In this document: positions 1-64,000 of the stretch, piece after piece
Layout: the number at the start of each line of letters is the position of its first letter
How positions within the stretch are numbered: position 1 is the first letter of the stretch
From: a bacterium
GTDB lineage: Bacteria > RBG-13-61-14 > DATKZS01
Assembly: GCA_963674965.2 (NCBI GenBank)
Contig: CAXXFL010000007.1
Coordinates: 1-64,000 of the forward strand
DNA: 64,000 nucleotides
Direction: 5' to 3'
Made by a program: the position numbers and the translations under genes
Notes under the pieces: generated by a model
Seen by the model: only the letters and a program-made list of their open reading frames with translations
Databases searched by the model: none
Told to the model about the DNA's origin: nothing

Positions 1-995
1 GGGCCTGTCGCGAGCAACGTTTAATCGTCGCGCTAAAATTCCCTTCGGGCCTCCGCCGCCGAGGCGCGCGGCCAAGCCGGCAAGGTCGTTGAGCGAGGAC
101 GAGCGGCGCCGGGTGCTGGACGAACTCCACTCCGAGCGCTTTGCCGACAAGGCCCCCCGCGAGGTCTGGGCAACGCTCCTGGACGAGGGGACATGGCTGT
201 GCTCGGTCCGCACCATGTACCGCGTCCTCGACTCGGAAAAGGAAGTCAGGGAGCGGCGCAACCAGCTTCGGCATCCCCGATACAAAAAACCCGAGTTGCT
301 GGCCGAGGCCCCCAACCAGGTCTGGTCCTGGGACGTCACCAAGCTCAAGGGACCGGCCAAATGGACCTGCTACCAGCTCTACGTGATCATGGATATCTTC
401 AGCCGCTGCGTGGTGGGCTGGATGATCGCCCGCCGCGAGAGCGCCGAGCTGGCCCGCCGCCTGATCGGGGACAGCATCCGAAAACAGGAGATCGAGCCGG
501 GACAACTCACAATCCACGCCGACCGGGGGAGTTCGATGAAATCAAAGCCGGTGGCCTTCTTGATGGCCGACCTGGGCGTGACCAAGAGCCACTCGCGGCC
601 CCACGTGTCCGACGACAACCCCTACTCGGAAAGCCAGTTCAAGACCATGAAGTACCGGCCCGAGTTCCCGAGCCGGTTCGGCTCCATCGAGGACGCCAGG
701 GCCTTTTGCGTGAAGTTTTTCGATTGGTACAACCGCGAGCATCGGCACACCGGGATCGGCCTGATGACGCCCGAGATGGTCCATTACGGAATGGCGAGCG
801 AGATCGTGGCCGCCAGGCAAAAAACGCTCGACCACGCCTATGAAAAAAAACCGGAGCGCTTCGTGAAAAGACCGCCGACGGCGCCGGAGTTGCCCGGCAA
901 AGCGTGGATCAACCCACCGGCGAAACCGGAGGAAATAAACAGTTTGCCACACTAAATTCAGGAAAGGCGTGTCTCATTTTGCTTGACACATTCCG
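1..995 (+). mobile_element. IS3-family insertion sequence, right part
   Basis: Transposase is followed by an IR-like end TGTCTCATTTTGCTTGACACATTCCG (970-995). The left end is outside the window, so the exact boundary is uncertain. Confidence 0.7.
2..955 (+). CDS. IS3-family transposase (rve/DDE integrase core), 5'-truncated by window edge
   Basis: Frame open from position 2. Motifs PNQVWSWDVT, TIHADRGS, DNPYSESQFKTMKY and WYNREHRH match the IS3/rve DDE core. Confidence 0.9.
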   Translation, partial: GLSRATFNRRAKIPFGPPPPRRAAKPARSLSEDERRRVLDELHSERFADKAPREVWATLLDEGTWLCSVRTMYRVLDSEKEVRERRNQLRHPRYKKPELLAEAPNQVWSWDVTKLKGPAKWTCYQLYVIMDIFSRCVVGWMIARRESAELARRLIGDSIRKQEIEPGQLTIHADRGSSMKSKPVAFLMADLGVTKSHSRPHVSDDNPYSESQFKTMKYRPEFPSRFGSIEDARAFCVKFFDWYNREHRHTGIGLMTPEMVHYGMASEIVAARQKTLDHAYEKKPERFVKRPPTAPELPGKAWINPPAKPEEINSLPH

Positions 996-1114
996 ATCGG
1001 GATTTGCTCCACTTTTCAATATTTTTTCAGCTTCTTTATAATTGCATGCAATTACAGCTTTATGCAGGGGCGATAAGGGAGTGGGAATTATATCAGAACC
1101 CTCTATTTCTTTTA

Positions 1115-2109
1115 GAGCACTTAACGATTGACATGACGTATTGATTGTGGTATTCTCTTGTCATGGGAATATCATCTTCAGAGATTCGCGAGCGGGCGCT
1201 TGCCGCCTATCAGACCGGCGATTACACGCAATTGGAGGTCGCCGCCATCTTTCGGGTCAGTACGCGCACCTTTCAACGCTGGCTCAAGCAGTACCGGGAA
1301 CATGGCTCGACCGAGCCGGGTAAACGTGGCCACCGCGCCGCCGTTTATCGCGGCGCCGACCTTAAGCGTTTGGACGGCCTTATTGCTCGCCACCCGGACG
1401 CGACTCTTGATGAGTTGCGCGAACTCACGGGCAAGTCGTGTTCCCTCATGGCGGTGCAGCGCGCCGTTGCGCGCTTGGGGTACAGCCTAAAAAAAAACGC
1501 TTTCGGCCAGCGAACAAAACCGGCCTGACGTGATCCATTCCCGCCTGGAGTGGAGCGCGGGTCCGATGCTCGGCGATGCTCGGCGGCTGGTATTCATCGA
1601 CGAGTCTGGCGCCAAGACCAACATGACCCGCCACCGCGGGCGGGGCCGCCGGGGCCAGAGAGTCCGTGATCACGCCCCCCATGGTCATTGGCATACCACG
1701 ACGATGATCGGCTCGATTCGTTTTGACGGGCAGGTGAGTTGCATGGCGATCGAGGGTTCCGCGAACCGTGAGGTTTTTCGGTCTTACGTCAGGCACATCC
1801 TTGGCCCGACCTTGCGGCCGGGCGACGTGGTGGTCGCCGATAATCTCTCGGTGCACAAGGACGCCCAAAGTCGGGAGATTATCGAGGCCCTCGGCGCCCG
1901 CTTGGTGTTCCTGCCTCCGTACAGTCCCGATTTCAATCCGATCGAAAAGATGTGGAGCAAGGTGAAGAATCATTTACGCTCCGCCAAGGCGCGAACGCAT
2001 CCTCGATTAATCGCGGCAATAAGCGAGGCATTATCTTCCATTACGGCCAGCGATGCTAAGGGCTATTTTTTTTCGTGCGGTTATACGACATTACAAACGT
2101 GAAGTGCTC
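1115..2109 (+). mobile_element. IS630-family element, complete
   Basis: Inverted ends GAGCACTTAACGATTG (1115-1130) and CAAACGTGAAGTGCTC (2094-2109), with TA duplicated at 1113-1114 and 2110-2111. Confidence 0.92.
1163..2102 (+). CDS. IS630 transposase in two frames (HTH orfA + DDE orfB) joined at an A9 run
   Basis: orfA is HTH-like. orfB has LVFIDESG, VVADNLSVHK and LPPYSPDFNPIE. The A9 run is at 1489-1497. Confidence 0.88.
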
Positions 2110-2385
2110 TAACGACTCATTCTCACATGTACGATATTTTTGTTGAACTCTTGCTTCGTACAAAGGGCTCTCAGGACTGATACGCATGTGGTTTTTATAA
2201 TTTTTTAAAAATGTGCTTGCGGAGAAAAATATAAAGAGGAAAAGTGAACCAGCAAAATACGCCGCTAAAGAGAGATATTTCTCGCGTGATCGGCGTTATT
2301 CTATTCTTATTCATAACGCCGACTCACGCGGATTGTTCCTTATTTTTCAATTTACTGAAAACTTTCCTACTCCCTTTTGCGCCCG

Positions 2386-4179
2386 TCACCTTGGGATGAC
2401 GGGCAAGGTCACGTGGGTGGGGTACTGAGCGTTATGGTAGATGGTCTGGTCGGCCACGACGATATTGTCGATGCCGCCTTCCCCGCCGCCGTTGGTGTTG
2501 CGGTCGAACTGGGGGTAGTTGGAGGAGCTTATCTCGAGGGCGATGCGGTGGCCGGGGGCGAAGTAGTTCGAGGTGGACCACAGGTCGATCTTGAACTCGT
2601 AGACCTGACCCGGCACTATGGGCACGCCCTCCTCGTAGCCGTCGCGGTAGCGGGCGCGGATGCATCCGTCCTGGATATACATGGCCTTCTCTTTCCCGCC
2701 ATGGCCGCCGGGGTGGATATCCATGAGCATGGCCGTGAAGTCCGTGTCCCTGGCCGAGCTCGAGGCGTACAAGGTCACGCTGATGGGTCCGGTCACCTCG
2801 ACGCCCTCCTCGAGGGGGGCCGTGGCGAAGATGAGGTTGTCCGAGCGGCCGAAGAACTCCATCTGGTCGAAGCTTCCCGCCTTGTGTCCGGTAAAGGGCT
2901 GGAAGGTCCCGCCCTTGGTGGGGCGCGGGTTACGAGGATCGTACTTATAGGCGTCCGGCGTCTCCTCGCCGGCTGGCTTATCAAGCGAAAGCGATCCGCC
3001 GCCCGGGTAGTCGAGGGCGTCTCCGTTCGAGTGGACGTAATAGTTGGTGTACCTCGTCCGGGCCAGGGGCCATTCCTGTTCATCGCGCCAGACGTTCTCG
3101 CCCATGATGAAGATTTTGACGGGGGCCCGGTCCTCCGCTCCGTTGTCGATGCCCTTCAGCCAATGGTCGTACCAGGCCAGGGACTCCTCGAGGAAGAGCT
3201 TCATGCCTTTCAATTTCCCGTCCTCGAACTTGGACTTGGGCATGCCGTGGACCCAGGGGCCGACGATAAGACGTGATTTTCTCGCGTCGCCCTTCCCTTC
3301 CGCTCTTATGGCGACAAAGTCGTCGAGTTGGGGCTGCTCGAACTGGTCGAACCATCCGGAGATAAGGAGCGCGGGGGCGCTGACGGTTTTGTAATAGGGC
3401 CGGAAGTCTCCCGGGGCCTGGTTCATGAGGTCACCCGGGTGCTCGAGCATGAGCATAGGGCTGTAATCGTTGGGGTTTTCCCGTATGGCTTCCAGGTCGA
3501 TGGGCGTTGCTTTGCGCATGGGCGCGTTATAATAGCCGGTTTCGAGGTCGGGTTTCCATTCCGAGTCGGTGATCTGGGCCTCCATTCCCGCGAGCCAGCC
3601 TTCGACCATAATATACTCGAGGGCCCCTCCGTTGATCACCATCTTGAACATGTTCCCCGAGGTAAAGAGGGGGACCATGCAATCGACCGTGGGGTTGTCC
3701 AATGCCGTCTCCCACTGGGTATAGCCGAAATATGACGCGCCGATCATTCCCAGGTTGCCGTCGTACCAGGGTTGCTTGACTATCCAGTCCGTGGTGTCAC
3801 GGCCGTCGGGAATCTCGTAAATCAGGGGGTACCATACTCCCTCCGAGTTCTCGATGCCACGCGTGTCCTGGGCAAGGATTATATAACCGTTCCGCGAGAA
3901 ATAATTGCCGATGTACTTGTACATTTTCGAGTCGGTCCCGTAGGGAATCCTGGATAATATAACGGGAAATTTCCCCGGCTTATCGGGCCTGTACACGTCG
4001 GTGGCCAGGCCGATGCCGTCCCTGGTGGGGACCATGACGTTCATCTCGATTATAGTGTCAACCTTTTCGCCGGCCGGTATCTCCAGCGTATTGGTGATGA
4101 TCTTGTAGCAGCCCGCGCAGGCGGTCAGGCAGATGGCCGCGGCAATCGCAATTGTGAGTTTTCTACCCGATAATCTCAT
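2386..4179 (-). CDS. CocE/NonD-family (S15) hydrolase, probable lipoprotein
   Basis: GASYFG nucleophile elbow, GWFD, IVGPWVH, C-terminal ISSSNYPQFDRN, and an N-terminal signal with lipobox-like Cys. Confidence 0.9.
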   Translation of the reverse strand: MRLSGRKLTIAIAAAICLTACAGCYKIITNTLEIPAGEKVDTIIEMNVMVPTRDGIGLATDVYRPDKPGKFPVILSRIPYGTDSKMYKYIGNYFSRNGYIILAQDTRGIENSEGVWYPLIYEIPDGRDTTDWIVKQPWYDGNLGMIGASYFGYTQWETALDNPTVDCMVPLFTSGNMFKMVINGGALEYIMVEGWLAGMEAQITDSEWKPDLETGYYNAPMRKATPIDLEAIRENPNDYSPMLMLEHPGDLMNQAPGDFRPYYKTVSAPALLISGWFDQFEQPQLDDFVAIRAEGKGDARKSRLIVGPWVHGMPKSKFEDGKLKGMKLFLEESLAWYDHWLKGIDNGAEDRAPVKIFIMGENVWRDEQEWPLARTRYTNYYVHSNGDALDYPGGGSLSLDKPAGEETPDAYKYDPRNPRPTKGGTFQPFTGHKAGSFDQMEFFGRSDNLIFATAPLEEGVEVTGPISVTLYASSSARDTDFTAMLMDIHPGGHGGKEKAMYIQDGCIRARYRDGYEEGVPIVPGQVYEFKIDLWSTSNYFAPGHRIALEISSSNYPQFDRNTNGGGEGGIDNIVVADQTIYHNAQYPTHVTLPVIPR

Positions 4180-4245
4180 GCTATTTCCCTCCCCGGAATG
4201 TTTTTAATAAGCGGATACTTGAGGTTAACCCGGAACGCGAGACGA

Positions 4246-4274
4246 ATCATAACCCGCCATTATATTCATGTCAA
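4246..4274 (-). promoter_or_regulatory. sigma70-like promoter of cocE
   Basis: Minus strand TTGACA-17 bp-TATGAT. Confidence 0.6.
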
Positions 4275-4329
4275 CAAGTTTTTGACGCGTGGAAAAGATA
4301 TTATGGGAAGATCGCGGCCAAAGATGGGT

Positions 4330-4368
4330 AAAGAAAGAAAAAGCCGGAAGAAACAACGTCCTCCCGGC
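4330..4368 (-). terminator. Rho-independent terminator after iscU
   Basis: Minus strand GCCGGGAG...CTTCCGGC hairpin followed by TTTTTCTTTCTTT. Confidence 0.65.
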
Positions 4369-4393
4369 CATGGCCTATTGACTGGTTAGCCGA

Positions 4394-4915
4394 TTATTCC
4401 TCGGGACCGCAGGTGGAACAGGTCGAGGCGCCCGTATGCTCGTCTTTTTCGCAACTCGGGCAGCCGCAGCCATCGCCGTGCTCGTCGCCTTCCTCGTGCT
4501 CGTGATCGATTATGACCTTGGGGGGGGCCGAAAGACCCTTCTCCTTGGCGCTCTGATAACTGTGGATGGCCGCGTGCAGGGCGTCGGCGCCCAGGTTCGA
4601 GCAATGCATCTTCTGGGCGGGCAGTCCCTCCAGTTCCTTGGCCACGTCCTTGTTCTGGATTTTCAGGGCCTCCTCCAGGGTCTTGCCCTTGGCCATCTCC
4701 GAGATCATGGAAGAAACGGCTATGGCCGCGCCGCAGCCGAAGGTCTTGAACTTGACGTCCTCGATCTTCTCGTCCTTCACCTTGATGTAGAAGGTCATGA
4801 TATCCCCGCAGGACGGGTTGCCAACCTCGCCTATCCCGTCGGCGTTCTCGATCTCGCCCACGTTCCTGGGGTTGGTAAAGTGGTCCAATACCGTGTCGCT
4901 GTATTTCATCGCCAT
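4394..4915 (-). CDS. iscU: Fe-S scaffold IscU/NifU-N with His/Cys-rich C-terminal extension
   Basis: DHFTNPRNVG, SCGD, TFGCG and KMHCS motifs; lies downstream of iscS. Confidence 0.93.
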   Translation of the reverse strand: MAMKYSDTVLDHFTNPRNVGEIENADGIGEVGNPSCGDIMTFYIKVKDEKIEDVKFKTFGCGAAIAVSSMISEMAKGKTLEEALKIQNKDVAKELEGLPAQKMHCSNLGADALHAAIHSYQSAKEKGLSAPPKVIIDHEHEEGDEHGDGCGCPSCEKDEHTGASTCSTCGPEE

Positions 4916-5003
4916 CGTTACATCCTCCCGGACTATCCGTCACGACCGGTGAGGCCGCGAAGTTTTAAGATTATGCCCAGAGCGGGCTGAACTATTTATT
5001 ATA

Positions 5004-6173
5004 TTACCCCGACTTCTTTTTGTAAAGAGGCGACATATCGCGAAGCCTCTGTATTATCGGGGGCAGGGCCTCGAAAACCTTCTCCACGTCGGCCTCGGTA
5101 TTGTCCTTGCCAAGAGTGAAGAGAAGAGAACCCTGGGCGTCCGCGTGGTCCATGCCCATGGCCAGCATAACGTGGCTGACCTTGAGGCTCCTCGAGATGC
5201 AGGCCGAACCCGAGGCGATGGCGACGCCCGCCATGTCCATGAAAAGAAGCACCGACTCGCCCTCGATAAACTGGGCGCCAACGCTCACGTTGCCCGGCAG
5301 CCTCTTCTCGGGATGGCCGAACTCGAGCAGGTGGTCGATCCTCTCCAGGAGGCCCGACTTGAGTTTCTTGCCCAGGGCCTCGAGCTTCACTCTCCTGTTC
5401 TCCATCTCCTTCATGGCCGTTTCGGCCGCCACGCCCATGCCCACGATGGCCGGAACGTTCTCGGTACCCGCCCTTTTGCCCTTCTCCTGGATGCCTCCGT
5501 CCAGAAGCGGCCTCACCGAGACGCCCTTCCGAACGTAAAGCGCGCCCGCCCCTTTAGGGCCGTAGAACATGTTGGCGGAAAGGGACAGGAGGTCAACGTT
5601 CATTTGCTTAACGTTAATGTGCACGGCCCCCACCGAGTCGACCGCGTCCGTGTGAAAGGGGATGCCGCGCTCGGAGGTGATCTTGCCTATTTCCGCGATG
5701 GGCTGTATGGTTCCCACCTCGGGGTTGGCGTGCTGGATGGACACGAGTATGGTCTTGTCGGTGATGGCCTTTTTCACCTCCTCGGGATCGACCATGCCGT
5801 ACTTGTCCACCGGTACCTGGGTAACCTCGAACCCGAGCTTTTCCATGACCTTGATGGTGTGCATAATGGAAAAATGCTCGATCGGGGTCGTGATGATATG
5901 GTCGCCCTTGCTACGGCGTGCAAAAGGCACTCCTTTAAAGGCAAAGTTATTGGACTCGGTGCCGCAGGACGTGAATACTATCTCATCCGGGTTCGCGCCA
6001 ATCAGAGCGGCCACCTTCTCGCGGGACTCGTTGATGGCGTTCTCCGCCTCTTCCCCAAAGCCGTGTATTGACGAGGGGTTACCGAAGTGCTCCTTGAAAA
6101 AGGGCATCATGGCCTCGAGGGCCTCCGGCAAAAGCGGCGTACCCGCGATGTGGTCCATGTAAATCTTATCCAT
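5004..6173 (-). CDS. iscS: Cysteine desulfurase IscS/NifS
   Basis: FGNPSSIH, SCGTESNN, RAGTENVP and SGSAC motifs. The usual SxHK motif with the PLP lysine reads SANM here. Confidence 0.88.
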   Translation of the reverse strand: MDKIYMDHIAGTPLLPEALEAMMPFFKEHFGNPSSIHGFGEEAENAINESREKVAALIGANPDEIVFTSCGTESNNFAFKGVPFARRSKGDHIITTPIEHFSIMHTIKVMEKLGFEVTQVPVDKYGMVDPEEVKKAITDKTILVSIQHANPEVGTIQPIAEIGKITSERGIPFHTDAVDSVGAVHINVKQMNVDLLSLSANMFYGPKGAGALYVRKGVSVRPLLDGGIQEKGKRAGTENVPAIVGMGVAAETAMKEMENRRVKLEALGKKLKSGLLERIDHLLEFGHPEKRLPGNVSVGAQFIEGESVLLFMDMAGVAIASGSACISRSLKVSHVMLAMGMDHADAQGSLLFTLGKDNTEADVEKVFEALPPIIQRLRDMSPLYKKKSG

Positions 6174-6215
6174 CAGTATCTCCTTCCCTACATTAGATCG
6201 TAGCCGTATTATGAG

Positions 6216-6244
6216 AATATAAGGCCGGATACCATAAATGGCAA
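6216..6244 (-). promoter_or_regulatory. sigma70-like promoter of iscSU
   Basis: Minus strand TTGCCA-17 bp-TATATT. Confidence 0.5.
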
Positions 6245-6380
6245 GCCGATGATTTCACAAAAATTTTGAGGCGGCCCGATTATCGCCGCATATGGGGGTT
6301 TTCATAAAGAAAGGGCCTCGAAAGACCGCGCTGATCAATTCCACCCCTCACCGGAAATGACGCCCTCCCGTCGAATTTTG

Positions 6381-6409
6381 TTGAAAAATCCCACCCGCCG
6401 TGTTATATT
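6381..6409 (+). promoter_or_regulatory. sigma70-like promoter of tRNA-Lys
   Basis: TTGAAA-17 bp-TATATT with an extended -10 TG. Confidence 0.6.
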
Positions 6410-6471
6410 TAAACAATACGGGAACCGCGAGCGCGGTTCCTTTCTATTTACCGGCCTTTCGCCGGCTCAAA

Positions 6472-6548
6472 GGGCCGTTAGCTCAGTCTGGTAGAGCACC
6501 GGACTTTTAATCCGTTGGTCCGGGGTTCGAATCCCCGACGGCCCGCCA
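6472..6548 (+). tRNA. tRNA-Lys(UUU)
   Basis: GGGCCGT acceptor stem, D-arm GCTCAGTCTGGTAGAGC, anticodon loop CTTTTAA, T-loop GGTTCGAATCC, encoded CCA. Confidence 0.97.
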
Positions 6549-6663
6549 ACATCTTCAAGAAAAATTCTTTTAAATTCAGGCCTTTCAACGAAGGGGCGGT
6601 CCAACCCCCAAGGGGACGCGTCCGCTCAAAAACCCCTTTTTCCGGCCGTTTTTTCAATTTTTC

Positions 6664-6683
6664 TGTCACGTTTTTGTCACGTT
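6664..6683. repeat. Direct repeat TGTCACGTT x2, 11-bp period
   Basis: Copies at 6664-6672 and 6675-6683, just downstream of the tRNA. Confidence 0.6.
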
Positions 6684-6747
6684 ACGATACAGGATTGCAT
6701 ATTTACGGGGGCTTTTGGGTCCCAAAGGAGATGGTATGAATGAAGAG

Positions 6748-6958
6748 TTTTGAGGTGGTAAATACTTCAACTAGGTTAGGAATGATCTATTGGAGTAGGC
6801 GGGTCGTGGGCTGGATCGTTTTCGTGAGGCTTATGACCTCGTAAAGGAGATTAGTCAGCCCCGCGACTGGAGCGCCACCGTAAGGCTAGACCTTGTATAG
6901 GAGTTTGGCGGCCCCTCAAAGCGTGTCTACTCCGACCTTAGATCAAATTTATTTCTAG
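6748..6958 (+). ncRNA. Predicted IS110 bridge RNA, copy 1
   Basis: 5' hairpin 6750-6770. Outer stem 6783-6800/6925-6945 encloses two hairpins whose internal loops match the target and donor sites. Confidence 0.8.
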
Positions 6959-6972
6959 GGAGGAGTAAGGAA

Positions 6973-7989
6973 ATGGGAAGGTACATTGGAATCGATCTGC
7001 ACAGGAATTGTTTCACCTCTTGCGTCCTGGCCGAGAACGGACGGAACTATCTCAAGGACTGGCGTCTCGAGGATTTGGAGAAGTTTTGCTCGACGCTTCG
7101 CGAGTCCGACGAGATCGCGGTTGAGGTCACGGGCAACGTCCGCCTTTTTTACGACGCCGTTCGCGGCCTCGTTTCCCGCGTCGTGGTTGTCAACCCTCGC
7201 CAGTTCAAGGTCATCAGCGAGTCGGTCAACAAAACGGACGGCAACGACGCCAGACGCCTTGCCCTGTTTTTGTCCAAGGGCCTTTTGCCGGAGGTGAGGA
7301 TGCCGAACAAGGAACACGCTCAGGTTAAAAGCCTCACTCAAAGCCGGGACAAGCTGGTGAAGCTTCGCACGGCCTTGAAGAACAAGATCAACAACATCTG
7401 CTCGGCCCACGGCATCAACCTGAAGAAGGAATATCTTTCCAGCGAGAAGGGCCTTGAGACGGTGCAGGAGATACCTTTCGACCCCATGGTCAAGACCGAG
7501 GTCCGCGTCCTGGTGGAGCAGATTCGGGGCTTGAACGCCGGGGTCAAGGAGCTTGAGGCCGCCATCAAGGACTCGGGCAATCAGCTTCCCGGTCACAAGA
7601 ATTTGAAGAGCATAAAGGGTATCGGGGACCTTGGCTCGGCCATACTTTTGTCGGTGATCGTTGACGTCAAGGACTTCCCCGACGAGGGCAAGCTGGCCTC
7701 CTACTTCGGCATCGTCCCCCGGGTTAGCAACTCGAACGAGACCAGCCGCTCGGGCCGGATCACGAAGCGGGGCAACAAACTCGGCCGCACTACCCTGGTC
7801 CAATGCGCCCTCATCGCCAAGCGTTACAGCCCTTATTTGTCGAGCTTCTACGAGCGTATCAAGGCCAGGCGCGGCGCGGGCAAGGCCATCATCGCACTGG
7901 CTCGCAAATTTTTGAAGATCATTTACATCACTTTACAGGAAAACTTGATTTGGGAGGACTTCCCGAACGGAGTAATAGCGAAAGGCTGA
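6973..7989 (+). CDS. IS110-family recombinase/transposase
   Basis: RuvC-like DEDD (GIDLH, AVEVT, KTDGND) and C-terminal Tnp domain (ASYFGIVP..SNS..ITKRGN). Confidence 0.95.
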   Translation: MGRYIGIDLHRNCFTSCVLAENGRNYLKDWRLEDLEKFCSTLRESDEIAVEVTGNVRLFYDAVRGLVSRVVVVNPRQFKVISESVNKTDGNDARRLALFLSKGLLPEVRMPNKEHAQVKSLTQSRDKLVKLRTALKNKINNICSAHGINLKKEYLSSEKGLETVQEIPFDPMVKTEVRVLVEQIRGLNAGVKELEAAIKDSGNQLPGHKNLKSIKGIGDLGSAILLSVIVDVKDFPDEGKLASYFGIVPRVSNSNETSRSGRITKRGNKLGRTTLVQCALIAKRYSPYLSSFYERIKARRGAGKAIIALARKFLKIIYITLQENLIWEDFPNGVIAKG

Positions 7990-8025
7990 GTTTGTAAAAT
8001 AATTCAGCTAATTTAAAAGGTTGGG

Positions 8026-8054
8026 TAGACAACCATCATAGGAGATGGTATGAA
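8026..8054 (+). promoter_or_regulatory. RE-LE junction promoter of IS110
   Basis: TAGACA (right end of copy 1)-17 bp-TATGAA (left end of copy 2), with an extended -10 TG. Confidence 0.6.
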
Positions 8055-8061
8055 TGAAGAG

Positions 8062-8272
8062 TTTTGAGGTGGTAAATACTTCAACTAGGTTAGGAATGAT
8101 CTATTGGAGTAGGCGGGTCGTGGGCTGGATCGTTTTCGTGAGGCTTATGACCTCGTAAAGGAGATTAGTCAGCCCCGCGACTGGAGCGCCACCGTAAGGC
8201 TAGACCTTGTATAGGAGTTTGGCGGCCCCTCAAAGCGTGTCTACTCCGACCTTAGATCAAATTTATTTCTAG
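8062..8272 (+). ncRNA. Predicted IS110 bridge RNA, copy 2
   Basis: Same sequence as copy 1, directly downstream of the junction promoter. Confidence 0.8.
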
Positions 8273-8286
8273 GGAGGAGTAAGGAA

Positions 8287-9303
8287 ATGGGAAGGTACAT
8301 TGGAATCGATCTGCACAGGAATTGTTTCACCTCTTGCGTCCTGGCCGAGAACGGACGGAACTATCTCAAGGACTGGCGTCTCGAGGATTTGGAGAAGTTT
8401 TGCTCGACGCTTCGCGAGTCCGACGAGATCGCGGTTGAGGTCACGGGCAACGTCCGCCTTTTTTACGACGCCGTTCGCGGCCTCGTTTCCCGCGTCGTGG
8501 TTGTCAACCCTCGCCAGTTCAAGGTCATCAGCGAGTCGGTCAACAAAACGGACGGCAACGACGCCAGACGCCTTGCCCTGTTTTTGTCCAAGGGCCTTTT
8601 GCCGGAGGTGAGGATGCCGAACAAGGAACACGCTCAGGTTAAAAGCCTCACTCAAAGCCGGGACAAGCTGGTGAAGCTTCGCACGGCCTTGAAGAACAAG
8701 ATCAACAACATCTGCTCGGCCCACGGCATCAACCTGAAGAAGGAATATCTTTCCAGCGAGAAGGGCCTTGAGACGGTGCAGGAGATACCTTTCGACCCCA
8801 TGGTCAAGACCGAGGTCCGCGTCCTGGTGGAGCAGATTCGGGGCTTGAACGCCGGGGTCAAGGAGCTTGAGGCCGCCATCAAGGACTCGGGCAATCAGCT
8901 TCCCGGTCACAAGAATTTGAAGAGCATAAAGGGTATCGGGGACCTTGGCTCGGCCATACTTTTGTCGGTGATCGTTGACGTCAAGGACTTCCCCGACGAG
9001 GGCAAGCTGGCCTCCTACTTCGGCATCGTCCCCCGGGTTAGCAACTCGAACGAGACCAGCCGCTCGGGCCGGATCACGAAGCGGGGCAACAAACTCGGCC
9101 GCACTACCCTGGTCCAATGCGCCCTCATCGCCAAGCGTTACAGCCCTTATTTGTCGAGCTTCTACGAGCGTATCAAGGCCAGGCGCGGCGCGGGCAAGGC
9201 CATCATCGCGCTGGCTCGCAAATTTTTGAAGATCATTTACATCACTTTACAGGAAAACTTGATTTGGGAGGACTTCCCGAACGGAGTAATAGCGAAAGGC
9301 TGA
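8287..9303 (+). CDS. IS110-family recombinase/transposase (copy 2)
   Basis: Protein identical to 6973..7989. Confidence 0.95.
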   Translation: MGRYIGIDLHRNCFTSCVLAENGRNYLKDWRLEDLEKFCSTLRESDEIAVEVTGNVRLFYDAVRGLVSRVVVVNPRQFKVISESVNKTDGNDARRLALFLSKGLLPEVRMPNKEHAQVKSLTQSRDKLVKLRTALKNKINNICSAHGINLKKEYLSSEKGLETVQEIPFDPMVKTEVRVLVEQIRGLNAGVKELEAAIKDSGNQLPGHKNLKSIKGIGDLGSAILLSVIVDVKDFPDEGKLASYFGIVPRVSNSNETSRSGRITKRGNKLGRTTLVQCALIAKRYSPYLSSFYERIKARRGAGKAIIALARKFLKIIYITLQENLIWEDFPNGVIAKG

Positions 9304-9363
9304 GTTTGTAAAATAATTCAGCTAATTTAAAAGGTTGGGTAGACAACCATCATAGGAGATGAT

Positions 9364-9759
9364 ATGAATACCGGCACTAAATCGCTACTGTTCGGGACTC
9401 ATCAGTTCCTGCTCCATCCTCTTTTCGTGATTGCCGCCTGGAGGCGGCTTTACGGCGACTGGCCGGACGGGCCGACTCTTGTCGCCATCTTTGTCCATGA
9501 CTGGGGTTACTGGGGATGCGAGAAGATGGACGATAAGAAGGGAGAGGAGCACCCGATCAAGGGGGCCAAGATCGTCGAGCGGCTTTTTCCCGACCGGGGC
9601 CTGGGCGAGTTGACTCGGTATCACTCGCGGTTCCTGGCCAGGCGGGAGGGAGCCAGGGTGTCGCGGATGTGTCTGCCCGACAATTATGGCGTGGCCATGT
9701 ATCCCTGCCGGCTATCGACCAAAACCCCGTTAACTCCTCTGTTGCCTTGTTTCGCGTAA
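9364..9759 (+). CDS. HD-like hypothetical protein, possibly phage-derived and 3'-truncated
   Basis: H..H, VHDWGY, EEHP and YHS His pattern. SD AGGAG upstream. C-terminus looks degenerate. Confidence 0.6.
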   Translation: MNTGTKSLLFGTHQFLLHPLFVIAAWRRLYGDWPDGPTLVAIFVHDWGYWGCEKMDDKKGEEHPIKGAKIVERLFPDRGLGELTRYHSRFLARREGARVSRMCLPDNYGVAMYPCRLSTKTPLTPLLPCFA

Positions 9760-9928
9760 GAAGAGATGGAGCTCATGATCTCGAAAGCCGCGAGGATTAT
9801 AATCAAATAAAGGAGGATGAAGGAAAAGTCCCCCACATATCCACGAATCTGTGGAAATAATGCCCGCCTTTTCAAAGGTTCATCACCCATCTTGTATGCT
9901 CCTCGCCTTCAAGCCTTGCGCCGATCTT

Positions 9929-11056
9929 CTACACCCCCCACGATATATCGTCGCTTATTCCAGCGCGCTCCTTAATCAGCCTGGCCACGTTGAATTCTTC
10001 GGGACCAATGAACTCATTTTCAGGTACATGTTTTAATTTGCCGCTGATTTTTATCCAGACCATCTGGCTCCCGTCCGTGAAGAAGGCGGTTATTTCCGAG
10101 GTGGAGTATGATTTGGTCTTGCCCCGGAGGCGGAAGATGTCCGATCTTGTAGATATCTCATCTGGAGATACCTTGACGGTCTCCTTGCCCGCCAAAGCAT
10201 AAGATATATGGTAAATGCCCAAATATAATAACGTGACTCCCGGCGCGCCCAATACAATAATGAATATGCCTGGTCCATAATCGGGATATGTCTCGGCGAA
10301 AAGCGCCGCGCAAAAAGCAACCCAACCAATACCAAACAGGAGACCTAATGAATAGGATAAAATATCCAGCGGTTGCCCTTTTTGAGTTATCGTGATCCTC
10401 GCCTCGTTCCCGTAGTCCGCTACTTCCACCTTGTCTTTGAATTTCCCGATCAACCGAACGAGGGGGCGAAGCGGGATGAAATACTTTTCGTCACTCGCGT
10501 CCGGCGCGCGGTCCGCTATTCCCGTTCTTTGCTTTATGGCGCGGGCTATCTTTATGGCCTCTTCGAAATCAAGGTCCGGCCCGAATAGTCTTGCTTTTCC
10601 CTTTACGGGAAAGAGACGCAACGGTCCGGAAAGATTGTGAGGGGAAGATTGGTTAATAAAGAACAGGCCCAGGAACGATAGCTCCTCGCCCATCCAGGTC
10701 ATGGTCTTTTTATAGAGCAAGGACCGGTTTAAGATACTCAACTTATCTCTCGTCGTCTCGATCGTCTGGCTTCTCGAGAAGTAATGGACGATGAAACCTA
10801 TCGAGGAAACGATCGCAATTATAGATACCGCGCCCGCGATAAAAAGCACCCGGTCTTCATAGACGTTCACCTGGTATAAAGAACCTAGAGTCAAAATAAT
10901 AATCAGAAAGATGCAAAGATGCGCCATGAAAAAGCAAGAAAGCTCGATCGCAAGAGTAAGCAAAGGCAAAAGCCCGATGCTTTTCGGCCTTACCCTGATC
11001 ACCAGTCTCTCGCCGTCGTCCTCGACGCGGGCCTTTGTTTTTGGATTGCTTTTCAT
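9929..11056 (-). CDS. Hypothetical membrane protein, two tandem (2-TM + beta-rich) modules
   Basis: Two hydrophobic pairs, each followed by a similar soluble segment ending FGPDL..A.KIA..IKQRTGI / FIGPEE..VA..IKERAGI. Confidence 0.65.
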   Translation of the reverse strand: MKSNPKTKARVEDDGERLVIRVRPKSIGLLPLLTLAIELSCFFMAHLCIFLIIILTLGSLYQVNVYEDRVLFIAGAVSIIAIVSSIGFIVHYFSRSQTIETTRDKLSILNRSLLYKKTMTWMGEELSFLGLFFINQSSPHNLSGPLRLFPVKGKARLFGPDLDFEEAIKIARAIKQRTGIADRAPDASDEKYFIPLRPLVRLIGKFKDKVEVADYGNEARITITQKGQPLDILSYSLGLLFGIGWVAFCAALFAETYPDYGPGIFIIVLGAPGVTLLYLGIYHISYALAGKETVKVSPDEISTRSDIFRLRGKTKSYSTSEITAFFTDGSQMVWIKISGKLKHVPENEFIGPEEFNVARLIKERAGISDDISWGV

Positions 11057-11213
11057 CTCGATTATGGGCGAGGAGGCGAAACCGAAGGCCGCGCCTCGTC
11101 GCCGGGCTAAATTACCTTCTACCTTGTGGACTTATAATTATCATAGACGCTTATGGAATGTAAAACGGATTATGGGCCGCTTGGCTTCCTGATTTGCCGT
11201 TTTTCGGATTCGC

Positions 11214-11903
11214 CTATTTTTTGATCTTGGAGAATTTCCGTCGGTAGTGCATGGGAGGCATGCCTTTTTCTTTGCGGAACTCGCGGCAGAAGTAGGGCAC
11301 GGAGAGGAACCCGCTTTGCTCGGTGATCTCCTTGAGGGGCAGGTCGGTGTTTTCCAGAAGGTGGCAGGCCCGGGCGATTCGTAAATTACGGAGGTAGGAG
11401 ATGGGCGTCACGCCGTACTTGGACTTGAATTTCCTGCAAAAGTAGCTGGTTGACATGTCGGCGTAAGAGGCTATTTCCGTGAGGGTAATGCTTTCCCGGA
11501 AGTGGTCGTCCATTTTCCTCCGGGCCAGCTCGAGGGGAGAGCTTGCCTTGTCAGGGGCGGACTTCTTTTTGGGCTTTTTGGCCTTGGGCTCGGGTTTCAG
11601 GTCCATCAAGTGATCCATGGGACCGGAGAGCGGAGCCTGCTCGTCCCCGGGGGGCAAAGCGGCCGTTCCCTCCTCGAAGTAAATCACGGGCACGTTATTC
11701 AGTTTTTTAATCCGCCTGGTAATCTCGGTGCGCATCTCGGCCGGGACCGAGTCGAGTATGACCAGATCGTAAGCCTTGCGGCCGGACAGTTTGCCCGACA
11801 ACTCTTCCCATTGAGTGGCAAAGGTGAAATCGGCTCCCTCGCCCGCGACCCCACTTTTGCCCGCCCCCTTGGGTCCGTAATGAAACACGAGTACTTTAGC
11901 CAT
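11214..11903 (-). CDS. AraC-family regulator with degenerate receiver-like N-terminus
   Basis: MSTSYFCRKFK, LRIARACHLL and GF.S..YFCREFRK..GMPP..YR double HTH. Confidence 0.85.
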   Translation of the reverse strand: MAKVLVFHYGPKGAGKSGVAGEGADFTFATQWEELSGKLSGRKAYDLVILDSVPAEMRTEITRRIKKLNNVPVIYFEEGTAALPPGDEQAPLSGPMDHLMDLKPEPKAKKPKKKSAPDKASSPLELARRKMDDHFRESITLTEIASYADMSTSYFCRKFKSKYGVTPISYLRNLRIARACHLLENTDLPLKEITEQSGFLSVPYFCREFRKEKGMPPMHYRRKFSKIKK

Positions 11904-12318
11904 TTTACGACCTTCCCTCTTGAATTCATGGCCTTCGAAAGGCCGCGATCTTAAGGGCCGCGAGCGCCAAAACGACGCTGTTCGTTAACTGGTCTCCGCA
12001 TGGATTTTCGCCCCCAAAGACAAAAACCCGCCATTCTCGGAAATATATTATTTCCTTGTATATACTTATCTATAGCACAAAAACGATGAAAAGCCAAGAG
12101 GAAAATTTATGAAAATGTATATTTCCTTCACTTTTTTCCGACATTGTCCGGTTTCCACTTTTTTTTCAAGTCCTTATATGCAAAAAAGCAAATTTTCAAT
12201 CCTCTCCCATTCGCGCTTTAATTATATTTAATTGTCTTTAATTATGCTCCAATTAATATCAATTTGTGCCGCGGCCATCAAAAGTTTACGACCAACTACT
12301 ATCGGATCGGGATATACG

Positions 12319-13269
12319 CTAACGGCCCCGCTCCGGGGCCAGGGCGTCCCGAAGACCGTCCCCCAAGAAGTTGAAAGCGAGCATGGCCGTGAATATGGCC
12401 AGGCTGGGAAAAAGGATCAGGAAAGGATCGAAATGCATCGAGGTCCAGCCGTCCGAGGCCAGAGTGCCCCAGGAGGACTTGGGAGGCTGGATGCCAAGTC
12501 CTATGAACGACAGGGTGCTCTCCGCCAGGATGACCGCTGGTATACGGAAAGTTAAAGTCACGATAAGAGGTCCCCACACGTTCGGCAGGATGTGCCTGGC
12601 CACGATGGCCGTGTGGCCAACCCCCAGGGCCCGGGCCGCCTCGACGAAGGTCTCCTCCCTCAGGCGCAGGACCTCGCCCCGGATCAGCCGGGCCACGTAA
12701 ACCCAGCTCACCAGGGACAAGGCCAAAAGCAGGGCCAGGTTGTCCGCGTTAAGAACGCTCTTGAAGGCCGAGGCCCCCACCATGGCCAGAGCGCCGTTCA
12801 GCCATTCACGGTCGATGACCGCGTTGATCAGGATAATCAAGAGCAGGTCCGGGAAGGAATAGACCAGGTCGACGAACCTCATCATGAGGTTGTCCAGCGG
12901 TCCTCCCACGTATCCGGACAAAGAGCCGTAGGCCGTGCCTACCAAAAGGCTGATCAAGGTCGAGACCACCGCCACCCCCAGCGACACGCGGGCCCCGAAG
13001 ATCATCCGGCTGAAAAGGTCCCGCCCCAGGTGGTCGGTGCCCATCCAATGGTCGGCGCTCGGGGGTGACGGGTTTTCAACGGCCGCGTAATCCATCTCCT
13101 CGAAAGAGTATGGCGATATGTATGGGGCCAGAAGGGCGGCCAGGCATAATAGAACGACCCAGACAAGTCCGGCCATGGCCGCTCGGTTGCGGGTGAACTT
13201 GGCCAGCGCCAGGCGGGAAGGACTCATGGCCGTCGCCTTGACTTCGCCTCGCGATCCCCCGGCCGCCAT
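12319..13269 (-). CDS. oppC: Oligopeptide/dipeptide ABC permease (OppC/DppC type)
   Basis: HWMGTDHLGRD, FVEAARALG and AFNFLGDGLRDAL motifs. Confidence 0.9.
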   Translation of the reverse strand: MAAGGSRGEVKATAMSPSRLALAKFTRNRAAMAGLVWVVLLCLAALLAPYISPYSFEEMDYAAVENPSPPSADHWMGTDHLGRDLFSRMIFGARVSLGVAVVSTLISLLVGTAYGSLSGYVGGPLDNLMMRFVDLVYSFPDLLLIILINAVIDREWLNGALAMVGASAFKSVLNADNLALLLALSLVSWVYVARLIRGEVLRLREETFVEAARALGVGHTAIVARHILPNVWGPLIVTLTFRIPAVILAESTLSFIGLGIQPPKSSWGTLASDGWTSMHFDPFLILFPSLAIFTAMLAFNFLGDGLRDALAPERGR

Positions 13270-13272
13270 GGA

Positions 13273-14253
13273 CTACTCCTCCCCTACCCTGATGAGTATT
13301 TTGAGCGCTCCCGGCCTCGAGGCCTCCTTGACCGCCTCGGCCCCGTCCTCGAGGGGGAAGGCCCCGCCGATGAGGTCGCCCGTCTTGATCTCGCCCGAGG
13401 CCAGGGCCGACAGGGCGGGAGGGAAAGGACCGCAACGGGAACCGATCACGCTTATCTCGTCCACCACCAGCCGGGAGAGGTCCGCGGGCACGCGATCGGC
13501 CGCGGTGGTTTTCTGGAGAATCTCGCCTCTCGGCCGGACCAGGGACATGGCCGTCTCGAAGCCGTCCGGCCTTCCCGTTGCCTCGACCACCATATCGAAC
13601 CGAGCGAAAGGATCGGGCGCGATCGTTTTAACGACGTCGCCAACCGGGGCCGTCTCGATCTTGTCCTTTTCCAGGAGCGCCATTTTATCCGGATGCTTCC
13701 CGGCAAGGACCAGCCTTTTAACGCCTTGTCCCTTCAGGACCCGAGCTACAAGTATGCCGAGCTTGCCGTCGCCCAGGACCAGGACCCTTTTGTCCCTTAC
13801 CGAGGTCTGCTCGAGAATCTCGAAACAGGCCGCGGCCGGCTCGACGAAAACCGCCGCCTCATCGGAAAGGTCGTCCGGTACCTCGTGAAGATTGGAAAGG
13901 GGCAAAGTGACATACTCGGCGAAAGCTCCGTCCTTCTTATAGATGCCCAGTGTTTGCCTGTTCGGGCAATGCCGGGAAAGCCCGCCCCCGCAAAAGGAGC
14001 ATTCCGTGCAAGGCAGGTTTATCTCTCCCACCACGCGTTTGCCGATCCAGCTTTTATCCTCGCTCTCGCGGACCAGCCCCACGAACTCGTGTCCGGGTAT
14101 GCCCGTAAAGCCCATGTATCCTTTCACGATCTCGACGTCGGTGCGGCAAACGCCCGCCAGCGTAACCCGTATCAGGACCTCGCCCGGACCCGGCGCGGGT
14201 TTTTCCATCTCGCGGGTCTCGAGTTTTTTTCCGTCGAAATAAAGGGCTTTCAT
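13273..14253 (-). CDS. Zn-dependent medium-chain alcohol dehydrogenase
   Basis: GVCRTD, GHEFVG, CxxCxxCx7C and GDGKLG motifs. Confidence 0.9.
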   Translation of the reverse strand: MKALYFDGKKLETREMEKPAPGPGEVLIRVTLAGVCRTDVEIVKGYMGFTGIPGHEFVGLVRESEDKSWIGKRVVGEINLPCTECSFCGGGLSRHCPNRQTLGIYKKDGAFAEYVTLPLSNLHEVPDDLSDEAAVFVEPAAACFEILEQTSVRDKRVLVLGDGKLGILVARVLKGQGVKRLVLAGKHPDKMALLEKDKIETAPVGDVVKTIAPDPFARFDMVVEATGRPDGFETAMSLVRPRGEILQKTTAADRVPADLSRLVVDEISVIGSRCGPFPPALSALASGEIKTGDLIGGAFPLEDGAEAVKEASRPGALKILIRVGEE

Positions 14254-14460
14254 GTCGTTTATTCTATGATCGGCGGCGGTTCACATCAAATCCTAACGGG
14301 CCGGAAACAAGGGCTTAATTTTTTACGATCGTTAGAAAACTTGTGCCCGCCGACAAATCGGGTTATCTATATCTAACGGTTCGAGCGCGGTCCGGGGGAA
14401 CTCGAAATATGGACCGTGACGCTGGAACGGGGCAAATGACCCAATCAGGAGGGGATTAAG

Positions 14461-15810
14461 ATGAGGAAAAGGTTTTCCGGTGCGAGCAAAATCATTTTGG
14501 CGTTGGTATTGGCCGCCGCGCTTTTAGGCTACCTTGGCGCGGCCGACGCGCAGGACGGGTCGGTAAAGACCCTGGGCCGCCTCGAGGACCCGGTGGTAAT
14601 CACGGCGGACAAGCTTTCGGACGTCAAGGACTCCGAGATAGACGAGTTGGCGCTTTTCGCCTGGGACGGCTCGGCTTTCAAGCCCATACCTTTCCAGGTT
14701 GACGAGCGGGCCAAGAACGGCATGTTCGTATACCCCGAGGGAAAAGACGCCAATCCCAAGGACGGCGACCGCAAGGTCAACGGCAAGGACGAGCTGGTGT
14801 TCATGGCATGGGACTCGGCCGGCAAGGCGCCCACCGGCTCGGAGCTTCCCTGCGACGCCGACAAGTCGGTCGAGATAGAGATTAGCGACCCTATAGACAA
14901 CGGCAAGGCATGGGTGTACCTGGCCGAGTGCGATGACGACCCTCCCCGCTCGCCGGTGGACTATGTCCGTAACGAATACGACGGGGAGCGGGACTGGGTC
15001 AAGACGGACCGGTATCATTTCGCGGAGATTCGGGGTAAGACCTTTTTCGACCGGCTGGCCCTGAAGGGCCAGAGCGGTAAGGTCGGTCCCAACCTGGTTG
15101 ACCGCATCAAGGGCCGGACCAAGATCGAGGCGGCCGCGGGACTTATCAAGCTCACTCCAGGCGAGGCCAGCCTTGAAGGCTCGATCAAGGCCTGGATTGA
15201 CGGCCCCGTCAGGGTCGTGCACCTGATGGCGGCCTATGTGGAACTTTCCGTGATCAAGCTCAATCTTGGAGGCCAGGCGGAGAATGAGTTTTACCCCAAT
15301 TACTTCGTGACGCCCATCGAGTTGGGCATGCCTTTCAACCCCAGCACCGTTTTAAGTTCCTTCCAGATGCGCTACGCCATCGACTGGAACCAAAAAATGG
15401 AGGGGGCCAAATACTACGACCCCATCAACGCGAAAGGCGTCGTGCTTGACGGCAAGATGAGCGACGACGAGAAGAACATGGACTATAAGACGGCCCATGA
15501 GTGGTACGCCATTACCGGGCCGGAGGGCAACCTGGTGGTCAGGCTGGTGATCCCCAAGGAATGGCAAAAGGCCGTGCCCCAAAGACTTTACTACGTGGAC
15601 GACGTCACCGCGGCCGACGAGCCCGAGTCGGACCCCGGCCAGCGCTGCCCGGGCTTTCTTATGGACACCATGGTGGACATACCCGCGGGCAAGCATAAAT
15701 ATTACCTTTACTACATGTCGCCCGACAAGGCCCCGCCCGCCTCGGTCCCGGACATGCTCAACATCCTGGACCACCCCCTGAAAATAAAGGCCTCCAAGCT
15801 GGGCGATTAA
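14461..15810 (+). CDS. Secreted hypothetical protein
   Basis: Strong SD, signal peptide ending ADA|Q, host-like codon usage; family not recognised. Confidence 0.8.
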   Translation: MRKRFSGASKIILALVLAAALLGYLGAADAQDGSVKTLGRLEDPVVITADKLSDVKDSEIDELALFAWDGSAFKPIPFQVDERAKNGMFVYPEGKDANPKDGDRKVNGKDELVFMAWDSAGKAPTGSELPCDADKSVEIEISDPIDNGKAWVYLAECDDDPPRSPVDYVRNEYDGERDWVKTDRYHFAEIRGKTFFDRLALKGQSGKVGPNLVDRIKGRTKIEAAAGLIKLTPGEASLEGSIKAWIDGPVRVVHLMAAYVELSVIKLNLGGQAENEFYPNYFVTPIELGMPFNPSTVLSSFQMRYAIDWNQKMEGAKYYDPINAKGVVLDGKMSDDEKNMDYKTAHEWYAITGPEGNLVVRLVIPKEWQKAVPQRLYYVDDVTAADEPESDPGQRCPGFLMDTMVDIPAGKHKYYLYYMSPDKAPPASVPDMLNILDHPLKIKASKLGD

Positions 15811-15852
15811 GGAAACTCAAGGCGCGTCAAAGACGCGGGAACGGAAGGTACT

Positions 15853-15897
15853 CGGTCGCGGCCGGGACCACCCGCAAGGGCGGTTCCGCCGCGACCG
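15853..15897. other. Long GC hairpin with GCAA tetraloop between convergent genes
   Basis: CGGTCGCGGCCGGGACCACCC-GCAA-GGGCGGTTCCGCCGCGACCG. Confidence 0.55.
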
Positions 15898-16016
15898 GTT
15901 ATTGTAGGACGTCTCCGGAATTGAAAAGAGAAAGTCCCGGGCAAAGAGCTTGTCGATCAACTTGAATCAACGGTCCTGTAAGTGAAACGGTTAAGACAAG
16001 GATGGCGACTTAATTT

Positions 16017-16868
16017 TCACTGCTCCAGCGCGCAGCGCATTCCTCTGCCTATGGTATAAGAACTCTCGGGGGACACCTCGGGGACGTTCGCTCGCAAAGA
16101 CACTCGCAGATATTCGTTAACGGTATCGCACCAAGCGCCGCCCCGTAATATTCTGGTGTCGCAACTTGATTGAGACGGCCCTTGAGGATCGTTAACCGGA
16201 CTAATTGAGAAATAGTCAGCTTGATAGCAGTCGTTTACAAATTCCCACACATTGCCGTTCATATCGTAGAGGCCGTAGCCGTTCGGCGCGTAGCTTCCCC
16301 CTGGATGCGAGTCATTGTCCAGCCCATTATAGTCGTAACAAGAAGAAGACCCGTCATACCTTCCATAATTGGCGTCAGCGCATGATATTTCGTCTCCATT
16401 TACATATCTTTGGCCGGAAAGACCGCCGCGGGCGGCGTATTCCCATTCCGCTTCCGTGGGAAGGCGTTTTTCCGCCCAGGCGCAATAGGCCTTGGCGTCC
16501 TTCCAATCCGCGAAAATAAAGGGGTAATCATCGTAAGTCGGGTCTGAATAATAGTTGTCTCGTGACCAGGCGTTCGTTTTTCTCGGGTGGTCGCAACCGC
16601 CATCCTCCTCGCAAGCCCTGTACTCGGCGTTAGTCACCTCATAGATATCCATGTAAAAGTCTGACGTAATGCATACTTCATGCACGGGAAGCTCACTGGC
16701 CTGACCTTCACCGAAGTGGTCTCCCATGTCGAAGCAGCCCGAGGGGATAAGCGCCATGTTATAGGGAGTCGCGTATCCCTTTACCTCAGGGTCGCAAGTT
16801 GAAAGAAGAAACGAGACAACGACCGTTAATAAAAGACTTCCTGCCTTGGCTGGATTCACGTTTTTCAT
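16017..16868 (-). CDS. FGE-sulfatase/SUMF1-domain protein, exported
   Basis: YEVTNAEY, RLPTEAEWEYAARGG, GLYDMNGNVWE and LRGGAW motifs. Confidence 0.92.
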   Translation of the reverse strand: MKNVNPAKAGSLLLTVVVSFLLSTCDPEVKGYATPYNMALIPSGCFDMGDHFGEGQASELPVHEVCITSDFYMDIYEVTNAEYRACEEDGGCDHPRKTNAWSRDNYYSDPTYDDYPFIFADWKDAKAYCAWAEKRLPTEAEWEYAARGGLSGQRYVNGDEISCADANYGRYDGSSSCYDYNGLDNDSHPGGSYAPNGYGLYDMNGNVWEFVNDCYQADYFSISPVNDPQGPSQSSCDTRILRGGAWCDTVNEYLRVSLRANVPEVSPESSYTIGRGMRCALEQ

Positions 16869-17074
16869 TTTTTCCTCCGAATTAACGATTTGTGGGATAT
16901 GATTTCTTTTTTACTTTTCAGATATTATTCACAGGACCGAATAGGATGTCAAGCATTTATACGCCATGGAGACGGATTTTTTCCTAGGGGCATTGGTGGA
17001 AAATATTTCGGGAAAAGCAAAATTTTTTCCCTGGCCGGCTTGCTTTTTCCAGAAAGATGATTAAGATATTGACG

Positions 17075-17101
17075 TTGGCACTCGCTGGGGGTGAGTGCCA
17101 A
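17075..17101 (+). promoter_or_regulatory. CIRCE operator (HrcA)
   Basis: TTGGCACTC-N9-GAGTGCCAA upstream of groES. Confidence 0.92.
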
Positions 17102-17149
17102 TTCTTAACCCGTTATTTTGCAATTATTTTTCATGAAAGGAGATAAAGG

Positions 17150-17452
17150 ATGAAAATCAAGCCGTTGCAGGACCGAGTGGTAGTACAAAGGATAGAGAAG
17201 GAGGAAAAAACGGCGGGCGGGATCATAATTCCCGACAGCGCCAAGGAAAAACCCGCCGAGGGTATCATATTGGAGGCCGGCCGGGGCAAAGTTCTCGAGG
17301 ATGGCAAGGTCATTCCTCTTGACGTTAAGGTGGGGGACCACGTTCTTTTCGCCAAGTACGCGGGGACCGAGATCAAGATCGACGGCGGCGAGTACCTTAT
17401 CATGCGTGAGGACGAGATTCTGGGCGTGATCGATTCGGGCAAAAAGAAATAG
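17150..17452 (+). CDS. groES: Co-chaperonin GroES
   Basis: [10 protein letters not shown] and [13 protein letters not shown] motifs. Confidence 0.98.
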
Positions 17453-17456
17453 CTAA

Positions 17457-19082
<1,626 letters not shown>

Positions 19083-19107
19083 ATATAATCGATTGATTTA
19101 AGAGATA

Positions 19108-19181
19108 ACAAGGGCGGGAGAAATCTCGCCCTTGTCCTTTTTGGCCCCCCCAAAAAAAAGAGGGGTCTTTCCCCTCCTTTT
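19108..19181. terminator. Two terminator hairpins between convergent groEL and tatA
   Basis: ACAAGGGCG...CGCCCTTGT plus T-tract; then A8-GAGGGG...CCCCTC-CTTTT. Confidence 0.7.
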
Positions 19182-19201
19182 GGTTGACAACTAAACAAGC
19201 C

Positions 19202-19387
19202 TCAGCTTTCGTGGTTTCCTTCCTCCAGTTGTTTGGAGTCGTCCTCGATCTCGGTGATCGACTTCTTGAAGTTCTTGATTCCCTTGCCAAGGCTCGCGCC
19301 TATCTCCGGGAGCCTTTTAGCCCCGAAGACGATGGCCAAAACGAGCACGATGGCCATTATTTCCCATACGCCTAATCCACCGAACAT
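19202..19387 (-). CDS. tatA: Twin-arginine translocase TatA/E
   Basis: FGAKRLPEIGASLGKGIKNFK; SD GGAGGTGA upstream of the ATG at 19387. Confidence 0.93.
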   Translation of the reverse strand: MFGGLGVWEIMAIVLVLAIVFGAKRLPEIGASLGKGIKNFKKSITEIEDDSKQLEEGNHES

Positions 19388-19547
19388 GTTAGTCACCTCC
19401 CATGTTGTACATTAATGACTGTATCATAAAGGAGGGAGGGCCGCAACAGATACGGTCCCGTCGCCCCCATAAAATTTCCGCTTTGAAAAGATCGGGCCTC
19501 CATGTTAAAAAATGCCTTACGCGGCAGGGGAAATAAGGGAGGTAAAG

Positions 19548-20297
19548 ATGGACTTGAACGGATACGTCTCCGTGGTGACCGGAGGAGGAAGGGGCATTGG
19601 AAGGGCCGTGGCCAGGGCCCTTAGCGGCGCGGGATCCGAGGTGGCCGTCATTTTCAGAAAGAAGCCCGAGCCCGCGGCCGAGACCGTGGCCGAGCTCGAG
19701 AGGGCCGGCCGCAGGGCCGCGGCCTACCAGTGCGACGTTTCCGACCCCGAGAGGGTGCGCGAGGTCTTCGCCGATATAAAAGGCGAGTTCGGCAAGATCG
19801 ACGTCCTTGTCAACTGCGCGGGCCTGGCGAGCTGGGGAAACTTCATTCACGACACTACCTACCTCGAGTGGGACAAGGTGATGAAGGCCAATATTTACGG
19901 CCCCTTCAACTGCATACGCGAGACTTTGCCCATTATGCGGGAGCAGAAGGGAGGCCATATCGTCAACATATCCTCCACCATTACCCGCATGAACCCGCCC
20001 AAGGGGGGGCCCTACGCCGTGGCCAAGGCCGGGCTCGAGTCTTTGACCGAGATACTCGCCAAGGAGGAGACGGGGCACAATATCCACGTCAACGCCATCG
20101 CGCCTGGCCTGGTCGAGACGGACATGGGCCGCAAGCTGGTGGGTCTTCCCGACCTGGGCAAGCTTCATAAGTCCATGCCCTTTGGCCGGGTCTGCCAGCC
20201 GGAGGACGTGGCCAACGTGGTCATGTTCCTTTTATCCGAGCGGGGAAGTTATATTCAGGGCCAGATAATCCACGTTAACGGCGGCAAGACTTTCTAA
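19548..20297 (+). CDS. Short-chain dehydrogenase/reductase
   Basis: TGGGRGIG, YAVAK and NAIAPG motifs. Confidence 0.92.
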   Translation: MDLNGYVSVVTGGGRGIGRAVARALSGAGSEVAVIFRKKPEPAAETVAELERAGRRAAAYQCDVSDPERVREVFADIKGEFGKIDVLVNCAGLASWGNFIHDTTYLEWDKVMKANIYGPFNCIRETLPIMREQKGGHIVNISSTITRMNPPKGGPYAVAKAGLESLTEILAKEETGHNIHVNAIAPGLVETDMGRKLVGLPDLGKLHKSMPFGRVCQPEDVANVVMFLLSERGSYIQGQIIHVNGGKTF

Positions 20298-20322
20298 GCG
20301 GTATGAAAGGGCGGGAACAAAA

Positions 20323-21459
20323 ATGACGAAAAAAGCATTGCTACTATCGGCGCTAGCGGCGCTTATCCTCGGCTGCGCGGTCAAGGAGTATCCGCGGCCG
20401 GTCACGAGGGGTGAAAAGGCCAGGGTGAACGTGGCCCACTCGATCGACACGGCCGGCGCCAAGACGCTGGGCGGCCTTTATAATCTGGCGACCAAAAAGG
20501 ACCGCCAGAGCCTGACCATCGATTACCAGTACTACCTTTCCCCGTCCTTTCGTGAGGACCCCCGTTCCTTTTATCCCGAGGTGACCGGTCCGCCCGAGAA
20601 GGTGTCCATGGAAAAGATCGGCGAGACGGACGAGGCCGAGGTATTCCTCATGCGATGGCCCTCCACTTACAAGCCCAGAAACCCCGCCTTTTCGCCCTAT
20701 TACGAAAAATGGCCCGAGACCCACGAGGCCTGGGCGGTTTACGTGAAGGGCAAGACCCCCAACCGGGCGGCCATTGTCGTCTCCCACGGCTGGACGGGCA
20801 AGGACCTCCACAAGGAGTACAAACGGGGCACGCGAAACCTTTTCGGCTATGAGGAGGCGGGCTACGACGCGTTGATGATCCAGCAACCATACCACGGCCT
20901 GCGAGCGCCCGAGGACGGCTTCTTCTCGGGAGAGTACTTTCTCAGCGCCGAGATTGCCCTGACCAACGAGGCCTTCGCCCAAACCGTGACCGACGCCAGG
21001 TGCGCCGCCATGTGGTTGCGCGAGCGCTACGAGGTGGTGGGCGCCGAGGGAGGGAGTCTCGGAGGCATCACTACTTTGTTGCTCGCGGCCATGGACGACA
21101 AACTCAATTTCGCCATCGCCTGGGTGCCGCCCTCCATGGTGGGAACGGTACCCATGGAATCGGCCCTGGCCCACTTCGTGGCCGACGGCTACGCCCGGGC
21201 CGGTCTCGGACGGGCCGACGTGGAGGACATTTTGTACGTGACCAATCCGGCCAACATGAAGCCGGCTATCGACAAGGAGGACATACTGATCTTCGCGGGC
21301 ATGGGCGACAACTTCGTTCCTCCCTCCCAAACCCTGGCCGTATGGGAGGCCTGGGACCGGCCCCCCATAATCTGGTTCGCGGGAGGACACGCGGTCAATT
21401 ACCAGATCAAGGACTGCCGGGAAAAGGAGCTCGAGTTTTTAATCGAGCGGCTTCCGTAA
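20323..21459 (+). CDS. Alpha/beta-hydrolase lipoprotein
   Basis: Lipobox LILGC, GGSLGG, DNFVP and GGH triad residues. Confidence 0.85.
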   Translation: MTKKALLLSALAALILGCAVKEYPRPVTRGEKARVNVAHSIDTAGAKTLGGLYNLATKKDRQSLTIDYQYYLSPSFREDPRSFYPEVTGPPEKVSMEKIGETDEAEVFLMRWPSTYKPRNPAFSPYYEKWPETHEAWAVYVKGKTPNRAAIVVSHGWTGKDLHKEYKRGTRNLFGYEEAGYDALMIQQPYHGLRAPEDGFFSGEYFLSAEIALTNEAFAQTVTDARCAAMWLRERYEVVGAEGGSLGGITTLLLAAMDDKLNFAIAWVPPSMVGTVPMESALAHFVADGYARAGLGRADVEDILYVTNPANMKPAIDKEDILIFAGMGDNFVPPSQTLAVWEAWDRPPIIWFAGGHAVNYQIKDCREKELEFLIERLP

Positions 21460-21520
21460 AGGTTAGCGAGGGCTTTACCATGGACGCGCCGCCCGTCAAA
21501 TCGTTAAAGGAGGTTCTTTC

Positions 21521-22483
21521 ATGAACAATACCACCAGGAAGCTCGGCAATAGCGCCCTTCAGGTCGGCCGCGTCGGCCTCGGATGCATGGGCATGTCGGA
21601 GTTTTACGGCGGCGCGCGCGACGAGGCGGGCCATATCAAGACCCTGCGCGCGGCCATCGACCTTGGCGTCAACTTCTTCGACACCGCCGACATGTACGGC
21701 GCGGGACACAACGAGGAACTGCTTGCCAAGGCCTTCTCGGACCGCTGGGACGAGGTGACCGTGGCCACGAAGTTCGGCGTCCGGCGGGGACCGAACGGCG
21801 AATGGCTTGGTATCAGCGGCCGTCCGGAGTACGTGAAAACGGCCTGCGAGAGGAGCCTCAAGCGTCTCGGGATCGAGGCCATCGACCTTTATTATCAGCA
21901 TCGCCCGGACCCCGAGGTTCCGGTGGAGGAAAGCGTGGGCGCCATGAAGGAGCTGGTCGGGGAAGGGAAGGTTCGCTTCATCGGCTTGAGTGAATTCTCC
22001 TCCGAGCAAATCCGCGCCGCCCACGCCGTCCATCCCGTCACCGCGCTTCAGACCGAGTATTCGCTCTGGAGCCGGGACGTGGAGGAGGGGATACTGGATA
22101 CCTGCCGCGAGCTGGGCATAGCCTTCGTCGCCTACGCGCCGCTGGGCCGCGGCTTCCTCACCGGCGCGATCCCGAGTCGTGACTCGCTCGACGCGAACGA
22201 CTGGCGCCTCGAAAACCCGCGCTTTTGCGAGGAGGCCCTGGCCGAGAACGCCCGCTTCGTTGAATTGATTGGCGACCTGGCCGCCGAAAAGGGCGCGACC
22301 AGGGCCCAGGTGGCCCTGGCCTGGGTGCTGGCCCAGGGGGAAGATATCTTCACCATCCCCGGCACGCGCCGCGTCGAGCGGCTTTCGGAAAACCTCGGCG
22401 CCCTGGACGTCCGCTTCACCGCCGAGGAACTATCCCAAATCCGAGGCCGCCTCCCCCGAGAGACGGCCGGGGCGCGTTATTGA
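21521..22483 (+). CDS. Aldo/keto reductase
   Basis: [20 protein letters not shown] and IDLYYQH motifs. Confidence 0.95.
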
Positions 22484-22639
22484 TAGTGGAGAGGAATCAT
22501 TTAAGATATTATGTAGGAGTAGAGTTCAAGCTTTGGTCGTGAGGTGATTATTGAGGATCGCTTCAGAATTGTCCGTCACGTGATACGGGACGCCTGCGGT
22601 TTTTGGCAAAACCGATAACGCCGGCGTTTTGGAGGCATT

Positions 22640-23002
22640 ATGAAATTCCCTGTAAAAAAAGACGTCATTACTATACTTGCTGGGTTACTTTTCTTCTGTT
22701 CTTGCGTTGTCGCGCCTTTTATATATGATGAATACTTCCCTCTTTTGAAATACAAAAAAGGCATGAACAAATCGGAGATAGTAATGATATATTCATCTCA
22801 CGGCCTTAATAAATTATATGAATTCAATGGACCAATGAAAAAGATAGAATTGCGTCGTGAAGGCCGCCAATTACCTAAGCGCCATCTTAAAGATGATGAA
22901 AGCCTACTTGTAATCGCGGAGCAACGTTATATTATCTCATATTTGTATTTTGATAAAAATGGTATATTAATCTACAAGGATTCATGTCCACAAAGATCTT
23001 AA
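22640..23002 (+). CDS. AT-rich hypothetical membrane-anchored protein
   Basis: N-terminal hydrophobic stretch; no family recognised. Confidence 0.5.
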   Translation: MKFPVKKDVITILAGLLFFCSCVVAPFIYDEYFPLLKYKKGMNKSEIVMIYSSHGLNKLYEFNGPMKKIELRREGRQLPKRHLKDDESLLVIAEQRYIISYLYFDKNGILIYKDSCPQRS

Positions 23003-23081
23003 TGCTAATTTCATAGTCGATTTATTCATGATTCTGGGTAGTTTTACAATTGGCAACACATAGCTTGTCGAGCAAATAACG

Positions 23082-23666
23082 ATGGGATGGATTGAAGTTG
23101 CCGCTGCCGTATTTGGGCTGATATGTGTTCTATTATACATACGTCAGAATGTTCTATCGTGGCCCACTGGCCTGGTTCAGGTAATCCTATTTATATATAT
23201 TTTCTACCAGGTCAAGTTGTATTCAGACCTCATTTTACATATTATCTACGTAATTCTTCAGATTTACGGTTGGTATTATTGGGTTTATGGCGGGAAAGAT
23301 AAAACTGAGCCGAAGGTTACCTTGCTAAGGCCCGTTCATATTTTATTCTGGGTTATAGTCAGCGTTGTCGGGACACTTTTATGGGGATTATTGATGGATA
23401 GAATGACTGACGCGTCCCTTCCATATCCGGATGCATTTACAACCGTAATAAGCCTTATCGCGCAGTGGCTTCTGGCCAAAAAGAAACTAGAATCATGGGC
23501 GTTTTGGGTGCTTGTTGATATTGCGGCCATCGGTATTTACTTTTACAAGGAATTGTACGTAACTTCAATTTTATATAGTTGTTTCTTGATATTGGCGATG
23601 GCGGGTTTCTTTGCCTGGAGGAAGAGTTATCTGCTTGACAAGACCGAGAATGGGGAGGGCCAATGA
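23082..23666 (+). CDS. pnuC: Nicotinamide riboside transporter PnuC
   Basis: [14 protein letters not shown] and [13 protein letters not shown] motifs. Confidence 0.92.
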
Positions 23667-24634
23667 AGACGGGCCTTACGCTGGGAAAATTTGCGCCGCT
23701 GCATAAGGGACATCAACTGCTCATAGAAACGGCCCTGGGGGAAACGGATCATTTAATTTTAATGATATATGATTGTCACGACACGACTGATATTCCTCTT
23801 AACGTCAGGTCTTCGTGGATAAAAGACCTATACCCGGAAATCGAACTTATTGAATGCCGGGACGGTCCTCTCGAGGTTGGAGATACTCCTGAGATAAAGA
23901 ATATGCAAGATGATTACATCCTGAAAATTCTCAAAGATCGAAAGATCGACGTCTTCTTTTCAAGCGAATTTTATGGCGATCACGTTAGCAAAGCGCTTAA
24001 CGCGGTCGATAGAAGAGTGGACCCGGACAGAAAACAATTTCCCGTTTCAGGCAGTCTGATTCGAGAAGACCCATTCCGCTATAGAGAATATCTCCACCAT
24101 CGCGTCTATCGGGACCACATAAAAAATATTGTCTTTCTAGGTGGGCCTTCAACCGGTAAAACTACTATCACACGGAAGATGGCCGAGGAATATAACACGG
24201 TCTGGGTGCCTGAATATGGAAGGGAATACTGGGTAAAGTATCAAGTTAGCAGAAAGCTCACTCTCGAGCAGCTTGTGGAGATAGCGACGGGTCACATTGA
24301 AAGAGAGGACCGGCTGATAATTCGGGCAAACAAGTATCTATTCACCGACACGAATGCCCTTACCACTTCTTTATTTTCGATTTATTACTGGGATAAAGTA
24401 CATCCAGATCTTATGAAAATCGCCGATGAAGCCCGCCAGAGATATGACGTTACATTTCTCTGTGATAAAGACATACCTTTTGAGGATACATGGGACAGGT
24501 CCGGCGAAGTTCAGCGTGACGTTTTTCAGAAAATTACGATCGATGATTTAAATGACAGGGATATTCAATATACTACGATAAAAGGGACCGTTACTGAAAG
24601 GATGGATCAAATCAAAAAGATACTGAACGCGTGA
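23663..24634 (+). CDS. nadR: NadR-like bifunctional NMN adenylyltransferase / ribosylnicotinamide kinase (no HTH)
   Basis: [11 protein letters not shown]-loop [14 protein letters not shown] and FTDT; ATGA overlap with pnuC. Confidence 0.88.
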
Positions 24635-24714
24635 AAAGTAACCCGTACCAGAAGGCGAGGCGGCGCATATCAGAGTTGAGCTTTTTCCCGTTGCCCACGA
24701 GAGGGAATATCAAG

Positions 24715-25110
24715 ATGAAGAAAAGGTATATCATCGCAACAATTATATTGGCGGTTTTGGCAACTTTAGTTTTTATCCTGCCTTTATTGCTTTTACGATT
24801 TGATGATAATGACGACGGCGTCACTGACCTGGTGATTTATACCGATGGCTTTTCCATAATAAAGCGAATGGATTTTGATGGCGACGGGATTTTCGACTAC
24901 AAGGAATATAATTATCTGACTGGCGGCCAAATAAAATATTTCCTTGTTCTGAATGAGAAATTTAACAACCTTACTATTACCCAGCACTATGTGGACGGCC
25001 AAGTCTGTAGTATCAAATCTGGACAGAGATGCCCAAAAAGAAAAGTGAAATTGAGAAAAACTACATGGGAACTTGATTCGGAAATAATTTTCGGAACGGG
25101 ACGTTGGTAA
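24715..25110 (+). CDS. Hypothetical membrane-anchored protein with DxDxDG-like motifs, possibly degenerate
   Basis: TM segment followed by DDNDDGVTD and DFDGDGIFD. Confidence 0.5.
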   Translation: MKKRYIIATIILAVLATLVFILPLLLLRFDDNDDGVTDLVIYTDGFSIIKRMDFDGDGIFDYKEYNYLTGGQIKYFLVLNEKFNNLTITQHYVDGQVCSIKSGQRCPKRKVKLRKTTWELDSEIIFGTGRW

Positions 25111-25667
25111 TCGAGCGCCTTGAAATCATCAGGGGCCGGCTGGTCGCTTTCGAACCTGGCCTCCATGCCGCGGCTGAACCTCTTTACTTATCGGGATTTG
25201 ACGGAATGGCTGCACAATCCCTTCGGCGTGGAGCCGATCGTGCCCAAACCCGAGCAACTATATCTTCCCATCAGCGGTCTTGGACAGCCCCGGCGGGAAA
25301 AAAAGGGATAACCTCAACCTGGAAACCCATAGTCTGACCATCCAAACCCCCGTTTTATAATGGGGCAAAGGCAAGGTCCGTCCTATTTTGGACAGCAGTG
25401 ATTTGAAAAGTTGGTTTTCGCAGCTAATGAAACCTAGATTTTCTTAGCCTGCGGCTTCGCCGCCCACGCATGAATGCGATGGGCGAACCTGACGTGACCC
25501 GTTTGGCGACCCTCGAAATACGCGGCCTATTGGGAAGACAAATCTTCACGCCTCGCCTCCCCGTTCCCCTTCCTTCAGCCTCCCGATTGCCTCTTTCCCT
25601 AGAGGGTAGTATTTTCTGATAGGGGATCCTGGCCGGGAGGTGGCGGGATTTCCCGGGAGCGAGCCAG

Positions 25668-26672
25668 GTGACGATAAAAGGAGTCATAAAAAAACTGCCC
25701 GGGTTCTGGGTGGCCAGGTTGGCGAGGGACCAGCTCAGGCTGAGGTATGGGGAGCCGAGGCGAAAGCTTCGCGTGACGGCCGGGCCACCGCCCATCCTCA
25801 TGCTCGAGTCGTCATCCTTTTGCAACCTGCGCTGCGAGAAGTGCGCCCATAAAACCAGCCCCAGGAAAAGAGGCAACATGGACACGGCCCTGGCCCTCGA
25901 GCTCATCGGGCAGGCGGGAGAGATGGGCATTAAGCGCGTGTGCCTTTCCATGCTGGGTGAGCCGCTCATGCATCCCGACCTGGACAAGATGGCGGCGCGG
26001 GCGGCCGAGCTGGGCCTCAAGCCCTACCTCGTGACCAACGCCCAGCTTCTGACTCCCGAGCTGGGATCGAGGCTGATCGAGTCGGGCCTGGACCAGATGG
26101 TGGTATCGGTTGACGGATGGGACGGCCCTTCTTACGAGTCCCGCCAGGCGGGGGCGAGGATGGACCGGCTGATGGAGAACCTCGAGGCTTTCAAGGCGGC
26201 CCGGGGCGAGGCGAAAAGGCCGCTCCTGGCCTCGGTCACCGTCCTGGACGCGGGGTCCCGCGCCCGGCTGGACGAGGTCCGGGGACTTCTCGCGCCGGTA
26301 TTCGACGACCTGCGGCTGATGCCGCTCACGGATTTCGGGACTCCGGGGGGTGAGGTCGATCCGAGGCTCCTGCCGGGAGTGAAGTCCTGGAAACGGGCCG
26401 CCTGCGGCAACCCCTTCAGCGTGCTCAGCGTGGGGTGGGACGGCCGGGTCACGGCCTGCTGCAACGACCATCACTTCCTGCTCGAGTACGGCGACGCGAC
26501 CAGGCGGCCACTGGCGGATATCTGGATGGACGACCGGATAAAAGAGATTCGGAGAAAACATCTGGAGGGAAACCTGGCCGGCGTTCCCCTTTGTGAGAAG
26601 TGCACTTACGACTGGGCCAACTCGGTGGCTTTTTATTTGCTGCGCCGCCGCTTCAAAGGAGAGCGCGATTAA
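25668..26672 (+). CDS. Radical SAM/SPASM protein
   Basis: CNLRCEKC, GEPL and C-terminal C..ACC..CEKC. Confidence 0.9.
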   Translation: MTIKGVIKKLPGFWVARLARDQLRLRYGEPRRKLRVTAGPPPILMLESSSFCNLRCEKCAHKTSPRKRGNMDTALALELIGQAGEMGIKRVCLSMLGEPLMHPDLDKMAARAAELGLKPYLVTNAQLLTPELGSRLIESGLDQMVVSVDGWDGPSYESRQAGARMDRLMENLEAFKAARGEAKRPLLASVTVLDAGSRARLDEVRGLLAPVFDDLRLMPLTDFGTPGGEVDPRLLPGVKSWKRAACGNPFSVLSVGWDGRVTACCNDHHFLLEYGDATRRPLADIWMDDRIKEIRRKHLEGNLAGVPLCEKCTYDWANSVAFYLLRRRFKGERD

Positions 26673-26794
26673 AAGGACGCCCCGATTAATGGGACGCCCG
26701 ACAAAACCCGGTCTGGGAAAACCCGGCCTTGCCCATGGCGGCGGCCCGGTGATAGAATAGCCAGGTTTTTCGAGTGCAAAGGCGATATCGATAG

Positions 26795-27565
26795 ATGTTA
26801 GTAACCATTCTTGGATGCGGCACCTCGACGGGAGTGCCGGTGGTCGGGTGTCCATGCGACGTGTGCTCGAGCGGTGACCCGAGGAATTTCAGGACCAGGT
26901 CGTCCATCGTCGTGAGCAAGGCGGGAGCCAACGTCTTGGTGGACACGGCCCCGGACCTCCGTATGCAGGCCCTTCAAACGGGGTTGGTCAAGATCGACGC
27001 GGTCCTTTACACCCACGATCACGCGGACCACATCTTCGGCATGGACGAGCTAAGGACGTTTAACTTCATCATGGGAAGGGCCATCCCCGTGTACGGGAAC
27101 GAAAGGGTGATCAGCCGGATCAAGACGGTGTTCAATTACGTTTGGGACCCGGGCGCGCCCAAGGGTGGAGGGTTGCCCATGATCCAGCCCCACGTGCTGG
27201 ACGGCCCCCTCGAGCTGGGCGGCATGAAGGTCACGCCGCTTCCGCTTCTCCACGGCGAGCAGATCATTCTCGGGTTCAAGTTCGACGACAAGGCGGCCTA
27301 TTTGACCGACTGCAGCGCCGTGCCGGACGAGACCATCGAGGCCGCGCGGGGCCTTCCCCTCGTGATCATCGACGCCCTGCGCTACCGGCCCCACACGACG
27401 CACTTCAGCGTGGACGGGGCCATGGAGGCCCTCGAGCGCATGAAGCCGAGGCGGGCGCTCCTTACCCACCTCAGCCACAGCCTGGACTATGACCGGCTCC
27501 GCTCCGAGCTGCCCGACTGGTGCGAGCCGGCCTATGACGGGCTTACCGTCGAGCTGGAGGATTGA
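26795..27565 (+). CDS. MBL-fold hydrolase, PhnP-like
   Basis: GCGTSTGVP, THDHADH, YLTD and LTHLSH motifs. Confidence 0.9.
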   Translation: MLVTILGCGTSTGVPVVGCPCDVCSSGDPRNFRTRSSIVVSKAGANVLVDTAPDLRMQALQTGLVKIDAVLYTHDHADHIFGMDELRTFNFIMGRAIPVYGNERVISRIKTVFNYVWDPGAPKGGGLPMIQPHVLDGPLELGGMKVTPLPLLHGEQIILGFKFDDKAAYLTDCSAVPDETIEAARGLPLVIIDALRYRPHTTHFSVDGAMEALERMKPRRALLTHLSHSLDYDRLRSELPDWCEPAYDGLTVELED

Positions 27566-27566
27566 G

Positions 27567-28706
27567 ATGATTGTCGGGTCGCCCAAGGAAATAAAAGTCG
27601 AGGAATACCGGGTGGGCCTCGTGCCCTCCGGGGCCAGGTCGCTTGTAAGGGCGGGCCACGAGGTGGTCGTCGAGTCGGGGGCCGGCCTGGGCGCGGGCTA
27701 CAGCGACGACGACTACATCCAAGCGGGGGCGGAGGTCCTGCCCAAGGCCTCGCAGGTCTGGGAGCGGGCCGAGATGATAGTGAAGGTCAAGGAGCCTCAG
27801 CCGGCGGAGTACGATTTGCTCGCCCGGGGCAAGACCCTCCTTTGCTACCTGCACCTGGCGGCCGAGCCCGAGCTGGCCAGGGCCCTGATCGATAAAAAGG
27901 TCATGGCCATCGCCCTCGAGACCATACAGACCGACGACGGGCTTTTGCCCTGCCTCATGCCCATGAGCGAGATAGCCGGGCGCATGTCGGTCCAGGTGGG
28001 GGCCAGATACCTTATGCGGGACCACGGCGGACCCGGCATACTGCTGGGCGGCGTGCCGGGCGTTCCTCCCTGCGAGGTGCTCGTGCTGGGGGGAGGGACG
28101 GCCGGGACCAACGCGGCTCGGCTGGCCTCGGGCATGGGCGCCCACGTCCGTATCATGGACCTTAACCTGGGCAGGCTCGTGTACCTGGACGAGGTGTTCG
28201 GGGGAAGGATCACCACGGTCATGAGCGACGAGCACAATATCGAGCGCTACGTTCCCGAGGCCGACCTGCTGATCGGGGCGGTCCTGGTCCCGGGCGACCG
28301 GGCGCCGGTGCTGGTAACCAACTCCCTCGTCGAGAAGATGAGGCCCGGGTCGGTGATCGTGGACATAGCCGTCGACCAGGGAGGGTGCGTCGAGACCATC
28401 AAGCCCACCACCCACGTGGACCCCGTCTACCGCGTCCACGGCGTGACCCATTACGGCGTGGCCAACATGCCGGGGGCCGTGCCCAGGACCAGCACCCACG
28501 CCCTGGCCAACGCCACCTTGCCCTACGCCATCAAGATAGCTAACCTAGGCGTAAGGCGGGCCCTGCGCGACGTCGCGCCCCTCAGGAAGGGACTCAACGT
28601 GGGCTCGCCCCCCGGCGATGACGAAAGCGCGCTCACCTGCGAGGCGGCGGCCAGGTACCTGGGACTTCCCTATTTGCCCGCCGAGGAATGCGTGACGGAA
28701 AGTTAA
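27567..28706 (+). CDS. ald: Alanine dehydrogenase
   Basis: PKEIKVEEYRVG, PMSEIAG, DIAVDQGG and VANMPGAVPRTST motifs. Confidence 0.95.
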   Translation: MIVGSPKEIKVEEYRVGLVPSGARSLVRAGHEVVVESGAGLGAGYSDDDYIQAGAEVLPKASQVWERAEMIVKVKEPQPAEYDLLARGKTLLCYLHLAAEPELARALIDKKVMAIALETIQTDDGLLPCLMPMSEIAGRMSVQVGARYLMRDHGGPGILLGGVPGVPPCEVLVLGGGTAGTNAARLASGMGAHVRIMDLNLGRLVYLDEVFGGRITTVMSDEHNIERYVPEADLLIGAVLVPGDRAPVLVTNSLVEKMRPGSVIVDIAVDQGGCVETIKPTTHVDPVYRVHGVTHYGVANMPGAVPRTSTHALANATLPYAIKIANLGVRRALRDVAPLRKGLNVGSPPGDDESALTCEAAARYLGLPYLPAEECVTES

Positions 28707-28718
28707 GGAGAGTCTTTT

Positions 28719-29816
28719 TTGATGGAGGCGAAGGTCAGGAAAAGAAGGGTCCTGGTGGTCGAGCCGGACGACGACTTCAACTCGATGCTGGTCGATTTTC
28801 TCGAGGCCCAGCGCTTCGACGTGAAAACGGCCCATACCGGAGACGACGGGTTCGAGGCCTTCAAGGACTTCGCGCCGGACATCATCCTTTTGTCCCGCGA
28901 GTTGCCCATGGAAGACGGCGCCATTGGGCCGGACGGACTGCGCCTTCTCAAGTCCATCAAGCAAAACGGAGACTCGAGGGCTCCCGTGATCCTCATGTCC
29001 GAGTCAGCCACCGAGCGCGACTTTGACCGCTATAGAAAGCTCAAGTTCACGGCCGACGACTACATCAAGAAGCCCTTCGAGGACACCGAGGTATTAAGAA
29101 GGATCGAGAACTTCGTGGGCTTCGACCTGTCCGAGGGGGTGGACCATTTAAAGACCAACATCAAGGGCATCATCGGCGGTGAGGACCTGGGGGTGGGCGC
29201 TTCCTCGGCCACCCGCCTCGAGGTGAGCAAGCTCCTCGAGCAGGTGGGCAAGGAACTCGAGCGCCAGGAGGACGAATTCAGCGACGAGGAGGCCGAGGTC
29301 CAACGAGAGGCGATCGAGGAGGAGATCGAGGAGGAATCGGACGCCCCCGCTTCACTGGAGGACGAAAACGAGGAACTAAGGGCCGAGATACGGGAACTGA
29401 AAAGGAAAATGGAGGCCCTGCAAAAGAAACTGGTCAGCGAGAGAAAAAGGTCGCGCGACATCAAGCGGGAATGGAAATCGCGTCTGACCGAGATCGAGTC
29501 CGAGCTCTCCGAGTCCGAGGAAAGGGAGGAACGGATACGGGACGAGGTCGAGTCCATGCGCGAGAAGTTCGCGGACATGGAACTCGATCACACCATGGAA
29601 CTCGAGCGGTCCAACGCCGAGCGGCGGCGCCTGCAAGAGGAACTCGAGGCCATCCGCCTAAAGGACGAGAAAAGAGACAAGTCCGAGGCCAAGCTTCTCA
29701 AGAACCTGAAAAAGGTGACCCAGGCCCTCGATAAGATAGTCGCCGGCGTCGAGGAAAAATCATCCTCCCCCCTCAAAAAGGACCCCGAGGAAGACGAAAG
29801 CCCCGAGGATGATTGA
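28719..29816 (+). CDS. Atypical receiver domain + coiled-coil protein
   Basis: N-terminal REC fold (VLVVE, PDIILLS, DDYIKKPF) and an E/K/R-rich heptad C-terminus. Confidence 0.8.
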   Translation: MMEAKVRKRRVLVVEPDDDFNSMLVDFLEAQRFDVKTAHTGDDGFEAFKDFAPDIILLSRELPMEDGAIGPDGLRLLKSIKQNGDSRAPVILMSESATERDFDRYRKLKFTADDYIKKPFEDTEVLRRIENFVGFDLSEGVDHLKTNIKGIIGGEDLGVGASSATRLEVSKLLEQVGKELERQEDEFSDEEAEVQREAIEEEIEEESDAPASLEDENEELRAEIRELKRKMEALQKKLVSERKRSRDIKREWKSRLTEIESELSESEEREERIRDEVESMREKFADMELDHTMELERSNAERRRLQEELEAIRLKDEKRDKSEAKLLKNLKKVTQALDKIVAGVEEKSSSPLKKDPEEDESPEDD

Positions 29817-29924
29817 AAAGGTCAGGCGAACAAAATAATATCGACGCGGTCTTTAGGTTTGGCGCCGGAAAAAACGAGACTCTTTATTGACTTCGATTTA
29901 TCTCAACGAGATGGGGCAACCCCG

Positions 29925-30102
29925 GGCCCGGATAGCTTTGCTATCTGGGCGCCGAAGGCGTGAGAAAGGGGGCGACGATACGCCGGGCGCGTACATATCA
30001 ATCCAACGGCTTGCGCCGCGCGGATAGGCGAGCTATCCGCGCCACCCCGCGACGCCAAAACCCGGATGGCCCGGATAGCTCGCTATCTGGGCGCCGAAGG
30101 CG
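29925..30102. repeat. Cluster of three REP-like palindromes
   Basis: GCCCGGATAGC..GCTATCTGGGC-GCCGAAGGCG at 29925 and 30068; related inverted unit at 30018-30042. Confidence 0.75.
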
Positions 30103-30372
30103 CGGGAAAGCAGCGAGCAATTTTCTTACGATCGTTAAATTACGCGTCTTGGTTTTGCATGCCCAAGCCGGCATGACCCGTCTTTTTCATTATCCAATTT
30201 ACCTCCTGTTTTTAGTTACTTATATCGTTATCCCCCTTATGGTCTTTTTTACCGTCCGTTTGTTTTCTTGACACCCGTGAGGGAACGTGCAAGAATTTGA
30301 CGTCGATTAAGGGCAAGGAAACGATTCGGCAAACTTTTATTCCAACCAATAATTTACCAAGGAGGTAGTATC

Positions 30373-31290
30373 ATGGGATTGCTTGACGGCAAGGTTGTGG
30401 CCATAACCGGCGCTGGGGCCGGAATCGGCAGGGAGCACGCTATTCTGGCGGCCAAGGAAGGGGCCCGCGTGGTGGTAAACGACCTGGGCGGGACCAGGGA
30501 CGGGGCCGGCGCCAACGCCAAGGTGGCCGACCAGGTGGTGGAGGAAATCAAGGCGGCCGGCGGCGACGCCGTGGGCCATTACCAGGACATCTCCGAGCCC
30601 GACGGCGCGGCGGCCCTGATCAAGGCGGGCATCGACAAATGGGGACAGTTCGACGCCCTCATCAACAACGCCGGCATCCTTCGCGACCGCATGAGCTTCA
30701 ACATGAGCGACGACGAGTGGGACCTGGTTATCAAGGTCCACCTCCGCGGACACTTCATGTGCGCCCGCGCCGCCTGCCAGTACTTCAGGAAAGCGGGCAA
30801 GGAAGGCAAGCTCCCCAACGGCGGGGCCATCGTCAACACCTCGTCAACCTCCGGGCTTCTCGGGAACGCCGGACAGGCCAACTACGGCGCGGCCAAGCTC
30901 GGCATCGTGGGCATGGTCAACACCCTGGCCCTCGAGTACGCCAAGTATAACGTGCGCATCAACTCGATCGCCCCCATGGCCCTGACCAGGATGACCGAGG
31001 ACCTGCCCATGGCGGACCTGATGAAATCCATGACCCCCGCCCACATCTCCCCCCTCGTCATCTTCCTTTGCTCCGACGCGGCGGCCGGAATCAACGGCCA
31101 GGTCTTCGGCGTGTTCGGGAAGGTCGTCCAGGTGTGGCGCCTGCCCCGGCCGGTAAACTACTGGCAGTGCGATGGGGAAATCTGGGACCCCAATGACCTG
31201 GCCAAGCACGCCGAAGAGATGAAAGACATTATCGGCAAGGTCAACGCCCCCTACATGCCCGGAATGCCCGGACCCAAGTTCGAGGGATAA
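30373..31290 (+). CDS. SDR, hydroxyacyl-CoA dehydrogenase/MFE-2-like
   Basis: TGAGAGIG, VVVNDLG, NNAGILRD and GQANYGAAK motifs. Confidence 0.92.
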   Translation: MGLLDGKVVAITGAGAGIGREHAILAAKEGARVVVNDLGGTRDGAGANAKVADQVVEEIKAAGGDAVGHYQDISEPDGAAALIKAGIDKWGQFDALINNAGILRDRMSFNMSDDEWDLVIKVHLRGHFMCARAACQYFRKAGKEGKLPNGGAIVNTSSTSGLLGNAGQANYGAAKLGIVGMVNTLALEYAKYNVRINSIAPMALTRMTEDLPMADLMKSMTPAHISPLVIFLCSDAAAGINGQVFGVFGKVVQVWRLPRPVNYWQCDGEIWDPNDLAKHAEEMKDIIGKVNAPYMPGMPGPKFEG

Positions 31291-31613
31291 TCACGCCATT
31301 CTCATCCAAGCGGGGCGGCCCCAAAGCCGCTCCGCTTTTTCGCGCCTGGCCGCCAAATATCGGGCCTCGATAAAAATCCATATACTTCCCCTCCCCTCCT
31401 CATGACAACGGTTGTCTCGCTGGGTGGCCCATCTATAAGCAAGCCTGCGAGTCGCGCCGGGACCTTATCGCGGCGGGCATGATCGAGGACATGTGGGTCA
31501 ACGCCCTCTTGATGGACGCCTTTTTCCCGCGCGGAGTTCCCATGCTGCTCCGGCTCTACGACCCGAGACGCTTCCCTCAGGCGCTCATGCTGCCGCCCGT
31601 CCTGCTCGACGAG

Positions 31614-32050
31614 TACCACTTCTGGATGAGAAAAATGACGCCTATCAAGAGGAATTCCGGAAACCAGTATCCCCGCAGGAAAACCGAAAAATACCGCGGC
31701 GAACTGAGAAGAAAAATCTCGGCCTATCACCGCCGCATCCAGGTCGGACTGATAGTACAGGGACTGGTTCAGTGCATGGCGACGATCCACCCGAGCATGG
31801 CCTGGGCGGAATTCGAGTCCTGGATCAGGACCATCAGACCGGGAATACCTCCATCCGAACAAGTCACCGCGATCGCCATGAGAAACGCGCTCCCGGAATT
31901 TATTGCGGATTCGCCGATATCGCTTACCTTCGTGAAATTCCTGCGCCAAAGAATAGACACTTCAAGAGCGGAGGCATCACGTATGTTTGCCGTCAATGAA
32001 TGAGTTGACGAGGAAAGGGAGAAACGGTACTCTTAAGTTCTAAAGTTCAG
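31614..32050 (+). pseudogene. Probable DDE transposase C-terminal remnant with IS end
   Basis: YHFWM..AYHRRIQVGLIVQG..SWIRTIRPGIPPSE resembles transposase C-termini (from memory); ends at an IR-like CTAAAGTTCAG. Confidence 0.5.
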
Positions 32051-32066
32051 TGATCATTAACCTGCC

Positions 32067-32252
32067 GAGCCTCTTGCAAAATTCCCGCTTTGGAGTGCGG
32101 CGGCTCGACGCCGCTTTTCTTCCGCGCGGCTTGACGCGAGGCAAGCCGGCGTATTATAAGGCCTTGTCAAGCCAAGGCCATCGAAAGCGGTCTCAAGCGA
32201 CCGCGCTCCAAAGCGGTTATGCCGCAAAGAAAAGGACTTTTGCACGAAGCTC
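32067..32252 (+). mobile_element. 186-bp MITE-like element, copy 1
   Basis: TIRs GAGCCTCTTGCAAAA / TTTTGCACGAAGCTC, with 4-bp TGCC direct flanks. Confidence 0.8.
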
Positions 32253-32290
32253 TGCCGACAATAGTATTTATTGTCAATATCTTGCCCGGC

Positions 32291-33142
32291 TTAAAAGGCC
32301 GGTTTTTTCAAAAGCCCGCTTATCTCGGCGTAGGGCATTTCGATCTCGATGAAGCCGTCGGCATAGGACGCCACCTCGTAGGGGTTGTACACGAAGAGCA
32401 GGGAATCGGCGCGCACGGCAAAGCTGTCGGAAAGGTGGAACCTGTCGTTATCGAACCAGTAGCCCGCCTCGGCCAGGTCTTCCGCCGGGGCCAGCCCTCG
32501 CATCTGCCGGAACTTCCTCTCCCCGACGGCGGTAATGGCCGCCATTTTGTCCGGACCGGCCAATAGATCGTAAAGCGTAATCTGCCTCCCGTCGGCCAGG
32601 AAGAAATTCATATAGACGATCCTCGAGTTGGGATGGACCCCTCCCGAGTACTCGTAATAATTGAAGCTGAGGCAGACAATGCCGCCGGAGTTTCTTTCAA
32701 CCTTCACCGTGGTCTGGTTCTCCCAGGGCATATTCGAAAAGGGGTCCTCATTCCCAAACTTCCGATACTCGGAAATGAAAAGGTCCATGCCCTGATCGAT
32801 CGATCCCACCACGTTGTCTCCCCGTTGCATGCTGGTCCTGATCGCCGAGTCGACCGCGCCGTTCAGCGCCGCGACGGCCGCCGGGCTTCCCGCCGCGGTG
32901 AAGCGAGGATATACCACCCCGATCCGAGTGCAGTTGGGAGGGGCCGCCCCGCAGCTCGGATCGACCTTCTCCCTGTTCACGATCTCGAAGGCGGCCGACT
33001 CGGCCCCCGACCTCGCGGGGGGCGCCGCCTGGGCCGAGGGCAAAGGCGCGGGAGCGGGAGCGGGTCTTTTATTGTTGCCTCTTATGCAGCCGGCCGCCAA
33101 AGTGGCGGTCATTAAAATAACCAGTAACGTTCTTGTCGGCAT
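32291..33142 (-). CDS. DUF3298/DUF4163 (RsiV/PdaC-like) lipoprotein
   Basis: Lipobox LAAGC, YSGGVHP and YNPYEVASYADG motifs. Confidence 0.85.
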   Translation of the reverse strand: MPTRTLLVILMTATLAAGCIRGNNKRPAPAPAPLPSAQAAPPARSGAESAAFEIVNREKVDPSCGAAPPNCTRIGVVYPRFTAAGSPAAVAALNGAVDSAIRTSMQRGDNVVGSIDQGMDLFISEYRKFGNEDPFSNMPWENQTTVKVERNSGGIVCLSFNYYEYSGGVHPNSRIVYMNFFLADGRQITLYDLLAGPDKMAAITAVGERKFRQMRGLAPAEDLAEAGYWFDNDRFHLSDSFAVRADSLLFVYNPYEVASYADGFIEIEMPYAEISGLLKKPAF

Positions 33143-33168
33143 TTCCATGTCCTCCTGATAAAGCGCGG

Positions 33169-35871
33169 CTAGCGCTCGGGAGCCGCCGTCCGTTCGATCG
33201 GCATATCCGAGTCGGCCCTGGCCCGATACCGGGCGAGGGACGCCTTGTATTGAGACAATATCTTTTGGTCGTCCTTTTCCTTCAATAAGGCTATCGCCTG
33301 CTCCTGCCACTTTACGGCCTCGAGCCACTCGCCGTTCTCGCCGTGGGCCGCCGCCAGAGTATTGAGGTAAGCGTGGTCCTCATATTTGGTCAAGCCGCAG
33401 GCGGCCGAGGCGTACTCGACGGCCTTCTTGCCGTCCCTGCATCCAGGCCAGTCGCAGGCGGCCAGGTTCCAGGCCATCTCATTCAAGGCCTCGGGGTTGA
33501 GGGGATCGAGTTCCCGGGCCGTCTCATAATCCGCGACGGCCTCCTTGACCCTTCCCAGCCGCTGGTAGGCCGAGGCCCGGGCCAGGTAGGCCTTATCGTA
33601 GCCGGGGTCTATCTCGAGGGACTCGGAGTAATCCCTTATTGCCCCCTCCACGTCGCCCATATCGACGCGGAGGTTACCACGGATACGGAGCGAATACTTG
33701 CTTTCCCGGTCGGCCTTCACGGCCCGGTCATAGTCGGCCATGGCCTTTTCCCGATTACCGAGGGTCTCGTATATGCGCCCCCTGTTAACTATGATAGTGG
33801 CAAAATCCGGCTCGATCTCGATGGCCTTGTCATAATCCTCGAGCGCCTTCTCCAGCTCGCCCCTGTCGCGATGGACCAGGGCCCGGTTGTTGTAGGCGTA
33901 GTAGCCCTTGGGATCGAGCTCGATGGCGTGAGTGTAATCCTCGACCGCCTTGTCCAGCTCTCCCTTGGCCCGGTAGGCGTTGCCCCGGTTGTTGAAGGGG
34001 TAGGAAAAATCCGGGTCAACGGCGATGGCCCGGTCGTAATCGGCTATGGCCTCATCGAGCATGCCCTTGTTCCTATACGCGTTTCCACGGTAGTTGTAGG
34101 CCTGGGCGAACTCTGGATTCAGGGCGATGGCCCTTCCATAATCCTCGATGGCCTTGTCGTATTCCCGAAGCTTGGCGAAGAACTGGGCCCGCTCGTAATA
34201 GCCGCGGGCGTGCTCGGGATATTTCTCGATAAACTGGTTGAGTTTCCTTTCCGCCCTGATTTCGTCGCTTTTTCTCAGAAGCTCCGCGTCGGCCACCACG
34301 TAAAGAAGCTCGTTTTCCATGGACTTCTTTTTCTCGGCCCCCACCCGGTAATAGGAAACTCCCGCCACGGCCGTCACCGTAAGGGCCGCCAGAGCCAACG
34401 TAATCCAGTGCCAGTTGCGTCGGGCGAAGCGTCCGAGCAGGGCCGCGAAGTTATACTCGTAGGCGGAAACCAGTCCTCCCGACATGAAGCGGGACACGTC
34501 GGCCGCCACCTCGCCCGCGTTGGCGTACCTCTTGGCGGGATCCTTTTCGAGGCACTTCTCGGCGATGGCCGCCAGCTCGGGCGGGCATTTTTTTTCCTTC
34601 TCCTTGACGGGAACGACCGGGTCGGCGATGACCTTTCCCATCACCTCGTAGGCGGTGAAGCCCGAGAAGGGGGGACCGCCGGCAAGTATCTCGTAAAGGA
34701 TGGCGCCCAGACTCCAAACGTCGCTTCTTTCGTCGACTTCCTCGATCCGCCCTTCCGCCTGCTCGGGACTCATGTAGGCGGGAGTGCCCAGCGGCCGGCC
34801 CGATATAGTCTGCCCCGCCCCCGCTTTCCTTATAAGATCGAGTCCCTCCTCGATGGCCCCGGCCCTCTCGTCCTCGGTCCCCTTAACCTTGGCCAGGCCC
34901 CAATCGAGCACCACCGTCTCGCCGAACTCTCCCACCATAACGTTGGCCGGTTTCAAGTCCCGGTGAATGACGCCCTTGGCGTGGGCGTAGGCCATGGCCT
35001 GGCAAACGTCGAGGAAATGACTCATCACCTCGAGGCGTCCGGCTATGCCGGCGGCCTCGCTTTTTTGAGCGATGCGGTCGCGCAGGGTCTCGCCCCGAAC
35101 CAGCTTCATGCTGTAGTAAAGGGTCCCGTCCGTTCTTTTGGCGATCTCGTAAACGGGCACCACGCTCGGGTGCTCGAGTTGGCCCGTGATCCGGGCCTCG
35201 CGCAGAAAGCGGGCCGCCGCCTCGGCCGCGGCTCGGGAAGGAGTGTGGCCGCCGGTCGAGCCGCCGCCCCGCTCGGTAAGAAGCCGCTTGACCGCCACCT
35301 CCCGGCCTATGTGCTCGTCAAAGGCGAGCATGACCACGCCGATGCCGCCCTTGCCCTGCTCTCCCTTGATGGTGTAGCGGCCGGGGTGCTCGAGGGTCAC
35401 GCGCTCCGAGTCGTCCAGTCTCCGGCCCGCGCTGAAACGGGAGGCCTGATCGTCACCCTGGCCGCCAAAGGAAAGAAGGCCCGCCTCGCCCTCCCCTTCC
35501 GGCCCGGAGGATATCTTTTCATCCCCCGACTCGTCCGTCAGGGAGGCGTCTTCCACATTTTCGCCCGCCGTGTAGCCCGGCGGCATCTCGATCTCGATCC
35601 CGCCACCGAAGGACTCGAGGGTGGCCGAAACGTCAACCTCCTTGTCCTCCAGCTTGGCCTCGATGAGGCGCTCCAAGAGTTTCTTGTTCTCGCGTTTGAG
35701 GACACCCATCTCGACCAGAACGTCGCCCAGGTCCTTGCCCTCCTCGGAGACCCAAACGGAGGCGGCCCGGGCGAAGTCGAGGGGCTCGATAAACTGAAGC
35801 TGTACCGCCGTCACGCCGAAAAGAAGGTTACGGTCGCTTGGTCTCTCGCGCGTTTTCTTGTTCTCGTCCAT
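33169..35871 (-). CDS. Hanks-type Ser/Thr kinase with TM and C-terminal TPRs
   Basis: GKGGIG, VAVK, HRDLKPAN, DWG, GTPAYMSPEQ, one TM, then tandem TPRs. Confidence 0.93.
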   Translation of the reverse strand: MDENKKTRERPSDRNLLFGVTAVQLQFIEPLDFARAASVWVSEEGKDLGDVLVEMGVLKRENKKLLERLIEAKLEDKEVDVSATLESFGGGIEIEMPPGYTAGENVEDASLTDESGDEKISSGPEGEGEAGLLSFGGQGDDQASRFSAGRRLDDSERVTLEHPGRYTIKGEQGKGGIGVVMLAFDEHIGREVAVKRLLTERGGGSTGGHTPSRAAAEAAARFLREARITGQLEHPSVVPVYEIAKRTDGTLYYSMKLVRGETLRDRIAQKSEAAGIAGRLEVMSHFLDVCQAMAYAHAKGVIHRDLKPANVMVGEFGETVVLDWGLAKVKGTEDERAGAIEEGLDLIRKAGAGQTISGRPLGTPAYMSPEQAEGRIEEVDERSDVWSLGAILYEILAGGPPFSGFTAYEVMGKVIADPVVPVKEKEKKCPPELAAIAEKCLEKDPAKRYANAGEVAADVSRFMSGGLVSAYEYNFAALLGRFARRNWHWITLALAALTVTAVAGVSYYRVGAEKKKSMENELLYVVADAELLRKSDEIRAERKLNQFIEKYPEHARGYYERAQFFAKLREYDKAIEDYGRAIALNPEFAQAYNYRGNAYRNKGMLDEAIADYDRAIAVDPDFSYPFNNRGNAYRAKGELDKAVEDYTHAIELDPKGYYAYNNRALVHRDRGELEKALEDYDKAIEIEPDFATIIVNRGRIYETLGNREKAMADYDRAVKADRESKYSLRIRGNLRVDMGDVEGAIRDYSESLEIDPGYDKAYLARASAYQRLGRVKEAVADYETARELDPLNPEALNEMAWNLAACDWPGCRDGKKAVEYASAACGLTKYEDHAYLNTLAAAHGENGEWLEAVKWQEQAIALLKEKDDQKILSQYKASLARYRARADSDMPIERTAAPER

Positions 35872-35937
35872 GGTTCGAGACGTCCCGGATAAAGATTGTA
35901 ACACGGCCAGGGGGCGGCGGGTAGGGACGGGCCTGGA

Positions 35938-36291
35938 TCACCAAACCTTCTTAGGCGCCCTGAGAGCGGCGCTGGCGGCGATAAAAATTATTCCCGTGCC
36001 CGTGGGATGTCCTATCAGCTTCGGATGCAGGAATATGCCGGCCGCCGCGATGGTACCTATGCCCAATATAAAAAGAGCCAGGCTGAGAGGGTCGGCTATC
36101 AAATGGTGGACTTGCTTGCGAAAGCGGCTGATGGCGTACAGGCCGGCCAGGGCGGCCAATCCTCCAGCCGCGGCCAGGACGTGACGAAACCAAAGCGCGG
36201 GATCGAGTCCGATGCCCAGAACCAGCGCGTTGACTCCGGCCAGGCTCGCCAGGAGTCCCGCCAAGAAGACGATCCAGGGAGGGCGTTCCAT
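35938..36291 (-). CDS. Small multi-TM hypothetical protein
   Basis: About four hydrophobic segments; collinear with neighbours. Confidence 0.55.
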   Translation of the reverse strand: MERPPWIVFLAGLLASLAGVNALVLGIGLDPALWFRHVLAAAGGLAALAGLYAISRFRKQVHHLIADPLSLALFILGIGTIAAAGIFLHPKLIGHPTGTGIIFIAASAALRAPKKVW

Positions 36292-36367
36292 GCCAACCGA
36301 TTTTACCCGCGCCGGCGCCGGTTGGCAAAATCCTTTCGCGCGCAACTCTTTCGAAGCCGCGTCGGGA

Positions 36368-38056
36368 TTACCTTATCACCCGTATCAGCCTGGCCCCGCC
36401 CGGCGGGATATCGGCCAGGGTCTTGAACCTTTCCGGCCAAAGGGACATGGTCTTTTCCAGCCCCGGCTCCGAAATACCAGTGATTATATACCCGGCGCCG
36501 CCGTCCTCGATCCTTTTCCATTGCTCGTCGGGGCCGCCGTCCACGAGCATAACCGAAGGACGATCCGCATAGAAGGCGGTTAACATGGGCTTGCGGCTCA
36601 TGATTATCGAGCCCTCGGGCGTGAGCTTTCCGGCGACCTTGTTGATGATCACGTAATCGCGCAGGGCGGTCACGGTCTTTCGGTCGATCCCGCTGAAGCG
36701 TAGATCGTACTTGCCCCAGTCGATGACGGGCCTGTCCCAGTCCCCGTAGCCGTTGACGTAAACGACCTGGCCCCCTCCCGGCGGGTCAGGCATGTAGGTC
36801 AGGCGGTCCTTGACAAAGCCGTAAAGGCCATAAGCGTGAAAAACCAAAACAAGTATTAAAAGACCCGGCAAGACGAAACGGGATAAGGGCGCGGGTCCAC
36901 CCTCCTCTTGACTGGAAAATTTCTCGAGCGTCCATTTCGCCGCCGCGAAAAGATAGTACAGGGACATGGGCAGAAGAGGCAAAGTGAAGCGGATATCCGA
37001 AAAAGGCCAGAGCATGACAATTATTATGGAGACAAGATAAAACCCCTCCATTACGCGCCGTCCTCTCCCGTACTCGATCACGACGCCGAGGATTGCGGCC
37101 GCGAACAAAACCAGCCCGGCCGCCTGGCCGGCCCGGCCAGGGCCCAGCAAGAACCAGGCGGGCGCGAAGGCGTAAAGCCCGGCTTGCGAGGGCACGGTCA
37201 GGGCGTTGTTCTCGATCCTCCTCAGGAAGTCGCCCGCTCCGGCCGACGCGGCCGAGCTTCGATCGTCCTCATAAAATAGCTCGGACCCGTAAACCAGCGG
37301 CCGGCCTCCCACAACCTGGTTCCGCGTCAGCCATGCCCCCATCACCAGGACGAAGACCATCAGGACCAGGGCCCAGGCGGGAAAGGTTTTTGCTCCCACC
37401 TGGAGTCTCGTCCTGGCCTGGAACAGGCCGATCACGACCGAGACGCAAAGGGCCAGTCCGGCGGTCCTGGTCATCAGGGCGGCCGAAACCAGCACGGCGA
37501 GCGCAAGAAGGCGGGGACCGCTAAGGGAGTCGCCCTCCCCTTCCGCGGCGGCAAGGACCGCGAAAAAGCCAAGGGCCATGTATAGGGTCTCGGAGAGAAG
37601 GTGCCCGCTCTGAAGATATAAAAGGGGCATGGTGCCCGTAGCCAGGCCGAAGACCAGACCGACGGCCCTGGACCTTTGCCTTCCGGCCGCGACAAGACCA
37701 ATGGCCAGGGAGGCCAGGGCGCTGAACAGGGCGACTAACCCGTGCATAAGCGGAAAAGGATCGTCGCTCAGCCAGTGGCAGGGGGCAAGGACCGCGGGGA
37801 AAAGAAATGGATACTTGACGTGGGGAGGAGCGCCCGGCTCGTAGATGGTTTTATAACCCATTCCCTCGGCGATGCTTTTGGAGAGGAAATAGTAAACCGC
37901 GTTGTCGCCTCCCAGGTTCCCGCCCAACTCGGACGATACGTTGGTCAGGTGGAGGGAAAAGACAAACGCGAAGAGCGCGAGCCAGGCGAGCGGGCCGTAC
38001 CAGGCCAATATCTTGGACCCGGACTCGACCTCCTTTTTGCCTTCCGGCTTACCCAT
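36368..38056 (-). CDS. GT-C (ArnT/PMT-like) membrane glycosyltransferase
   Basis: GDNAVY, YPFLFP, LSETLY and TRTAG motifs; many TMs. Confidence 0.75.
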   Translation of the reverse strand: MGKPEGKKEVESGSKILAWYGPLAWLALFAFVFSLHLTNVSSELGGNLGGDNAVYYFLSKSIAEGMGYKTIYEPGAPPHVKYPFLFPAVLAPCHWLSDDPFPLMHGLVALFSALASLAIGLVAAGRQRSRAVGLVFGLATGTMPLLYLQSGHLLSETLYMALGFFAVLAAAEGEGDSLSGPRLLALAVLVSAALMTRTAGLALCVSVVIGLFQARTRLQVGAKTFPAWALVLMVFVLVMGAWLTRNQVVGGRPLVYGSELFYEDDRSSAASAGAGDFLRRIENNALTVPSQAGLYAFAPAWFLLGPGRAGQAAGLVLFAAAILGVVIEYGRGRRVMEGFYLVSIIIVMLWPFSDIRFTLPLLPMSLYYLFAAAKWTLEKFSSQEEGGPAPLSRFVLPGLLILVLVFHAYGLYGFVKDRLTYMPDPPGGGQVVYVNGYGDWDRPVIDWGKYDLRFSGIDRKTVTALRDYVIINKVAGKLTPEGSIIMSRKPMLTAFYADRPSVMLVDGGPDEQWKRIEDGGAGYIITGISEPGLEKTMSLWPERFKTLADIPPGGARLIRVIR

Positions 38057-38101
38057 CGATATCCATCCGCCTCATGTCTTTTCCCGCGGCGTCCAGGCCC
38101 C

Positions 38102-39007
38102 TTACCGGGCGCCTCCAAGCCGGGACGACCAGTCGAACCCCGGCGCGAAGCGCTCGATAAAGGACTTTGCCGTACCGGCTTTTAGCGACTCCTTTACGCT
38201 CTCCGATACGCCAAGGTCCTCGAGGTCCCGGTAGATTTCACTCAGGCCGCCCATGCCCGCCGGATGGTCGGAACCGAACATTACGCGCTCGTGATATTTT
38301 TCCAGGCCCTCCAACAACTCCTCGATCACTCGTTGACATCCGGGCGTGTTTTTCAGCCAGTCCTGGAAGGGAGGTCTTACGCAGGAAAGGACGTTGGTGG
38401 CGTCAAGATAAAGATAAGGGTATTCATCCAGCATACGGAAGGCCCAGGCCAAATCGGGAAAGGCCATGTGCACGAAGATCACGGGAAGGCGGGGAAACCT
38501 GCCGAGGAGGCCCTCCAGTTCCTTGGTCGGCATCTTCATGGCGTAAAACGCCTCGAAGCCGGTATGAAAGAATACGGGTTTTCCCTCTTCCTCGACGGCC
38601 TCGTAAAAGGGAAGCATCCGCTCGTCCCAGGGATCGAACTTCTGCACGAAGGGATGGAACTTGAAACCGAGAAAGCCCGAGTCCAAGTAGGCGCGGGCCA
38701 CCTTGGCCTTGTCCTGCGTGTCCTGGTGGAGACTGGCGAAGGGAATGGCGCCCGGCGTCTTTTTGCAAAAATCCAGGTTCCACTCGTTAAGGCCCTCGGT
38801 CTCCTCGACCTTAAGAGGATAGGCGAAGTTGAAGAAATGAGTCACGCCCTCCGCCTGAAGGTCCGAAAGGATATCCCGGGCCGACACGTCCACTGAAACG
38901 GGATGAGCCGGGAAACCTCTTTTGATCCATCGCATCAGTCCGCCCAGCCTGGCCTCAGGCAGGACGTGAACGTGGGAATCGATTCTAATTCCGTTTACTT
39001 CTTGCAT
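38102..39007 (-). CDS. Amidohydrolase_2-family protein
   Basis: DSHVH, KFHP, FHTG, VHMA and FGSDHP motifs. Confidence 0.87.
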   Translation of the reverse strand: MQEVNGIRIDSHVHVLPEARLGGLMRWIKRGFPAHPVSVDVSARDILSDLQAEGVTHFFNFAYPLKVEETEGLNEWNLDFCKKTPGAIPFASLHQDTQDKAKVARAYLDSGFLGFKFHPFVQKFDPWDERMLPFYEAVEEEGKPVFFHTGFEAFYAMKMPTKELEGLLGRFPRLPVIFVHMAFPDLAWAFRMLDEYPYLYLDATNVLSCVRPPFQDWLKNTPGCQRVIEELLEGLEKYHERVMFGSDHPAGMGGLSEIYRDLEDLGVSESVKESLKAGTAKSFIERFAPGFDWSSRLGGAR

Positions 39008-39036
39008 AATATTACTTCCCGCTTGCAAAATTCGAA

Positions 39037-39912
39037 CTAGCCGATAAGACGGAGAAAATTACCCCGAGTTATTTTTTCCCTATCCCTTCCCGAAAGGGCC
39101 AGGGCATCCAGGTTCTTGATCAGGGTCGAGTAATCGAAGGCGTCGTTATGGGTATGGAAATACGGCCCGTCGCTTCCGAAGAGGCACTTATCCGGTCCTA
39201 TCCTTCTCACCGCCATTTTTACCACCCTGGCGCTGACGTAATGGGTGCTTGCCAGGTCGACGTTTACGTTTTCCTTTTCCCTGGCCACCTCCCAGATATC
39301 TCTTTGGTAGGGTATTCCGGCGTGGGCGAACACGATCTTCAGGCGTGGAAAATCCTTTATCAGGCTCATGAAGTCGCCGTTCGCTCCCTCTCCGAGGTGG
39401 ATTATCATGGGCATGCCTTTTTCCGAGCAGAGGGCCGCCGCGTCGGCCAACATCGAGGTCGGATAATTATGCCAGAAGGGATGGACCTTGACCCCGATGA
39501 TCCCCTCCTTTTCCATGCACCTCTCGATCTCGGAAACCGGGTCGACCGGTCCCGCCGGGTTGACGAATATCCAGCCGAAAAACCTGTCCGGACGAGCGGC
39601 TACGGCCTCCAATACCTCGTCGTTGCGCGGCTGGACCTTAACCTCGTAGAGCTTGCCGCCCGCGTCCACTCTCCCGTCTTTTTTAACCCAGCTCGAGTAA
39701 AGCGCCCGCGCTCCCTTTTGCAGGTACTTGTTGCCGTCGGTAATGGCCCTCAAAAAAAGCGGGGCCCCGATCCTGGCCAGAGCGGTGTCCTCCAGCGGCG
39801 GGTTGAGGGAGGCCATCAGCGCGATCTTCTTGACGCCGAACCGGTCCATGCTCGCGACCAGAGCGTCAAGGCCAATAATCGATTCATGCAGATGAAAATG
39901 GCAATCGATCAT
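39037..39912 (-). CDS. Amidohydrolase_2-family protein
   Basis: DCHFH, KVHP, AHAG and FGSDGP motifs. Confidence 0.87.
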   Translation of the reverse strand: MIDCHFHLHESIIGLDALVASMDRFGVKKIALMASLNPPLEDTALARIGAPLFLRAITDGNKYLQKGARALYSSWVKKDGRVDAGGKLYEVKVQPRNDEVLEAVAARPDRFFGWIFVNPAGPVDPVSEIERCMEKEGIIGVKVHPFWHNYPTSMLADAAALCSEKGMPMIIHLGEGANGDFMSLIKDFPRLKIVFAHAGIPYQRDIWEVAREKENVNVDLASTHYVSARVVKMAVRRIGPDKCLFGSDGPYFHTHNDAFDYSTLIKNLDALALSGRDREKITRGNFLRLIG

Positions 39913-40123
39913 ACGTGGTTTCCTCCCTGCTCTCAAATGTTACCCCCGGGATGGGGTCATGACAAACCGCCGGCCGATAAAAATGAGCTATTACGGGCTC
40001 GGGACCGGCGTAAGGCCCTTTTTCGGATCGGTACTTCGCGCGAGGGGTCGGTCCCGGTTTGATTTATCCGTTCCGATTGATTATATTACAAAATTAGTTA
40101 AGTTCCTCATTTAACGTCTTATT

Positions 40124-42388
40124 ATGAGCCCGAAAGTACTAATTATTGAGGACCAGATATCCTTGGCTCAAGCCATCGCCAAGCTACTTGCGCGTTACAA
40201 GATCGAGGCGACCGTGAGCGGCGACGGCATAGAAGGGCTCAAGGCATATACTACCCGACCGTACGATTTATTGATCGTTGACCTCCACCTTCCCAAGCTC
40301 AGCGGCGTGGAGGTCATACGTAAAGTCCGATCCACCGCCCATGGCAAGGACCTGCCCATCATTATCATGACCGGCGTCTATAAAAGTCAGGATTACGCGG
40401 ACAAGGCCAAGGAGCTTTTCGGAATTAGACATTACCTTATCAAACCCTTCTCCCAGGAGGCGTTCTTGCAAGCCATTAAGGAATCTCTAAGACCCGAAGC
40501 CGGCCCCGGTCCGGAAAAGAAAAGCCCCGGCGGCCCCGAACCCGTCCGTCCTTCCACCACCGAGCGCCCGCCCGCTCGGCTCAAGTCCAAGGAGACCGTC
40601 GGCCCGGAACCGCCGCGGACCCAGGCCGGCGCCAACGGCCATCGCCCGGTGGCGGAGATAAAACCCCGGCAGGCGCTGATGGGAAACCTGAAGGACGCGC
40701 CCATGGACCGCCTTCTAATGGACTTCAAGGCCAACCGCTCGACGGGAACTCTTTTCGTCAAGCGAGAGGAGGAGGAAAGGACCATACTGTTCGTTGAAGG
40801 CTCCCCCATTGGTCTCGCCACCACGAAATCCGAGTGCTCCTATGGCAACCACCTGTTCTGCAAGGGCAAGATCAGCCTTATGGAATACCAGGTCTATCAG
40901 GGGCGGCGGAAAAACGGGACCGACTCCGACGAGCTGTTCATCAAGATGGGGGCCCTCGCCCCCGAGGAGCATGGAGCCCTTTGGCGGCAATACCTTCAAG
41001 AGTCTCTGATAAGCATGTTCGGATGGGAAAGGGCCGAGTTCACCTTCCAGCTCTGGCCCTGCCTGGAGGGCGCGCCCTGTCCCTCGGTGATCAACCTTGC
41101 CCACGTTATTCACCAGGGCTTCATCAGGCACTCGACTCCTCAGAGGACCGCGTCGCTACGGGAAAAGGCGGGCGATCGTTTCCTCGGCCTTACTCCCAGT
41201 TTTTACGATTACCAGATGCACATCCAGATCAACCCGGAGGAAAGTCTATTCCTCGACATGATGGACGGATCGAGACGGCTCGAGGAACTTCTTCCCGAGG
41301 ACCCGGAAAAGGCGGAAAAAATGCTTCGCTCCTTTGGGGCCTTCTCCGCTTTGGGCATGGTGTCCTTTCACGCGGCCCCGGAGTTAAAGGAGCTTGAGGC
41401 TCCCTTCCCGGTGCGGGAACGTCCCACCGTCGAGGTTAAGGTAACGGTCGAGGAGAAGGAGTACGAGGCTGAAGAGGCCCCCGAGGGGTCCGCCGAGGTC
41501 GAGGAGGAGACGGAGGAAGAAGCCGTTGCCCTGGGAGGCGAGGTGGGCTTTGACGACCTTCTGGGCGACCTCGAGGACGACCTGGGCGACGTGGTCGAGA
41601 GCATGCAGCCCGCGCCCCAGGCCGACGCCGCGAGAGGGGCCGAGGAGGAGCAGGGCAAAAAGGACGAGGAACTTATCGATTTCCTAAAGACCCTGGGCGA
41701 CAAGGACTACTATGAAATATTCGGCATGTCGCAAGGAAATTTCGACTTCAGCAAACTCAAGGATGAGTACTTCCGACTAACCAAGAAGTTTTCGCCGGAG
41801 CGCTTCATTACCAGCTCGGGCGACGTTTTGGAAAAGGCCGAAAACGTTCTTTCCCGCCTGGCCACGGGTTATAACACGCTTTCCAACGTGGTGAGCAAGG
41901 AAAAGTACGACGAGATGCTGGCGCAGAAAATCCGGGTCAGCGGCGGCCCGGGCTCCCGGGACAAGGACCACGACAAGATGCAGGCCGAGGTCGCCTTCCA
42001 GTCGGGCATGGCTTTCATTGCCATGAGCGACTGGGACGGGGCCGAGAAGTCCATGGCCGAGGCCATGAGTCTGGCGCCCGACAACCCGGACATCATCGCT
42101 CAGTACGCGTACACTATATATAACAGGAACAAAAAGTCCAAGGCGATCCAGAACCGGGCCAGGGAGCTTCTGGCCCAGGCCCTCAAGATAAAGCCCAAAT
42201 GCGCTCCCGCTTTCGCCTATCGCGGGGCCATGCTCTTTGAGGAGGAAAAGGTCGCACTGGCGGAGGCCGACTTTAAGAAGGCCCTTTCCATCAATCCCCG
42301 CTACAAGTTCGCCCTCAAGGGCCTCAAAAAGATCGAGGCCGCCAGGCAGGACGAGAAAAAGGGCTTCTTCGGCAGGTTCATGAAATAA
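40124..42388 (+). CDS. Response regulator: REC + DUF4388-like + J-like domain + TPR
   Basis: IIED..VDLHLP..IKPF; RSTGTLFV..ILFVEG; DYYEIFG..FSPERF; C-terminal TPRs. Confidence 0.82.
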   Translation: MSPKVLIIEDQISLAQAIAKLLARYKIEATVSGDGIEGLKAYTTRPYDLLIVDLHLPKLSGVEVIRKVRSTAHGKDLPIIIMTGVYKSQDYADKAKELFGIRHYLIKPFSQEAFLQAIKESLRPEAGPGPEKKSPGGPEPVRPSTTERPPARLKSKETVGPEPPRTQAGANGHRPVAEIKPRQALMGNLKDAPMDRLLMDFKANRSTGTLFVKREEEERTILFVEGSPIGLATTKSECSYGNHLFCKGKISLMEYQVYQGRRKNGTDSDELFIKMGALAPEEHGALWRQYLQESLISMFGWERAEFTFQLWPCLEGAPCPSVINLAHVIHQGFIRHSTPQRTASLREKAGDRFLGLTPSFYDYQMHIQINPEESLFLDMMDGSRRLEELLPEDPEKAEKMLRSFGAFSALGMVSFHAAPELKELEAPFPVRERPTVEVKVTVEEKEYEAEEAPEGSAEVEEETEEEAVALGGEVGFDDLLGDLEDDLGDVVESMQPAPQADAARGAEEEQGKKDEELIDFLKTLGDKDYYEIFGMSQGNFDFSKLKDEYFRLTKKFSPERFITSSGDVLEKAENVLSRLATGYNTLSNVVSKEKYDEMLAQKIRVSGGPGSRDKDHDKMQAEVAFQSGMAFIAMSDWDGAEKSMAEAMSLAPDNPDIIAQYAYTIYNRNKKSKAIQNRARELLAQALKIKPKCAPAFAYRGAMLFEEEKVALAEADFKKALSINPRYKFALKGLKKIEAARQDEKKGFFGRFMK

Positions 42389-42400
42389 GCGCCTTTTCCA

Positions 42401-45400
42401 TTATTGCTCGCTTTCCCATTCCTTGATAGTTTCTTCCATCTTCTTCCTGTTGGGTATGTTCGGGTTCAGTTCTATCGCCTTCTTGAAATGGCGGACGGCT
42501 TCCTTCTTTCTGCCCGCGCTCGCCAGCGCGGCCGCGTACTTGACGTGGACGATAGGATAATCATCTCCGTATTTTAGCGCGACCTCGAAGGCTTTCAGGG
42601 CCTCGGGGACCTTGCCCTGATCGAAGAGGCATACTCCCAACTCGACGTAAAACTCGGGATTGCTGGGCCAGACCTCGATGGCCTTGACAAGAAATTCTTC
42701 CTCTTTGGCCGGGTTGCCTTGTCTTCTCTCTATCCTGGAGACAAGCTCGAGGCAACGGTAGTTTCGAGGATGGATTGCAAGAGATTTGTCCGCCCACTCC
42801 CGCGCCGTCTTGAGGTCGCCCTTGTCAAAATATATCCCTGCCAGTATAAACGGGGCGAAGCTGTCCTCCGGGTTGTAAGCCGCGGCTTTTTCCAGAAGCT
42901 CGATAACTTCATCGCTTGGTCCCTCTTTTTTCCTTTTTTGAGCCGCAAGGTTGATCATCATATTGCATAGCCGTATTGACGCCCGCGGCGCCGGATAATG
43001 TCCGCCGAGGCTTTCCACGAATGACGCCAGTTCCATTACGTCGGACTCGCGCTCCTCGGCGTTGCCGCCGACCTCCTGCCTCATTTTGACGTATTTATTG
43101 CGTCCCTCCGATAACTTGGCAAGTTTTTCCCTTATCCTTCTTCCCTCATCCCCTTCCGGCAAATCCACGAGTATTACCGAGGCGTCCTGGCCCTTGGACA
43201 AGAAATTTTCCGCTATGTCAGTGAGTCTTTTCGTATCCCGGTCGAACGCGACGCCGGGCATGGTAAACTCGAACTGTCTTCTGTCGTCCACCTGCAAGGG
43301 TCCGTCGCCCACCAGTTCCATGATCCTTTCCTCGTTCATTACGAACCGGGCGAGCAGATTGTCCGGATTCACGTCGGCCCGGGCAAGGTCTTGCCTTATC
43401 TTCTCATTCTCGAACTTTGCCGCCAGAGATTGACAGGAAACTTTCAAGGGCTCATTGGAGCCGAACAGCAGATAGTCGCTCATCGGCGTGGACTCCCAAA
43501 GGGTGACGCTGGGAAAGACCGAGCAAAAAGTCCTGAGGGCCATGGCCAGGGTCCTCTCGTCCATGTTGTACACGTCAATCCACGCCAGCGCGACTCCGCC
43601 GGGATTGAGGCTGTTTTTCATGATTTCATAGAACTCGCGGGTAAACATTATCCCCTGACCCGCCTGCCAGGGATTGGAAGGCTCGCTTATGATAACGTCG
43701 TACTTGTCCTCTCCCAGGGCCAGATGATTTCTTCCGTCGTTAATAATGATTCTCAGTCTGGGGTCCTCGTAATCGAGGCCGCTGGCGTCCTTGAAGAACC
43801 TGCTGGCCTCGAGCACCGCGGGTGAAAGCTCGAGGGCGTCCAGCCTATCGAGGTCGTATTTGAGGGCGCTTCCCGAGGTCACGCCGCTGGCTAGACCCAG
43901 CACCATGACCTTCTTGGGGTCCTTGTGCAAAATGAGAGGAACATGGGCGAGTAGTATCTGGGTGGTCATGTCCAGGCTGGTGGTGGCGTCGGTCTTTCCA
44001 TTTATCTTGAGCACCAGGTCCTCGTCTATCCTCTGAGACAGAACGGACACCGTGGTTTCGGCGTCCTCCCTGAAATAACGCAGGATATAATTGCGCTCCA
44101 TTATTTGCCTGAGGTTATGGGCCGGACCCTGGTGGGAAAGATACACCGCTCCATATATATAGGGGCCGCTGTTTATCACCAAAGGGTCGGGGGGAGGCAT
44201 TGCCAGTATCATGACGATACCGCCACCCGCCAGGGTGGAGGATACAATCGTGGCCGCCCTCCTCGGCAGTTCCGAACCAAGGGTCCATAAAACGCCTATA
44301 AGCAGACTCGCCGCCGTGGCGAAAAGAACGGTGGGCCTGACGCCGAAGAAGTGAAGAAGCACGAAACCGGCCAGAAAGGCCCCGATGATCGATCCCACCG
44401 AGTTGGAGGCGTACACCCATCCCATGGGCTCGCCCGCTCCGGACCTCTCGCGGGCGACTACCCGGGCGATCAAGGGAAGAAGCATGCCCATCATTAATGT
44501 GGGAACGATAAGCAGGCCGAAGGTTACTCCGAAACGCAATAAGGTCATGGCCCGGCTGGCGGACCCGTATTCGGCCACCCAATAGTTCATCTTGACATTG
44601 ACCACCTCGAAAAGAGGGATCACCGCTATGGCGGAAAGGCCTATTACGAACTCCATCACCCCGGCCCAGAGAAGCGGCTTTTTTATCGAGTCCACCCATT
44701 TCGAGATAAGCGCGCCTCCAAAACCAAGGCCGCCTATGTAAGCCACCAGGATAATACTGAAACTATAGGTGCTACCCCCGAATATCATGGTGAAAGAACG
44801 AGTCCAGGCGATCTGGTAGATCAGGGCCGCCATGCCCGAAAGACAATATCCGAAAAGAACGAGCAAGGCGGTATTCGTCCATTTCGCCTCCTCCCCCTCG
44901 GGAGTTTTCACGTCCGTCCCGCCGCCTTTGGCTTTGAAACGGCCGCGCATGGCGAATACCAGGGCAAAGATCAATATATTGATCGCCGCCGCCAATATAA
45001 TGGTCCGCCAGTTGCCCAGGGCGGGAAGGATGACGAACCCGGCCAGGCCGGCGCCCACCATGGCCCCGATGGTGTTCAGAGCATAAAGACGTCCGGCCGC
45101 CAGCCCGAACCTTTCCCTCTCGAGGAGCGTGGCCTTGAGCAACACGGGCAAAGTCGCGCCCATGCAAAGGGTGGGTGGAAAAAGTATGGCCGCGCTGACC
45201 ATGAACCTCGTCATGTTGAAAATAAAAGGACTGTCCCATAAATTAACGTAGGAATAGGAGAGGATCGGCTTGGCCCAATCCACGAACAAAGGAACAAGGA
45301 GAGCGAAAGCTCCTATCAAGCCCTCCAGGACGCCATAGATCAAAATGGGGTCCTTCTTGCTCCGGTCAACCAGCCGGCCCCCGATAACGCTGCCGAGAGC

Positions 45401-45547
45401 CAGGCCGCCCATGAAGCTCACCACCACCGCCGTCACCGCGTGGGTCGTGCCCCCGAAGACCAGCACGAACTCACGGCTCCACACGACCTCGTAAACCAGG
45501 CCGCAGGCGCCGGATAAAAAGAAGAAAACGAAAATCAGATAATACAT
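42401..45547 (-). CDS. Fused MFS-like/spermidine synthase protein with TPRs
   Basis: SGACGLVYEVVW, LGLASG, NDGR and DVIISEPSNPW motifs. Confidence 0.9.
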   Translation of the reverse strand: MYYLIFVFFFLSGACGLVYEVVWSREFVLVFGGTTHAVTAVVVSFMGGLALGSVIGGRLVDRSKKDPILIYGVLEGLIGAFALLVPLFVDWAKPILSYSYVNLWDSPFIFNMTRFMVSAAILFPPTLCMGATLPVLLKATLLERERFGLAAGRLYALNTIGAMVGAGLAGFVILPALGNWRTIILAAAINILIFALVFAMRGRFKAKGGGTDVKTPEGEEAKWTNTALLVLFGYCLSGMAALIYQIAWTRSFTMIFGGSTYSFSIILVAYIGGLGFGGALISKWVDSIKKPLLWAGVMEFVIGLSAIAVIPLFEVVNVKMNYWVAEYGSASRAMTLLRFGVTFGLLIVPTLMMGMLLPLIARVVARERSGAGEPMGWVYASNSVGSIIGAFLAGFVLLHFFGVRPTVLFATAASLLIGVLWTLGSELPRRAATIVSSTLAGGGIVMILAMPPPDPLVINSGPYIYGAVYLSHQGPAHNLRQIMERNYILRYFREDAETTVSVLSQRIDEDLVLKINGKTDATTSLDMTTQILLAHVPLILHKDPKKVMVLGLASGVTSGSALKYDLDRLDALELSPAVLEASRFFKDASGLDYEDPRLRIIINDGRNHLALGEDKYDVIISEPSNPWQAGQGIMFTREFYEIMKNSLNPGGVALAWIDVYNMDERTLAMALRTFCSVFPSVTLWESTPMSDYLLFGSNEPLKVSCQSLAAKFENEKIRQDLARADVNPDNLLARFVMNEERIMELVGDGPLQVDDRRQFEFTMPGVAFDRDTKRLTDIAENFLSKGQDASVILVDLPEGDEGRRIREKLAKLSEGRNKYVKMRQEVGGNAEERESDVMELASFVESLGGHYPAPRASIRLCNMMINLAAQKRKKEGPSDEVIELLEKAAAYNPEDSFAPFILAGIYFDKGDLKTAREWADKSLAIHPRNYRCLELVSRIERRQGNPAKEEEFLVKAIEVWPSNPEFYVELGVCLFDQGKVPEALKAFEVALKYGDDYPIVHVKYAAALASAGRKKEAVRHFKKAIELNPNIPNRKKMEETIKEWESEQ

Positions 45548-45729
45548 GTCGCCAACGGTTTCCTTTCATGGCCGGGCGATTGCCCGCAAAGGATTATAAG
45601 GCCAAGCTCCCGGCAATCTCGATGGAAGACGCTTTGATTATACAACGCGCCCCGTATATTATAGCGAGCGCCGATATAATGATTTTAACCCGATGATTGA
45701 GCGTGTCAATCCGTGGGAAAGGTCTGGGC

Positions 45730-46818
45730 ATGAAGAACAATGCTTTCGGAATAGGAATTATTGGAACGGGACTGATCGGGACCATGCACGCCGTCTCCCT
45801 GCAGAAGGCCGTCAAGGCCATCGGCAAACCGGTCAGGCTCGTGGCCGCGGCGGACAAGGACGCTAAAAGGGCCGAAAGGTTCGCGTCCGCCTTTGGCTTC
45901 GAGCGAGCCTCGACCGACTATAGGGAGATCGCGGACAATCCCGAAATCCAGGCGGCGTACGTTTGCACCTGGACCAGCGAGCATAAGGAAGCGGTGATGG
46001 CCCTCGTGGAGAAGGGCAAAAGCGTCTTTTGCGAAAAGCCCCTCGCTTTCACCGCCGGGGAAGCTCGGGCGATGTACAAGGCGGCCGTCGAGTCGGGGGT
46101 AACGCACCAGGTGGGCCTGGTGCTCCGCCGGGCCCCCGTTTGGAGCGCTCTCCGCGAGAAGATACTGGCCGGCGGCCGCGGTTTCCCCATCGCCGTCATT
46201 TTTCGGGACGACCAGTGCTTTCCCATCAAGGGCTCACACCCCGGCGAGTGGAGAAAGGACCCGGCCAAGGCGGGCGCTGGCTGTCTTATCGAGCACTCGA
46301 TCCACGATCTCGACCTTTTAGAGTGGATATTCGGTCCCATCCTGGAAGTGCGGGCCGAGACGGTCGAGCGTTTCGGCCACGCTGGAATCGAGGACCTGGC
46401 CAAGGTGGACCTGTACTTCGAGTCGGGCATGAGGGGGAGTTTGATATCCATCTGGCACGACGTATTAAACCGTCACTCGAACCGGAGGATGGAGGTTTTT
46501 TACGAAAAAGAATACCTGGCGGTCGAGTCCGAGTTCACCGGCCCCATCGCGCTGATGGCCGGGGAGGGACCGGCCAGGGTACTCAAAGAGGACGAGGTGA
46601 ACCGCATTTTTTGGGGTTCCCAAAATATATCCGACGAGCGCGAGCGTGAATTGACCCTTCATTTCGGGGCCCTCGAGGACTACCAGTTCCTCAAAAGCGC
46701 CATGGAGGGAAATCCCGCCGACCCTGACTTCAGCGTGGCCGTGAGGGCCCACGAACTGGTCGACGCCTGCTATCGGTCGGCCCCTGGGGGACGCAAGATC
46801 AAAGTAAAGGCGCGGTAG
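45730..46818 (+). CDS. Gfo/Idh/MocA oxidoreductase
   Basis: GTGLIG, CEKP and EHSIHDLD motifs. Confidence 0.9.
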   Translation: MKNNAFGIGIIGTGLIGTMHAVSLQKAVKAIGKPVRLVAAADKDAKRAERFASAFGFERASTDYREIADNPEIQAAYVCTWTSEHKEAVMALVEKGKSVFCEKPLAFTAGEARAMYKAAVESGVTHQVGLVLRRAPVWSALREKILAGGRGFPIAVIFRDDQCFPIKGSHPGEWRKDPAKAGAGCLIEHSIHDLDLLEWIFGPILEVRAETVERFGHAGIEDLAKVDLYFESGMRGSLISIWHDVLNRHSNRRMEVFYEKEYLAVESEFTGPIALMAGEGPARVLKEDEVNRIFWGSQNISDERERELTLHFGALEDYQFLKSAMEGNPADPDFSVAVRAHELVDACYRSAPGGRKIKVKAR

Positions 46819-46834
46819 AATCGTCTTAATGGTA

Positions 46835-47020
46835 GAGCTTCATGCAAAAGTCCCTTTCTTGACGGCATAGCCGCTTTGGATTGTGGTCGCTTGAGAGCGC
46901 TTTCGATGGCTTTGGCTTGACAAGGCCTAAGATTACAACGGCTAGCCTCGCGTCAAGCCGCTCGGAAGAAAAGCGGCGTCGAGCCGCCGCACTCCAAAGC
47001 GGGACTTTTGCAAGAGGCTC
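46835..47020 (-). mobile_element. 186-bp MITE-like element, copy 2 (inverted)
   Basis: Diverged reverse complement of 32067..32252 with the same length; flanks GGTA/GGTT. Confidence 0.8.
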
Positions 47021-47216
47021 GGTTGAATAATTTTTAGTGAGGACTTTCGTTCCGGGACCTGTCCGGCGATACGATGTTGAACATTATATTATCATGGTGG
47101 TAATATAATACTCGCGACTCGGGAGTAAAATTTTAAGTACGGGGTTTCTCGTTGAATCGTTTGAGTTGAAAAAGACGATCGACCTTTTAAACGACCAATC
47201 GCGTTAGGAGTCTTAC

Positions 47217-49001
47217 TTGATACGCTGTATAAACCATCCTCAGTTGCACGCCAAGTACCATTGCGGCAAATGCGAGATAGGGCTTTGCGAGCACTGCGTG
47301 ACGCCGAAGGCCTTTGGCGCCTCCAAGCTTTACATGTGCCCCAAGTGCAACGAGCCCACGGCCGACCTGACGCCTTACATTGGCGTCCAACCCTTCTGGT
47401 GGGGGGTGGGAGACATTTTGCTCCGTCCCTTCCGGGAAGGAAATTGGGTCACCTTCATCGGGTGGGGCATCTTCGCCATACTGACCCTGGCGGTGGCCGA
47501 CTTCGCCATGAGCATGGGGGGCCTTTTCGCCATCATCGCCGCCGGCTTCTGTTACGCCCTTTATTACAGCGTGCTCATCTCTTATTTCTGGCGCATCATC
47601 GCCCGGAACGAGGACGGCAGATTGGAAATCCCCGACTTCGAGTACGAGGGCATGAGCGCTTCCCTTATCTGGCCGGTCGTGCAGTTCGTGGTATCTTTCG
47701 TCTCGGCGTATCTTCCCATCGTGGTTTTCGCCGTCTTCATGCTGACCAGTTTCGGTTTCATCTTCGAGGATATTGCCGGGTCGCCGGTGTTCGTGGCCTT
47801 CATCATCGTCTGCGTCGTTTTCGGGATCGTCGGCACCATGTTGATCCCGATGATCACGCTTTTAATCGGGGTTTTCCGGCGCATACCCATGGCTTTCAAT
47901 TATCCTTTCATAGTAAGGCAGATATTCAAGATACCCGTGGAATACGGCATCCTTTTAATTTTCGTCTTCGCCTTCATCATCGCCTACTCCATCGTCAAGG
48001 GCGTTTTTTTCGTCGCTCTGACTCCCTTAAGCTATACGTTCAGCAAAAGCATCGGCCTTGCCTTTATAAAAAATATCATCCAATACCCCATCGAGGGAGC
48101 GCTTCAACTCTACATTTTCATGATCATTGGACAGCTTCTGGGATACATGGCCTACCAGGCCAGGTTTAAGCTCAAGTGGTGGCCGGAAAACCAGTCCGAG
48201 CCGGTCTTTATGGTGCAGGGCAGGCCGGCCGATCTAAGCTACGAGCCCGCGCCGGTAATGACCTCGGCCATGCGGGCCGCCATGGTGGGGGGAGCGGCCG
48301 CCGCCGGCGCGTCCATCCCGCCGGGCTCGGCCTCCATTGCGCCTCCCATGGCCTCGGCGCCTCCCCGGTCTCCAGCGGCCACCGGGGCTCCAGCGGCCGC
48401 CCCGGTTCCCCAGCCGGCGGGACCGTCCTTTACCGACTCCGGCGCGGAGATGGAGATGGCCAAGCAGATAGCCGAGGGCATGCAGGTGCTGGCCCAGGGT
48501 AACGCCGACGAGGCCGCTTTCCACTTCCGCCAGGTCCTTGACCGGGACCCCACCCACCTTGGCGCCCTGCGGGGAATGGTCATGGTCTCGACCAAGGTAA
48601 GGAACGAGACCAACGCCTTCAAGTATGGCCGGCTGATGGGGGCGGAACTGTCCAGGAGAAGGGACTTCGAGGCGCTTTACGAGCAGTATATCGAGATAAG
48701 CAAAAGCTTTCCCGATTTCTCCTACGAGACGCGCGACCAGATGCTCGTGTCCAGGTGGCTGGTGCAGGAGCAAAAATTCATGGAGGCGGCCAAGCTCCTG
48801 CGCGAGGTGGGGGTCAACAACCCTCATGATCCGGACGCGCCCAAGGCCCTCTACCAGTGCGGCGAAATCCTTTGGAAAAAATGCGGCAAACCCGAAAACG
48901 GGGCCAAGATGTTCGAGTACATCCTGAAGAAATATCCGCACGTCAGCTTCGCCGATAAAATCAAGGAGGCCATGGGCCAGATTAAGGCGGAGTCTCAGTA
49001 G
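47217..49001 (+). CDS. B-box-like Zn finger + multi-TM (DUF4013-like) + TPR protein
   Basis: CINHP..CGKC..CEHC..CPKC, TM block, Pro/Ala linker, TPRs; TTG start. Confidence 0.75.
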   Translation: MIRCINHPQLHAKYHCGKCEIGLCEHCVTPKAFGASKLYMCPKCNEPTADLTPYIGVQPFWWGVGDILLRPFREGNWVTFIGWGIFAILTLAVADFAMSMGGLFAIIAAGFCYALYYSVLISYFWRIIARNEDGRLEIPDFEYEGMSASLIWPVVQFVVSFVSAYLPIVVFAVFMLTSFGFIFEDIAGSPVFVAFIIVCVVFGIVGTMLIPMITLLIGVFRRIPMAFNYPFIVRQIFKIPVEYGILLIFVFAFIIAYSIVKGVFFVALTPLSYTFSKSIGLAFIKNIIQYPIEGALQLYIFMIIGQLLGYMAYQARFKLKWWPENQSEPVFMVQGRPADLSYEPAPVMTSAMRAAMVGGAAAAGASIPPGSASIAPPMASAPPRSPAATGAPAAAPVPQPAGPSFTDSGAEMEMAKQIAEGMQVLAQGNADEAAFHFRQVLDRDPTHLGALRGMVMVSTKVRNETNAFKYGRLMGAELSRRRDFEALYEQYIEISKSFPDFSYETRDQMLVSRWLVQEQKFMEAAKLLREVGVNNPHDPDAPKALYQCGEILWKKCGKPENGAKMFEYILKKYPHVSFADKIKEAMGQIKAESQ

Positions 49002-49059
49002 CTGCGGCGGGCGCTCGGCCATCCCGCCCGAGCGCGACCAAGGCAAGGAGGACTTTATT

Positions 49060-49260
49060 ATGGCGGTTGAACGAGTTACCAGGATCGTTGCCACGTCCCC
49101 CGACAACTTCGAGGGGGCCATCCAGGAGGGACTTAACAGGGCCAACAAGACCCTCAGGAACCTGCGCCGTATCGACGTGGTCCAGCACGCGGTGAGGCTC
49201 CAAAAGGGCAAGATCGCCGAATACGAGGTCACTCTCGACATCACCTTCGTGATAGACTGA
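49060..49260 (+). CDS. Dodecin-family protein
   Basis: ATSPDNFEGAI..RANKTLRNL..YEVTLDITF. Confidence 0.88.
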   Translation: MAVERVTRIVATSPDNFEGAIQEGLNRANKTLRNLRRIDVVQHAVRLQKGKIAEYEVTLDITFVID

Positions 49261-49277
49261 ATCCACTACCCAGATCG

Positions 49278-50159
49278 ATGAACGAGGAATTAAAGCCCGG
49301 ATCGGATATAGAGGCTCGCGGGCAAGGCGTCGCCGATAACGCTTGTCCGCCGTCCGGCGCGGTCTTCAACCAAGCCAAGATCGCGAATTTTTCACCGCCT
49401 CCTTATCCGCATCCCCCCCCTTACAAGGCCCGGCCCCGAGGCCCGTGGGGATTTTGGGTGACCATGGGCTGGATGATCCTGGCCCTCGCCCTCTCCATGC
49501 TCGCTGGCTTTGTCTCCATCATCTTTTACGCCGCCTGGGCCAACGTTAGCGGCGACGCTCCCCTTAAGGACCTCGGCTTTCAAAATCTGGCCTATGAAGG
49601 AGACTTCCTCTGGATATCCACCGCCATTAACGGCCATCTTTGGATTTGCCTCATGGTCTTCGCCGTCTTTACCCGCGCCTGTCTAAGCGGCTTTCCGGCG
49701 AGCGAATACATGGCCTTGAAAAAGCCGGCCAGGCTGGACGTCCTTCTCGGCGTTATGGCCCTGGGCGCCTATTACGTCGGCTCGGAAAAACTCATCGACT
49801 ATTTCAACGTGCCCGAGCCGGCCTGGATGCTGGGCGTTTATAGGTCGGCGGACTGCGTGCCCTGCCTCCTTTTCGCGGTCGTCGTCATCGCGCCGCTGGT
49901 TGAGGAATCCTTTTTCCGCGGCTTCGTATATAAAGGGGTCGAGAATCGGCTGGGGCCTTTTTGGGCCGTCGCCTTCACGGCCGTGCCCTGGACGCTGATC
50001 CACCTGGGCCAGTACGAGCCCGCTTATATCGTCTCCATACTCTGCCTGGGGGTCCTCTTTGGCCTCGCCCGCTGGAAGTCGGGCTCGATTTTCCTTCCCC
50101 TCGCCCTTCACGCGATAAACAACTCCATCGCCAGCTTTCAGATGATTCTCTTTTATTAG
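49278..50159 (+). CDS. CPBP/Abi intramembrane glutamic protease
   Basis: EESFFRG, IH and LHAINN motifs. Confidence 0.88.
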   Translation: MNEELKPGSDIEARGQGVADNACPPSGAVFNQAKIANFSPPPYPHPPPYKARPRGPWGFWVTMGWMILALALSMLAGFVSIIFYAAWANVSGDAPLKDLGFQNLAYEGDFLWISTAINGHLWICLMVFAVFTRACLSGFPASEYMALKKPARLDVLLGVMALGAYYVGSEKLIDYFNVPEPAWMLGVYRSADCVPCLLFAVVVIAPLVEESFFRGFVYKGVENRLGPFWAVAFTAVPWTLIHLGQYEPAYIVSILCLGVLFGLARWKSGSIFLPLALHAINNSIASFQMILFY

Positions 50160-50195
50160 GCCCCGCGTTAAATTGATTCAAGAATCAAGGCGCGT

Positions 50196-50222
50196 AAAAA
50201 AGGCGCCCCGAGGAGCGCCTTG
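50196..50222. terminator. Terminator of the alpha operon (possibly bidirectional)
   Basis: A-tract-AGGCGC CCCGAGGA GCGCCT-TT. Confidence 0.7.
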
Positions 50223-50241
50223 GTGAACGGACTTCGCCGTA

Positions 50242-50640
50242 TTATTCTTCTTTCTTTTTCTTCTTGGCTTTTTTCTTGGGCTCATCGTCGGAGACCAGCT
50301 CGATGATGGCCATTTCGGCCGAGTCTCCGCGCCGGGGCCCGAGCTTGACCACGCGGGTGTATCCGCCCGGCCTTTCCTGGTAACGGGGCGCGATCTCGTC
50401 GAAGAGCTTATGGACCACGTCCTTTTCGTACATCACGGCCAGCGCCTGCCGCCTGGAGTGTAGATCGCCCTTTTTGCCGAGGGTGATCATCTTGTCGGCC
50501 AGACTTCTGAGTTCCTTGGCCCTTGGCAGGGTGGTCTCTATTCTTCCATGTTTTATAAGCGCCGTTACCATATTGCGAAACATCGCCTGCCTGTGGGCGG
50601 TTTCCCGGGCAAAGCGCCTTGTTTTAATAGCGTGCCGCAT
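50242..50640 (-). CDS. rplQ: 50S protein L17
   Basis: [10 protein letters not shown] and RPGGYTRV motifs. Confidence 0.97.
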
Positions 50641-50643
50641 GGC

Positions 50644-51654
50644 TTATCCCCCTTTAATAAGGTTCTTGTCGTACCGGGGATCGGGGAAATTATCAACCTT
50701 CATTCCCAGTTGAAGCCCCATCATACTCAGTACTTCTTTTATTTCGTTCAAGGACTTCCTTCCGAAGTTCTTGGTTTTCAACATCTCGGCCTCGGTCTTT
50801 TGCACCAGCTCGCCGATGATCCTTATGTTCGCGTTCTTAAGGCAGTTGGCCGCCCTGACGCTGAGCTCGAGCTCGTCCACGCTACGATAGAGGTTGGGGT
50901 CCATATCGTGCAGTTCCTCGATCTCCTCCTCCACCGTCTCGACGTCCACCTTGTCGTCGAAGTTGACGAAAATCCCGAGTTGGTCCTTTAAAATTTTGGC
51001 GGCGTAGCCCACCGAGTCGGCCGGCATGACCGCCCCGTTGGTCCAGACCTCGAGGATCAGCTTGTCATAGTCGGTGATCTGGCCCACCCTGGCGTTGGTC
51101 ACGCGGTAATTGACCTTGCGCACGGGCGAGAAAATCGAGTCGATGGGAATGGCCCCGACCGGCAGTTCCTCGTCCTTGTTCCTCTCCGCGGGAACGTATC
51201 CCTTGCCCATCTTGACCCACATCTCCATGCGTAGGGTCGCGTTCTCGTCCAGGGTGGCGACGTGCGCCTCGGGATTTAGTATCCTCACGCTGGGGTCGGC
51301 CTGGATGTCCCCGGCCCTTACTATGGCCGGGCCCTTGGCGTCGAGAGTGATCGACCTCTTGGCGTCCCCGGAGTAATTGAGGAGGACCTCCTTGAGGTTG
51401 AGGATGATCTCGGTCACGTCCTCGGAGACCCCGGGCACGGTGGAGAACTCGTGAAGCACTCCTTCCATCTTCACGGCCACGATGGCCGCCCCCTGGAGAG
51501 AGGACAGGAGCACCCTGCGAAGAGCGTTGCCGAGAGTGATGCCGAAGCCGCGCTCGAGGGGTTCCGCCGTGAACTTGCCGTATACTCCAGTAGCCGAGTC
51601 GGCCTCGAGTTCAAGTTGTTTCGGCTTTATCAGGTTCCGCCAGTTACGGTGCAT
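50644..51654 (-). CDS. rpoA: RNA polymerase alpha subunit
   Basis: [17 protein letters not shown] and [10 protein letters not shown] motifs. Confidence 0.98.
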
Positions 51655-51699
51655 TATTTATCCCTCCCTAGGATGGAACAAACCGGCCCTCGAGGCCGA

Positions 51700-52329
51700 T
51701 TACTTGGAGTAAAGCTCGACGATCAAGTTCTCGTTGATCGGCATGGTTATGTCCTCGCGAGCCGGATACTCCTTGAGCGTGCCCTTGAAGTTCTCGACGT
51801 CAAGATCGAGCCACCTGGACACGCCGCCCCGTTTCTGAACGTTCTCCAGGGCGGACTGGAAAGCCTTGCTCTTCCTGCTCTTCTCTTTTACCTCGATCAC
51901 GTCCCCCTCGGATACCAGATACGACGGTATATTGACCTTCTTGCCGTTCACCAGGAAATGCCCGTGACGAACGAGTTGGCGGGCCTCGTTCCTGCTGCCG
52001 GCGAAGCCCAGGCGATAAACCACGTTGTCAAGACGCCTCTCGAGAAGGACCAGAAGGTTATAGCCCGTCACGCCCTTCATAAGGTCGGCCTTGGCGAAGT
52101 AGTTGCGGAACTGGGACTCGAGAAGTCCGTAAATCCTCTTGACTTTCTGCTTCTCTCGAAGCTGCATCCCATAGTCGGAATGCTTTATCCTTCTGTCGCC
52201 GTGCTGTCCCGGCGGTTTGGCTCTCCTGTCCACGGAGCACTTGTCCGAATAACACCTCTCGCCCTTCAGATAGAGCTTGAGACCTTCCCTCCTGCAAAAA
52301 CGGCAAACGGCTTCACGATACCGGGCCAC
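51700..52329 (-). CDS. rpsD: 30S protein S4
   Basis: LREKQK and [11 protein letters not shown] motifs. Confidence 0.98.
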
Positions 52330-52364
52330 GTATGCACCTCCTTAATAAAAGCGGGATAATCCCG

Positions 52365-52754
52365 TTAAACCCTGCGCCTTTTCGGCGGACGGCAGCCATT
52401 GTGGGGAATGGGAGTCACGTCCTTGATCAAGGTCACCTTGAGACCCGTGGACTGGAGGGCCCGGAGGGCCGACTCGCGTCCCGAACCCGGTCCCTTGACC
52501 AGGACGTCCACGCTCTTCATGCCGTGCTCCTGGGCGCGGCGGGCGGCCTCCTGGGCGGCCTGCTGGGCGGCGAAGGGCGTGCTTTTCCTCGAGCCCTTGA
52601 ACCCCACCATGCCGGCGCTCAGGCAGGACACGGTGTTCCCGGTCCGGTCGGTGATGGTAATAATCGTGTTGTTGAAGGAACTCTGAATATGGACCACGCC
52701 GTGCTCGATATTCTTCTTGACCTTCTTTTTTCCGCGTTCTTTCTTCCTGGGCAT
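52365..52754 (-). CDS. rpsK: 30S protein S11
   Basis: [12 protein letters not shown] motif. Confidence 0.98.
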
Positions 52755-52785
52755 ATTTTCTCCCCGTTCCTAATGGAACCGAACC

Positions 52786-53163
52786 TTATTTCTTGGTGGC
52801 CTTCTTCTTGCCGGCTATGGCCTTTCTCGGCCCCTTCCTGGTCCTGGCGTTGGTGTGGGTATTCTGTCCCCTCACCGGCAGTCCCCGCCGATGCCTCAGG
52901 CCCCGGTAGCAGCCCATGTCCATGAGCCGCTTGATGTTCATGCTGACTTCCTTGCGCAGCTCTCCCTCGACCTTGTACTTCGAGTCGATTATCTGACGGA
53001 TGGCCGCGACCTGGTTCTCGTCCAGGTCGTTGCTCCGGGTGGCCGGCTCCAGGCCGGCCTCCTCGACTATCGAAAGCGCCGTGGTCTTGCCAATGCCGTA
53101 GATATAGGTCAAGGATACGACGATGGGCTTGTTGGGCAAATCAACGCCGGCGATTCTAGCCAT
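52786..53163 (-). CDS. rpsM: 30S protein S13
   Basis: MARIAGV and GLPVRGQ motifs. Confidence 0.98.
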
Positions 53164-53187
53164 GTTTCCTCCTCATGCTCACTTGGA

Positions 53188-53301
53188 TCAACCCTGCCGC
53201 TGCTTGTGGCGGGGGTTCTTGCAGATAACGCGCACGACGCCGCGGCGTTTGACTATCTTGCAATCTTTGCAGCGCTTTTTCACTGAAGCTTGCACCTTCA
53301 T
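53188..53301 (-). CDS. rpmJ: 50S protein L36 (not in ORF track)
   Basis: Manual translation [37 protein letters not shown]. Confidence 0.96.
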
Positions 53302-53363
53302 TTCCGATTCCTTTCAATGCGCCCGGGGGCGCCGCGTTATGCCTTACGAAAGTCCGGGAGAAT

Positions 53364-53585
53364 TCATCTCCTGAACGTTATCCTTCCACGCGTGGGATCG
53401 TACGCGTTGATCTCGACCGTGACCTTGTCGCCCGGCACTATCTTGATATAGTGCATCCGCATCTTGCCGGATATGTTCGCCAAAAGCTTGTGCCCGTTGG
53501 GAAGCTCGACCCTGAACATCGCGTTTGGCAGGGCTTCTTTTACCTCGCCCTCTATTACGACCACGTCGTCCCTATCCTTCGCCAT
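53364..53585 (-). CDS. infA: Initiation factor IF-1
   Basis: [10 protein letters not shown] and ISGKMR motifs. Confidence 0.97.
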
Positions 53586-53644
53586 GCAAACCCCTTTTGC
53601 AGGATTGATAAATCACCGCCTCCCGCGGCGTTGGCCAGCGACCG

Positions 53645-54397
53645 TTACCAGTCGCTCAAAACGTCCGGACCATGGTCCGTCACGGCCACCGACCTCTCGA
53701 AGTGCGCCGAGGGCCTGCCGTCAGCCGTGACCGCGGTCCAACCGTCCTCCAGTACCTTCACGTCGGGAACGCCGGCGTTTATCATCGGCTCGATGGCCAG
53801 GACCATTCCCTCCACCAGTTTATTGTTCGGTCTCGGGCGGCCGCAGTTGGGGACCTGGGGCTCCTCGTGCATCTTGCGCCCGATGCCGTGGCCAACGAAC
53901 TGGTATACCACCGAGAAACCGTTGGCCTCCGCGTGACCCTGCACCGCCTCCGCTATATCGGAGAGGTGGTTGCCGGGGACCATTTTTAAAACGGCCCGCT
54001 CCAGGCATTCCCGGGTCACCTCGATCAGCTTTTTCTTTTCCTCGCCCACCTCGCCGATGGCGAAGGTCATGGCCGCGTCGCCCACGTAGCCGCCGCGAAC
54101 GGCCCCGAAGTCGACGCTGAGGACGTCTCCGTCCTTTAAGACCCGTTCCTCACTGGGGATGCCGTGGACCACCTCCTCGTTGATGGAGGCGCAAAGCACC
54201 GCCGGGTATCCCCTGTAACCCAGGAAAGCCGACTCGGCCTTCCTTTTCTCGAGTATCCTTCTGGCGCGCCCGTCAAGTTCCATGGTGCTTACGCCCGGCC
54301 TGGCGAAAGCCTTGATGTCCTCGAGCACCTCCACCACCACCCGGTTGGCCTCGCGGAGGACCTCGATTTCCTTCCTGGTCTTGAGGACTACGCCCAA
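53645..54397 (-). CDS. map: Type I methionine aminopeptidase
   Basis: NEEVVHGIP, GHGIG..HE and AIEPM motifs. Confidence 0.96.
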   Translation of the reverse strand: MGVVLKTRKEIEVLREANRVVVEVLEDIKAFARPGVSTMELDGRARRILEKRKAESAFLGYRGYPAVLCASINEEVVHGIPSEERVLKDGDVLSVDFGAVRGGYVGDAAMTFAIGEVGEEKKKLIEVTRECLERAVLKMVPGNHLSDIAEAVQGHAEANGFSVVYQFVGHGIGRKMHEEPQVPNCGRPRPNNKLVEGMVLAIEPMINAGVPDVKVLEDGWTAVTADGRPSAHFERSVAVTDHGPDVLSDW

Positions 54398-54401
54398 ACC
54401 G

Positions 54402-55046
54402 TCAATCTTCCAGGGCCTTCATGATGGCGTCGGTGATGCCGTTGATATCGCCCACGCCGGGAATGTCCTTGACGATGCCCTTTTTGCCGTAATAGTCCTT
54501 AAGGGGGGACGTCTGATCGTGATACACGCCAAGGCGGTTCCTGATGGTCGCCTCGTTGTCGTCGTCCCGCTGGTAAAGCTCGCCGCCGCACTTGTCGCAG
54601 ACGCCGTCTTTTTTCGGCTTCTGGAACTCGAGGTGATACATGGCGCCGCATCCCTTGCAGGTGCGCCTTCCGCCCAGTCTCTTGACCACCTCGTCGTCGG
54701 GCACCTCGATGCTGACGACCTTGTCGATCTTCTTGGACATGCCCTCGAGGGTCTTGTCCAGTGCCTCGGCCTGGGGCACGGTGCGGGGGAACCCGTCAAG
54801 GATAAAGCCCTTGGCGCAATCGGACTCGGCCAGCCTCTCCTTGACCATGCCGATGACCACCTCGTCGGGAACGAGCTTGCCCGCGTCCATGAATTCCTTG
54901 GCCTTCTTGCCAAGCTCGGTGCCGTTCTTTACCGCCGCGCGCAGCAGGTCGCCCGTGGATATCTGCGGAATGCCGTACTTCTCTATAAGCCTTTTAGCCT
55001 GGGTCCCTTTGCCGCAACCTGGCGGTCCGAGCAATATCAAGTTCAC
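54402..55046 (-). CDS. adk: Adenylate kinase
   Basis: GPPGCGKGTQ, LDGFPR and Zn-lid motifs. Confidence 0.97.
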   Translation of the reverse strand: MNLILLGPPGCGKGTQAKRLIEKYGIPQISTGDLLRAAVKNGTELGKKAKEFMDAGKLVPDEVVIGMVKERLAESDCAKGFILDGFPRTVPQAEALDKTLEGMSKKIDKVVSIEVPDDEVVKRLGGRRTCKGCGAMYHLEFQKPKKDGVCDKCGGELYQRDDDNEATIRNRLGVYHDQTSPLKDYYGKKGIVKDIPGVGDINGITDAIMKALED

Positions 55047-55096
55047 TTCATCCCTCCTTGATCGAAATACTGATCCGACGCGATATTGTTAAAGGG

Positions 55097-56422
55097 CTAC
55101 CTGCCCCTTCTTCCCTTCATCTTGGGTCCCTTGGGTCCCAGGAACCCGTCGTAGTGGCGGGTGATCATGTGGGCCTCGATCTGGGAGGCCGTGTCCATGG
55201 CCACGCCCACCACGATGAGAAGGCCCGTTCCGCCGAAGTAGAACGGTATTCCCACCCATCCCATCAGCACGGCGGGAAGCACGCAAACGGCCACCATATA
55301 GAGCGCGCCCCCGACGGTGATCCTGGTCAGGATGCGGTCGATAAAGTCGGCCGTGTTCTGTCCCGGCCTCACGCCGGGTATGTATCCGCCGTGTTTCTTC
55401 AGATTGTCGGCCATATCGACCGGGTTGATCTGAACGGCGGTGTAAAAGAACGTAAAGAAGATAATAAGTATAGCATAAACGGTGTTATATTGCCAGGACA
55501 CCGGGCTCATGGACGAGGAGAACCACTGGGCCCAGTTGGAGTCGGACTCTCCGAAAATGCCCGCGATGCTGGCGGGAAAGGTCAGCATGCTCGAGGCGAA
55601 GATGGGGGGAATGACTCCCGCCGGGTTCACCTTGAGGGGAAGGTGGGTCTTGACGCCGCGATACATCTTGCGGCCCACGGTCCGGGCCGGGTACTGGACC
55701 TGAATCTTCCGCTGGGCCCTCTCGACGTAGACGATGGCCCCTATTACGACCACCATGCCTATCCCCACCAGAAGCAACGTAATGATATCGAGCTCTCCCG
55801 TCCGGTACTGGGAAAGGGTCTGGTAAATGCCCACGGGCACTCGGGCCACGATACCGGCGAAAATGATAAGGGAAATGCCGTTACTGATGCCCCGCTCGGT
55901 AATCTGCTCGCCCAGCCACATGAGAAGGGCCGTGCCGGCGGTCAGGGTTATGATGGTCATAACCACGAACCTGATTCCCGGGTCGGGCACGACCGGCATC
56001 TGTCCGGCGCTCCATCCCCGAAGCATGCCGATGATGGCCACGCTCTGGATGGCCGAGAGCACGATGGTCAAGTACCTGGTGTATTGGGTGATTTTCTTCC
56101 TGCCTACCTCGCCTTCCTTTTGCAGGCGCTCGAGATAGGGAAAAACCACGGCCAGAAGCTGCAGGATAATGGAAGCGGTAATATAGGGCATGATCCCGAG
56201 GGCGAACACGCTCATATTGAGGAACCCGCCGCCGGTAAAGGTGTTTAACATGCTGAAAAGTCCCGCAGACTGGGACTGCTCGAACATGGCTTTGAGGGCG
56301 GCCGAGTTGATGCCCGGGATCGGAATATGCACTCCGAGCCTGCAGACGGCCAGTATGGCCACCGTGAAAAGCAGGCGGCGCTGCAGCTCGGGAATCTTGC
56401 CTATATTTGTCCAGCCCGACAT
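55097..56422 (-). CDS. secY: Preprotein translocase SecY
   Basis: ALGIMPYITASII and GNG-like SNGISLIIFAGI motifs. Confidence 0.98.
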   Translation of the reverse strand: MSGWTNIGKIPELQRRLLFTVAILAVCRLGVHIPIPGINSAALKAMFEQSQSAGLFSMLNTFTGGGFLNMSVFALGIMPYITASIILQLLAVVFPYLERLQKEGEVGRKKITQYTRYLTIVLSAIQSVAIIGMLRGWSAGQMPVVPDPGIRFVVMTIITLTAGTALLMWLGEQITERGISNGISLIIFAGIVARVPVGIYQTLSQYRTGELDIITLLLVGIGMVVVIGAIVYVERAQRKIQVQYPARTVGRKMYRGVKTHLPLKVNPAGVIPPIFASSMLTFPASIAGIFGESDSNWAQWFSSSMSPVSWQYNTVYAILIIFFTFFYTAVQINPVDMADNLKKHGGYIPGVRPGQNTADFIDRILTRITVGGALYMVAVCVLPAVLMGWVGIPFYFGGTGLLIVVGVAMDTASQIEAHMITRHYDGFLGPKGPKMKGRRGR

Positions 56423-56425
56423 GGG

Positions 56426-56872
56426 TTATATTACCTCTACCTTGCCCCCCGCCGCCTCGATTTTCGCCTTGGCCTTCTCGCTGAAGGCGTGGGCCTTGAC
56501 GGTCAGGGCTTGTTTAAGTTCGCCGTTTCCAAGGATTTTCACCATGTCTTTGCCCTTCATGAGCCCGGCTGATTTCATCTGCTCGATTCCCACCTCGCTG
56601 CCCGCGGGGAAGGCGTTCAACGCCTCGACGTTAATCTCGGCGCGCTCGATCCTGTGGATATTGTTGAAACCCCTTTTGGGAAGACGGCGGGCCAGAGGCA
56701 TCTGTCCGCCCTCGAAGGCCCGGTGGGTCTTTCCCTTTCCGGCCCTCGCGTTCTGTCCCTTGTGTCCCGCTCCGCAGGTTTTTCCCCATCCGGACGACTC
56801 GCCTCTGCCCACGCGCTTCGCTTTCCGGTTCTTTCCCTTGGGAGGAGTGAGGTTTGAAAGGTCGGTCGCCAT
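56426..56872 (-). CDS. rplO: 50S protein L15
   Basis: FEGGQMPLARRLPKRGF motif. Confidence 0.97.
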   Translation of the reverse strand: MATDLSNLTPPKGKNRKAKRVGRGESSGWGKTCGAGHKGQNARAGKGKTHRAFEGGQMPLARRLPKRGFNNIHRIERAEINVEALNAFPAGSEVGIEQMKSAGLMKGKDMVKILGNGELKQALTVKAHAFSEKAKAKIEAAGGKVEVI

Positions 56873-56873
56873 T

Positions 56874-57056
56874 TTATTCCTCCACTTCCACCATGTGGAT
56901 GACTTTTTTTACCATGCCGCGAATCTCGCGGGTATTGGGCCTTTCAACCGTCTGGTTCATCCGGTTTAGTCCGAGTCCCTTCAGCACGGCCTTGTGCTCC
57001 TTGGGCCGGTTGATGGGGCTTCTTTTAAGCGTAATTTTTATAGTCGGGTTGGCCAT
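56874..57056 (-). CDS. rpmD: 50S protein L30
   Basis: Position in operon, LGL..IRGMV. Confidence 0.95.
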   Translation of the reverse strand: MANPTIKITLKRSPINRPKEHKAVLKGLGLNRMNQTVERPNTREIRGMVKKVIHMVEVEE

Positions 57057-57084
57057 ATTGTCACCTTCATGTCCCGTCTTTGCC

Positions 57085-57585
57085 TTACAGTTCGTCGGGC
57101 GATTTTCCTCGCCTGGCGGCCACCGCCTCCCTGGTCTGCAGTTTGAGCAGGGCGTCGAAAGCGGCCTTGACCACGTTCTGGGGGTTGTTGGTCCCGATGG
57201 CCTTGGTCAAAAGGTTGGTAATCCCGGCCGCCTCGACCACGGCCCTGACCGGTCCGCCGGCGATGACGCCGGTACCGGGGGACGCGGGCCGCATGAGCAC
57301 GCGGGCCGCTCCGCATCGTCCGATCTGCTCGTGGGGGATGGTCCCCCCCTCGACGAGCCCGACCTGGACCATGGAGCCGCGGGCCTTCTCGACGCCCTTC
57401 CTGATCGCCTCGGGCACCTCGTTGGCTTTTCCCTTGGCCACTCCGACCCTTCCCTTTCCGTCTCCAACCACCACCAGGGCCGAAAAGGAGAACCTTTTGC
57501 CTCCCTTTACGACTTTCGCCACCCTGCCGATATGGACGACCTTATCCCTTAATTCGACTTCCTGTTCACCGTACTCGATCGCCAC
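57085..57585 (-). CDS. rpsE: 30S protein S5
   Basis: [11 protein letters not shown] motif. Confidence 0.97.
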
Positions 57586-57605
57586 GGTAATCCTCCCGTT
57601 TCGGG

Positions 57606-57968
57606 TTAAAAATTCAGCCCGGCTTCCCTGGCAGCGTCGGCCAGGGCCTTTAGCCTGCCGTGATATAAAAAGCCGTTGCGGTCGAACACGACTTTTTCAA
57701 CTCCGGCCGCCTTGGCCTTCTCGGCTATCATCTTGCCGACGGCCTTGGCCGCTTCCTTGTCGTTGGTGCTTTTGAGCTGCCCTTTCAGGTCCTTGGACAA
57801 GGTGCTGGCCGCGGCCAGGGTTTTGCCTTCCTCGTCGTTTATGACCTGAACGTAAATATGACGCTGGCTCCTGAAAACGCAGAGCCGGGGACGCTCCTGG
57901 CTACCCCTGACCTTGCGCCGGACCCGACCTTGCCGAATGATTCTTTTTTCATTCCTGGACTGTGCCAT
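57606..57968 (-). CDS. rplR: 50S protein L18
   Basis: RPRLCVFRS and [12 protein letters not shown] motifs. Confidence 0.97.
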
Positions 57969-57992
57969 GACCCTCTCCACTAATTAAACGCG

Positions 57993-58547
57993 TCACGAGC
58001 CGGGGGCGCCGCCGCCCACGCCGGACTTGCCGGCTTTCCTGCGAACGTATTCGCCCTGATACCTGACGCCCTTGCCCTTGTAAGGCTCGGGGGGACGCCA
58101 GTTCCTGATCTTGGCGGCCAGGTCTCCCACTTGCTGCTTGTCCACGCCGCTAACGACGATGGTGTCCTTTTCCATGGTCACGTCCAACCCCTCGGGGATG
58201 GGGACCTCCTTGGGGAAGGCGTAGCCCACGCTCAATTTCAGGACCTTACCCTGGACCTCGGCCTTGTAGCCCACGCCGATTATATCCAGCTTCTTGACGT
58301 AGCCCTCGGTGACGCCGACCACGGCGTTGCCGACCAGAGACCGGTAAAGTCCCTGGAACATCCTGGACTGGCGCGAGTCGTCGGGCCTTGAAACCCTTAC
58401 TACTTCCCCCTCTATCTCGATGGAGCAGGGAGGATTTACCTCAACCGTCAGCTCGCCCTTGGGCCCCTTCACCTTGAAGAGGGGGGCCCGCCACGAGACC
58501 TCGGCCCCCTTGGGCACGGTTATCGGTACTTTACCCACTCTTGACAT
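57993..58547 (-). CDS. rplF: 50S protein L6
   Basis: PEPYKGKGVRY motif. Confidence 0.97.
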   Translation of the reverse strand: MSRVGKVPITVPKGAEVSWRAPLFKVKGPKGELTVEVNPPCSIEIEGEVVRVSRPDDSRQSRMFQGLYRSLVGNAVVGVTEGYVKKLDIIGVGYKAEVQGKVLKLSVGYAFPKEVPIPEGLDVTMEKDTIVVSGVDKQQVGDLAAKIRNWRPPEPYKGKGVRYQGEYVRRKAGKSGVGGGAPGS

Positions 58548-58574
58548 GACCTTATCTCCTGACCTTCGCGTTCC

Positions 58575-58970
58575 TTACCAGATCGAGCAGAGTATCTCGC
58601 CGCCCACTCGCCGCTCCCTTGCCTTCTTGTCGGTCATGACGCCCTTGGAGGTCGAGATAATCGATACTCCAAGTCCGTTCTTGACCTCGGGCAGGTCGTC
58701 AACCTTGGCGAAGACCCTGCGCCCGGGCTTGGATTCCCTCTTGATCTTCATGATGATGGGGTTTCCGTCCGGGTCGTATTTAAGGAACACCTTGAGCACG
58801 CCCTGCTTGCCGTCCTGGGCGAGCTTGAAATTTTTTATATAACCCTCGGCCTTGAGTATCCGCGCGATTTCCAGCTTAAGCTTGCTCGCGGGAACGTCGA
58901 CCGACTCGTGCCTGGCCGAGAGACCGTTTCTGATCCGGGTCAACATGTCCGCTATGGGATCGGTCATCAT
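58575..58970 (-). CDS. rpsH: 30S protein S8
   Basis: [12 protein letters not shown] motif. Confidence 0.97.
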
Positions 58971-58985
58971 TTTCCATACTCCCCC

Positions 58986-59171
58986 TTACCAACTCGATTT
59001 GACCATGCCGGGTATCTTGCCCTCGAGCGTGAGCTTCCTCAGGCAGATTCTGCACATGTCGAAACGCCGGTAATAAGCCCGGGGACGCCCGCAGATCGGG
59101 CACCGGTTATAATCCCTGACCTTGAACTTCTTGGGCCTCTTCGCCTTGGCCATAAGCGATTTCTTCGCCAC
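58986..59171 (-). CDS. rpsN: 30S protein S14, Zn-binding type
   Basis: CPICGR..CRIC, 61 aa. Confidence 0.96.
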
Positions 59172-59186
59172 TTTTAGACTCCTCCG

Positions 59187-59729
59187 TTAGTTGGCGCGGA
59201 AGGGCATGCCCAGTCGCTTGAGAAGGCTTCTGGCCTCCTCGTCGTTCTGCGCGGTTGTGCAGATGGTTACGTTAAGTCCCTGGATGCGCTCAACCTTGTC
59301 GTAATTGATCTCGGGGAAAATGATCTGTTCCTTGATTCCCAGCGAGTAGTTTCCCCTTCCGTCGAAAGCCCGGGGGCTCACTCCTCCGAAGTCCCTCACC
59401 TGGGGCAGGGCGATGCTCACGAGCCGGTCGAGGAACTCGTACATCCGGGCCCCCCGGAGCGTCACCATGACGCCGATGGGCATGCCCTTTCTCAGCTTGA
59501 AGGTGGCGATGGATTTTCTCGCCTTGGTCACCACCGGCTTCTGGCCCACGATCTGGGTCAACTCGGCGACGGCCCCGTCAATAAGCTTGACGTTCTGGAC
59601 CGCCTGCCCGAGGCCGAGGTTGACGGTAACCTTGGTAAGGCGGGGGACCTGCATGACGTTCTTGTAGGAAAACTCCTCCATCATCGCCTTGACGATTTCC
59701 TCGTTGTATATTTTCTTGAGCCTGGTCAT
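59187..59729 (-). CDS. rplE: 50S protein L5
   Basis: [10 protein letters not shown] motif. Confidence 0.97.
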
Positions 59730-59741
59730 TTTGGCCTTCCC

Positions 59742-60062
59742 TTAATCGATATGTTCTTCGCACTTCCCGCAAACGCGAACGCGGGAGCCGCTGTCGAGCT
59801 TCTTGAACCGGGGCCTGGTGGTCTTGTTGCACTTGGGGCAAACCAGGGCCAGGTTGTCAAGCCGGATGGGCGTTTCCCTCTCGATGCGCCCGCCCTGGGG
59901 GGCCATGGGGTGTCCGGGACGAAGGTGCCGGGTCTGGAAATTGATTTTTTCCACCAGGGCCTTTTCCTTCTTGTGGTCGACCTTGATGACCTTGCCCTTC
60001 TTGCCCCGCTCTCTTCCCGAGAGCACCGTGACCTGATCGCCTTTTCTTATCTTGTAAGCCAT
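59742..60062 (-). CDS. rplX: 50S protein L24
   Basis: KOW motif GDQVTVLSG..GKKGKV. Confidence 0.96.
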   Translation of the reverse strand: MAYKIRKGDQVTVLSGRERGKKGKVIKVDHKKEKALVEKINFQTRHLRPGHPMAPQGGRIERETPIRLDNLALVCPKCNKTTRPRFKKLDSGSRVRVCGKCEEHID

Positions 60063-60082
60063 TTTTTCACCTGTATCGGGGC

Positions 60083-60451
60083 CTAAAGGACCTCGGGGGC
60101 GAGCGAGACTATCTTCATGAAACGCTTGGCCCGAAGTTCCCTGGCCACCGGACCGAACACGCGGTTTCCGATGGGCTCGAGCTGGTTGTTAAGGAGCACG
60201 GCCCCGTTGTCGTCGAAGCGCACGTAAGTCCCGTCGGGACGGCCGATTTCCTTGGACGTTCTCACCACCACGGCTCGGACGACCTCGCCCTTTTTCACCT
60301 TCGAGGTGGGGATGGCCTCCTTGACGGACGCCACGATTATGTCTCCCACCCGCGCGTAGCGGCGGCGGGTCCCGCCCAGCACCTTGATGCACTGGACCTT
60401 TTTGGCCCCCGAGTTGTCGGCCACGGTCAGCATGGATTCAACCTGGATCAT
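60083..60451 (-). CDS. rplN: 50S protein L14
   Basis: VADNSGAK and SLAPEVL motifs. Confidence 0.98.
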
Positions 60452-60469
60452 GTTTTATCCTCCCTCGCC

Positions 60470-60754
60470 TCAGTCCGCTCGCCTGATGACCTTGAGAAGG
60501 CGCCAGCGCTTGTCCTTCGAGAGGGGACGCGTCTCGATGATCTGAATGAGGTCTCCGGTCCGGCAGGAGTTCTCCTGGTCGTGGGCCTTGACGTTCTTCC
60601 ATACCCGCGTGTACTTCTTATACTTGCGATGAAGCTTTATCCGCTCGATCCTGACCACGATCGTCTTGTCCATCTTGTCGCTCACCACGACGCCGGTCCT
60701 GACCTTGCGATGTCCCCGCGGCTTGTCGGCGCGGGTCGAAACCGCGTTTTCCAT
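60470..60754 (-). CDS. rpsQ: 30S protein S17
   Basis: SDKMDKT and ETRPLSK motifs. Confidence 0.97.
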   Translation of the reverse strand: MENAVSTRADKPRGHRKVRTGVVVSDKMDKTIVVRIERIKLHRKYKKYTRVWKNVKAHDQENSCRTGDLIQIIETRPLSKDKRWRLLKVIRRAD

Positions 60755-60809
60755 TTCCTTACTCCTTAGCCCCCGTGTTTATTGGCTCTTGTGTCATTAC
60801 TATCCCGGT

Positions 60810-60998
60810 TTATAGTCCTCTTTCCCGGACCACGGTTTTCACTCGCGCCAGGTCCCGCCTGGTCATTCTCAGGCGGGCGGTGTTCTCGAGCTGGCCCGTG
60901 GCGTGCTGGATGCGAAGGTTGAAAGCCGCGCGCTCGAGGTCCTTTAGCTTGTCCATAAGCTCCTCGTCGGTCATCTCTCTTATCTCGGTCGGCTTCAT
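60810..60998 (-). CDS. rpmC: 50S protein L29
   Basis: [21 protein letters not shown]; start overlaps the rplP stop. Confidence 0.95.
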   Translation of the reverse strand: MKPTEIREMTDEELMDKLKDLERAAFNLRIQHATGQLENTARLRMTRRDLARVKTVVRERGL

Positions 60999-61411
60999 CA
61001 ATAATCCTCCAGCTCGACGATCTGGGTGGGAATGGGAAGCTTGCTGCCGGCCAGCTTGAGCGCGGCGCGGGCCATTTTCTCGTCCACTCCCTCGAGCTCG
61101 AACAGGACCCTTCCGGGCTTGATGGGGGCCACCCACTCCTCGACCGATCCCTTGCCTTTACCCATCCTGGTTTCGAGGGGTTTCTTGGTAAGGGGCTTGT
61201 CGGGGAAAATCCTTATCCAGATTTTGCCGGCCCTTTTCACGTGCCTGGTAATGGCGACGCGGCTGGCCTCGATCTGCCTGGCGGTTATCCATCCTGCGCC
61301 CATGGCTTGCAGTCCGTAGCTTCCGAAGGCCAGGGTGGACCCTCGTCTGGCGATCCCCCTTATCCTTCCCTTTTGAAGTTTTCTATATCTTGGTTTCTTG
61401 GGCTGTAACAT
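60998..61411 (-). CDS. rplP: 50S protein L16
   Basis: RMGKGKG motif. Confidence 0.97.
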
Positions 61412-61446
61412 TGCCCCTCTCCTTTACTCGCGTATCTTACAATCCA

Positions 61447-62103
61447 TCAAAGCTTGACGGGAGGAGCGTTTCCGCCCTTCCACACCTCGTTCTTGAACAC
61501 CCATACCTTGACGCCGATGACGCCGTAGGTGGTCCTGGCCTGGGTGTACCCGTAGTCGATGTCGGCCCGGAGCGTGTGCAGGGGCACCCGGCCCTGGCGG
61601 TACCACTCGCTCCTGGCGATCTCCGCGCCGCCCAGCCTGCCGCCGCACTGGATTTTCACGCCCTGGGCCCCGAACTTGAGGGCCAGGCTGATGGCTTTCT
61701 TCATGGCCCTTCTGAAAAGGACCCGCCGCTCGATCTGGAGCGCCACGTTCTCGGCGATGAGCTGGGCGTCCGTCTCCATGGGCCTGACCTCATGGATGTT
61801 GATGAAGACCTCGGCCTCGGTGAAGCGCTGGAGCTCGTGCCGCAGCACGTCGACCTCCTGGCCCCGCTTGCCGATCACGATGGCCGGCTTGGCCGTGTGG
61901 ATGTTGACCCGGCACTTGTTGGTGCTGCGCTCGATGACGATGTCCGAGATACCCGCGTGATAGAGCTTCTTCTTGATGTACTCGCGGATTTTCAAGTCCT
62001 CGTGCAGGAGCTTGGAGTAGTTCTTCTTGTCGGCGTACCAACGCGAGTCCCAGGTCTTGATATAACCCAGTCTAAAGCCGATGGGATGAGTTTTCTGGCC
62101 CAA
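61447..62103 (-). CDS. rpsC: 30S protein S3
   Basis: [10 protein letters not shown] and [11 protein letters not shown] motifs. Confidence 0.98.
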
Positions 62104-62116
62104 GACGTCCTCCCTT

Positions 62117-62455
62117 TTATTCCCTTTCAGCGACCACTATCGTAATCTTGCTGGTTCTTTTTCTGATGGGCGTGGCCCTGCCCATGGCCCGCGGCATCCA
62201 CCGCTTCATGGTCGGGCCCTCGTCCACGAAAACGTTCTTGACCACCAGGGCGTCGGCGTCAAGCCCGTGATTTTCCTCCGCGTTGGCCACGGCCGAGCTG
62301 AGAAGCTTCCTGAGCGGACGGCTCGCCCCTCTCGGGTTGTGAGCCAGCGAGGCCAGGGCCTCCTCGACCTTCCTGCCCTTGATGGTTTCGGCGACCAACC
62401 TTACCTTGAACGGGCTCATTCGAAGGTAATTAAGCTTAGCGACGGCATCGGTCAT
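62117..62455 (-). CDS. rplV: 50S protein L22
   Basis: SAVANAE and PRAMGRA motifs. Confidence 0.97.
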
Positions 62456-62496
62456 TTATTTTTCCTCCCGTTCTCAAATATCTTCCCAAGAACGGC

Positions 62497-62778
62497 TTAC
62501 TTCTTGAGCTTGGACTTGCGGTCCCCCGCGTGCCCGAAGAAGCTCCTGGTGGGAGAAAACTCCCCCATCTTGTGCCCCACCATGTTCTCGGTGATCAGCA
62601 CGGGTATAAACTTCTTTCCGTTGTGGATCGTAAAGGTCAGCCCGATCATGTCCGGCGTGACGGTGCTGCGCCTGCTCCAGGTCTGGATGGGGCGCTTGCT
62701 TCCGGTATCCTTGGCCTTCTGGACCTTCCTTTGCAGGTGGTCGTCCACGTAAGGGCCTTTTTTAAGGGACCGCGCCAT
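62497..62778 (-). CDS. rpsS: 30S protein S19
   Basis: RSLKKGP and [11 protein letters not shown] motifs. Confidence 0.97.
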
Positions 62779-62790
62779 TATTATCCTCCG

Positions 62791-63615
62791 TTACTTCTTT
62801 TTCCTGCCATGCATAATGTATTTGTCGGTTCTCGGGTTCTTCCTGGTTTTCTTGCCCTTGGTTATTTTGCCCCACGGGGTCTGGGGGTGGTTTCCCTTGT
62901 TCCTGCCCTCGCCCCCGCCGTGGGGATGGTCGACCGGGTTCATGGCCACGCCGCGCACGATCGGCCTTCTGCCCAGCCAGCGCTTCCTGCCGGCCTTGCC
63001 GATGCTGATGTTGCCGTGGTCCGGGTTCGAGACCTGGCCCACCGTGGCCCAGCAGTCCTGGAGCACCAGGCGCTGCTCGCCGCTGGGCATCCGGATCAGG
63101 GCGTACTTTCCCTCCTTGGCCATGAGCTGGCCGAAGGTCCCGGCGCTCCTTATAAGCTGCCCGCCCTTGCCGATCTTGTGCTCGAGGTTGTGAAGGATCG
63201 TGCCCAGGGGCATGTTCCGGAGGGGAATATGGTTGCCGGGCTTGATGTCCACGTTCTCGCCCGCCACGACCTTGTCCCCCACGCCCAGGCGCTGGGGCGC
63301 CAGGATGTATCTCTTCTCCCCGTCCGCGTAATGAAGCAGGGCGATCCAGGCGCTGCGGTTCGGGTCGTACTCGACGCTGGCCACCTTGGCCGGAATCTCG
63401 AGCTTGTCGCGCTTGAAGTCGATCACGCGGTAGCGCCTCTTATGCCCCCCCCCGCGGTGCCAGACGGTGACGCGGCCGGTGTTGTTCCTGCCCCCGCTCT
63501 TCTTGAGCGAGCGTATGAGGGTCTTCTCCGGTTCCTTGGCGCCTTCCTTGTTAAAGACCGTCTGGGTCATGAACCTGCGGCCCGGCGAAGTCGGTTTGTA
63601 TTTCTTAATAGCCAA
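62791..63615 (-). CDS. rplB: 50S protein L2
   Basis: [13 protein letters not shown] motif. Confidence 0.98.
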
Positions 63616-63636
63616 GATATCTCTCCCCGAGTATTC

Positions 63637-63930
63637 TTACACGCTCTCGTAGAAGTCGATGCGGTCGCCTTCCTTAAGCGTCACGATCGCCTTCTTCCAG
63701 CTCTTCTTGTGCCCGAAAGTCATTCCCCGCCGCACGGGCTTGCCGCGCATGCGCATGGTGTTGACTCTCACCACCTGGACCTTGAATATGGACTCGACGG
63801 CCCGCTTGATCTGGTGCTTGCCCGCGCGGGGGTCGACCTCGAAGGCCACCTGGTTGTGGCCCTCCTCCTGGATGGTGCTCTTCTCCGTCACGATGGGCCT
63901 TTTGATGATATGGTAGTCCTGAAGCGTCAT
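63637..63930 (-). CDS. rplW: 50S protein L23
   Basis: PIVTEKS and WKKAIVTL motifs. Confidence 0.96.
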   Translation of the reverse strand: MTLQDYHIIKRPIVTEKSTIQEEGHNQVAFEVDPRAGKHQIKRAVESIFKVQVVRVNTMRMRGKPVRRGMTFGHKKSWKKAIVTLKEGDRIDFYESV

Positions 63931-64000
63931 GACAGGGCCTCCTGTATCGCCTGGGCGGCGGCCTTGGTAAGGATCAGCTTGTCGTGGAGAAGCACGTCGC
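63927..64000 (-). CDS. rplD: 50S protein L4, 3' end (partial)
   Basis: Manual translation DVLLHDKLILTKAAAQAIQEALS*; ATGA overlap with rplW. Confidence 0.88.
   Translation of the reverse strand, partial: DVLLHDKLILTKAAAQAIQEALS

Follow-up and report, generated by a model that had tools for sequence, protein, structure and literature searches.

A head-to-tail dimer of an IS110-group insertion sequence at a donor-like Shine-Dalgarno site and its possible origin

The 64,000-nucleotide stretch of bacterial DNA analyzed here (the window) holds two abutting 1314-bp IS110-family units, arranged head-to-tail with a spacer of 0, and the analysis confirmed that the IS110-group dimer at positions 6726-9353 is genuine. 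When each unit is taken to start with AGGAG, copies 1 and 2 lie on the same strand and are identical at 1313/1314 positions, and a third AGGAG follows copy 2 at 9354-9358. Identity at a period of 1314 spans 6723-8055, its sole mismatches being 6725 (A/T), 7896 (A/G), and 8048 (G/A); this periodicity and the window sequence itself bear out the preliminary description, which had reported two 1314-bp copies without a spacer. The sole difference inside the units, at unit position 1171 (A7896/G9210), is synonymous, and both 338-aa open reading frames give the same translation.

Junctions, locus, and family of the element

The native site without the element reads AAAGGAGATGATATGAAT, and the restored target is AAAGGAG ATGATATGAAT. 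The internal (donor) junction, ATAGGAG ATGGTATGAAT, is 16/18 identical to this target, while the left junction of the dimer, AAAGGAGATGGTATGAAT, and its right junction, ATAGGAGATGATATGAAT, each show one mismatch to it. That both junctions of the dimer lie one base off the target follows from the native right half, of which 10/11 positions are identical to the left end of the element. These sequences are exactly as given in the preliminary description, where target and donor differed at 2/18 positions and each junction was one mismatch from the target. The internal RE-LE junction is equal in sequence to that of an excised circle, and the AGGAG at the right end of the element (..CATCATAGGAG) restores a Shine-Dalgarno sequence 5 nt upstream of the ATG at 9364. 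Coordinates of all features are collected in Table 1.

Table 1. Features of the dimer locus, in coordinates of the window
Feature	Position	Strand	Remarks
tRNA-Lys (UUU) gene, upstream neighbor of the insertion locus	6472-6545	+	Rfam tRNA match 72 bits; ARAGORN
Left flank 'X'	6556-6725	+	Ends in left target half ...GGTCCCAA; blastn, alignment, tRNA scan
Left junction (LT-core-RD)	6724-6741	+	AAAGGAG + ATGGTATGAAT; same at 9/9 occupied sites
IS copy 1	6726-8039	+	1314 bp; carries A at unit position 1171 (7/10 copies)
Predicted bridge RNA core, copy 1	6792-6933	+	Alignment and consensus fold, 34 sequences
Closing stem, copy 1 bridge RNA	6792-6800 with 6925-6933
Target-binding loop, copy 1	6803-6867
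Target loop 5' strand GAUCGUUUUC	6814-6823
Target loop 3' strand AAAGGAGAUUAG, left target guide	6843-6854
Donor-binding loop, copy 1	6873-6911
CCGU in donor loop	6878-6881		Faces ATGG of right donor
Left donor guide GUAUAGGAGUU in donor loop	6895-6905
Recombinase gene, copy 1	6973-7989	+	338 aa; DEDD/RuvC-like and Tnp domain
Internal RE-LE junction, donor site LD-core-RD	8026-8055	+	..TAGACAACCATCAT AGGAG ATGGTATGAAT
IS copy 2	8040-9353	+	1314 bp; carries G at unit position 1171 (3/10 copies)
Predicted bridge RNA core, copy 2	8106-8247	+	Second unit
Recombinase gene, copy 2	8287-9303	+	Same translation as copy 1
Right junction (LD-core-RT)	9348-9369	+	CATCAT AGGAG ATGATATGAAT
Downstream host gene	9364-9759	+	131 aa; without Pfam or NCBIfam match

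A paralogue of left flank 'X' with 78% identity is found behind a tRNA-Leu gene (C6:1074199-1074365), and there, too, the element's first 46 nt come next. The downstream gene begins with MNTGTKS, the conserved start of its family, and its C-terminus is shorter than in its relatives; the right target half is native sequence, since MNTGTKS is this conserved start. We rejected the reading of the donor-like right flank as the remnant of a third, truncated copy, as 12 homologues with the start M-x-x-GTKS can be aligned to MNTGTKS from residue 1 onward.

The recombinase matches Pfam families PF01548 (E 2.5e-15) and PF02371 (E 1.6e-21) as well as NCBIfam NF033542, 'IS110 family RNA-guided transposase' (221.5 bits, cut-off 140). 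Residues D8, E51, D89, D92, and S254, which we take by IS621 numbering to be catalytic, are invariant across 34 homologues. All nine insertion sites in the genome read AA/AGGAG/R, with AGGAG present once at either end of the element, i.e., site-specific insertion with a shared short core and no classical target duplication, and among the inverted repeats listed for 5500-10500, no pair links the two ends of the element. Judged from these sequence features, the element is assigned to the IS110 family (IS110 group), with a bridge RNA that lies upstream of the gene for a DEDD/Ser recombinase; the protein matches and the bridge RNA fold described below uphold the earlier family assignment. It belongs to a widespread metagenomic clade without a name. 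The element was not found in the other 4 genomes of the family or the other 12 of the phylum, where matches were limited to 90 nt at 74% and a 29%-identical protein, and the downstream gene is likewise missing from the other genomes of the family and phylum, so that no orthologous empty site was found. A scan of genome contigs returned one distant relative at 29% identity, and protein identity to anything in the named genomes searched was about 29% or less.

Across the internal RE-LE junction, TAGACA, a 17-nt interval, and TATGAA with a preceding TG form a candidate promoter, both halves of which are conserved across the clade. A sigma-70 consensus scan did not list this junction promoter. For IS621, a promoter reconstituted at the RE-LE junction is described in the available part of the report (PMC11208158).

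Predicted guides and the sites they read

Alignment of 34 sequences gave a consensus bridge RNA fold with two internal loops and 34 pairs, in which 96.9% of cells are paired and 6 pairs show compensatory change; 0/500 shuffles scored as high, and slid structures were at most 45.7% paired. A search of Rfam yielded no bridge-RNA family match, only tRNA. In loop 1, AAAGGAGAU (6843-6851) corresponds to the left target followed by AGGAG and AT and matches the left junction at 9/9 positions. In loop 2, AUAGGAG equals the left donor, and CCGU is complementary to ATGG of the right donor with one G.T pair. The guide 7-mer is the same as the locus's own left flank in 48/56 distinct metagenomic loci, including 17/18 of those in which the guide is not AAAGGAG, compared to a mean of 23 and a maximum of 32 in shuffles (0/2000 reached 48). 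This guide-flank covariation validates AAAGGAGAU as the left target guide.

Ten full copies of the element occupy nine sites in the genome, and all nine are AAAGGAG Shine-Dalgarno sequences, eight of them followed by ATG; the C4 site reads AAAGGAGGAAGCGATG. An ATG lies 3-9 nt after AGGAG at 8/9 of these sites versus 435/2039 AAAGGAG sites genome-wide (binomial p = 3e-5), and the right flanks of metagenomic relatives display the same Shine-Dalgarno-spacer-ATG pattern. At each of the nine sites the left junction is AAAGGAG+ATGGTATGAAT, with the full left-guide match kept. To place the site under the dimer, we used a census of AAAGGAG sites made after in silico removal of the IS copies (n = 2,039): 10/11 of the bases that follow its AGGAG equal the element's first 11, making it the only natural site to score so high among 2,039. 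The next best natural sites reach 9/11, and the one site that scores 11/11 derives from the element, of which it is a 46-nt fragment. The target-donor likeness at the dimer site is therefore far beyond chance. Among the relatives, the donor-like sequence AAAGGAGATGGTATGAATGA at locus L044 was considered as a native target and rejected, being the element's own left end split by an insertion of about 190 bp.

For the right half, covariation between the 5' loop strand and the right flanks of 46 metagenomic loci was not significant (observed 5.89 versus 5.71 ± 0.13; 94/1000 shuffles as high). The preliminary description had placed a U.G wobble at the left junction with the guide AUCGU; this detail does not hold up well, as the register in which AUCGU pairs with ATGAT/ATGGT shows no enrichment at occupied sites (score of at least 7 in 1/9 versus 164/2039, p = 0.53). 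When the register is moved by three bases, pairing becomes near-perfect at three other occupied sites (3/9 versus 70/2039, p = 0.003), a result picked post hoc among 7 registers and supported from this genome only. In this alternative register of the other loop strand, the target under the dimer scores 4.0 and the left junction 3.5 of 10 (7.0 in the AUCGU register), against a genome mean of 4.28. Because 6/9 occupied sites reach no more than 5 of 10 against the other loop strand when scored in the better-supported register, matching the left half seems to suffice for insertion in vivo.

Origin of the dimer

Besides copy 2, the G allele is carried by the copies at C6:284240-285553 and C1:1430995-1432308, and the A allele of copy 1 by six other copies. 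As the G allele is common to copy 2 and two distant copies, the two units are of different ancestry. The preliminary description had held the SNP against a simple assembly duplication, and that argument stands: the synonymous A7896/G9210 difference is real, and the SNP pattern argues for a second incoming copy over in situ duplication or simple assembly doubling.

The explanation we consider best, without going so far as to call it probable, is that the recombinase and bridge RNA of the element inserted a circle into a hybrid junction of a resident copy. The resident copy would already have occupied the ribosome-binding site that belongs to the gene at 9364, and the circle, bearing the other SNP allele, would have been excised from another locus. 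The left junction would be the likelier entry point, keeping all bases read by the left target guide (9/9), and may be as good a substrate as most real insertion sites, whose other-strand match is no better than average; entry would be a 'half-match' event. The resulting dimer would hold a permanent chromosomal donor site (LD-core-RD) between its copies, which the same enzyme could resolve against the left junction into a monomer and a circle, so the dimer should be transient rather than the seed of a stable array. The anatomy of the dimer, the assignment of the guides for the left halves, the class of target, and the separate ancestry of the units are shown, whereas we infer the route of entry, the junction used, the junction promoter, and the instability of the dimer. 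The earlier proposal that the element builds tandem arrays is weakened, since the same recombinase would resolve them and the tandem repeats of CazIS110-1 all reverted in the experiments covered by the available part of that report (10.1101/2025.10.25.684509).

Relatives contain partial self-insertions, which suggest that recombination takes place at target-like sequences within or next to resident copies: in L056, a 45-nt LE unit is duplicated at an internal GAAGAAG; in L110 and L045, a 19-nt RE-terminal unit is duplicated after an internal GGAG; and L074 has four units. Counting against recombinase-mediated entry, only one of the nine sites is a dimer though every left junction is equally target-like, and a complete RE-LE junction was found in none of 80 metagenomic loci, 45/45 fuzzy matches being ordinary left junctions in short-read contigs unable to hold one; viral contigs likewise had no match to the 20-nt RE-LE junction. 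A survey of the other genomic copies for tandems, as suggested beforehand, has this dimer to show and no second one among the 9 sites. The preliminary description had explained the dimer by the 16/18 identity of donor and target. Of this account, the nearness of the junctions to the target and the full left-guide match stand, whereas the identity itself is not needed, because all nine left junctions are identical and fully match the left guide, so re-targeting of the left junction would do without it, and 1/9 sites is dimeric. From sequence, self-targeting is a plausible cause of the dimer. We think it unlikely that donor mimicry was at work, i.e., that near-copy target and donor specificities make donor-like sites hot spots with a regenerated target and enable in-place stacking, of which this would be the first natural example; the basis for the idea is that the left target and donor guides are one base apart and that the left end of the element resembles the spacer from ribosome-binding site to start codon.

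A real dimer could also have been made by host homologous recombination, through one RecA-dependent crossover between a circle (1.3 kb of perfect homology) and the resident copy, or through unequal sister exchange plus gene conversion of the SNP, which we regard as possible though doubtful. Recombinase-mediated entry and RecA-mediated circle integration yield the same three junctions, with either SNP order possible, and the observed LT-RD, LD-RD, LD-RT structure and the order of the alleles are exactly as a single crossover predicts. Each of nine resident copies offers 1.3 kb of homology, a dimer at 1/9 sites fits a rare event that is not site specific, and excision of CazIS110-1 is about 2-fold lower without RecA according to the available part of the report (10.1101/2025.10.25.684509), so that host recombination touches such elements. 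Homology-driven exchange nonetheless leaves unexplained, unless by coincidence, why, of 2,039 AAAGGAG sites, the most donor-like one carries the dimer, and it would not be expected to give the offset duplications of L056, L110, L045, and L074, which are bounded by target-like or core-like motifs. Plain unequal exchange further predicts identical units, yet the alleles differ and occur in other copies.

The chance of an assembly artefact, with one copy at the locus and reads from circles or other copies threaded as a false tandem, appears small. The read data consist of k-mer contigs from two runs of one sample (X1 and X2) and from a second sample (X3), all too short to span the dimer, and the element collapses into one 1303-bp k-mer contig (two runs, one sample). 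The sample is community- or enrichment-like (millions of contigs per run, with the organism at ~9-17x), and the internal junction is also that of a circle. Against an artefact, the assembly resolves ten 1.3-kb repeats in a 6.5-Mb genome of 7 contigs, which implies long reads, by which 2.6 kb is easily spanned, and the SNP between the units matches real alleles elsewhere. Elsewhere in the 6.5-Mb assembly there are no abutting repeats on the kb scale, hence no sign of a systematic assembler habit. The k-mer depth corresponds to ~10 copies in X2 (159.2 versus 14.2-16.7) and 12-20 in X1; 9 and 10 copies are indistinguishable at this depth, and the X2 ratio of ~10.1, which fits 10 at least as well as 9, weighs weakly on the same side. 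Smaller still, in our estimate, is the chance that the recombinase made the dimer in one step without re-targeting a junction, either from a dimeric circle (donor-with-donor) entering an empty site or by an exchange of right and left junctions between sisters that gives a dimer and an empty site. Recognition by donor arms only (DBL-DBL) drives IS621 recombination in the available part of a recent report (10.64898/2026.08.31.748434); here, donor and target are one base apart in the left half, donor sites hence being near-targets, and a site readable as both could favor such reactions. Exchange between sisters, however, predicts identical units where two alleles are present, and dimeric circles are without direct evidence.

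Significance and comparison with known systems

Should the junctions prove to be live targets, an RNA-guided recombinase could increase its own copy number in place, with a donor site kept permanently in the chromosome and perhaps a junction promoter that stays assembled; this would bear on the expansion of IS110 loci and on the off-target and concatemer risks of bridge recombinase editors. The clade provides a clean natural case of a predicted bridge RNA that reads translation-initiation regions and of an element that repairs the ribosome-binding site it splits, and this repair may explain its spread at little host cost.

In dimers of the (IS21)2, (IS30)2, and IS911 type, the internal junction is that of the circle, can form a promoter, and can act as a hyper-reactive donor; those elements encode DDE transposases and abut inverted repeats, whereas the present one has an RNA-guided DEDD/Ser recombinase and no terminal inverted repeats, so the likeness is an analogy only. 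In IS621, left guides of the same sense are found on the 5' strand of the loops, and target and donor share only a CT core. In our element, by comparison, such guides occupy the 3' strand of both loops, and target and donor share AGGAG plus flanks, one base apart on the left. The two systems are alike, as far as the available parts of the IS621 reports go, in having the same two recombinase domains and a bridge RNA in the left end with target and donor loops (PMC11208160, PMC11208158), in left guides of top-strand sense that pair with the bottom strand, and in the sufficiency of a one-sided match for insertion, described for IS621 as half-match insertion (10.64898/2026.08.31.748434).

Tandem duplications of complete IS110 modules, defined as at least two adjacent same-strand complete copies with at least 95% identity, are represented by n = 437 in Fig. 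4C of a preprint available in part (bioRxiv 10.64898/2026.08.14.744561), and the dimer falls within this class (1313/1314, same strand, no spacer). For CazIS110-1, the available part of the report gives tandem cargo repeats in 3/96 colonies, with all experimental tandems reverting (10.1101/2025.10.25.684509). These known cases likewise have adjacent same-strand full copies with an RE-LE junction between them, are ascribed in the parts available to repeated action of a resident recombination system, and are transient in experiment; what sets the present dimer apart is a left junction that retains the whole guide-read left half and two junctions that are each one base from the target. ISPpu9 and MITEPpu9 of Pseudomonas putida are also IS110-family modules found in tandem and moving via several kinds of circles (PMC12288879), although the tandems there are gene-less modules (ssr9) and those here are two complete autonomous copies.

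In target class, the element is like IS900 of Mycobacterium avium subsp. paratuberculosis, which is from another host phylum and a different clade. Its motif CATGNNNNNNTCTCCTT, given in the available part of PMC8141618, is the reverse complement of AAGGAGA-N6-CATG, i.e., a Shine-Dalgarno sequence, a spacer, and a start codon, and both IS900 and the present clade insert in translation-initiation regions (AAGGAG, short spacer, ATG). Some IS900 copies have short repeated units and 44-bp deletions at their start (PMC8141618), which recall the 45-46-nt left-end fragments of the present clade, and that part of the report describes no IS900 dimer. Altogether, tandem IS110 modules, half-match recombination (both from 2025-2026 preprints), and IS900-type targeting are already known, and the dimer adds one well-dissected example.

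Structure and reality of the tandem

The two units of this IS110-family element had been described as same-strand 1314-bp copies lying head to tail without a spacer, and comparing the sequence base by base with itself shifted by 1314 bore this out, with identity spanning 6723-8055 save at 6725, 7896 and 8048. The mismatches at 6725 and 8048 fall in the flanking half-sites, and the sole difference within them is the synonymous A7896/G9210, as the preliminary description had stated; its four 18-mers (target, donor, left junction and right junction) were likewise correct. The 338-aa recombinase of each unit has DEDD_Tnp_IS110 and Transposase_20 domains and scores 221.5 bits against a cut-off of 140 with the NCBIfam model "IS110 family RNA-guided transposase"; upstream of its gene lie 247 nt of non-coding sequence.

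The 6.5-Mb genome (7 contigs, the seventh of which begins with the window) holds 10 full copies at nine loci and one 46-nt left-end fragment, and the element was not found in the other 4 family genomes or the other 12 phylum genomes. Among 8,000 scored metagenomic proteins, 4,599 were related to the recombinase at E <= 1e-20, the best non-self relatives reaching 84-85% identity. The 80 metagenomic loci taken (65-85% identity) have in common the left end ATGGTATGAAT, a right end in GAGTAGACAAnCATCATAGGAG and left flanks ending in (R)AAGGAG. At L044, the locus of the closest relative (85% protein identity), the first 13 nt of the left end are separated from the remainder by about 190 bp of inserted DNA (88-300), bounded by an 8-bp direct repeat (ATGAATGA) that suggests a small unrelated mobile element.

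Unit position 1171 is A in 7 of the 10 full copies and G in 3, namely dimer copy 2 and the copies at C6:284240-285553 and C1:1430995-1432308 (contigs 6 and 1). Both alleles of the dimer thus occur elsewhere in the genome, so that the dimer unites two lineages, which disfavors a naive doubling by the assembler; here the earlier argument from the SNP stands. In a genome-wide scan for pairs with at least 150 shared 25-mers, no other abutting kilobase-scale repeat was found; the only other period-filling repeat is a tandem near C5 348840, with a period of 418 bp and 437 shared 25-mers. The read data, k-mer contigs from two runs of one sample (X1 and X2) and one run of another, contain the IS as a single collapsed contig of 1303 bp at a depth of 159-178 versus 8.7-16.7 in the flanks, which puts the copy number at approximately 10 for X2 and at 12-20 for X1; none of the contigs spans the dimer. 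Considering how contiguous the assembly is, that the units differ in allele and that no other abutting kilobase-scale repeat was found, we consider the dimer very probably real.

Positions of the units, bridge RNA elements and partial copies
Feature	Position	Strand	Description
IS copy 1	6726-8039	same as copy 2	1314 bp, no spacer
IS copy 2	8040-9353	same as copy 1	1314 bp, abuts copy 1
Closing stem	6792-6800 with 6925-6933		9 bp; 34-sequence fold
First stem-loop	6803-6867		large internal loop; 34-sequence fold
Second stem-loop	6873-6911		internal loop; 34-sequence fold
L011 fragment	C6:1074153-1074198	minus	100% identical to first 46 nt of element
L056 (relative)	272-361		45-nt left-end unit twice, at GAAGAAG
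L110 (relative)	around 2522-2560		19-nt right-end unit twice, after internal GGAG
L045 (relative)	contig end		19-nt right-end unit twice, after internal GGAG
L074 (relative)	around 2213-2290		17-nt right-end unit four times

Target class and the donor-like site

At 9/9 loci, the left junction reads AA-AGGAG-ATGGTATGAAT and the right end CATCAT-AGGAG followed by host sequence; AGGAG is therefore common to donor and target, with the crossover lying within it. An ATG follows AGGAG by 5-8 nt at eight of the nine occupied loci, compared to an ATG within 3-9 nt at only 435 of 2,039 AAAGGAG sites genome-wide (21%; binomial p = 3e-5), which indicates that the element occupies Shine-Dalgarno sequences in gene orientation. 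The Shine-Dalgarno AGGAG is restored by the element's own right end, and the preference for ATG may reflect either recognition or survival of harmless insertions. The target class is the same as that of IS900, whose motif as given in PMC8141618, CATGNNNNNNTCTCCTT, is the reverse complement of AAGGAGA-N6-CATG.

Among the 2,039 AAAGGAG sites of the IS-free genome, the dimer site is the only natural one with 10/11 identity to ATGGTATGAAT; four sites have 9/11, and 11/11 is reached solely by the 46-nt fragment L011 on contig 6. The chance of the top-ranked site being among the nine occupied is 9/2038 = 0.004. Next to the L011 fragment lies a paralogue, 78% identical, of the left flank in the window, itself 3' of a tRNA-Leu gene, and the window's left flank likewise follows a tRNA gene; such a site has thus been struck twice. 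At L011, neither the remainder of the element nor its original right flank is left, one copy having later been truncated. Altogether, the donor-like right half seems to attract the element, in agreement with two preprints in which insertions are enriched where the site matches one donor arm (10.64898/2026.08.31.748434; 10.64898/2026.08.14.744561).

The host gene at 9364 encodes 131 aa and belongs to a family of about 150-230 aa without a Pfam or NCBIfam match. Its N-terminus, MNTGTKSLLFG, aligns from position 1 with 12 relatives starting M-x-x-GTKS, and ATGAAT is therefore the gene's own start; this family-conserved N-terminus rules out that the right target half is left over from the element. 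An HDWGYWG motif is conserved in the family, and the gene (9364-9759) diverges from its relatives after about residue 113, appearing C-terminally frameshifted or shortened.

Bridge RNA and its guides

An alignment of 34 upstream regions gave a consensus fold of four parts, the first being a variable 5' hairpin. In the named structure, 96.9% of 1,154 cells are paired, with compensatory change in 6/34 pairs; none of 500 shuffles was as high, and sliding the partners gave at most 45.7%. The 3' strand of loop 1, GUAAAGGAGAUUAG, has the top-strand sense of the left target (AAAGGAG+AT), and that of loop 2, GUAUAGGAGUU, the top-strand sense of the left donor (ATAGGAG), a sense in agreement with IS621, whose left guides are described in PMC11208158 as pairing with the bottom strand. 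Between the stems of loop 2, the four bases CC(G/A)U are the complement of ATGG, with which the left end begins. Of 56 distinct loci, 48 have a guide 7-mer identical to their own left flank, compared to 23 on average and at most 32 when flanks were shuffled among loci (0/2000 shuffles reached 48), and guides other than AAAGGAG (TAAGGAG, GAAGGAG, CAAGGAG, TGAGGAG and CACAGAG) match the left flank at 17 of 18 loci. This covariation is decisive for assigning the loop 1 3' strand as the predicted left target guide.

For the right guide, the preliminary description had placed AUCGU (6815-6819) opposite ATGAT, with a wobble against ATGGT at the left junction. In this register, nine consecutive positions pair with GGAGATGAT (score 7.5) and the left junction scores 7.0, the other eight occupied sites scoring 3.5-5.5; a score of at least 7 is found at 1/9 occupied versus 164/2,039 sites (p = 0.53), so that the proposed wobble pairing is unsupported. 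A second register lies three bases off, placing the strand's 3'-most C against the final G of AGGAG, and reads RRRRYGAT, taking in the AT of the start codon. Here the occupied sites on contig 4 (GAAGCGAT), C1a (GAAGCCAT) and C6b (AGATTGAT) score 8.0, 7.0 and 7.0; the genome mean is 4.28, above both the target under the dimer (4.0) and the left junction (3.5). With the register picked post hoc among 7, scores of at least 7 occur at 3/9 occupied versus 70/2,039 sites (p = 0.003) and, within the ATG class, at 3/8 versus 21/435 (p = 0.005). Over 46 metagenomic loci, strand-to-flank pairing was not significantly above shuffled (5.89 versus 5.71 ± 0.13; 94/1000 as high), with single loci striking, such as L068 at 9.5/10. 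The right flanks at C4:194082, C1:1174518 and C6:284234 (G+GAAGCGAT, G+GAAGCCAT and G+AGATTGAT) are complementary to the target-loop 5' strand (GAUCGUUUUC, 6814-6823), so that what the bridge RNA reads may extend to the spacer and the start codon's AT, a pairing that is not significant over the 46 metagenomic loci. In many relatives this strand begins with CAU, the complement of ATG.

Origin and fate of the dimer

The likeness of donor and target had been put forward as the cause of the dimer, and this holds in part. The right junction is special to the dimer locus, differing at a single base from the target (T for A beside AGGAG) and likewise from the donor junction. The left junction is identical at all nine loci and keeps its full left-guide match, so that re-entry there needs no special site. 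Scores against the other loop strand are 5 or lower at six of the nine real sites; a left half-match evidently suffices in vivo, and every left junction is a credible target. With one dimer among nine loci, a site effect and chance are inseparable at such numbers.

We propose that the second copy would have entered by recombinase action at a junction of the resident copy. Slippage or unequal sister exchange is disfavored because the units hold different alleles, both found elsewhere. RecA can give the dimer as well, through one crossover joining a circle to the resident copy, with junctions equal to those of recombinase entry and either allele order possible. Recombinase action gains indirect support from relatives with offset partial duplications (see table) that are bounded by target-like or core-like motifs.

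The internal junction has the sequence of the circle junction and contains, at 8026-8054, TAGACA, 17 nt and TATGAA preceded by TG; the clade conserves both halves, and a consensus promoter scan did not list this arrangement. IS621 is described in PMC11208158 as rebuilding a promoter at its circle junction, and we regard the internal junction here as a putative promoter. Owing to the similarity of the native right flank to the left end of the element, the right junction (9340-9368) has the same layout; it is directed into the host gene, but its -10-like hexamer overlaps the start codon.

A chromosomal donor site beside the target-like left junction would allow the recombinase to excise one unit as a circle, leaving a monomer, and dimers should therefore be short-lived. 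Such transience is documented for CazIS110-1, all tandem repeats of which reverted according to a preprint (10.1101/2025.10.25.684509). Earlier papers and preprints already describe half-match recombination, tandem repeats of cargo, IS110-derived mini-elements in tandem and the targeting of initiation regions known from IS900, and the dimer is not a new kind of system. Its one twist concerns a 2026 preprint (10.64898/2026.08.14.744561), which argues that insertion does not regenerate the target, whereas in this clade target and donor may be so alike that the junctions nearly regenerate it.

Follow-up and report, generated by a model that had tools for sequence, protein, structure and literature searches.

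The 64,000-nucleotide stretch of bacterial DNA analysed here (the window) carries a transposase gene preceded by a non-coding region, in which two short hairpins had been read as the guide loops of an IS110 bridge RNA. We asked whether this left end encodes such a guide and, if so, which of its segments specify the target and the donor. Our analysis indicates that the locus is very probably an active IS110-family insertion sequence whose 242-bp left end encodes a guide of the bridge-RNA type. The original prediction had four guide segments covarying with target and donor; three of them held in homologs, and the fourth, AUCGU, did not. All features given below lie on the + strand of the window.

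An IS110-family element in tandem

The element is 1314 bp long and is present in the window as a head-to-tail tandem pair, copy 1 at 6731–8044 and copy 2 at 8045–9358. Copy 1 carries the A allele at element position 1166 and copy 2 the G allele, and because each allele is present once, the pair cannot be explained by simple duplication or by misassembly. In copy 2 the bridge-RNA region lies at the copy 1 coordinates plus 1314, and the transposase gene at 8287–9303. The genome as a whole contains 10 full, near-identical copies at 9 sites, together with one 45-nt remnant; 7 of the 10 copies are identical to one another, and the remaining 3 have a single SNP in common. In the short DNA contigs, the element was collapsed into a 1303-nt unitig with a depth of ~160–180 compared with ~9–17 for the flanks, and no joints were listed.

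Left flanks at all 9 sites of the genome end in AAAGGAG, and the right flanks are mutually unrelated. In the window, the left junction (6721–6738) reads cccAAAGGAG/ATGGTATG, where the slash marks the element boundary. Its half-site AAAGGAG (6724–6730), a Shine-Dalgarno sequence identical to the guide at 6843–6849, consists of an arm, AAAGG (6724–6728), and a proposed core, AG (6729–6730). The junction between the two copies (8035–8052) reads atcATAGGAG/ATGGTATG. Over 8030–8055 the right end meets the left end as ACCATCATAGGAG/ATGGTATGAAT, the same sequence as a circular form would have, and includes the 6-bp inverted repeat ACCATC/GATGGT, the longest repeat of the element ends; this junction was also bridged by a contig from another sample of the same study (run X3, record 19, 7917–8283). 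At the right junction (9352–9366), ATAGGAG/ATGATATG, the ATAGGAG of the element is followed by the host spacer ATGAT and then by the start codon of ORF 9364–9759, a host gene that thereby receives a new GGAG from the element at the same spacing as before.

The transposase/recombinase gene of copy 1 (6973–7989) encodes 338 amino acids and was assigned by Pfam and by alignment with IS621. Both IS110 domains are present, as the original prediction implied: the N-terminal DEDD RuvC-like domain (PF01548, DEDD_Tnp_IS110, E 2.5e-15) and the C-terminal Tnp domain (PF02371, Transposase_20, E 1.6e-21). Across 24 homologs, residues D8, E51, D89, D92, and S254 do not vary. In PDB, the whole sequence matched the IS621 transposase at E 6.6e-13, with significance confined to the Tnp domain. 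The four acidic residues align with the IS621 motifs YIGID, IEATG, and NKTDxxDA, the N-terminal stretch alone not being significant, and S254 aligns with the serine of the IS621 PRRYESG motif (chain residue 243). If the chain is numbered 2 higher than in the IS621 paper, an offset deduced from the position of the first Asp, this serine would be S241 there. Identity to IS5075 and IS4321 in tblastn was only ~26%.

Protein homologs number in the thousands. At least 267 relatives were matched in one metagenome scan, from which 80 loci formed the starting set for comparison. We removed 16 of the 80 for having <255 nt upstream, L041 and L043 for an aberrant left junction, and L049 and L072 for a duplicated or ambiguous left-end start; the resulting alignment (A2) comprised 61 left ends, namely the window and 60 metagenome loci. 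Tests on right flanks left out L044, whose flank is another IS110 gene, and L060 and L081, which have repeated right-end pieces, and the left-flank position scan left out the self-insertion L105. The relatives L121 and L122 have 50% and 56% protein identity, and in both the guide equals the flank. In sequenced genomes, a single-protein search of genome contigs returned one distant locus at 29% identity as its sole match, and searches of 41 and 81 genomes gave matches only in G019 (a fragment at a contig end), G031 (34% identity, 17 matches), and G043.

A two-loop RNA fold in the left end

In all 61 loci, the non-coding left end precedes the transposase gene and shares its strand; the right end past the stop codon is just 55 bp in the window. 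The sequences named in the original prediction were found at their claimed positions (ATCGT at 6815–6819, AAAGGAGAT at 6843–6851, ACCGT at 6877–6881, and ATAGGAG at 6897–6903), and its two hairpins were recovered by RNAalifold on the 61 sequences, at ~6804–6866 and 6873–6910. Across the predicted helices, 98.2% of alignment cells were paired, and 15 of 40 pairs had changed on both sides, compared with a shuffle mean of 8.2 (15/40 was reached in 0 of 500 shuffles) and 2–8 in slid controls. The single-sequence fold of 6735–6972 had z = -4.97. The two-loop fold is thus supported by covariation.

Both loops are enclosed by a long-range stem, P1, predicted by RNAalifold with covariation, in which GAGTAGGC (6793–6800) pairs with GTCTACTC (6925–6932); in this helix (helix 2) 99.8% of cells were paired and 1 pair had changed on both sides. 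The putative target-binding loop (hairpin A, 6804–6866) has an outer stem formed by 6804–6813 with 6856–6866 and an inner hairpin at 6826–6840, with changes on both sides at 4 of 10 pairs in helix 3 and 1 of 4 in helix 4. The putative donor-binding loop (hairpin B, 6873–6910) has an outer stem formed by 6873–6877 with 6906–6910 and an inner hairpin at 6881–6895; 5 of 8 pairs in helix 6 had changed on both sides, and helix 5 showed one-sided changes only. Conserved G.U pairs were found at alignment columns 174:217 (56/61), 181:203 (61/61), and 99:166 (26/61), and the first two of these fix the RNA to the + strand. In an Rfam scan of 6300–9500 at E<=1, no family was found in the left end (6727–6972), and only a tRNA at 6472–6545 reached its gathering score.

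A candidate 7-nt guide follows the target

The 3′ strand of loop A carries the candidate target guide AAAGGAG (6843–6849), composed of the arm AAAGG and the core AG. This sequence is the same as that of the left target's top strand, and pairing would accordingly be with the bottom strand. The original prediction had suggested aligning homologous left ends with their insertion sites, and in that comparison the 7-mer followed the flank, being identical to it in 51 of 61 elements. Among the 18 variant (non-AAAG) guides, whose states include TAA, GAA, TGA, CAA, AGA, and CACAGAG, 14 matched their own flank at all four variable positions; the last of these states, in L078, is a triple change in which guide and flank both read CACAGAG and the donor is still ATAGGAG. 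In total, 232 of 244 guide–flank positions matched, whereas permutations averaged 202 and peaked at 216 (0 of 20000 permutations reached the observed value, p<=5e-5, a permutation p-value that, like the others here, overstates independence because the homologs are related). Mismatches occurred in 4/18 variant and 6/43 consensus guides, mainly at position -7. The match spans 7 nt in all, and positions -8 and -9 were at chance level (11/61 each).

The crossover lies within GAG and the adjacent AU follows the donor

GGAG is present at both junctions of all 9 sites in the genome. An AT follows GGAG at 2 of these 9 sites, and the other 7 have clean junctions without it, which places the crossover inside GAG; L078 likewise narrows the core common to target and donor to GAG. 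The core is most likely AG, reading CT on the other strand, where we infer AG over GA. CT is the usual core of IS110 elements.

The two bases after the guide, AU (6850–6851), do not belong to the core and instead resemble a handshake guide, as they equal AT, the first two bases of the right donor arm. Among homologs this dinucleotide covaries with the start of the donor, as AU/AT, as CU/CT in L121, and as AC/AC in L122; the match fails in L061, L075, and L102. By analogy with IS621, in which the handshake guide (HSG) is placed at 81–82 (PMC11208158), AU probably acts after strand exchange.

Both donor arms are represented in loop B

The left end begins with the right donor arm, ATGGT (6731–6735), which has its first two bases in common with AU 6850–6851 and would pair with ACCGU on the 5′ strand of the donor loop (6877–6881), which is complementary to it with one G.T pair. 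In the free RNA, A6877 and T6881 additionally close the flanking stems. The pairing, proposed in the original prediction, is borne out by compensatory changes in relatives: at donor position 4, G to A is accompanied by C to U in the guide in the ATGAG clade (7 loci) and in L122, and at donor position 1, A to C is accompanied by U to G in L121. At donor position 2, a T to C change in L102 and L122 is uncompensated.

On the 3′ strand, the donor guide ATAGGAG (6897–6903) equals the last 7 bases of the right end, again as predicted. It is invariant in all 61 left ends, and the right end finishes with CATAGGAG in 49 of the 51 ends found by pattern; because both are invariant, this match is beyond covariation testing. 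The following bases, TT at 6904–6905, are variable among homologs. When the dinucleotide after AUAGGAG was compared with the start of the right flank, position 1 matched in 21/37 loci (p=0.012) and position 2 in 14/37 (p=0.63), and the group with UU never matched at position 1. Tracking of the right flank by this dinucleotide is suggestive at most, and host composition may account for it.

The right side of the target is read weakly, if at all

The 5′ strand of loop A, GATCGTTTTCGT (6814–6825), contains ATCGT and is hypervariable and U-rich in homologs. AUCGU had been proposed as the guide for the right target. It pairs with the right flank at 5 of 5 positions at the window site only; at the other 8 sites 3, 2, 2, 1, 0, 2, 2, and 2 of 5 positions paired (mean 1.75), below the average of 2.26 over 2029 unoccupied AAAGGAG sites in the genome. 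In 35 homologs, the segment aligned to AUCGU scored 2.03 against its own right flank compared with 2.18 (p=0.88). The second position at which AUCGU/ACCGU seemed to covary with ATGAT/ATGGT is a one-site coincidence, because AUCGU pairs at 5/5 nowhere else.

It is possible that 6814–6825 serves as a degenerate guide for the core and right target, as a weak signal was obtained in one register. With Watson-Crick pairs only, the 5′ strand scored 2.11 against 1.66 (p=0.002, uncorrected over ~30 combinations of register, span, and pairing rule); the corresponding values were p=0.10 with wobble allowed and p=0.057 for the contiguous run. The 9 used sites of the genome scored no better than free sites for this strand (p 0.15–0.85), and in an all-against-all scan of its positions against both flanks, no pair stood above noise. 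We also considered pairing of the CAU that opens the loop A 5′ strand with the start codon, and rejected it, as the spacing fitted ~7 of ~30 loci in a hand tally, which is about chance.

Alternative readings of the left end

The original prediction parsed the 3′ strand as AAAGGAG plus AU, with an AT core, AUCGU lying on AT+GAT, and four programmable segments. At the window site this match is perfect, with AAAGGAGAT equal to the flank and AUCGU paired at 5/5 with ATGAT, but its AT core is excluded by the 7 of 9 sites that lack AT after GGAG despite clean junctions, and by L078, which confines the core to GAG. The division of AAAGGAGAU into a 7-nt left arm and a 2-nt core also gives way to a match of 7 nt in total and a final AU that tracks donor changes in L121 and L122. 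Pairing with AUCGU falls below the genome background at the other 8 sites, the aligned segment shows no complementarity in the 35 homologs, and the implied IS621 layout does not carry over, the strand with left target and core being on the 3′ side of each loop here. We therefore regard this parse as very improbable. A variant in which the target is read by the 7-nt 3′ strand and the core alone, and the loop A 5′ strand is a non-guide linker, is a serious contender that we would not quite favor. Under it, the preference for true start sites would reflect selection, because insertions within genes are lost. It fits the lack of enriched complementarity at the 9 used sites, the weakness of the 5′ strand signal across homologs, and the half-match recombination reported for IS621 in a preprint (Xie et al. 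2026, 10.64898/2026.08.31.748434). It sits less well with the fact that the sole register with a signal (Watson-Crick p=0.002, uncorrected) is the one that analogy would predict, in which the final two bases fall on the core, with pairing across 6–8 contiguous bases at the single loci L042 and L099, and with the equivalent strand in the donor loop of L121, which pairs with core and arm (CCAG-CU).

A further reading dispenses with an RNA guide: the transposase would recognize GGAG-type DNA itself, and the structured left end would be a leader, translational or transcriptional, with its GGAG motifs as decoy ribosome-binding sites. The target is indeed short (7 bp) and the same as a ubiquitous motif, and both loop strands resemble Shine-Dalgarno sites. 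This reading leaves unexplained, however, why a 7-mer 110 nt inside the element changes with the flank (14/18 variants and the triple change of L078) and why a dinucleotide follows the element's own first two bases; moreover, the recombinase is homologous to the IS621 transposase, whose specificity is reported to be RNA-borne (Durrant et al. 2024, PMC11208160). We consider it likewise very improbable. Transcription of the RNA from the minus strand, which would make the layout more IS621-like, has nothing in its favor beyond the wish to regain the IS621 guide order. It would turn the conserved G.U pairs into A-C mismatches, and in 61/61 loci the transposase gene follows the non-coding region on the same strand, so that of all the readings it strikes us as the most far-fetched.

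The reading we favor is a bridge-RNA-type guide on the + strand, for which the sequence data suggest the following mechanism. The RNA (~6745–6932) would consist of a 5′ hairpin and the long-range stem P1 around two internal-loop hairpins. In loop A, the 3′ strand AAAGG+AG would specify the 7-bp Shine-Dalgarno site of host genes by pairing with its bottom strand; in loop B, the 3′ strand AUAGG+AG would represent the right end, and the 5′ strand (A)CCG(U) would pair with ATGG(T) at the start of the left end. Recombination would take place at the core common to target and donor, and the element would land past a gene's Shine-Dalgarno site but ahead of its start codon, in the same orientation as the gene, its right end giving GGAG back to the host gene. 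Transcription from an upstream host promoter could extend through the bridge RNA and the transposase gene. The 7-mer recognized in this way is intact at the left junction, and a resident copy would therefore stay a target, which explains the tandem pair.

Comparison with known IS110 and IS1111 systems

Several traits are shared with IS621 (PDB 8wt6). Both have a recombinase with DEDD and Tnp domains, preceded by a left end that encodes a non-coding RNA; this RNA has separate internal-loop hairpins for target and donor, and the subterminal inverted repeat is short (6 bp in this element). The proposed guides likewise would address opposite DNA strands, with a 2-nt overlap at a core that reads CT on one strand, and where the core-pairing part of the 3′ guide ends, the two adjoining bases match the other DNA in a handshake-like manner. 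The order of strands is reversed, however. In IS621, the LTG (nt 50–58) is described on the 5′ side and the RTG (77–80) on the 3′ side (Hiraizumi et al. 2024, PMC11208158), whereas the equivalent guides of this element are on the 3′ strands, at 6843–6849 and 6897–6903; put differently, with respect to the RNA and transposase genes the donor site points the other way. Further differences are the firm target match of 7 nt, compared with at least 11 in IS621, the position of both loops inside a long-range stem, and the low protein similarity.

The strand order agrees with that of IS1111-type seekRNAs. In ISEc11, ISKpn4, and ISPa11, the top-strand complement is reported 5′ of the bottom-strand match (Siddiquee et al. 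2024, PMC11187229), and our donor loop likewise has its top-strand complement, ACCGU, on the 5′ side and its top-strand copy, AUAGGAG, on the 3′ side. IS1111-type elements are described as having the non-coding region downstream of the transposase gene and subterminal inverted repeats of 7–17 bp (Durrant et al. 2024, PMC11208160), whereas here the RNA region is upstream (61/61 loci) and the longest repeat, 6 bp, is below that range. ISEc21, of the IS110 type, resembles our element in its upstream non-coding region and short matches to both target strands, but has the opposite strand order, as the match to the bottom strand is reported to lie 5′ of that to the top strand in its seekRNA (Siddiquee et al. 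2024, PMC11187229). Tandem arrangements of complete IS110 modules (n = 437) have been reported in a study that describes IS110 as being without target immunity (10.64898/2026.08.14.744561); the complete modules in tandem seen here resemble these, with the recognized 7-mer whole at the left junction.

The choice of target also has a parallel among IS110 elements. Mycobacterial elements of the IS900/IS901 type insert in an orientation-specific manner between an AAGGAG-type ribosome-binding site and the start codon. Our element shares this ribosome-binding-site target beside a start codon, but its transposase gene is co-oriented with the target gene, whereas that of IS900 is antisense to it. To our knowledge, the proteins of IS900/IS901-type elements are not close to that of our element, and our literature search found no link between IS900 and a bridge RNA.

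Taken together, what we describe is a well-supported natural variant; the known mechanism is unchanged, and it is no new kind of system. We tentatively propose, with rather less than even confidence, that it represents a third, undescribed guide-RNA layout in the IS110 family, with an upstream RNA gene, a donor site inverted relative to the genes, IS1111-type strand order, and tuning to the Shine-Dalgarno signal. If so, the element would ride the host promoter, a mini-ORF of 2–14 codons would stop ribosomes, and the host gene would get its GGAG at the same spacing, and the purine-rich spacer might be recognized by the U-rich 5′ strand in a degenerate manner. Genome engineering currently uses bridge RNAs as a platform, for which natural variants set the design rules. 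This variant suggests that, inside the upstream-RNA group, the donor site can be flipped with respect to the RNA and recombinase genes, and the handshake-like dinucleotide still covaries with the donor in nature. A firm, one-sided 7-nt guide seems to be enough for a successful element (10 copies; at least 267 relatives), which fits the reports of half-match recombination.

Insertion beside start codons

Judged from its surroundings, the target is the Shine-Dalgarno site just 5′ of start codons. An ATG was found 4–10 nt downstream at 8 of 9 used sites, compared with 428 of 2029 free AAAGGAG sites, and right flanks from the metagenome had an ATG 5–11 nt past GGAG in 35 of 45 cases. Upstream of copy 1, TTGTCA-18 nt-CATATT (6674–6703) forms a promoter-like site of the host gene. 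It is a match to the consensus only, the sole sigma-70-like one in 6600–8300, and transcription from it would enter copy 1. A candidate promoter where the right end meets the left end, TAGACA, 17 nt, TATGAA with an upstream TG, had been read by eye and was set aside, as the promoter scan did not call it.

The captured Shine-Dalgarno site is followed after 5 nt by a mini-ORF, ATG AAT GAA GAG TTT TGA (6736–6753). An ATG occupies this position in all 61 left ends, and the ORF has 2–14 codons, with 6 or fewer in 41 of 61; it may function in stopping incoming ribosomes. With ribosome-binding sites both targeted and regenerated, insertion into the 5′ leader may cost the host little while borrowing host transcription. 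Since insertion leaves the 7-mer whole, and the element's own guide contains it as well, tandem arrays and insertion into the element's own relatives could both arise. In L105, one copy sits exactly after AAAGGAG within the guide of another copy, and because an uninterrupted site lies 107 nt off on the same contig, the locus provides an occupied and an empty site as a pair.

Tandem copies and homolog sets

The window carries two head-to-tail copies of a 1314-bp insertion sequence on the + strand (6731–8044 and 8045–9358; period 1314 bp). Each copy consists of a 242-bp non-coding left end, a 338-codon transposase gene (+ strand; 6973–7989 and 8287–9303), and 55 bp past the stop codon. The encoded protein contained both IS110 domains of Pfam, DEDD_Tnp_IS110 (2.5e-15) and Transposase_20 (1.6e-21), and matched the IS621 transposase in PDB (E 6.6e-13); residues D8, E51, D89, D92, and S254 aligned with the IS621 motifs YIGID, IEATG, NKTDxxDA, and PRRYESG, the N-terminal stretch alone being non-significant. 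Across the element's own genome (6.5 Mb, 7 contigs), full copies numbered 10 and occupied 9 sites, and one 45-nt remnant of the left end was also present. Seven copies were identical, and three had a common A-to-G change at element position 1166. Because the tandem pair comprises one copy of each allele, it reflects a second insertion beside a resident copy rather than an assembly artefact or a plain duplication. A contig from a different sample within the study (run X3, 7917–8283) likewise spanned the copy–copy junction. A tRNA gene (6472–6545; Rfam, 72 bits) is followed by ~170 nt that recur 3′ of another tRNA on the minus strand of contig C6 from the same genome; at this locus (L011), the left end breaks off 41 nt past AAAGGAG, where unrelated sequence takes over. 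The L011 remnant could be either a deletion relic of a copy or a duplicated flank already bearing the element.

Scoring of 8000 candidate proteins yielded 4456 database matches at E<=1e-30; among the 120 matches listed, identity was 67–100% and contigs were mostly 1.1–2.7 kb. A 24-sequence profile found matches in 592 metagenome stretches, 267 of which were confirmed relatives, and the best 80 of the 267 were taken (64–85% identity). The 60 metagenome loci with a clean left end were aligned together with the window, giving 61 left ends. In many loci of the range L045–L119, the stop codon and the right-end motif were separated by an additional 120–410 nt rich in GC, with palindromic pieces conserved within groups of loci (the window's post-stop right end has 55 nt); this stretch may be passenger RNA or repeats. 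Another genome (G031, 1.5 Mb) had 17 matches to an IS110-family protein at 33–34% identity.

RNA fold and target guide

The central idea of the original prediction, that a bridge-RNA-type guide is legible in the window, proved right, and the finding is real: its string coordinates were all exact on the window sequence, and both of its hairpins, the target-binding loop A (6804–6866) and the donor-binding loop B (6873–6910), were recovered by RNAalifold from the 61 left ends. In the 40-pair structure, 98.2% of cells were paired and 15 pairs had changes on both sides, as many as in 0 of 500 shuffles (slid controls, 2–8), confirming that the hairpins are real. A long-range 8-bp stem, P1 (6793–6800 with 6925–6932), surrounds both hairpins, and conserved G·U pairs indicate that the RNA is read from the + strand. 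The 9-mer GGAGTAGAC found near the right end (GGGTAGAC in the window's right end, 8023–8030) is also the 5′ strand of P1 (6792–6800); candidate roles are a repeat bound by the protein, the -35 part of a promoter at the junction, or an alternative strand for GUCUACUCC to pair with.

Within loop A, a 9-nt target guide had been predicted at 6843–6851. Its 7-mer at 6843–6849 did track the target, matching the left flank of its own element exactly in 51 of 61 cases, but the 9-nt extent was not upheld, as the following AU goes with the donor. Among 18 non-consensus guides, 14 agreed with the flank at each of the four variable positions. The variants TAA (5/5 loci), GAA (5/6), and CAA (2/3), as well as TGA, AGA, and CACAGAG, were matched to the flank, and GGA and TCA were unmatched. 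Guide–flank matches amounted to 232 of 244, compared with 202 on average and at most 216 under permutation, and 0 of 20000 permutations attained 232. The misses (4 variant and 6 consensus guides) mostly involved guide A versus flank T at position -7. Since positions -8 and -9 matched only at chance level (11/61 each), the guide length is 7 nt. Two more distant relatives had the same sequence in guide and flank: GAAGGAG in a Tardibacter plasmid element (L121, 50% identity) and AAAGGAG in an element of genome G043 (L122, 56% identity). The metagenome locus L105 was a natural occupied/empty pair, in which a copy was placed exactly past AAAGGAG within the target guide of another, identical copy, with the intact form of the hit guide site 107 nt onward. 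The element is able to insert into the sequence of its own guide.

Donor loop and core

The two bases after the guide match those that open the element's left end and change with them, the dinucleotide/left-end states being AU/AT in the main family, CU/CT in L121, and AC/AC in L122; exceptions were three metagenome loci, L061 (CU/AT), L075 (AU/AG), and L102 (AU/AC). According to the available text of PMC11208158, the IS621 handshake guide (nt 81–82, directly 3′ of the right target guide) pairs with donor positions 6–7 after strand exchange, and the AU of our element has equal geometry once the site is read on the other strand. Judged from sequence, AU appears to be a donor-matching, handshake-like pair. 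The donor guide ATAGGAG (6897–6903) was invariant in 61/61 left ends, and the right end finished in CATAGGAG in 49 of the 51 ends located by pattern among 80 loci, the exceptions being L043, which ends in GGGG, and L060, which has repeated pieces. The 5′ strand of loop B, CC(G/A)U, pairs with the left-end ATGG. In a clade whose left ends open with ATGAG (L053, L090, L107, L113, L115, L117, and L102 with ACGAG), this strand was UC(G/A/U)U, the left-end G-to-A change being compensated by C to U; L122 (ACGAT, UCAU) exhibited the same compensation. In L121 (CTGG), CCAG was followed by CU, so that position 1 was compensated and the core also paired. The T-to-C change at donor position 2 (L102, L122) had no compensating change, and one mismatch each was found in L052, L067, L075, and L078. 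The predicted assignment of the target and donor loops was correct.

At 9/9 own-genome sites the left flank ended in AAAGGAG, and the right flanks past GGAG were atgat, atact, gaagc, agtga, agata, tatta, gaagc, agatt, and agact. The AT core first proposed would leave GGAGAT at each right junction; 7 of the 9 sites lacked it, which places the crossover in or left of GGAG. In L078, guide and left flank were CACAGAG and donor guide and right end were still ATAGGAG, so only GAG is common to target and donor. Within it, GA rather than AG may be the core; AG (CT on the other strand) is the most likely one from the sequences, because the match of both 3′ guides ends with this pair, because the handshake-like dinucleotide comes directly after, and because CT is the conserved IS110 core in the available text of Hiraizumi et al. 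(2024, PMC11208158). The junctions of L043 (AATGAG|CTGG left, ATAGGGG right) have unequal cores, and in L041 the left end is missing its first bases; both may be off-target or mismatched-core events. The L044 right flank past GGAG encodes part of another IS110-type transposase (...SVNKTDDNDARRLA... motif), and this copy lies within, or is fused with, another element.

The 5′ strand of loop A

AUCGU (6815–6819), proposed as the right-target guide, formed 5/5 pairs at the window site only. At the other eight own-genome sites it formed 3, 2, 2, 1, 0, 2, 2, and 2 of 5 pairs, and free AAAGGAG sites averaged 2.26; across 35 homologs, the segment aligned with AUCGU had no complementarity signal to its own right flank (2.03 vs 2.18, p=0.88). 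As a guide, AUCGU is unsupported. The first three bases of the loop A 5′ strand look like a linker, because they were N-A-U in most aligned elements regardless of flank. The strand was hypervariable and U-rich in homologs, and the rest of it may be a guide. The sole register with a signal aligns the core with the final two bases of the strand, and right flank positions +1 to +5 with the bases before them. Its score was 2.11 vs 1.66 with Watson–Crick pairs only (p=0.002, uncorrected for ~30 register/span/pairing-rule combinations) and gave p=0.10 with wobble allowed; the contiguous pairing run gave p=0.057 and was long in L042 (8) and L099 (6). Within the own genome, the 9 used sites scored no higher than the 2029 free sites for 5′-strand complementarity (p 0.15–0.85).

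Insertion at translation start regions

AAAGGAG occurs at 2049 sites on both strands of the own genome, ~3.4x the base-composition expectation. An ATG lay 4–10 nt downstream at 8/9 used sites vs 428/2029 free sites, and 5–11 nt past GGAG in 35/45 metagenome right flanks. Recognition could account for this enrichment at true start sites, as could selection against insertions within genes. The element was always in the same orientation as the downstream gene, and its right end provides GGAG at the old spacing. Its left end has ATG AAT and an early stop (6736–6753) 5 nt past the captured ribosome-binding site; the ATG of this mini-ORF was present in 61/61 left ends, with an ORF of 2–14 codons (ATG AAT, stop after 0–12 more), and the mini-ORF might stop ribosomes ahead of the structured RNA. 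A promoter-like site lies upstream of the insertion (6674–6703, + strand). We suggest that the element would borrow host transcription and spare the ribosome-binding site of the host gene.

Comparison with known systems

In the text available for PMC11208158, the IS621 target-binding loop runs from a stem through the left target guide (nt 50–58) and a stem-loop to the right target guide (nt 77–80). The portion available of Siddiquee et al. (2024, PMC11187229) describes IS1111-type seekRNAs with the top-strand complement 5′ of the bottom-strand match, and the opposite guide order in ISEc21 (IS110-type). Our element resembles the IS110 group in its RNA upstream of the transposase gene and its short inverted repeat (6 bp), and the IS1111 order in that its strands identical to the top strand sit on the 3′ side. 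With the site read on the other strand as N7-CT-CCTTT, its RNA becomes IS621-like (5′ guide, 3′ guide of arm and core, handshake pair); unlike in IS621, the RNA and transposase genes point the opposite way relative to the donor site. Such a donor-site inversion would be mechanistically easy, because target and donor strand placement sets orientation in the available text of Durrant et al. (2024, PMC11208160). The mechanism is probably the known one; what is new is the reversed layout, the ribosome-binding-site target, and what this target entails for the host gene and for tandem insertion. In our literature search, the accessible parts of the sources contained no description of an upstream RNA with IS1111 guide order or of bridge-RNA ribosome-binding-site targeting. 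One survey comprises 86 models for 32,190 bridge RNAs, and many of these are said to 'visibly deviate' from IS621; the element's clade may already be catalogued in large surveys of this kind.

Tandem insertion and by-products

Because the crossover leaves the whole of the recognised 7-mer plus core on one side, AAAGGAG persists at the left junction of the resident copy. Another insertion at this junction would generate exactly the tandem seen, in which the circle-type junction ATAGGAG|ATGG joins the copies. Tandem IS110 modules (n = 437) have already been reported in the accessible portion of a preprint (10.64898/2026.08.14.744561). Related by-products in metagenome loci included the self-insertion in L105, a duplicated left-end start in L049, and repeated right-end pieces in L060 and L081. 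The two left-end starts of L049 lie ~50 nt apart in the upstream region, L060 carries the right-end piece TAGACATTATTCATAG repeated ~4 times past the stop codon, and L081 contains the terminal 19 nt of the right end in two copies. These three duplications look like one-sided or half-site recombination products.

Follow-up and report, generated by a model that had tools for sequence, protein, structure and literature searches.

A tandem IS110-family element whose predicted guide RNA matches the Shine–Dalgarno sequence at its insertion site

The window analyzed here is a stretch of 64,000 nucleotides of a bacterial contig, in which positions 6726 to 9353, as assembled, are occupied by two head-to-tail copies of a 1314-bp IS110-family element. 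Features lie on the plus strand unless otherwise stated. The period of 1314 is nearly perfect, with positions 6726–8047 identical to 8040–9361 except at 7896 (A versus G). Based on this period comparison and on a blastn search of the genome, copy A spans 6726 to 8039 (1314 bp counted with one AGGAG) and carries an A at 7896 that is common to six other genomic copies, and copy B spans 8040 to 9353 and carries a G at 9210 that is common to two others. Upstream are a gene for tRNA-Lys(UUU) (6472 to 6548; ARAGORN, and Rfam tRNA at 72 bits) and, at 6674 to 6703, a promoter-like site found by consensus scan (TTGTCA and CATATT separated by 18 nt) about 20 nt upstream of the Shine–Dalgarno (SD) sequence targeted by the element. 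Immediately downstream is an ORF of 131 codons (9364 to 9759), here called ORF 9364, and the element lies between it and the promoter-like site. To judge by its consensus match, this site presumably served ORF 9364 as its host promoter and would now read into the element.

Each copy encodes the same 338-amino acid transposase (6973 to 7989 in copy A and 8287 to 9303 in copy B), a protein with 10 matches at 100% identity. It scores 221.5 bits against the NCBIfam equivalog “IS110 family RNA-guided transposase” (cut-off 140) and contains both the N-terminal RuvC-like DEDD domain (PF01548, E 2.5e-15) and the C-terminal transposase domain (PF02371, E 1.6e-21). Across 27 homologues, residues D8, E51, D89, D92, and S213 are invariant, as is the segment S213-I-K-G-I-G. 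In an alignment with IS621, the four acidic residues fall on its YIGID and TDxxD motifs and the serine segment falls on its SIPGIG segment; in the PDB, the transposases of IS621 and ISCro4 are distant matches (E 6.6e-13). The noncoding ends measure 247 nt on the left and 50 nt on the right, and thus the long downstream noncoding region of IS1111-type elements is lacking, as are IS1111-type subterminal inverted repeats anywhere in the element. Likewise, none of the 16 inverted pairs found joins both ends, which therefore carry no terminal inverted repeats. The minus strand holds an antisense open frame of 282 codons (8269–9117) that reaches neither element end.

Each outer junction of the dimer carries an SD sequence. 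On the left, host DNA ends with ..CCCAA at position 6725 and is followed by AGGAG at 6726–6730, such that host AA and AGGAG together form AAAGGAG (6724 to 6730) and, with the first two bases of the element, AAAGGAGAT. On the right, the sequence of 9352–9372 is ATAGGAGATGATATGAATACC, in which TAGGAG (9353–9358) is followed by a 5-nt spacer and then by ATG AAT ACC from 9364. Because of these two flank readings, the empty site is inferred to have held a single AAAGGAG with the same 5-nt spacer and ATG. The AGGAG at 9354 to 9358 is now the SD sequence in front of ORF 9364, and the base upstream of it has changed from A (host) to T (element). A preliminary description of this DNA had proposed exactly such an empty site, AAAGGAG-ATGAT-ATG AAT ACC, with TAGGAG restored at equal spacing, and the junction sequences agree with it. 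Judged at the sequence level, ORF 9364 would keep its translation start, since both an SD sequence and the original spacing are retained.

This reading would fail if ORF 9364 were not a real gene, a doubt raised in the same description. We found 201 homologues whose alignment begins at the same methionine, confirming both the start codon and the existence of a conserved family, one for which there is no Pfam or NCBIfam match. The C-terminus is aberrant, with similarity to the homologues lost after about residue 117 (window position ~9714, from tblastn end points), and the gene was not found in the four other genomes of the taxonomic family that were searched.

Ten full copies of the element are present in the genome at nine sites. 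All nine sites have ..AA|AGGAG on the left and AGGAG followed by host DNA on the right, and the junction within the dimer contains exactly one AGGAG between ..CATCAT and ATGG.., a pattern that may reflect a short core shared by element ends and target, as known from the IS110 family. At seven of the nine sites the insertion is 5–8 nt before the ATG of an ORF of 93–354 codons. By comparison, 390 of the 2049 AAAGGAG sites in the genome (19%) are similarly placed at gene starts, and control 7-mers are so placed at 6–13%; against the 19% background, the binomial probability of at least seven of nine is 2.3e-4. Five of the downstream ORFs have Pfam domains starting at residues 1–34, namely ATP synthase c, DUF4190 with a zinc ribbon, a cytidylate-kinase-like domain, NMO, and Zn-ADH. 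One insertion lies upstream of atpE (C6:277236). No Pfam or NCBIfam family was found for the 162-amino acid ORF at C6:284240. Of the two remaining insertions, one (C3:20591) precedes an ORF of merely nine codons, and the other (C2:65271), which has no nearby start codon, interrupts an open frame whose length is at least 1448 codons; two ~500-amino acid pieces of this frame match no Pfam or NCBIfam family. At all seven gene-start sites, transposase and downstream gene share a strand.

These copies bear out several points of the preliminary description, which had proposed a test for enrichment directly upstream of start codons, had noted that the transposase is co-oriented with the gene here, and had inferred that the target is abundant and its occupation of low damage. 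The last of these is consistent with the 2049 AAAGGAG sites and with a right end that restores AGGAG at unchanged spacing. In addition, an empty site is seen in a contig of sequencing run X3, which runs from the upstream side of locus L002 to the atpE side and lacks the element; 32 diverged letters in it abut a single AGGAG. The read depth of the element-body contig is 178 and 159, versus ~16 for the flanks.

The left noncoding end of copy A (6726 to 6972) is predicted to fold into a bridge-RNA-like structure with a 5′ hairpin, a basal stem, a target loop, and a donor loop. The fold has a free energy of −92.9 kcal/mol (z −4.32), and a consensus structure built from 42 sequences contains six helices in which 97.1% of cells are paired, compared to at most 48.7% when the structure is slid along the alignment. 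Compensatory changes are present in 15 pairs of this structure. One loop of the predicted RNA carries AAAGGAGAU, which matches the target, and the other carries AUAGGAG, which matches the right end. The target guide, AAAGGAGAT in DNA letters, is on the 3′ side of the first internal loop (6843 to 6851 in copy A and 8157–8165 in copy B), and the donor guide, ATAGGAG, is on the 3′ side of the second (6897 to 6903 and 8211–8217). A search of positions 6400–9900 against Rfam (E ≤ 1) returned the tRNA and chance matches, with no bridge-RNA family among them.

A search for a guide to the right half of the target gave no convincing candidate. In the target loop, the 5′ side varies among sequences and lacks a clear complement to the right flanks, and a comparison of k-mers between the left end and the joined element ends yielded only the two core 7-mers plus 7-mers at chance level. 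Among the candidates for a right-target guide, the chance-level 7-mer TGTCTAC turned out to be part of the basal stem, and the dinucleotide following the donor guide agrees with the two bases that open the right flank in only 8 of 52 cases. A U-rich 5′ strand that would pair with purine-rich spacers was also considered for this role. For the right half of the donor, column 187 of the alignment is a candidate guide position, with a U in nine of nine left ends that begin ATGA and a C in 29 of the 33 others, which differ in this fourth base; the same column also pairs in the outer stem of the donor loop.

A total of 4456 homologues were found. For the guide comparisons we used 80 relatives from metagenomes (transposases 62–85% identical), in which left ends were located by their conserved ATG..ATGAAT start, independent of the flank; together with one plasmid, metagenomes are the source of all relatives. 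The target guide equals the left flank at seven of seven bases in 50 of the 61 relatives for which both could be read, and the remaining 11 differ by one mismatch (nine relatives), two (one), or six (one). Agreement extends to relatives whose guide is not AAAGGAG, as 20 of 23 with TAAGGAG, GAAGGAG, CAAGGAG, AGAGGAG, or, in L046, CACAGAG have the same word in the flank. When guides and flanks were paired at random, the mean number of matches was 21.8 and the maximum 33, and none of 10,000 shuffles reached 50, a test that overstates independence because the relatives share common descent. Donor guide and right-end 7-mer are identical in 55 of 56 relatives, two of which (L098 and L101) have ATGGGAG in both places; this count is biased because the search pattern for right ends already demanded ..TCAT followed by (A/G)GG(A/G)G.

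AGGAG is present in 66 of the 69 right ends called in these relatives; many relatives have longer right ends than the element studied here, at 230–410 nt. A start codon with an open frame follows AGGAG by 3–13 nt in 44 of 54 unique right flanks, in keeping with the expectation that homologous copies also precede start codons, and the other 10 fail this test. The spacing between AGGAG and the start codon is 3–10 nt and peaks at 5–7 nt. In the 70 relatives with a guide that could be read, the first guide position varies freely and AAGGAG is kept in 62. Agreement is also evident at greater distance. A relative on a Tardibacter plasmid (NZ_CP018225.1; 49.8% identity) has GAAGGAG as both flank and guide, and beyond its right end, ..CATCATAGGAG, lie 7 nt and then the ATG of a ParB_N gene. 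In contrast to the metagenomes, a collection with one genome per species gave only one match, at 29% identity, for close relatives of the element, and none was found among 13 genomes of the phylum outside the element's own genome.

Given these characteristics, the element is very probably an IS110-family element with a bridge RNA whose target guide reads the SD consensus. The target guide AAAGGAG(AU) is identical to the top strand of the target and therefore would pair with the bottom strand, and the donor guide AUAGGAG is identical to the last bases of the right end (..CAT AGGAG). The joined ends of the element are expected to recombine with the target by a crossover within the shared AGGAG, and a crossover at this place would leave one AGGAG at each junction. 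The left junction would then read as host AAAGGAG followed by the element, and the right junction as ..CATAGGAG, behind which the spacer and start codon of the host keep their original distance. Because the SD sequence is asymmetric, the element would always be co-oriented with the gene. We infer that host transcription passes through the element, because a promoter-like site lies upstream and the 50-nt right end contains no plus-strand terminator, and the downstream gene would probably still be translated from the restored SD sequence. The predicted RNA-guided targeting of SD sequences, with crossover inside AGGAG, holds across the clade.

The same model might account for the tandem arrangement. 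After insertion, the left junction is a full match to the target guide; in other words, the target is regenerated, and a second insertion at this position would produce a tandem dimer of two different alleles. The internal junction of the dimer (8026 to 8055) has the sequence expected of a circle junction, with TAGACA at 8026–8031 and TATGAAT at 8049–8055 separated by 17 nt that include AGGAG (8040–8044). It is possible that this arrangement serves as a junction promoter with TAGACA as a −35-like element. The promoter scan did not call it, and its sole promoter-like match was the host site. T(A/T/G)GACA is present at this position in 69 of 69 relatives with a called right end, as the search pattern itself demanded.

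Two other accounts of the locus concern its structure. It is improbable that the dimer is an assembly artefact, in which the assembler expanded or collapsed a single element at this site. In favor of this account, no listed contig from runs X1 and X2 crosses the right-end/left-end junction, and short-read contigs cannot span 1.3 kb; against it, the copies differ at one base (A at 7896, G at 9210), with the two alleles found in seven and three genomic copies, respectively, and run X3 yields a junction contig that goes back 1314 with a depth of 4.27, which might also originate from a circle. Whether one copy or two reside at the site, the reading of 9352–9372 is unaffected. Less probable still is that AGGAG is an ordinary 5-bp target-site duplication flanking an element that runs from ATGGTATG to ..CATCAT, with the guide loops matching by coincidence. 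Such a duplication would give the direct repeat of AGGAG that flanks every copy, but the duplicated word would not be expected to remain constant at nine of nine sites and in 66 of 69 right ends of relatives, or to be present exactly once at the dimer junction. Moreover, the donor loop sequence ATAGGAG spans the right end together with this word and changes to ATGGGAG along with the right end in L098 and L101, and IS110-family elements are reported to lack target duplications (PMC8141618 and PMC11187229).

A third account, which is somewhat doubtful yet deserves more weight than either of these, is that the guide reads just a 7-nt word, that any AAAGGAG can be used, and that the excess at gene starts derives wholly from survival rather than from recombination. 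We found nothing that would guide the element to the start codon or to the spacer, the spacing ranges between 3 and 10 nt, one copy sits within the long open frame on C2, and 81% of AAAGGAG sites are away from gene starts, with none of the rest occupied. A similar pattern is described for IS900, for which PMC8141618 counts 51 sites outside coding sequences and only three disrupted genes. This account is compatible with RNA-guided recognition of AAAGGAG and disputes only the cause of the excess. The retention of AAGGAG in 62 of 70 guides despite a variable first position argues that selection maintains the SD word in a programmable guide. We favor the reading in which the gene-start excess would reflect both the guide and the loss of harmful insertions, and present data cannot separate insertion bias from survival.

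The groES gene illustrates how little an empty site reveals. An unoccupied copy of AAAGGAGAT is located outside the element at the groES SD sequence (17136 to 17144) and is followed by AAAGG and then by the ATG of the Cpn10 gene. The preliminary description had correctly noted this 9-nt match, its AAA continuation, and its vacancy, which it took as consistent with a need for a right guide. That argument does not hold. The empty groES site is uninformative because the other eight occupied sites have unrelated right flanks and because many AAAGGAG sites are empty. Within the window alone there are 22 such sites, which, after removal of the left junction and the two internal guide copies, leave 19 further unoccupied.

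We tentatively propose a broader interpretation, which is quite possible without being the expected outcome. A widespread bridge-RNA clade may have fixed its programmable guide on the SD word, such that gene starts of any SD-using host become landing sites. Because the SD sequence would be rebuilt on both sides, the element could join the transcription unit as an extra cistron without silencing the gene. Its layout would be unlike that of IS621, with one dominant 3′-side guide of 7–9 nt for the bottom strand in each loop, a right-hand target guide that is minor or absent altogether, and a shared word of 5 nt, and its left junction would be open to renewed targeting and could seed tandem arrays.

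Bridge-RNA recombinases are under development as programmable genome-writing tools, and their natural targets reveal what the RNA layout can specify. Here, the natural guide of the clade stays with one universal word that is very short (7 nt) and very abundant (2049 copies in this genome). Specificity on the right-hand side is apparently low, and the design would leave the disrupted signal functional. The clade offers a testable case for the avoidance of host damage, the formation of tandem copies, and the sufficiency of a one-sided guide. For annotation, the model accounts for elements that lie exactly between promoters and start codons, including the copy upstream of atpE, and predicts polar rather than null effects on downstream genes.

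Among known systems, the element resembles IS621 (Durrant et al. 2024; Hiraizumi et al. 2024) in having a DEDD and serine recombinase and an upstream noncoding RNA with two loops. As presented in PMC11208160 and PMC11208158, the IS621 bridge RNA is encoded upstream of the gene and has one target loop and one donor loop with a shared core; opposite strands are paired by the guides, in which the core is contained (PMC11208160). The two systems differ in their targets, since IS621 uses REP elements and a CT core, in contrast to the SD word and the 5-nt shared AGGAG observed here. They also differ in their guides. Each IS621 loop has distinct guides for left and right, of which the one for the bottom strand lies 5′, whereas in the present element each loop has a clear guide (7–9 nt) only on its 3′ side and no right-hand guide is evident. 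A bottom-strand match at the 3′ position would tentatively correspond to an IS1111-like order, which rests on an equally tentative top-strand guide in the donor loop. The ISEc21/IS1111-type seekRNA elements (Siddiquee et al. 2024) are similar in that a noncoding region sets the target and has been naturally reprogrammed among relatives, and the account of IS110/IS1111-type elements in PMC11187229 includes circles and junction promoters, the latter created in ISEc21/IS1111-type elements by the circular form. However, the noncoding region of the present element is upstream of the gene, as in the IS110 type, and subterminal repeats are lacking.

IS900 of Mycobacterium avium subsp. paratuberculosis is the only precedent we found in the literature on bridge or seek RNAs and the IS110 family for targeting of SD sequences, and the supplementary target tables of PMC11208160 may already list others. 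According to PMC8141618, IS900 lacks inverted repeats and target duplications and inserts at translation initiation signals in a fixed orientation, mostly outside coding sequences; the motif it targets, CATGNNNNNNTCTCCTT, corresponds, relative to the transposase strand, to an SD sequence plus start codon in reverse complement. This motif agrees with the precedent cited in the preliminary description, namely insertion between ribosome-binding site and start codon with the transposase antisense to the host gene. The present element shares with IS900, as the latter is described, membership in the IS110 family, the lack of inverted repeats, and insertion at translation starts. IS901, IS902, and IS1110 behave like IS900, with which a paper by Doran et al. 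from 1997 is reportedly associated. Several distinctions separate the two elements. In IS900 the transposase runs antisense to the host gene, and host signals are presumed to serve an antisense ORF, hed, whereas the transposase described here points the same way as the gene. The start codon is part of the IS900 motif and stands at a fixed spacing, compared to a spacing of 3–10 nt here and one copy with no start codon nearby. Finally, unlike IS900, the present element is predicted to cross over within the SD sequence, which is rebuilt on both sides, and this arrangement offers a possible mechanistic reading of the SD-type motif of IS900, as that motif is given in PMC8141618.

The element upstream of ORF 9364, a 131-codon open reading frame, is present in the window as two head-to-tail units of 1314 bp each, designated copy A (6726-8039) and copy B (8040-9353). 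The stretches 6726-8047 and 8040-9361 are identical except for a single base, which is A at 7896 and G at 9210. Each copy carries a transposase ORF of 338 amino acids (6973-7989 in copy A and 8287-9303 in copy B) flanked by a left non-coding end of 247 nt and a right end of 50 nt. Terminal inverted repeats were sought in the element, and none were found. The 338-aa protein includes both IS110-family domains (PF01548 and PF02371 in Pfam), scores 221.5 bits against the NCBI model "IS110 family RNA-guided transposase" (cut-off 140, thus passing), and retains D8, E51, D89, D92, and S213. The transposases of IS621 and ISCro4 match it only distantly (E 6.6e-13). The right end of each copy also carries a terminator-like hairpin and T-run on the minus strand (8019-8034 and 9333-9348), which would block antisense transcription into the element.

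At 9352-9372 the sequence reads ..AT AGGAG ATGAT ATG AAT ACC, in agreement with the preliminary description, which had recognized here the Shine-Dalgarno (SD) word, spacer, and start codon of ORF 9364. That reading presupposed a real gene, and ORF 9364 indeed has 201 homologues in a large protein collection (E down to 3e-45); searches of Pfam and NCBIfam assigned it to no family. Nine aligned homologues all begin M-x-x-G-T-K-S-L-L-F-G, as does ORF 9364, and the ATG at 9364 is therefore the start codon of the family. The homologues are mostly 170-200 residues long, and similarity stops near 9714, about residue 117 of 131, so the C-terminus of ORF 9364, which ends at 9759, is aberrant or truncated in the window. 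The other reading frames, examined as far as 11200, did not contain the missing part. The neighboring minus-strand ORF (9929-11056, 375 aa) has no Pfam family.

Ten full copies of the element, seven with the A allele and three with the G allele, occupy nine sites in the 6.5-Mb assembly, along with one 46-nt left-end fragment. In the metagenome runs that contain the window, contigs of the element body have depths of 178 and 159 compared to about 16 for the flanks, a ratio that fits about ten copies. At all nine sites, host DNA ending in AA precedes AGGAG on the left, and the element end ..CAACCATCAT is followed on the right by AGGAG and host DNA. An ATG located 5-8 nt past the right-hand AGGAG opens a frame of 93-354 codons at seven of the nine sites. 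Pfam domains start at residues 1-34 in five of these ORFs (ATP synthase subunit c, zinc-ribbon/DUF4190, cytidylate-kinase-like, nitronate monooxygenase family, and zinc alcohol dehydrogenase); ORF 9364 itself and an ORF of 162 aa that has no family complete the seven. Of the remaining copies, the one at 65271-66584 of contig C2 (locus L006) interrupts, in the same orientation, an open frame that spans at least 1448 codons. Two pieces of this frame, each roughly 500 aa, matched no Pfam family. The other copy, at position 20591 of contig C3, has only a 9-codon ORF downstream. In the right flank of the C3 copy (C3:20548-20590), a motif of about 16 nt (TAAGTATGCTGTCCCC) occurs twice at a distance of about 30 nt and may mark the end of a different repeat or mobile element.

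The word AAAGGAG occurs 2049 times in the genome, and 390 of these occurrences (19%) have a start codon within 4-10 nt that opens at least 80 codons, compared to 6-13% for control 7-mers of the same composition. At this background rate, the chance of finding seven or more gene-start sites among nine is P = 2.3e-4. An association with gene starts is also evident among relatives of the element from metagenomes, where ATG, GTG, or TTG occurs 3-13 nt past AGGAG in 44 of 54 distinct right flanks, considering flanks of at least 25 nt and frames that either span 40 codons or more or stay open to the sequence end. The spacing from AGGAG to the start codon peaks at 5-7 nt, and several of the 10 failing flanks have a second GGAGG word and, a little beyond it, an ATG, or carry a duplicate of the right end with AGGAG and an ATG behind it. 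It is possible that the excess at gene starts reflects the loss of harmful insertions rather than a preference during insertion, and the standing copies are compatible with either explanation. For the guide word itself, AAGGAG is kept in 62 of 70 guides read that are otherwise variable, which argues that the SD word is maintained in the guide.

A contig from metagenome run X3, derived from a relative organism, joins the atpE side to the upstream side without the element. Because its 32 diverged letters abut one AGGAG, this contig represents an orthologous empty site. At this site in the genome examined here, a copy lies directly 5′ of the ATP synthase c-subunit gene (C6:276944-277225; locus L002, 1209-1490, minus strand), raising a question of polarity for an essential operon. 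The preliminary description had also taken the unoccupied groES site to be consistent with a need for a guide for the right side of the target. The sequence there is as described, but the argument does not hold, given that the right flanks of occupied sites are unrelated and that empty AAAGGAG sites are the rule.

The left end of the element has a predicted fold of -92.9 kcal/mol (z -4.32). Its first internal loop displays the target word AAAGGAGAT (6843-6851), and its second displays ATAGGAG (6897-6903), which joins the two terminal bases of the right end to AGGAG. No relatives of the element were found in 13 genomes of the phylum or in a one-genome-per-species collection. Of 8000 candidates scored in a protein collection, 4456 were transposase homologues at E≤1e-30; the matches listed are 67-86% identical and mostly on element-sized contigs. 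A scan of metagenome contigs provided 80 loci (62-85% identity) for examination of the guides. Alignment of 42 left ends revealed six helices. Two of these form a 5′ hairpin and a basal stem, and each of two internal loops contributes an outer stem and an inner hairpin. In this consensus structure, 97.1% of cells are paired, compared to at most 48.7% when partners are slid, and 15 pairs exhibit compensatory changes. Both guide words reside on the 3′ side of their loops, straight after the inner hairpin.

In 61 of the 80 loci, left flank and target guide were both readable, and the two 7-mers are identical in 50. Guides other than AAAGGAG (TAAGGAG, GAAGGAG, CAAGGAG, AGAGGAG, GGAGGAG, and CACAGAG) are present in 23 loci, 20 of which carry the same word in the flank. 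This includes locus L046, where guide and flank share the non-SD word CACAGAG. When guides were shuffled among loci, which are related to each other, a mean of 21.8 and a maximum of 33 identical pairs resulted, and 50 was reached in 0 of 10000 shuffles. Donor guide and right-end 7-mer coincide in 55 of 56 loci, with right ends located by a pattern requiring ..TCAT and (A/G)GG(A/G)G; two loci with the right end ..CATGGGAG have the loop word ATGGGAG. In addition, the target guide is followed by AU in 69 of 70 loci, and the element begins with AT in 59 of 62, such that the guide matches the left-junction insertion product over nine bases. A relative with 49.8% identity on a plasmid of a cultured Tardibacter begins with CT, its guide continues with CU, and GAAGGAG stands in both flank and guide. 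The right end of this relative, ..CATCATAGGAG, precedes the ATG of a ParB_N gene by 7 nt. A search for a guide to the right half of the target found none that was convincing. The 5′ side of the target loop is variable and offers no clear complementarity to the flanks. In the donor loop, one candidate for a top-strand guide changes together with the fourth base of the element, yet also pairs in a stem.

Other features of the ends recur among the relatives. An invariant ATGAAT stands at the start of the left end, 5 nt past the host SD (8049-8066; columns 12-30 of the left-end alignment A3), and in the window element and several relatives it begins a frame of 2-5 codons (ATG AAT GAA GAG TTT TGA in the window). 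This motif could be a -10-like element, a mini-ORF at which ribosomes coming in from the SD of the host are released, or a site for recognition of the donor. Right non-coding ends in the relatives (L024-L103) fall into two classes, one of about 40-55 nt that includes the window element and one of about 230-410 nt with GC-rich structured inserts, and all retain a terminal T(A/T)GACA..CATAGGAG. L032 (downstream of 2111) carries four repeats of the final 16 nt of the right end and L088 (downstream of 2502) carries two, and in L029 (265-400) about 45 nt of the left end occur in duplicate. These tandem duplications may be footprints of repeated or offset recombination.

The first-loop word corresponds to the top strand of the left target plus AGGAG and would therefore pair with the bottom strand; the second-loop word would pair likewise at the right end of the element. 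The base preceding AGGAG is A (host type) at the left junction and T (element type) at the right, and the bases following it are of element type at the left and host type at the right. Thus, the exchange must fall within AGGAG, so that each junction retains one AGGAG and the spacer ahead of the start codon is untouched. This reading of pairing words, exchange site, and junctions is taken directly from sequence and covariation. The left junction after insertion is again a complete target, and the two copies of the dimer, whose junction has only one AGGAG, are different alleles that are both found in other copies. For these reasons, the dimer would most simply have arisen when a further copy inserted at the left junction of the one already present. 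The dimer itself is a candidate read from the assembly. Its right flank (9359-9369) resembles the first bases of the element, with 15 of 16 bases identical from AGGAG onwards, a likeness absent at the other eight sites.

The left flank of the dimer ends in ..CCCAA, directly followed by AGGAG, and the 177 nt after a tRNA-Lys gene (6472-6548) contain a promoter-like site identified by a promoter scan (TTGTCA, 18 nt, CATATT; 6674-6703). Host transcription from this site would be expected to run into the element. Because a scan found no plus-strand terminator in the right end, the downstream gene is probably co-transcribed and translated from the restored SD; expression from such sites is a prediction. 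The joined ends might also form a promoter (TAGACA or TTGACA, 17 nt, TATGAAT), a feature described for the IS110 family (PMC11187229), although the promoter scan did not call it in the window. A tRNA-Leu(UAA) gene precedes the lone 46-nt left-end piece (C6:1074153-1074198; locus L011, 1501-1546, minus strand), and the leader of about 170 nt between them shares 78-83% identity with 6549-6725. The site seems to be a paralogous, formerly occupied one from which most of the element has since been lost, and the leader common to the two tRNA genes may be the edge of related integrated elements.

The proposal that an IS110-family element sits at an SD site that its right end restores is supported, and it extends to the flanks of all nine genomic sites and to the clade. 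In the reading that the sequences support, the members of this clade are RNA-guided insertion sequences in which the target guide would read the SD word and the right end would restore it. Among the papers searched, none connected bridge or seek RNAs with SD targets. Insertion at translation starts is already established for the IS110 family from IS900. In the published account of IS900 (PMC8141618), the target motif CATGNNNNNNTCTCCTT is the reverse complement of an SD plus start codon on the transposase strand, an antisense ORF (hed) is believed to rely on signals of the host, and 51 sites are outside coding sequences, with three genes disrupted. Relative to that account, the window element is oriented with its target gene, has no fixed start-codon requirement, and crosses over inside the SD, which is rebuilt on both sides. 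Its 338-aa protein belongs to a clade without a member among the solved or named elements compared. Compared with IS621 and ISEc21, the guide layout looks different, with the clear guides on the 3′ side and a shared word of 5 nt. The order of strand matches tentatively resembles that reported for the IS1111 type, although in the window element the non-coding region is upstream and subterminal repeats are absent.
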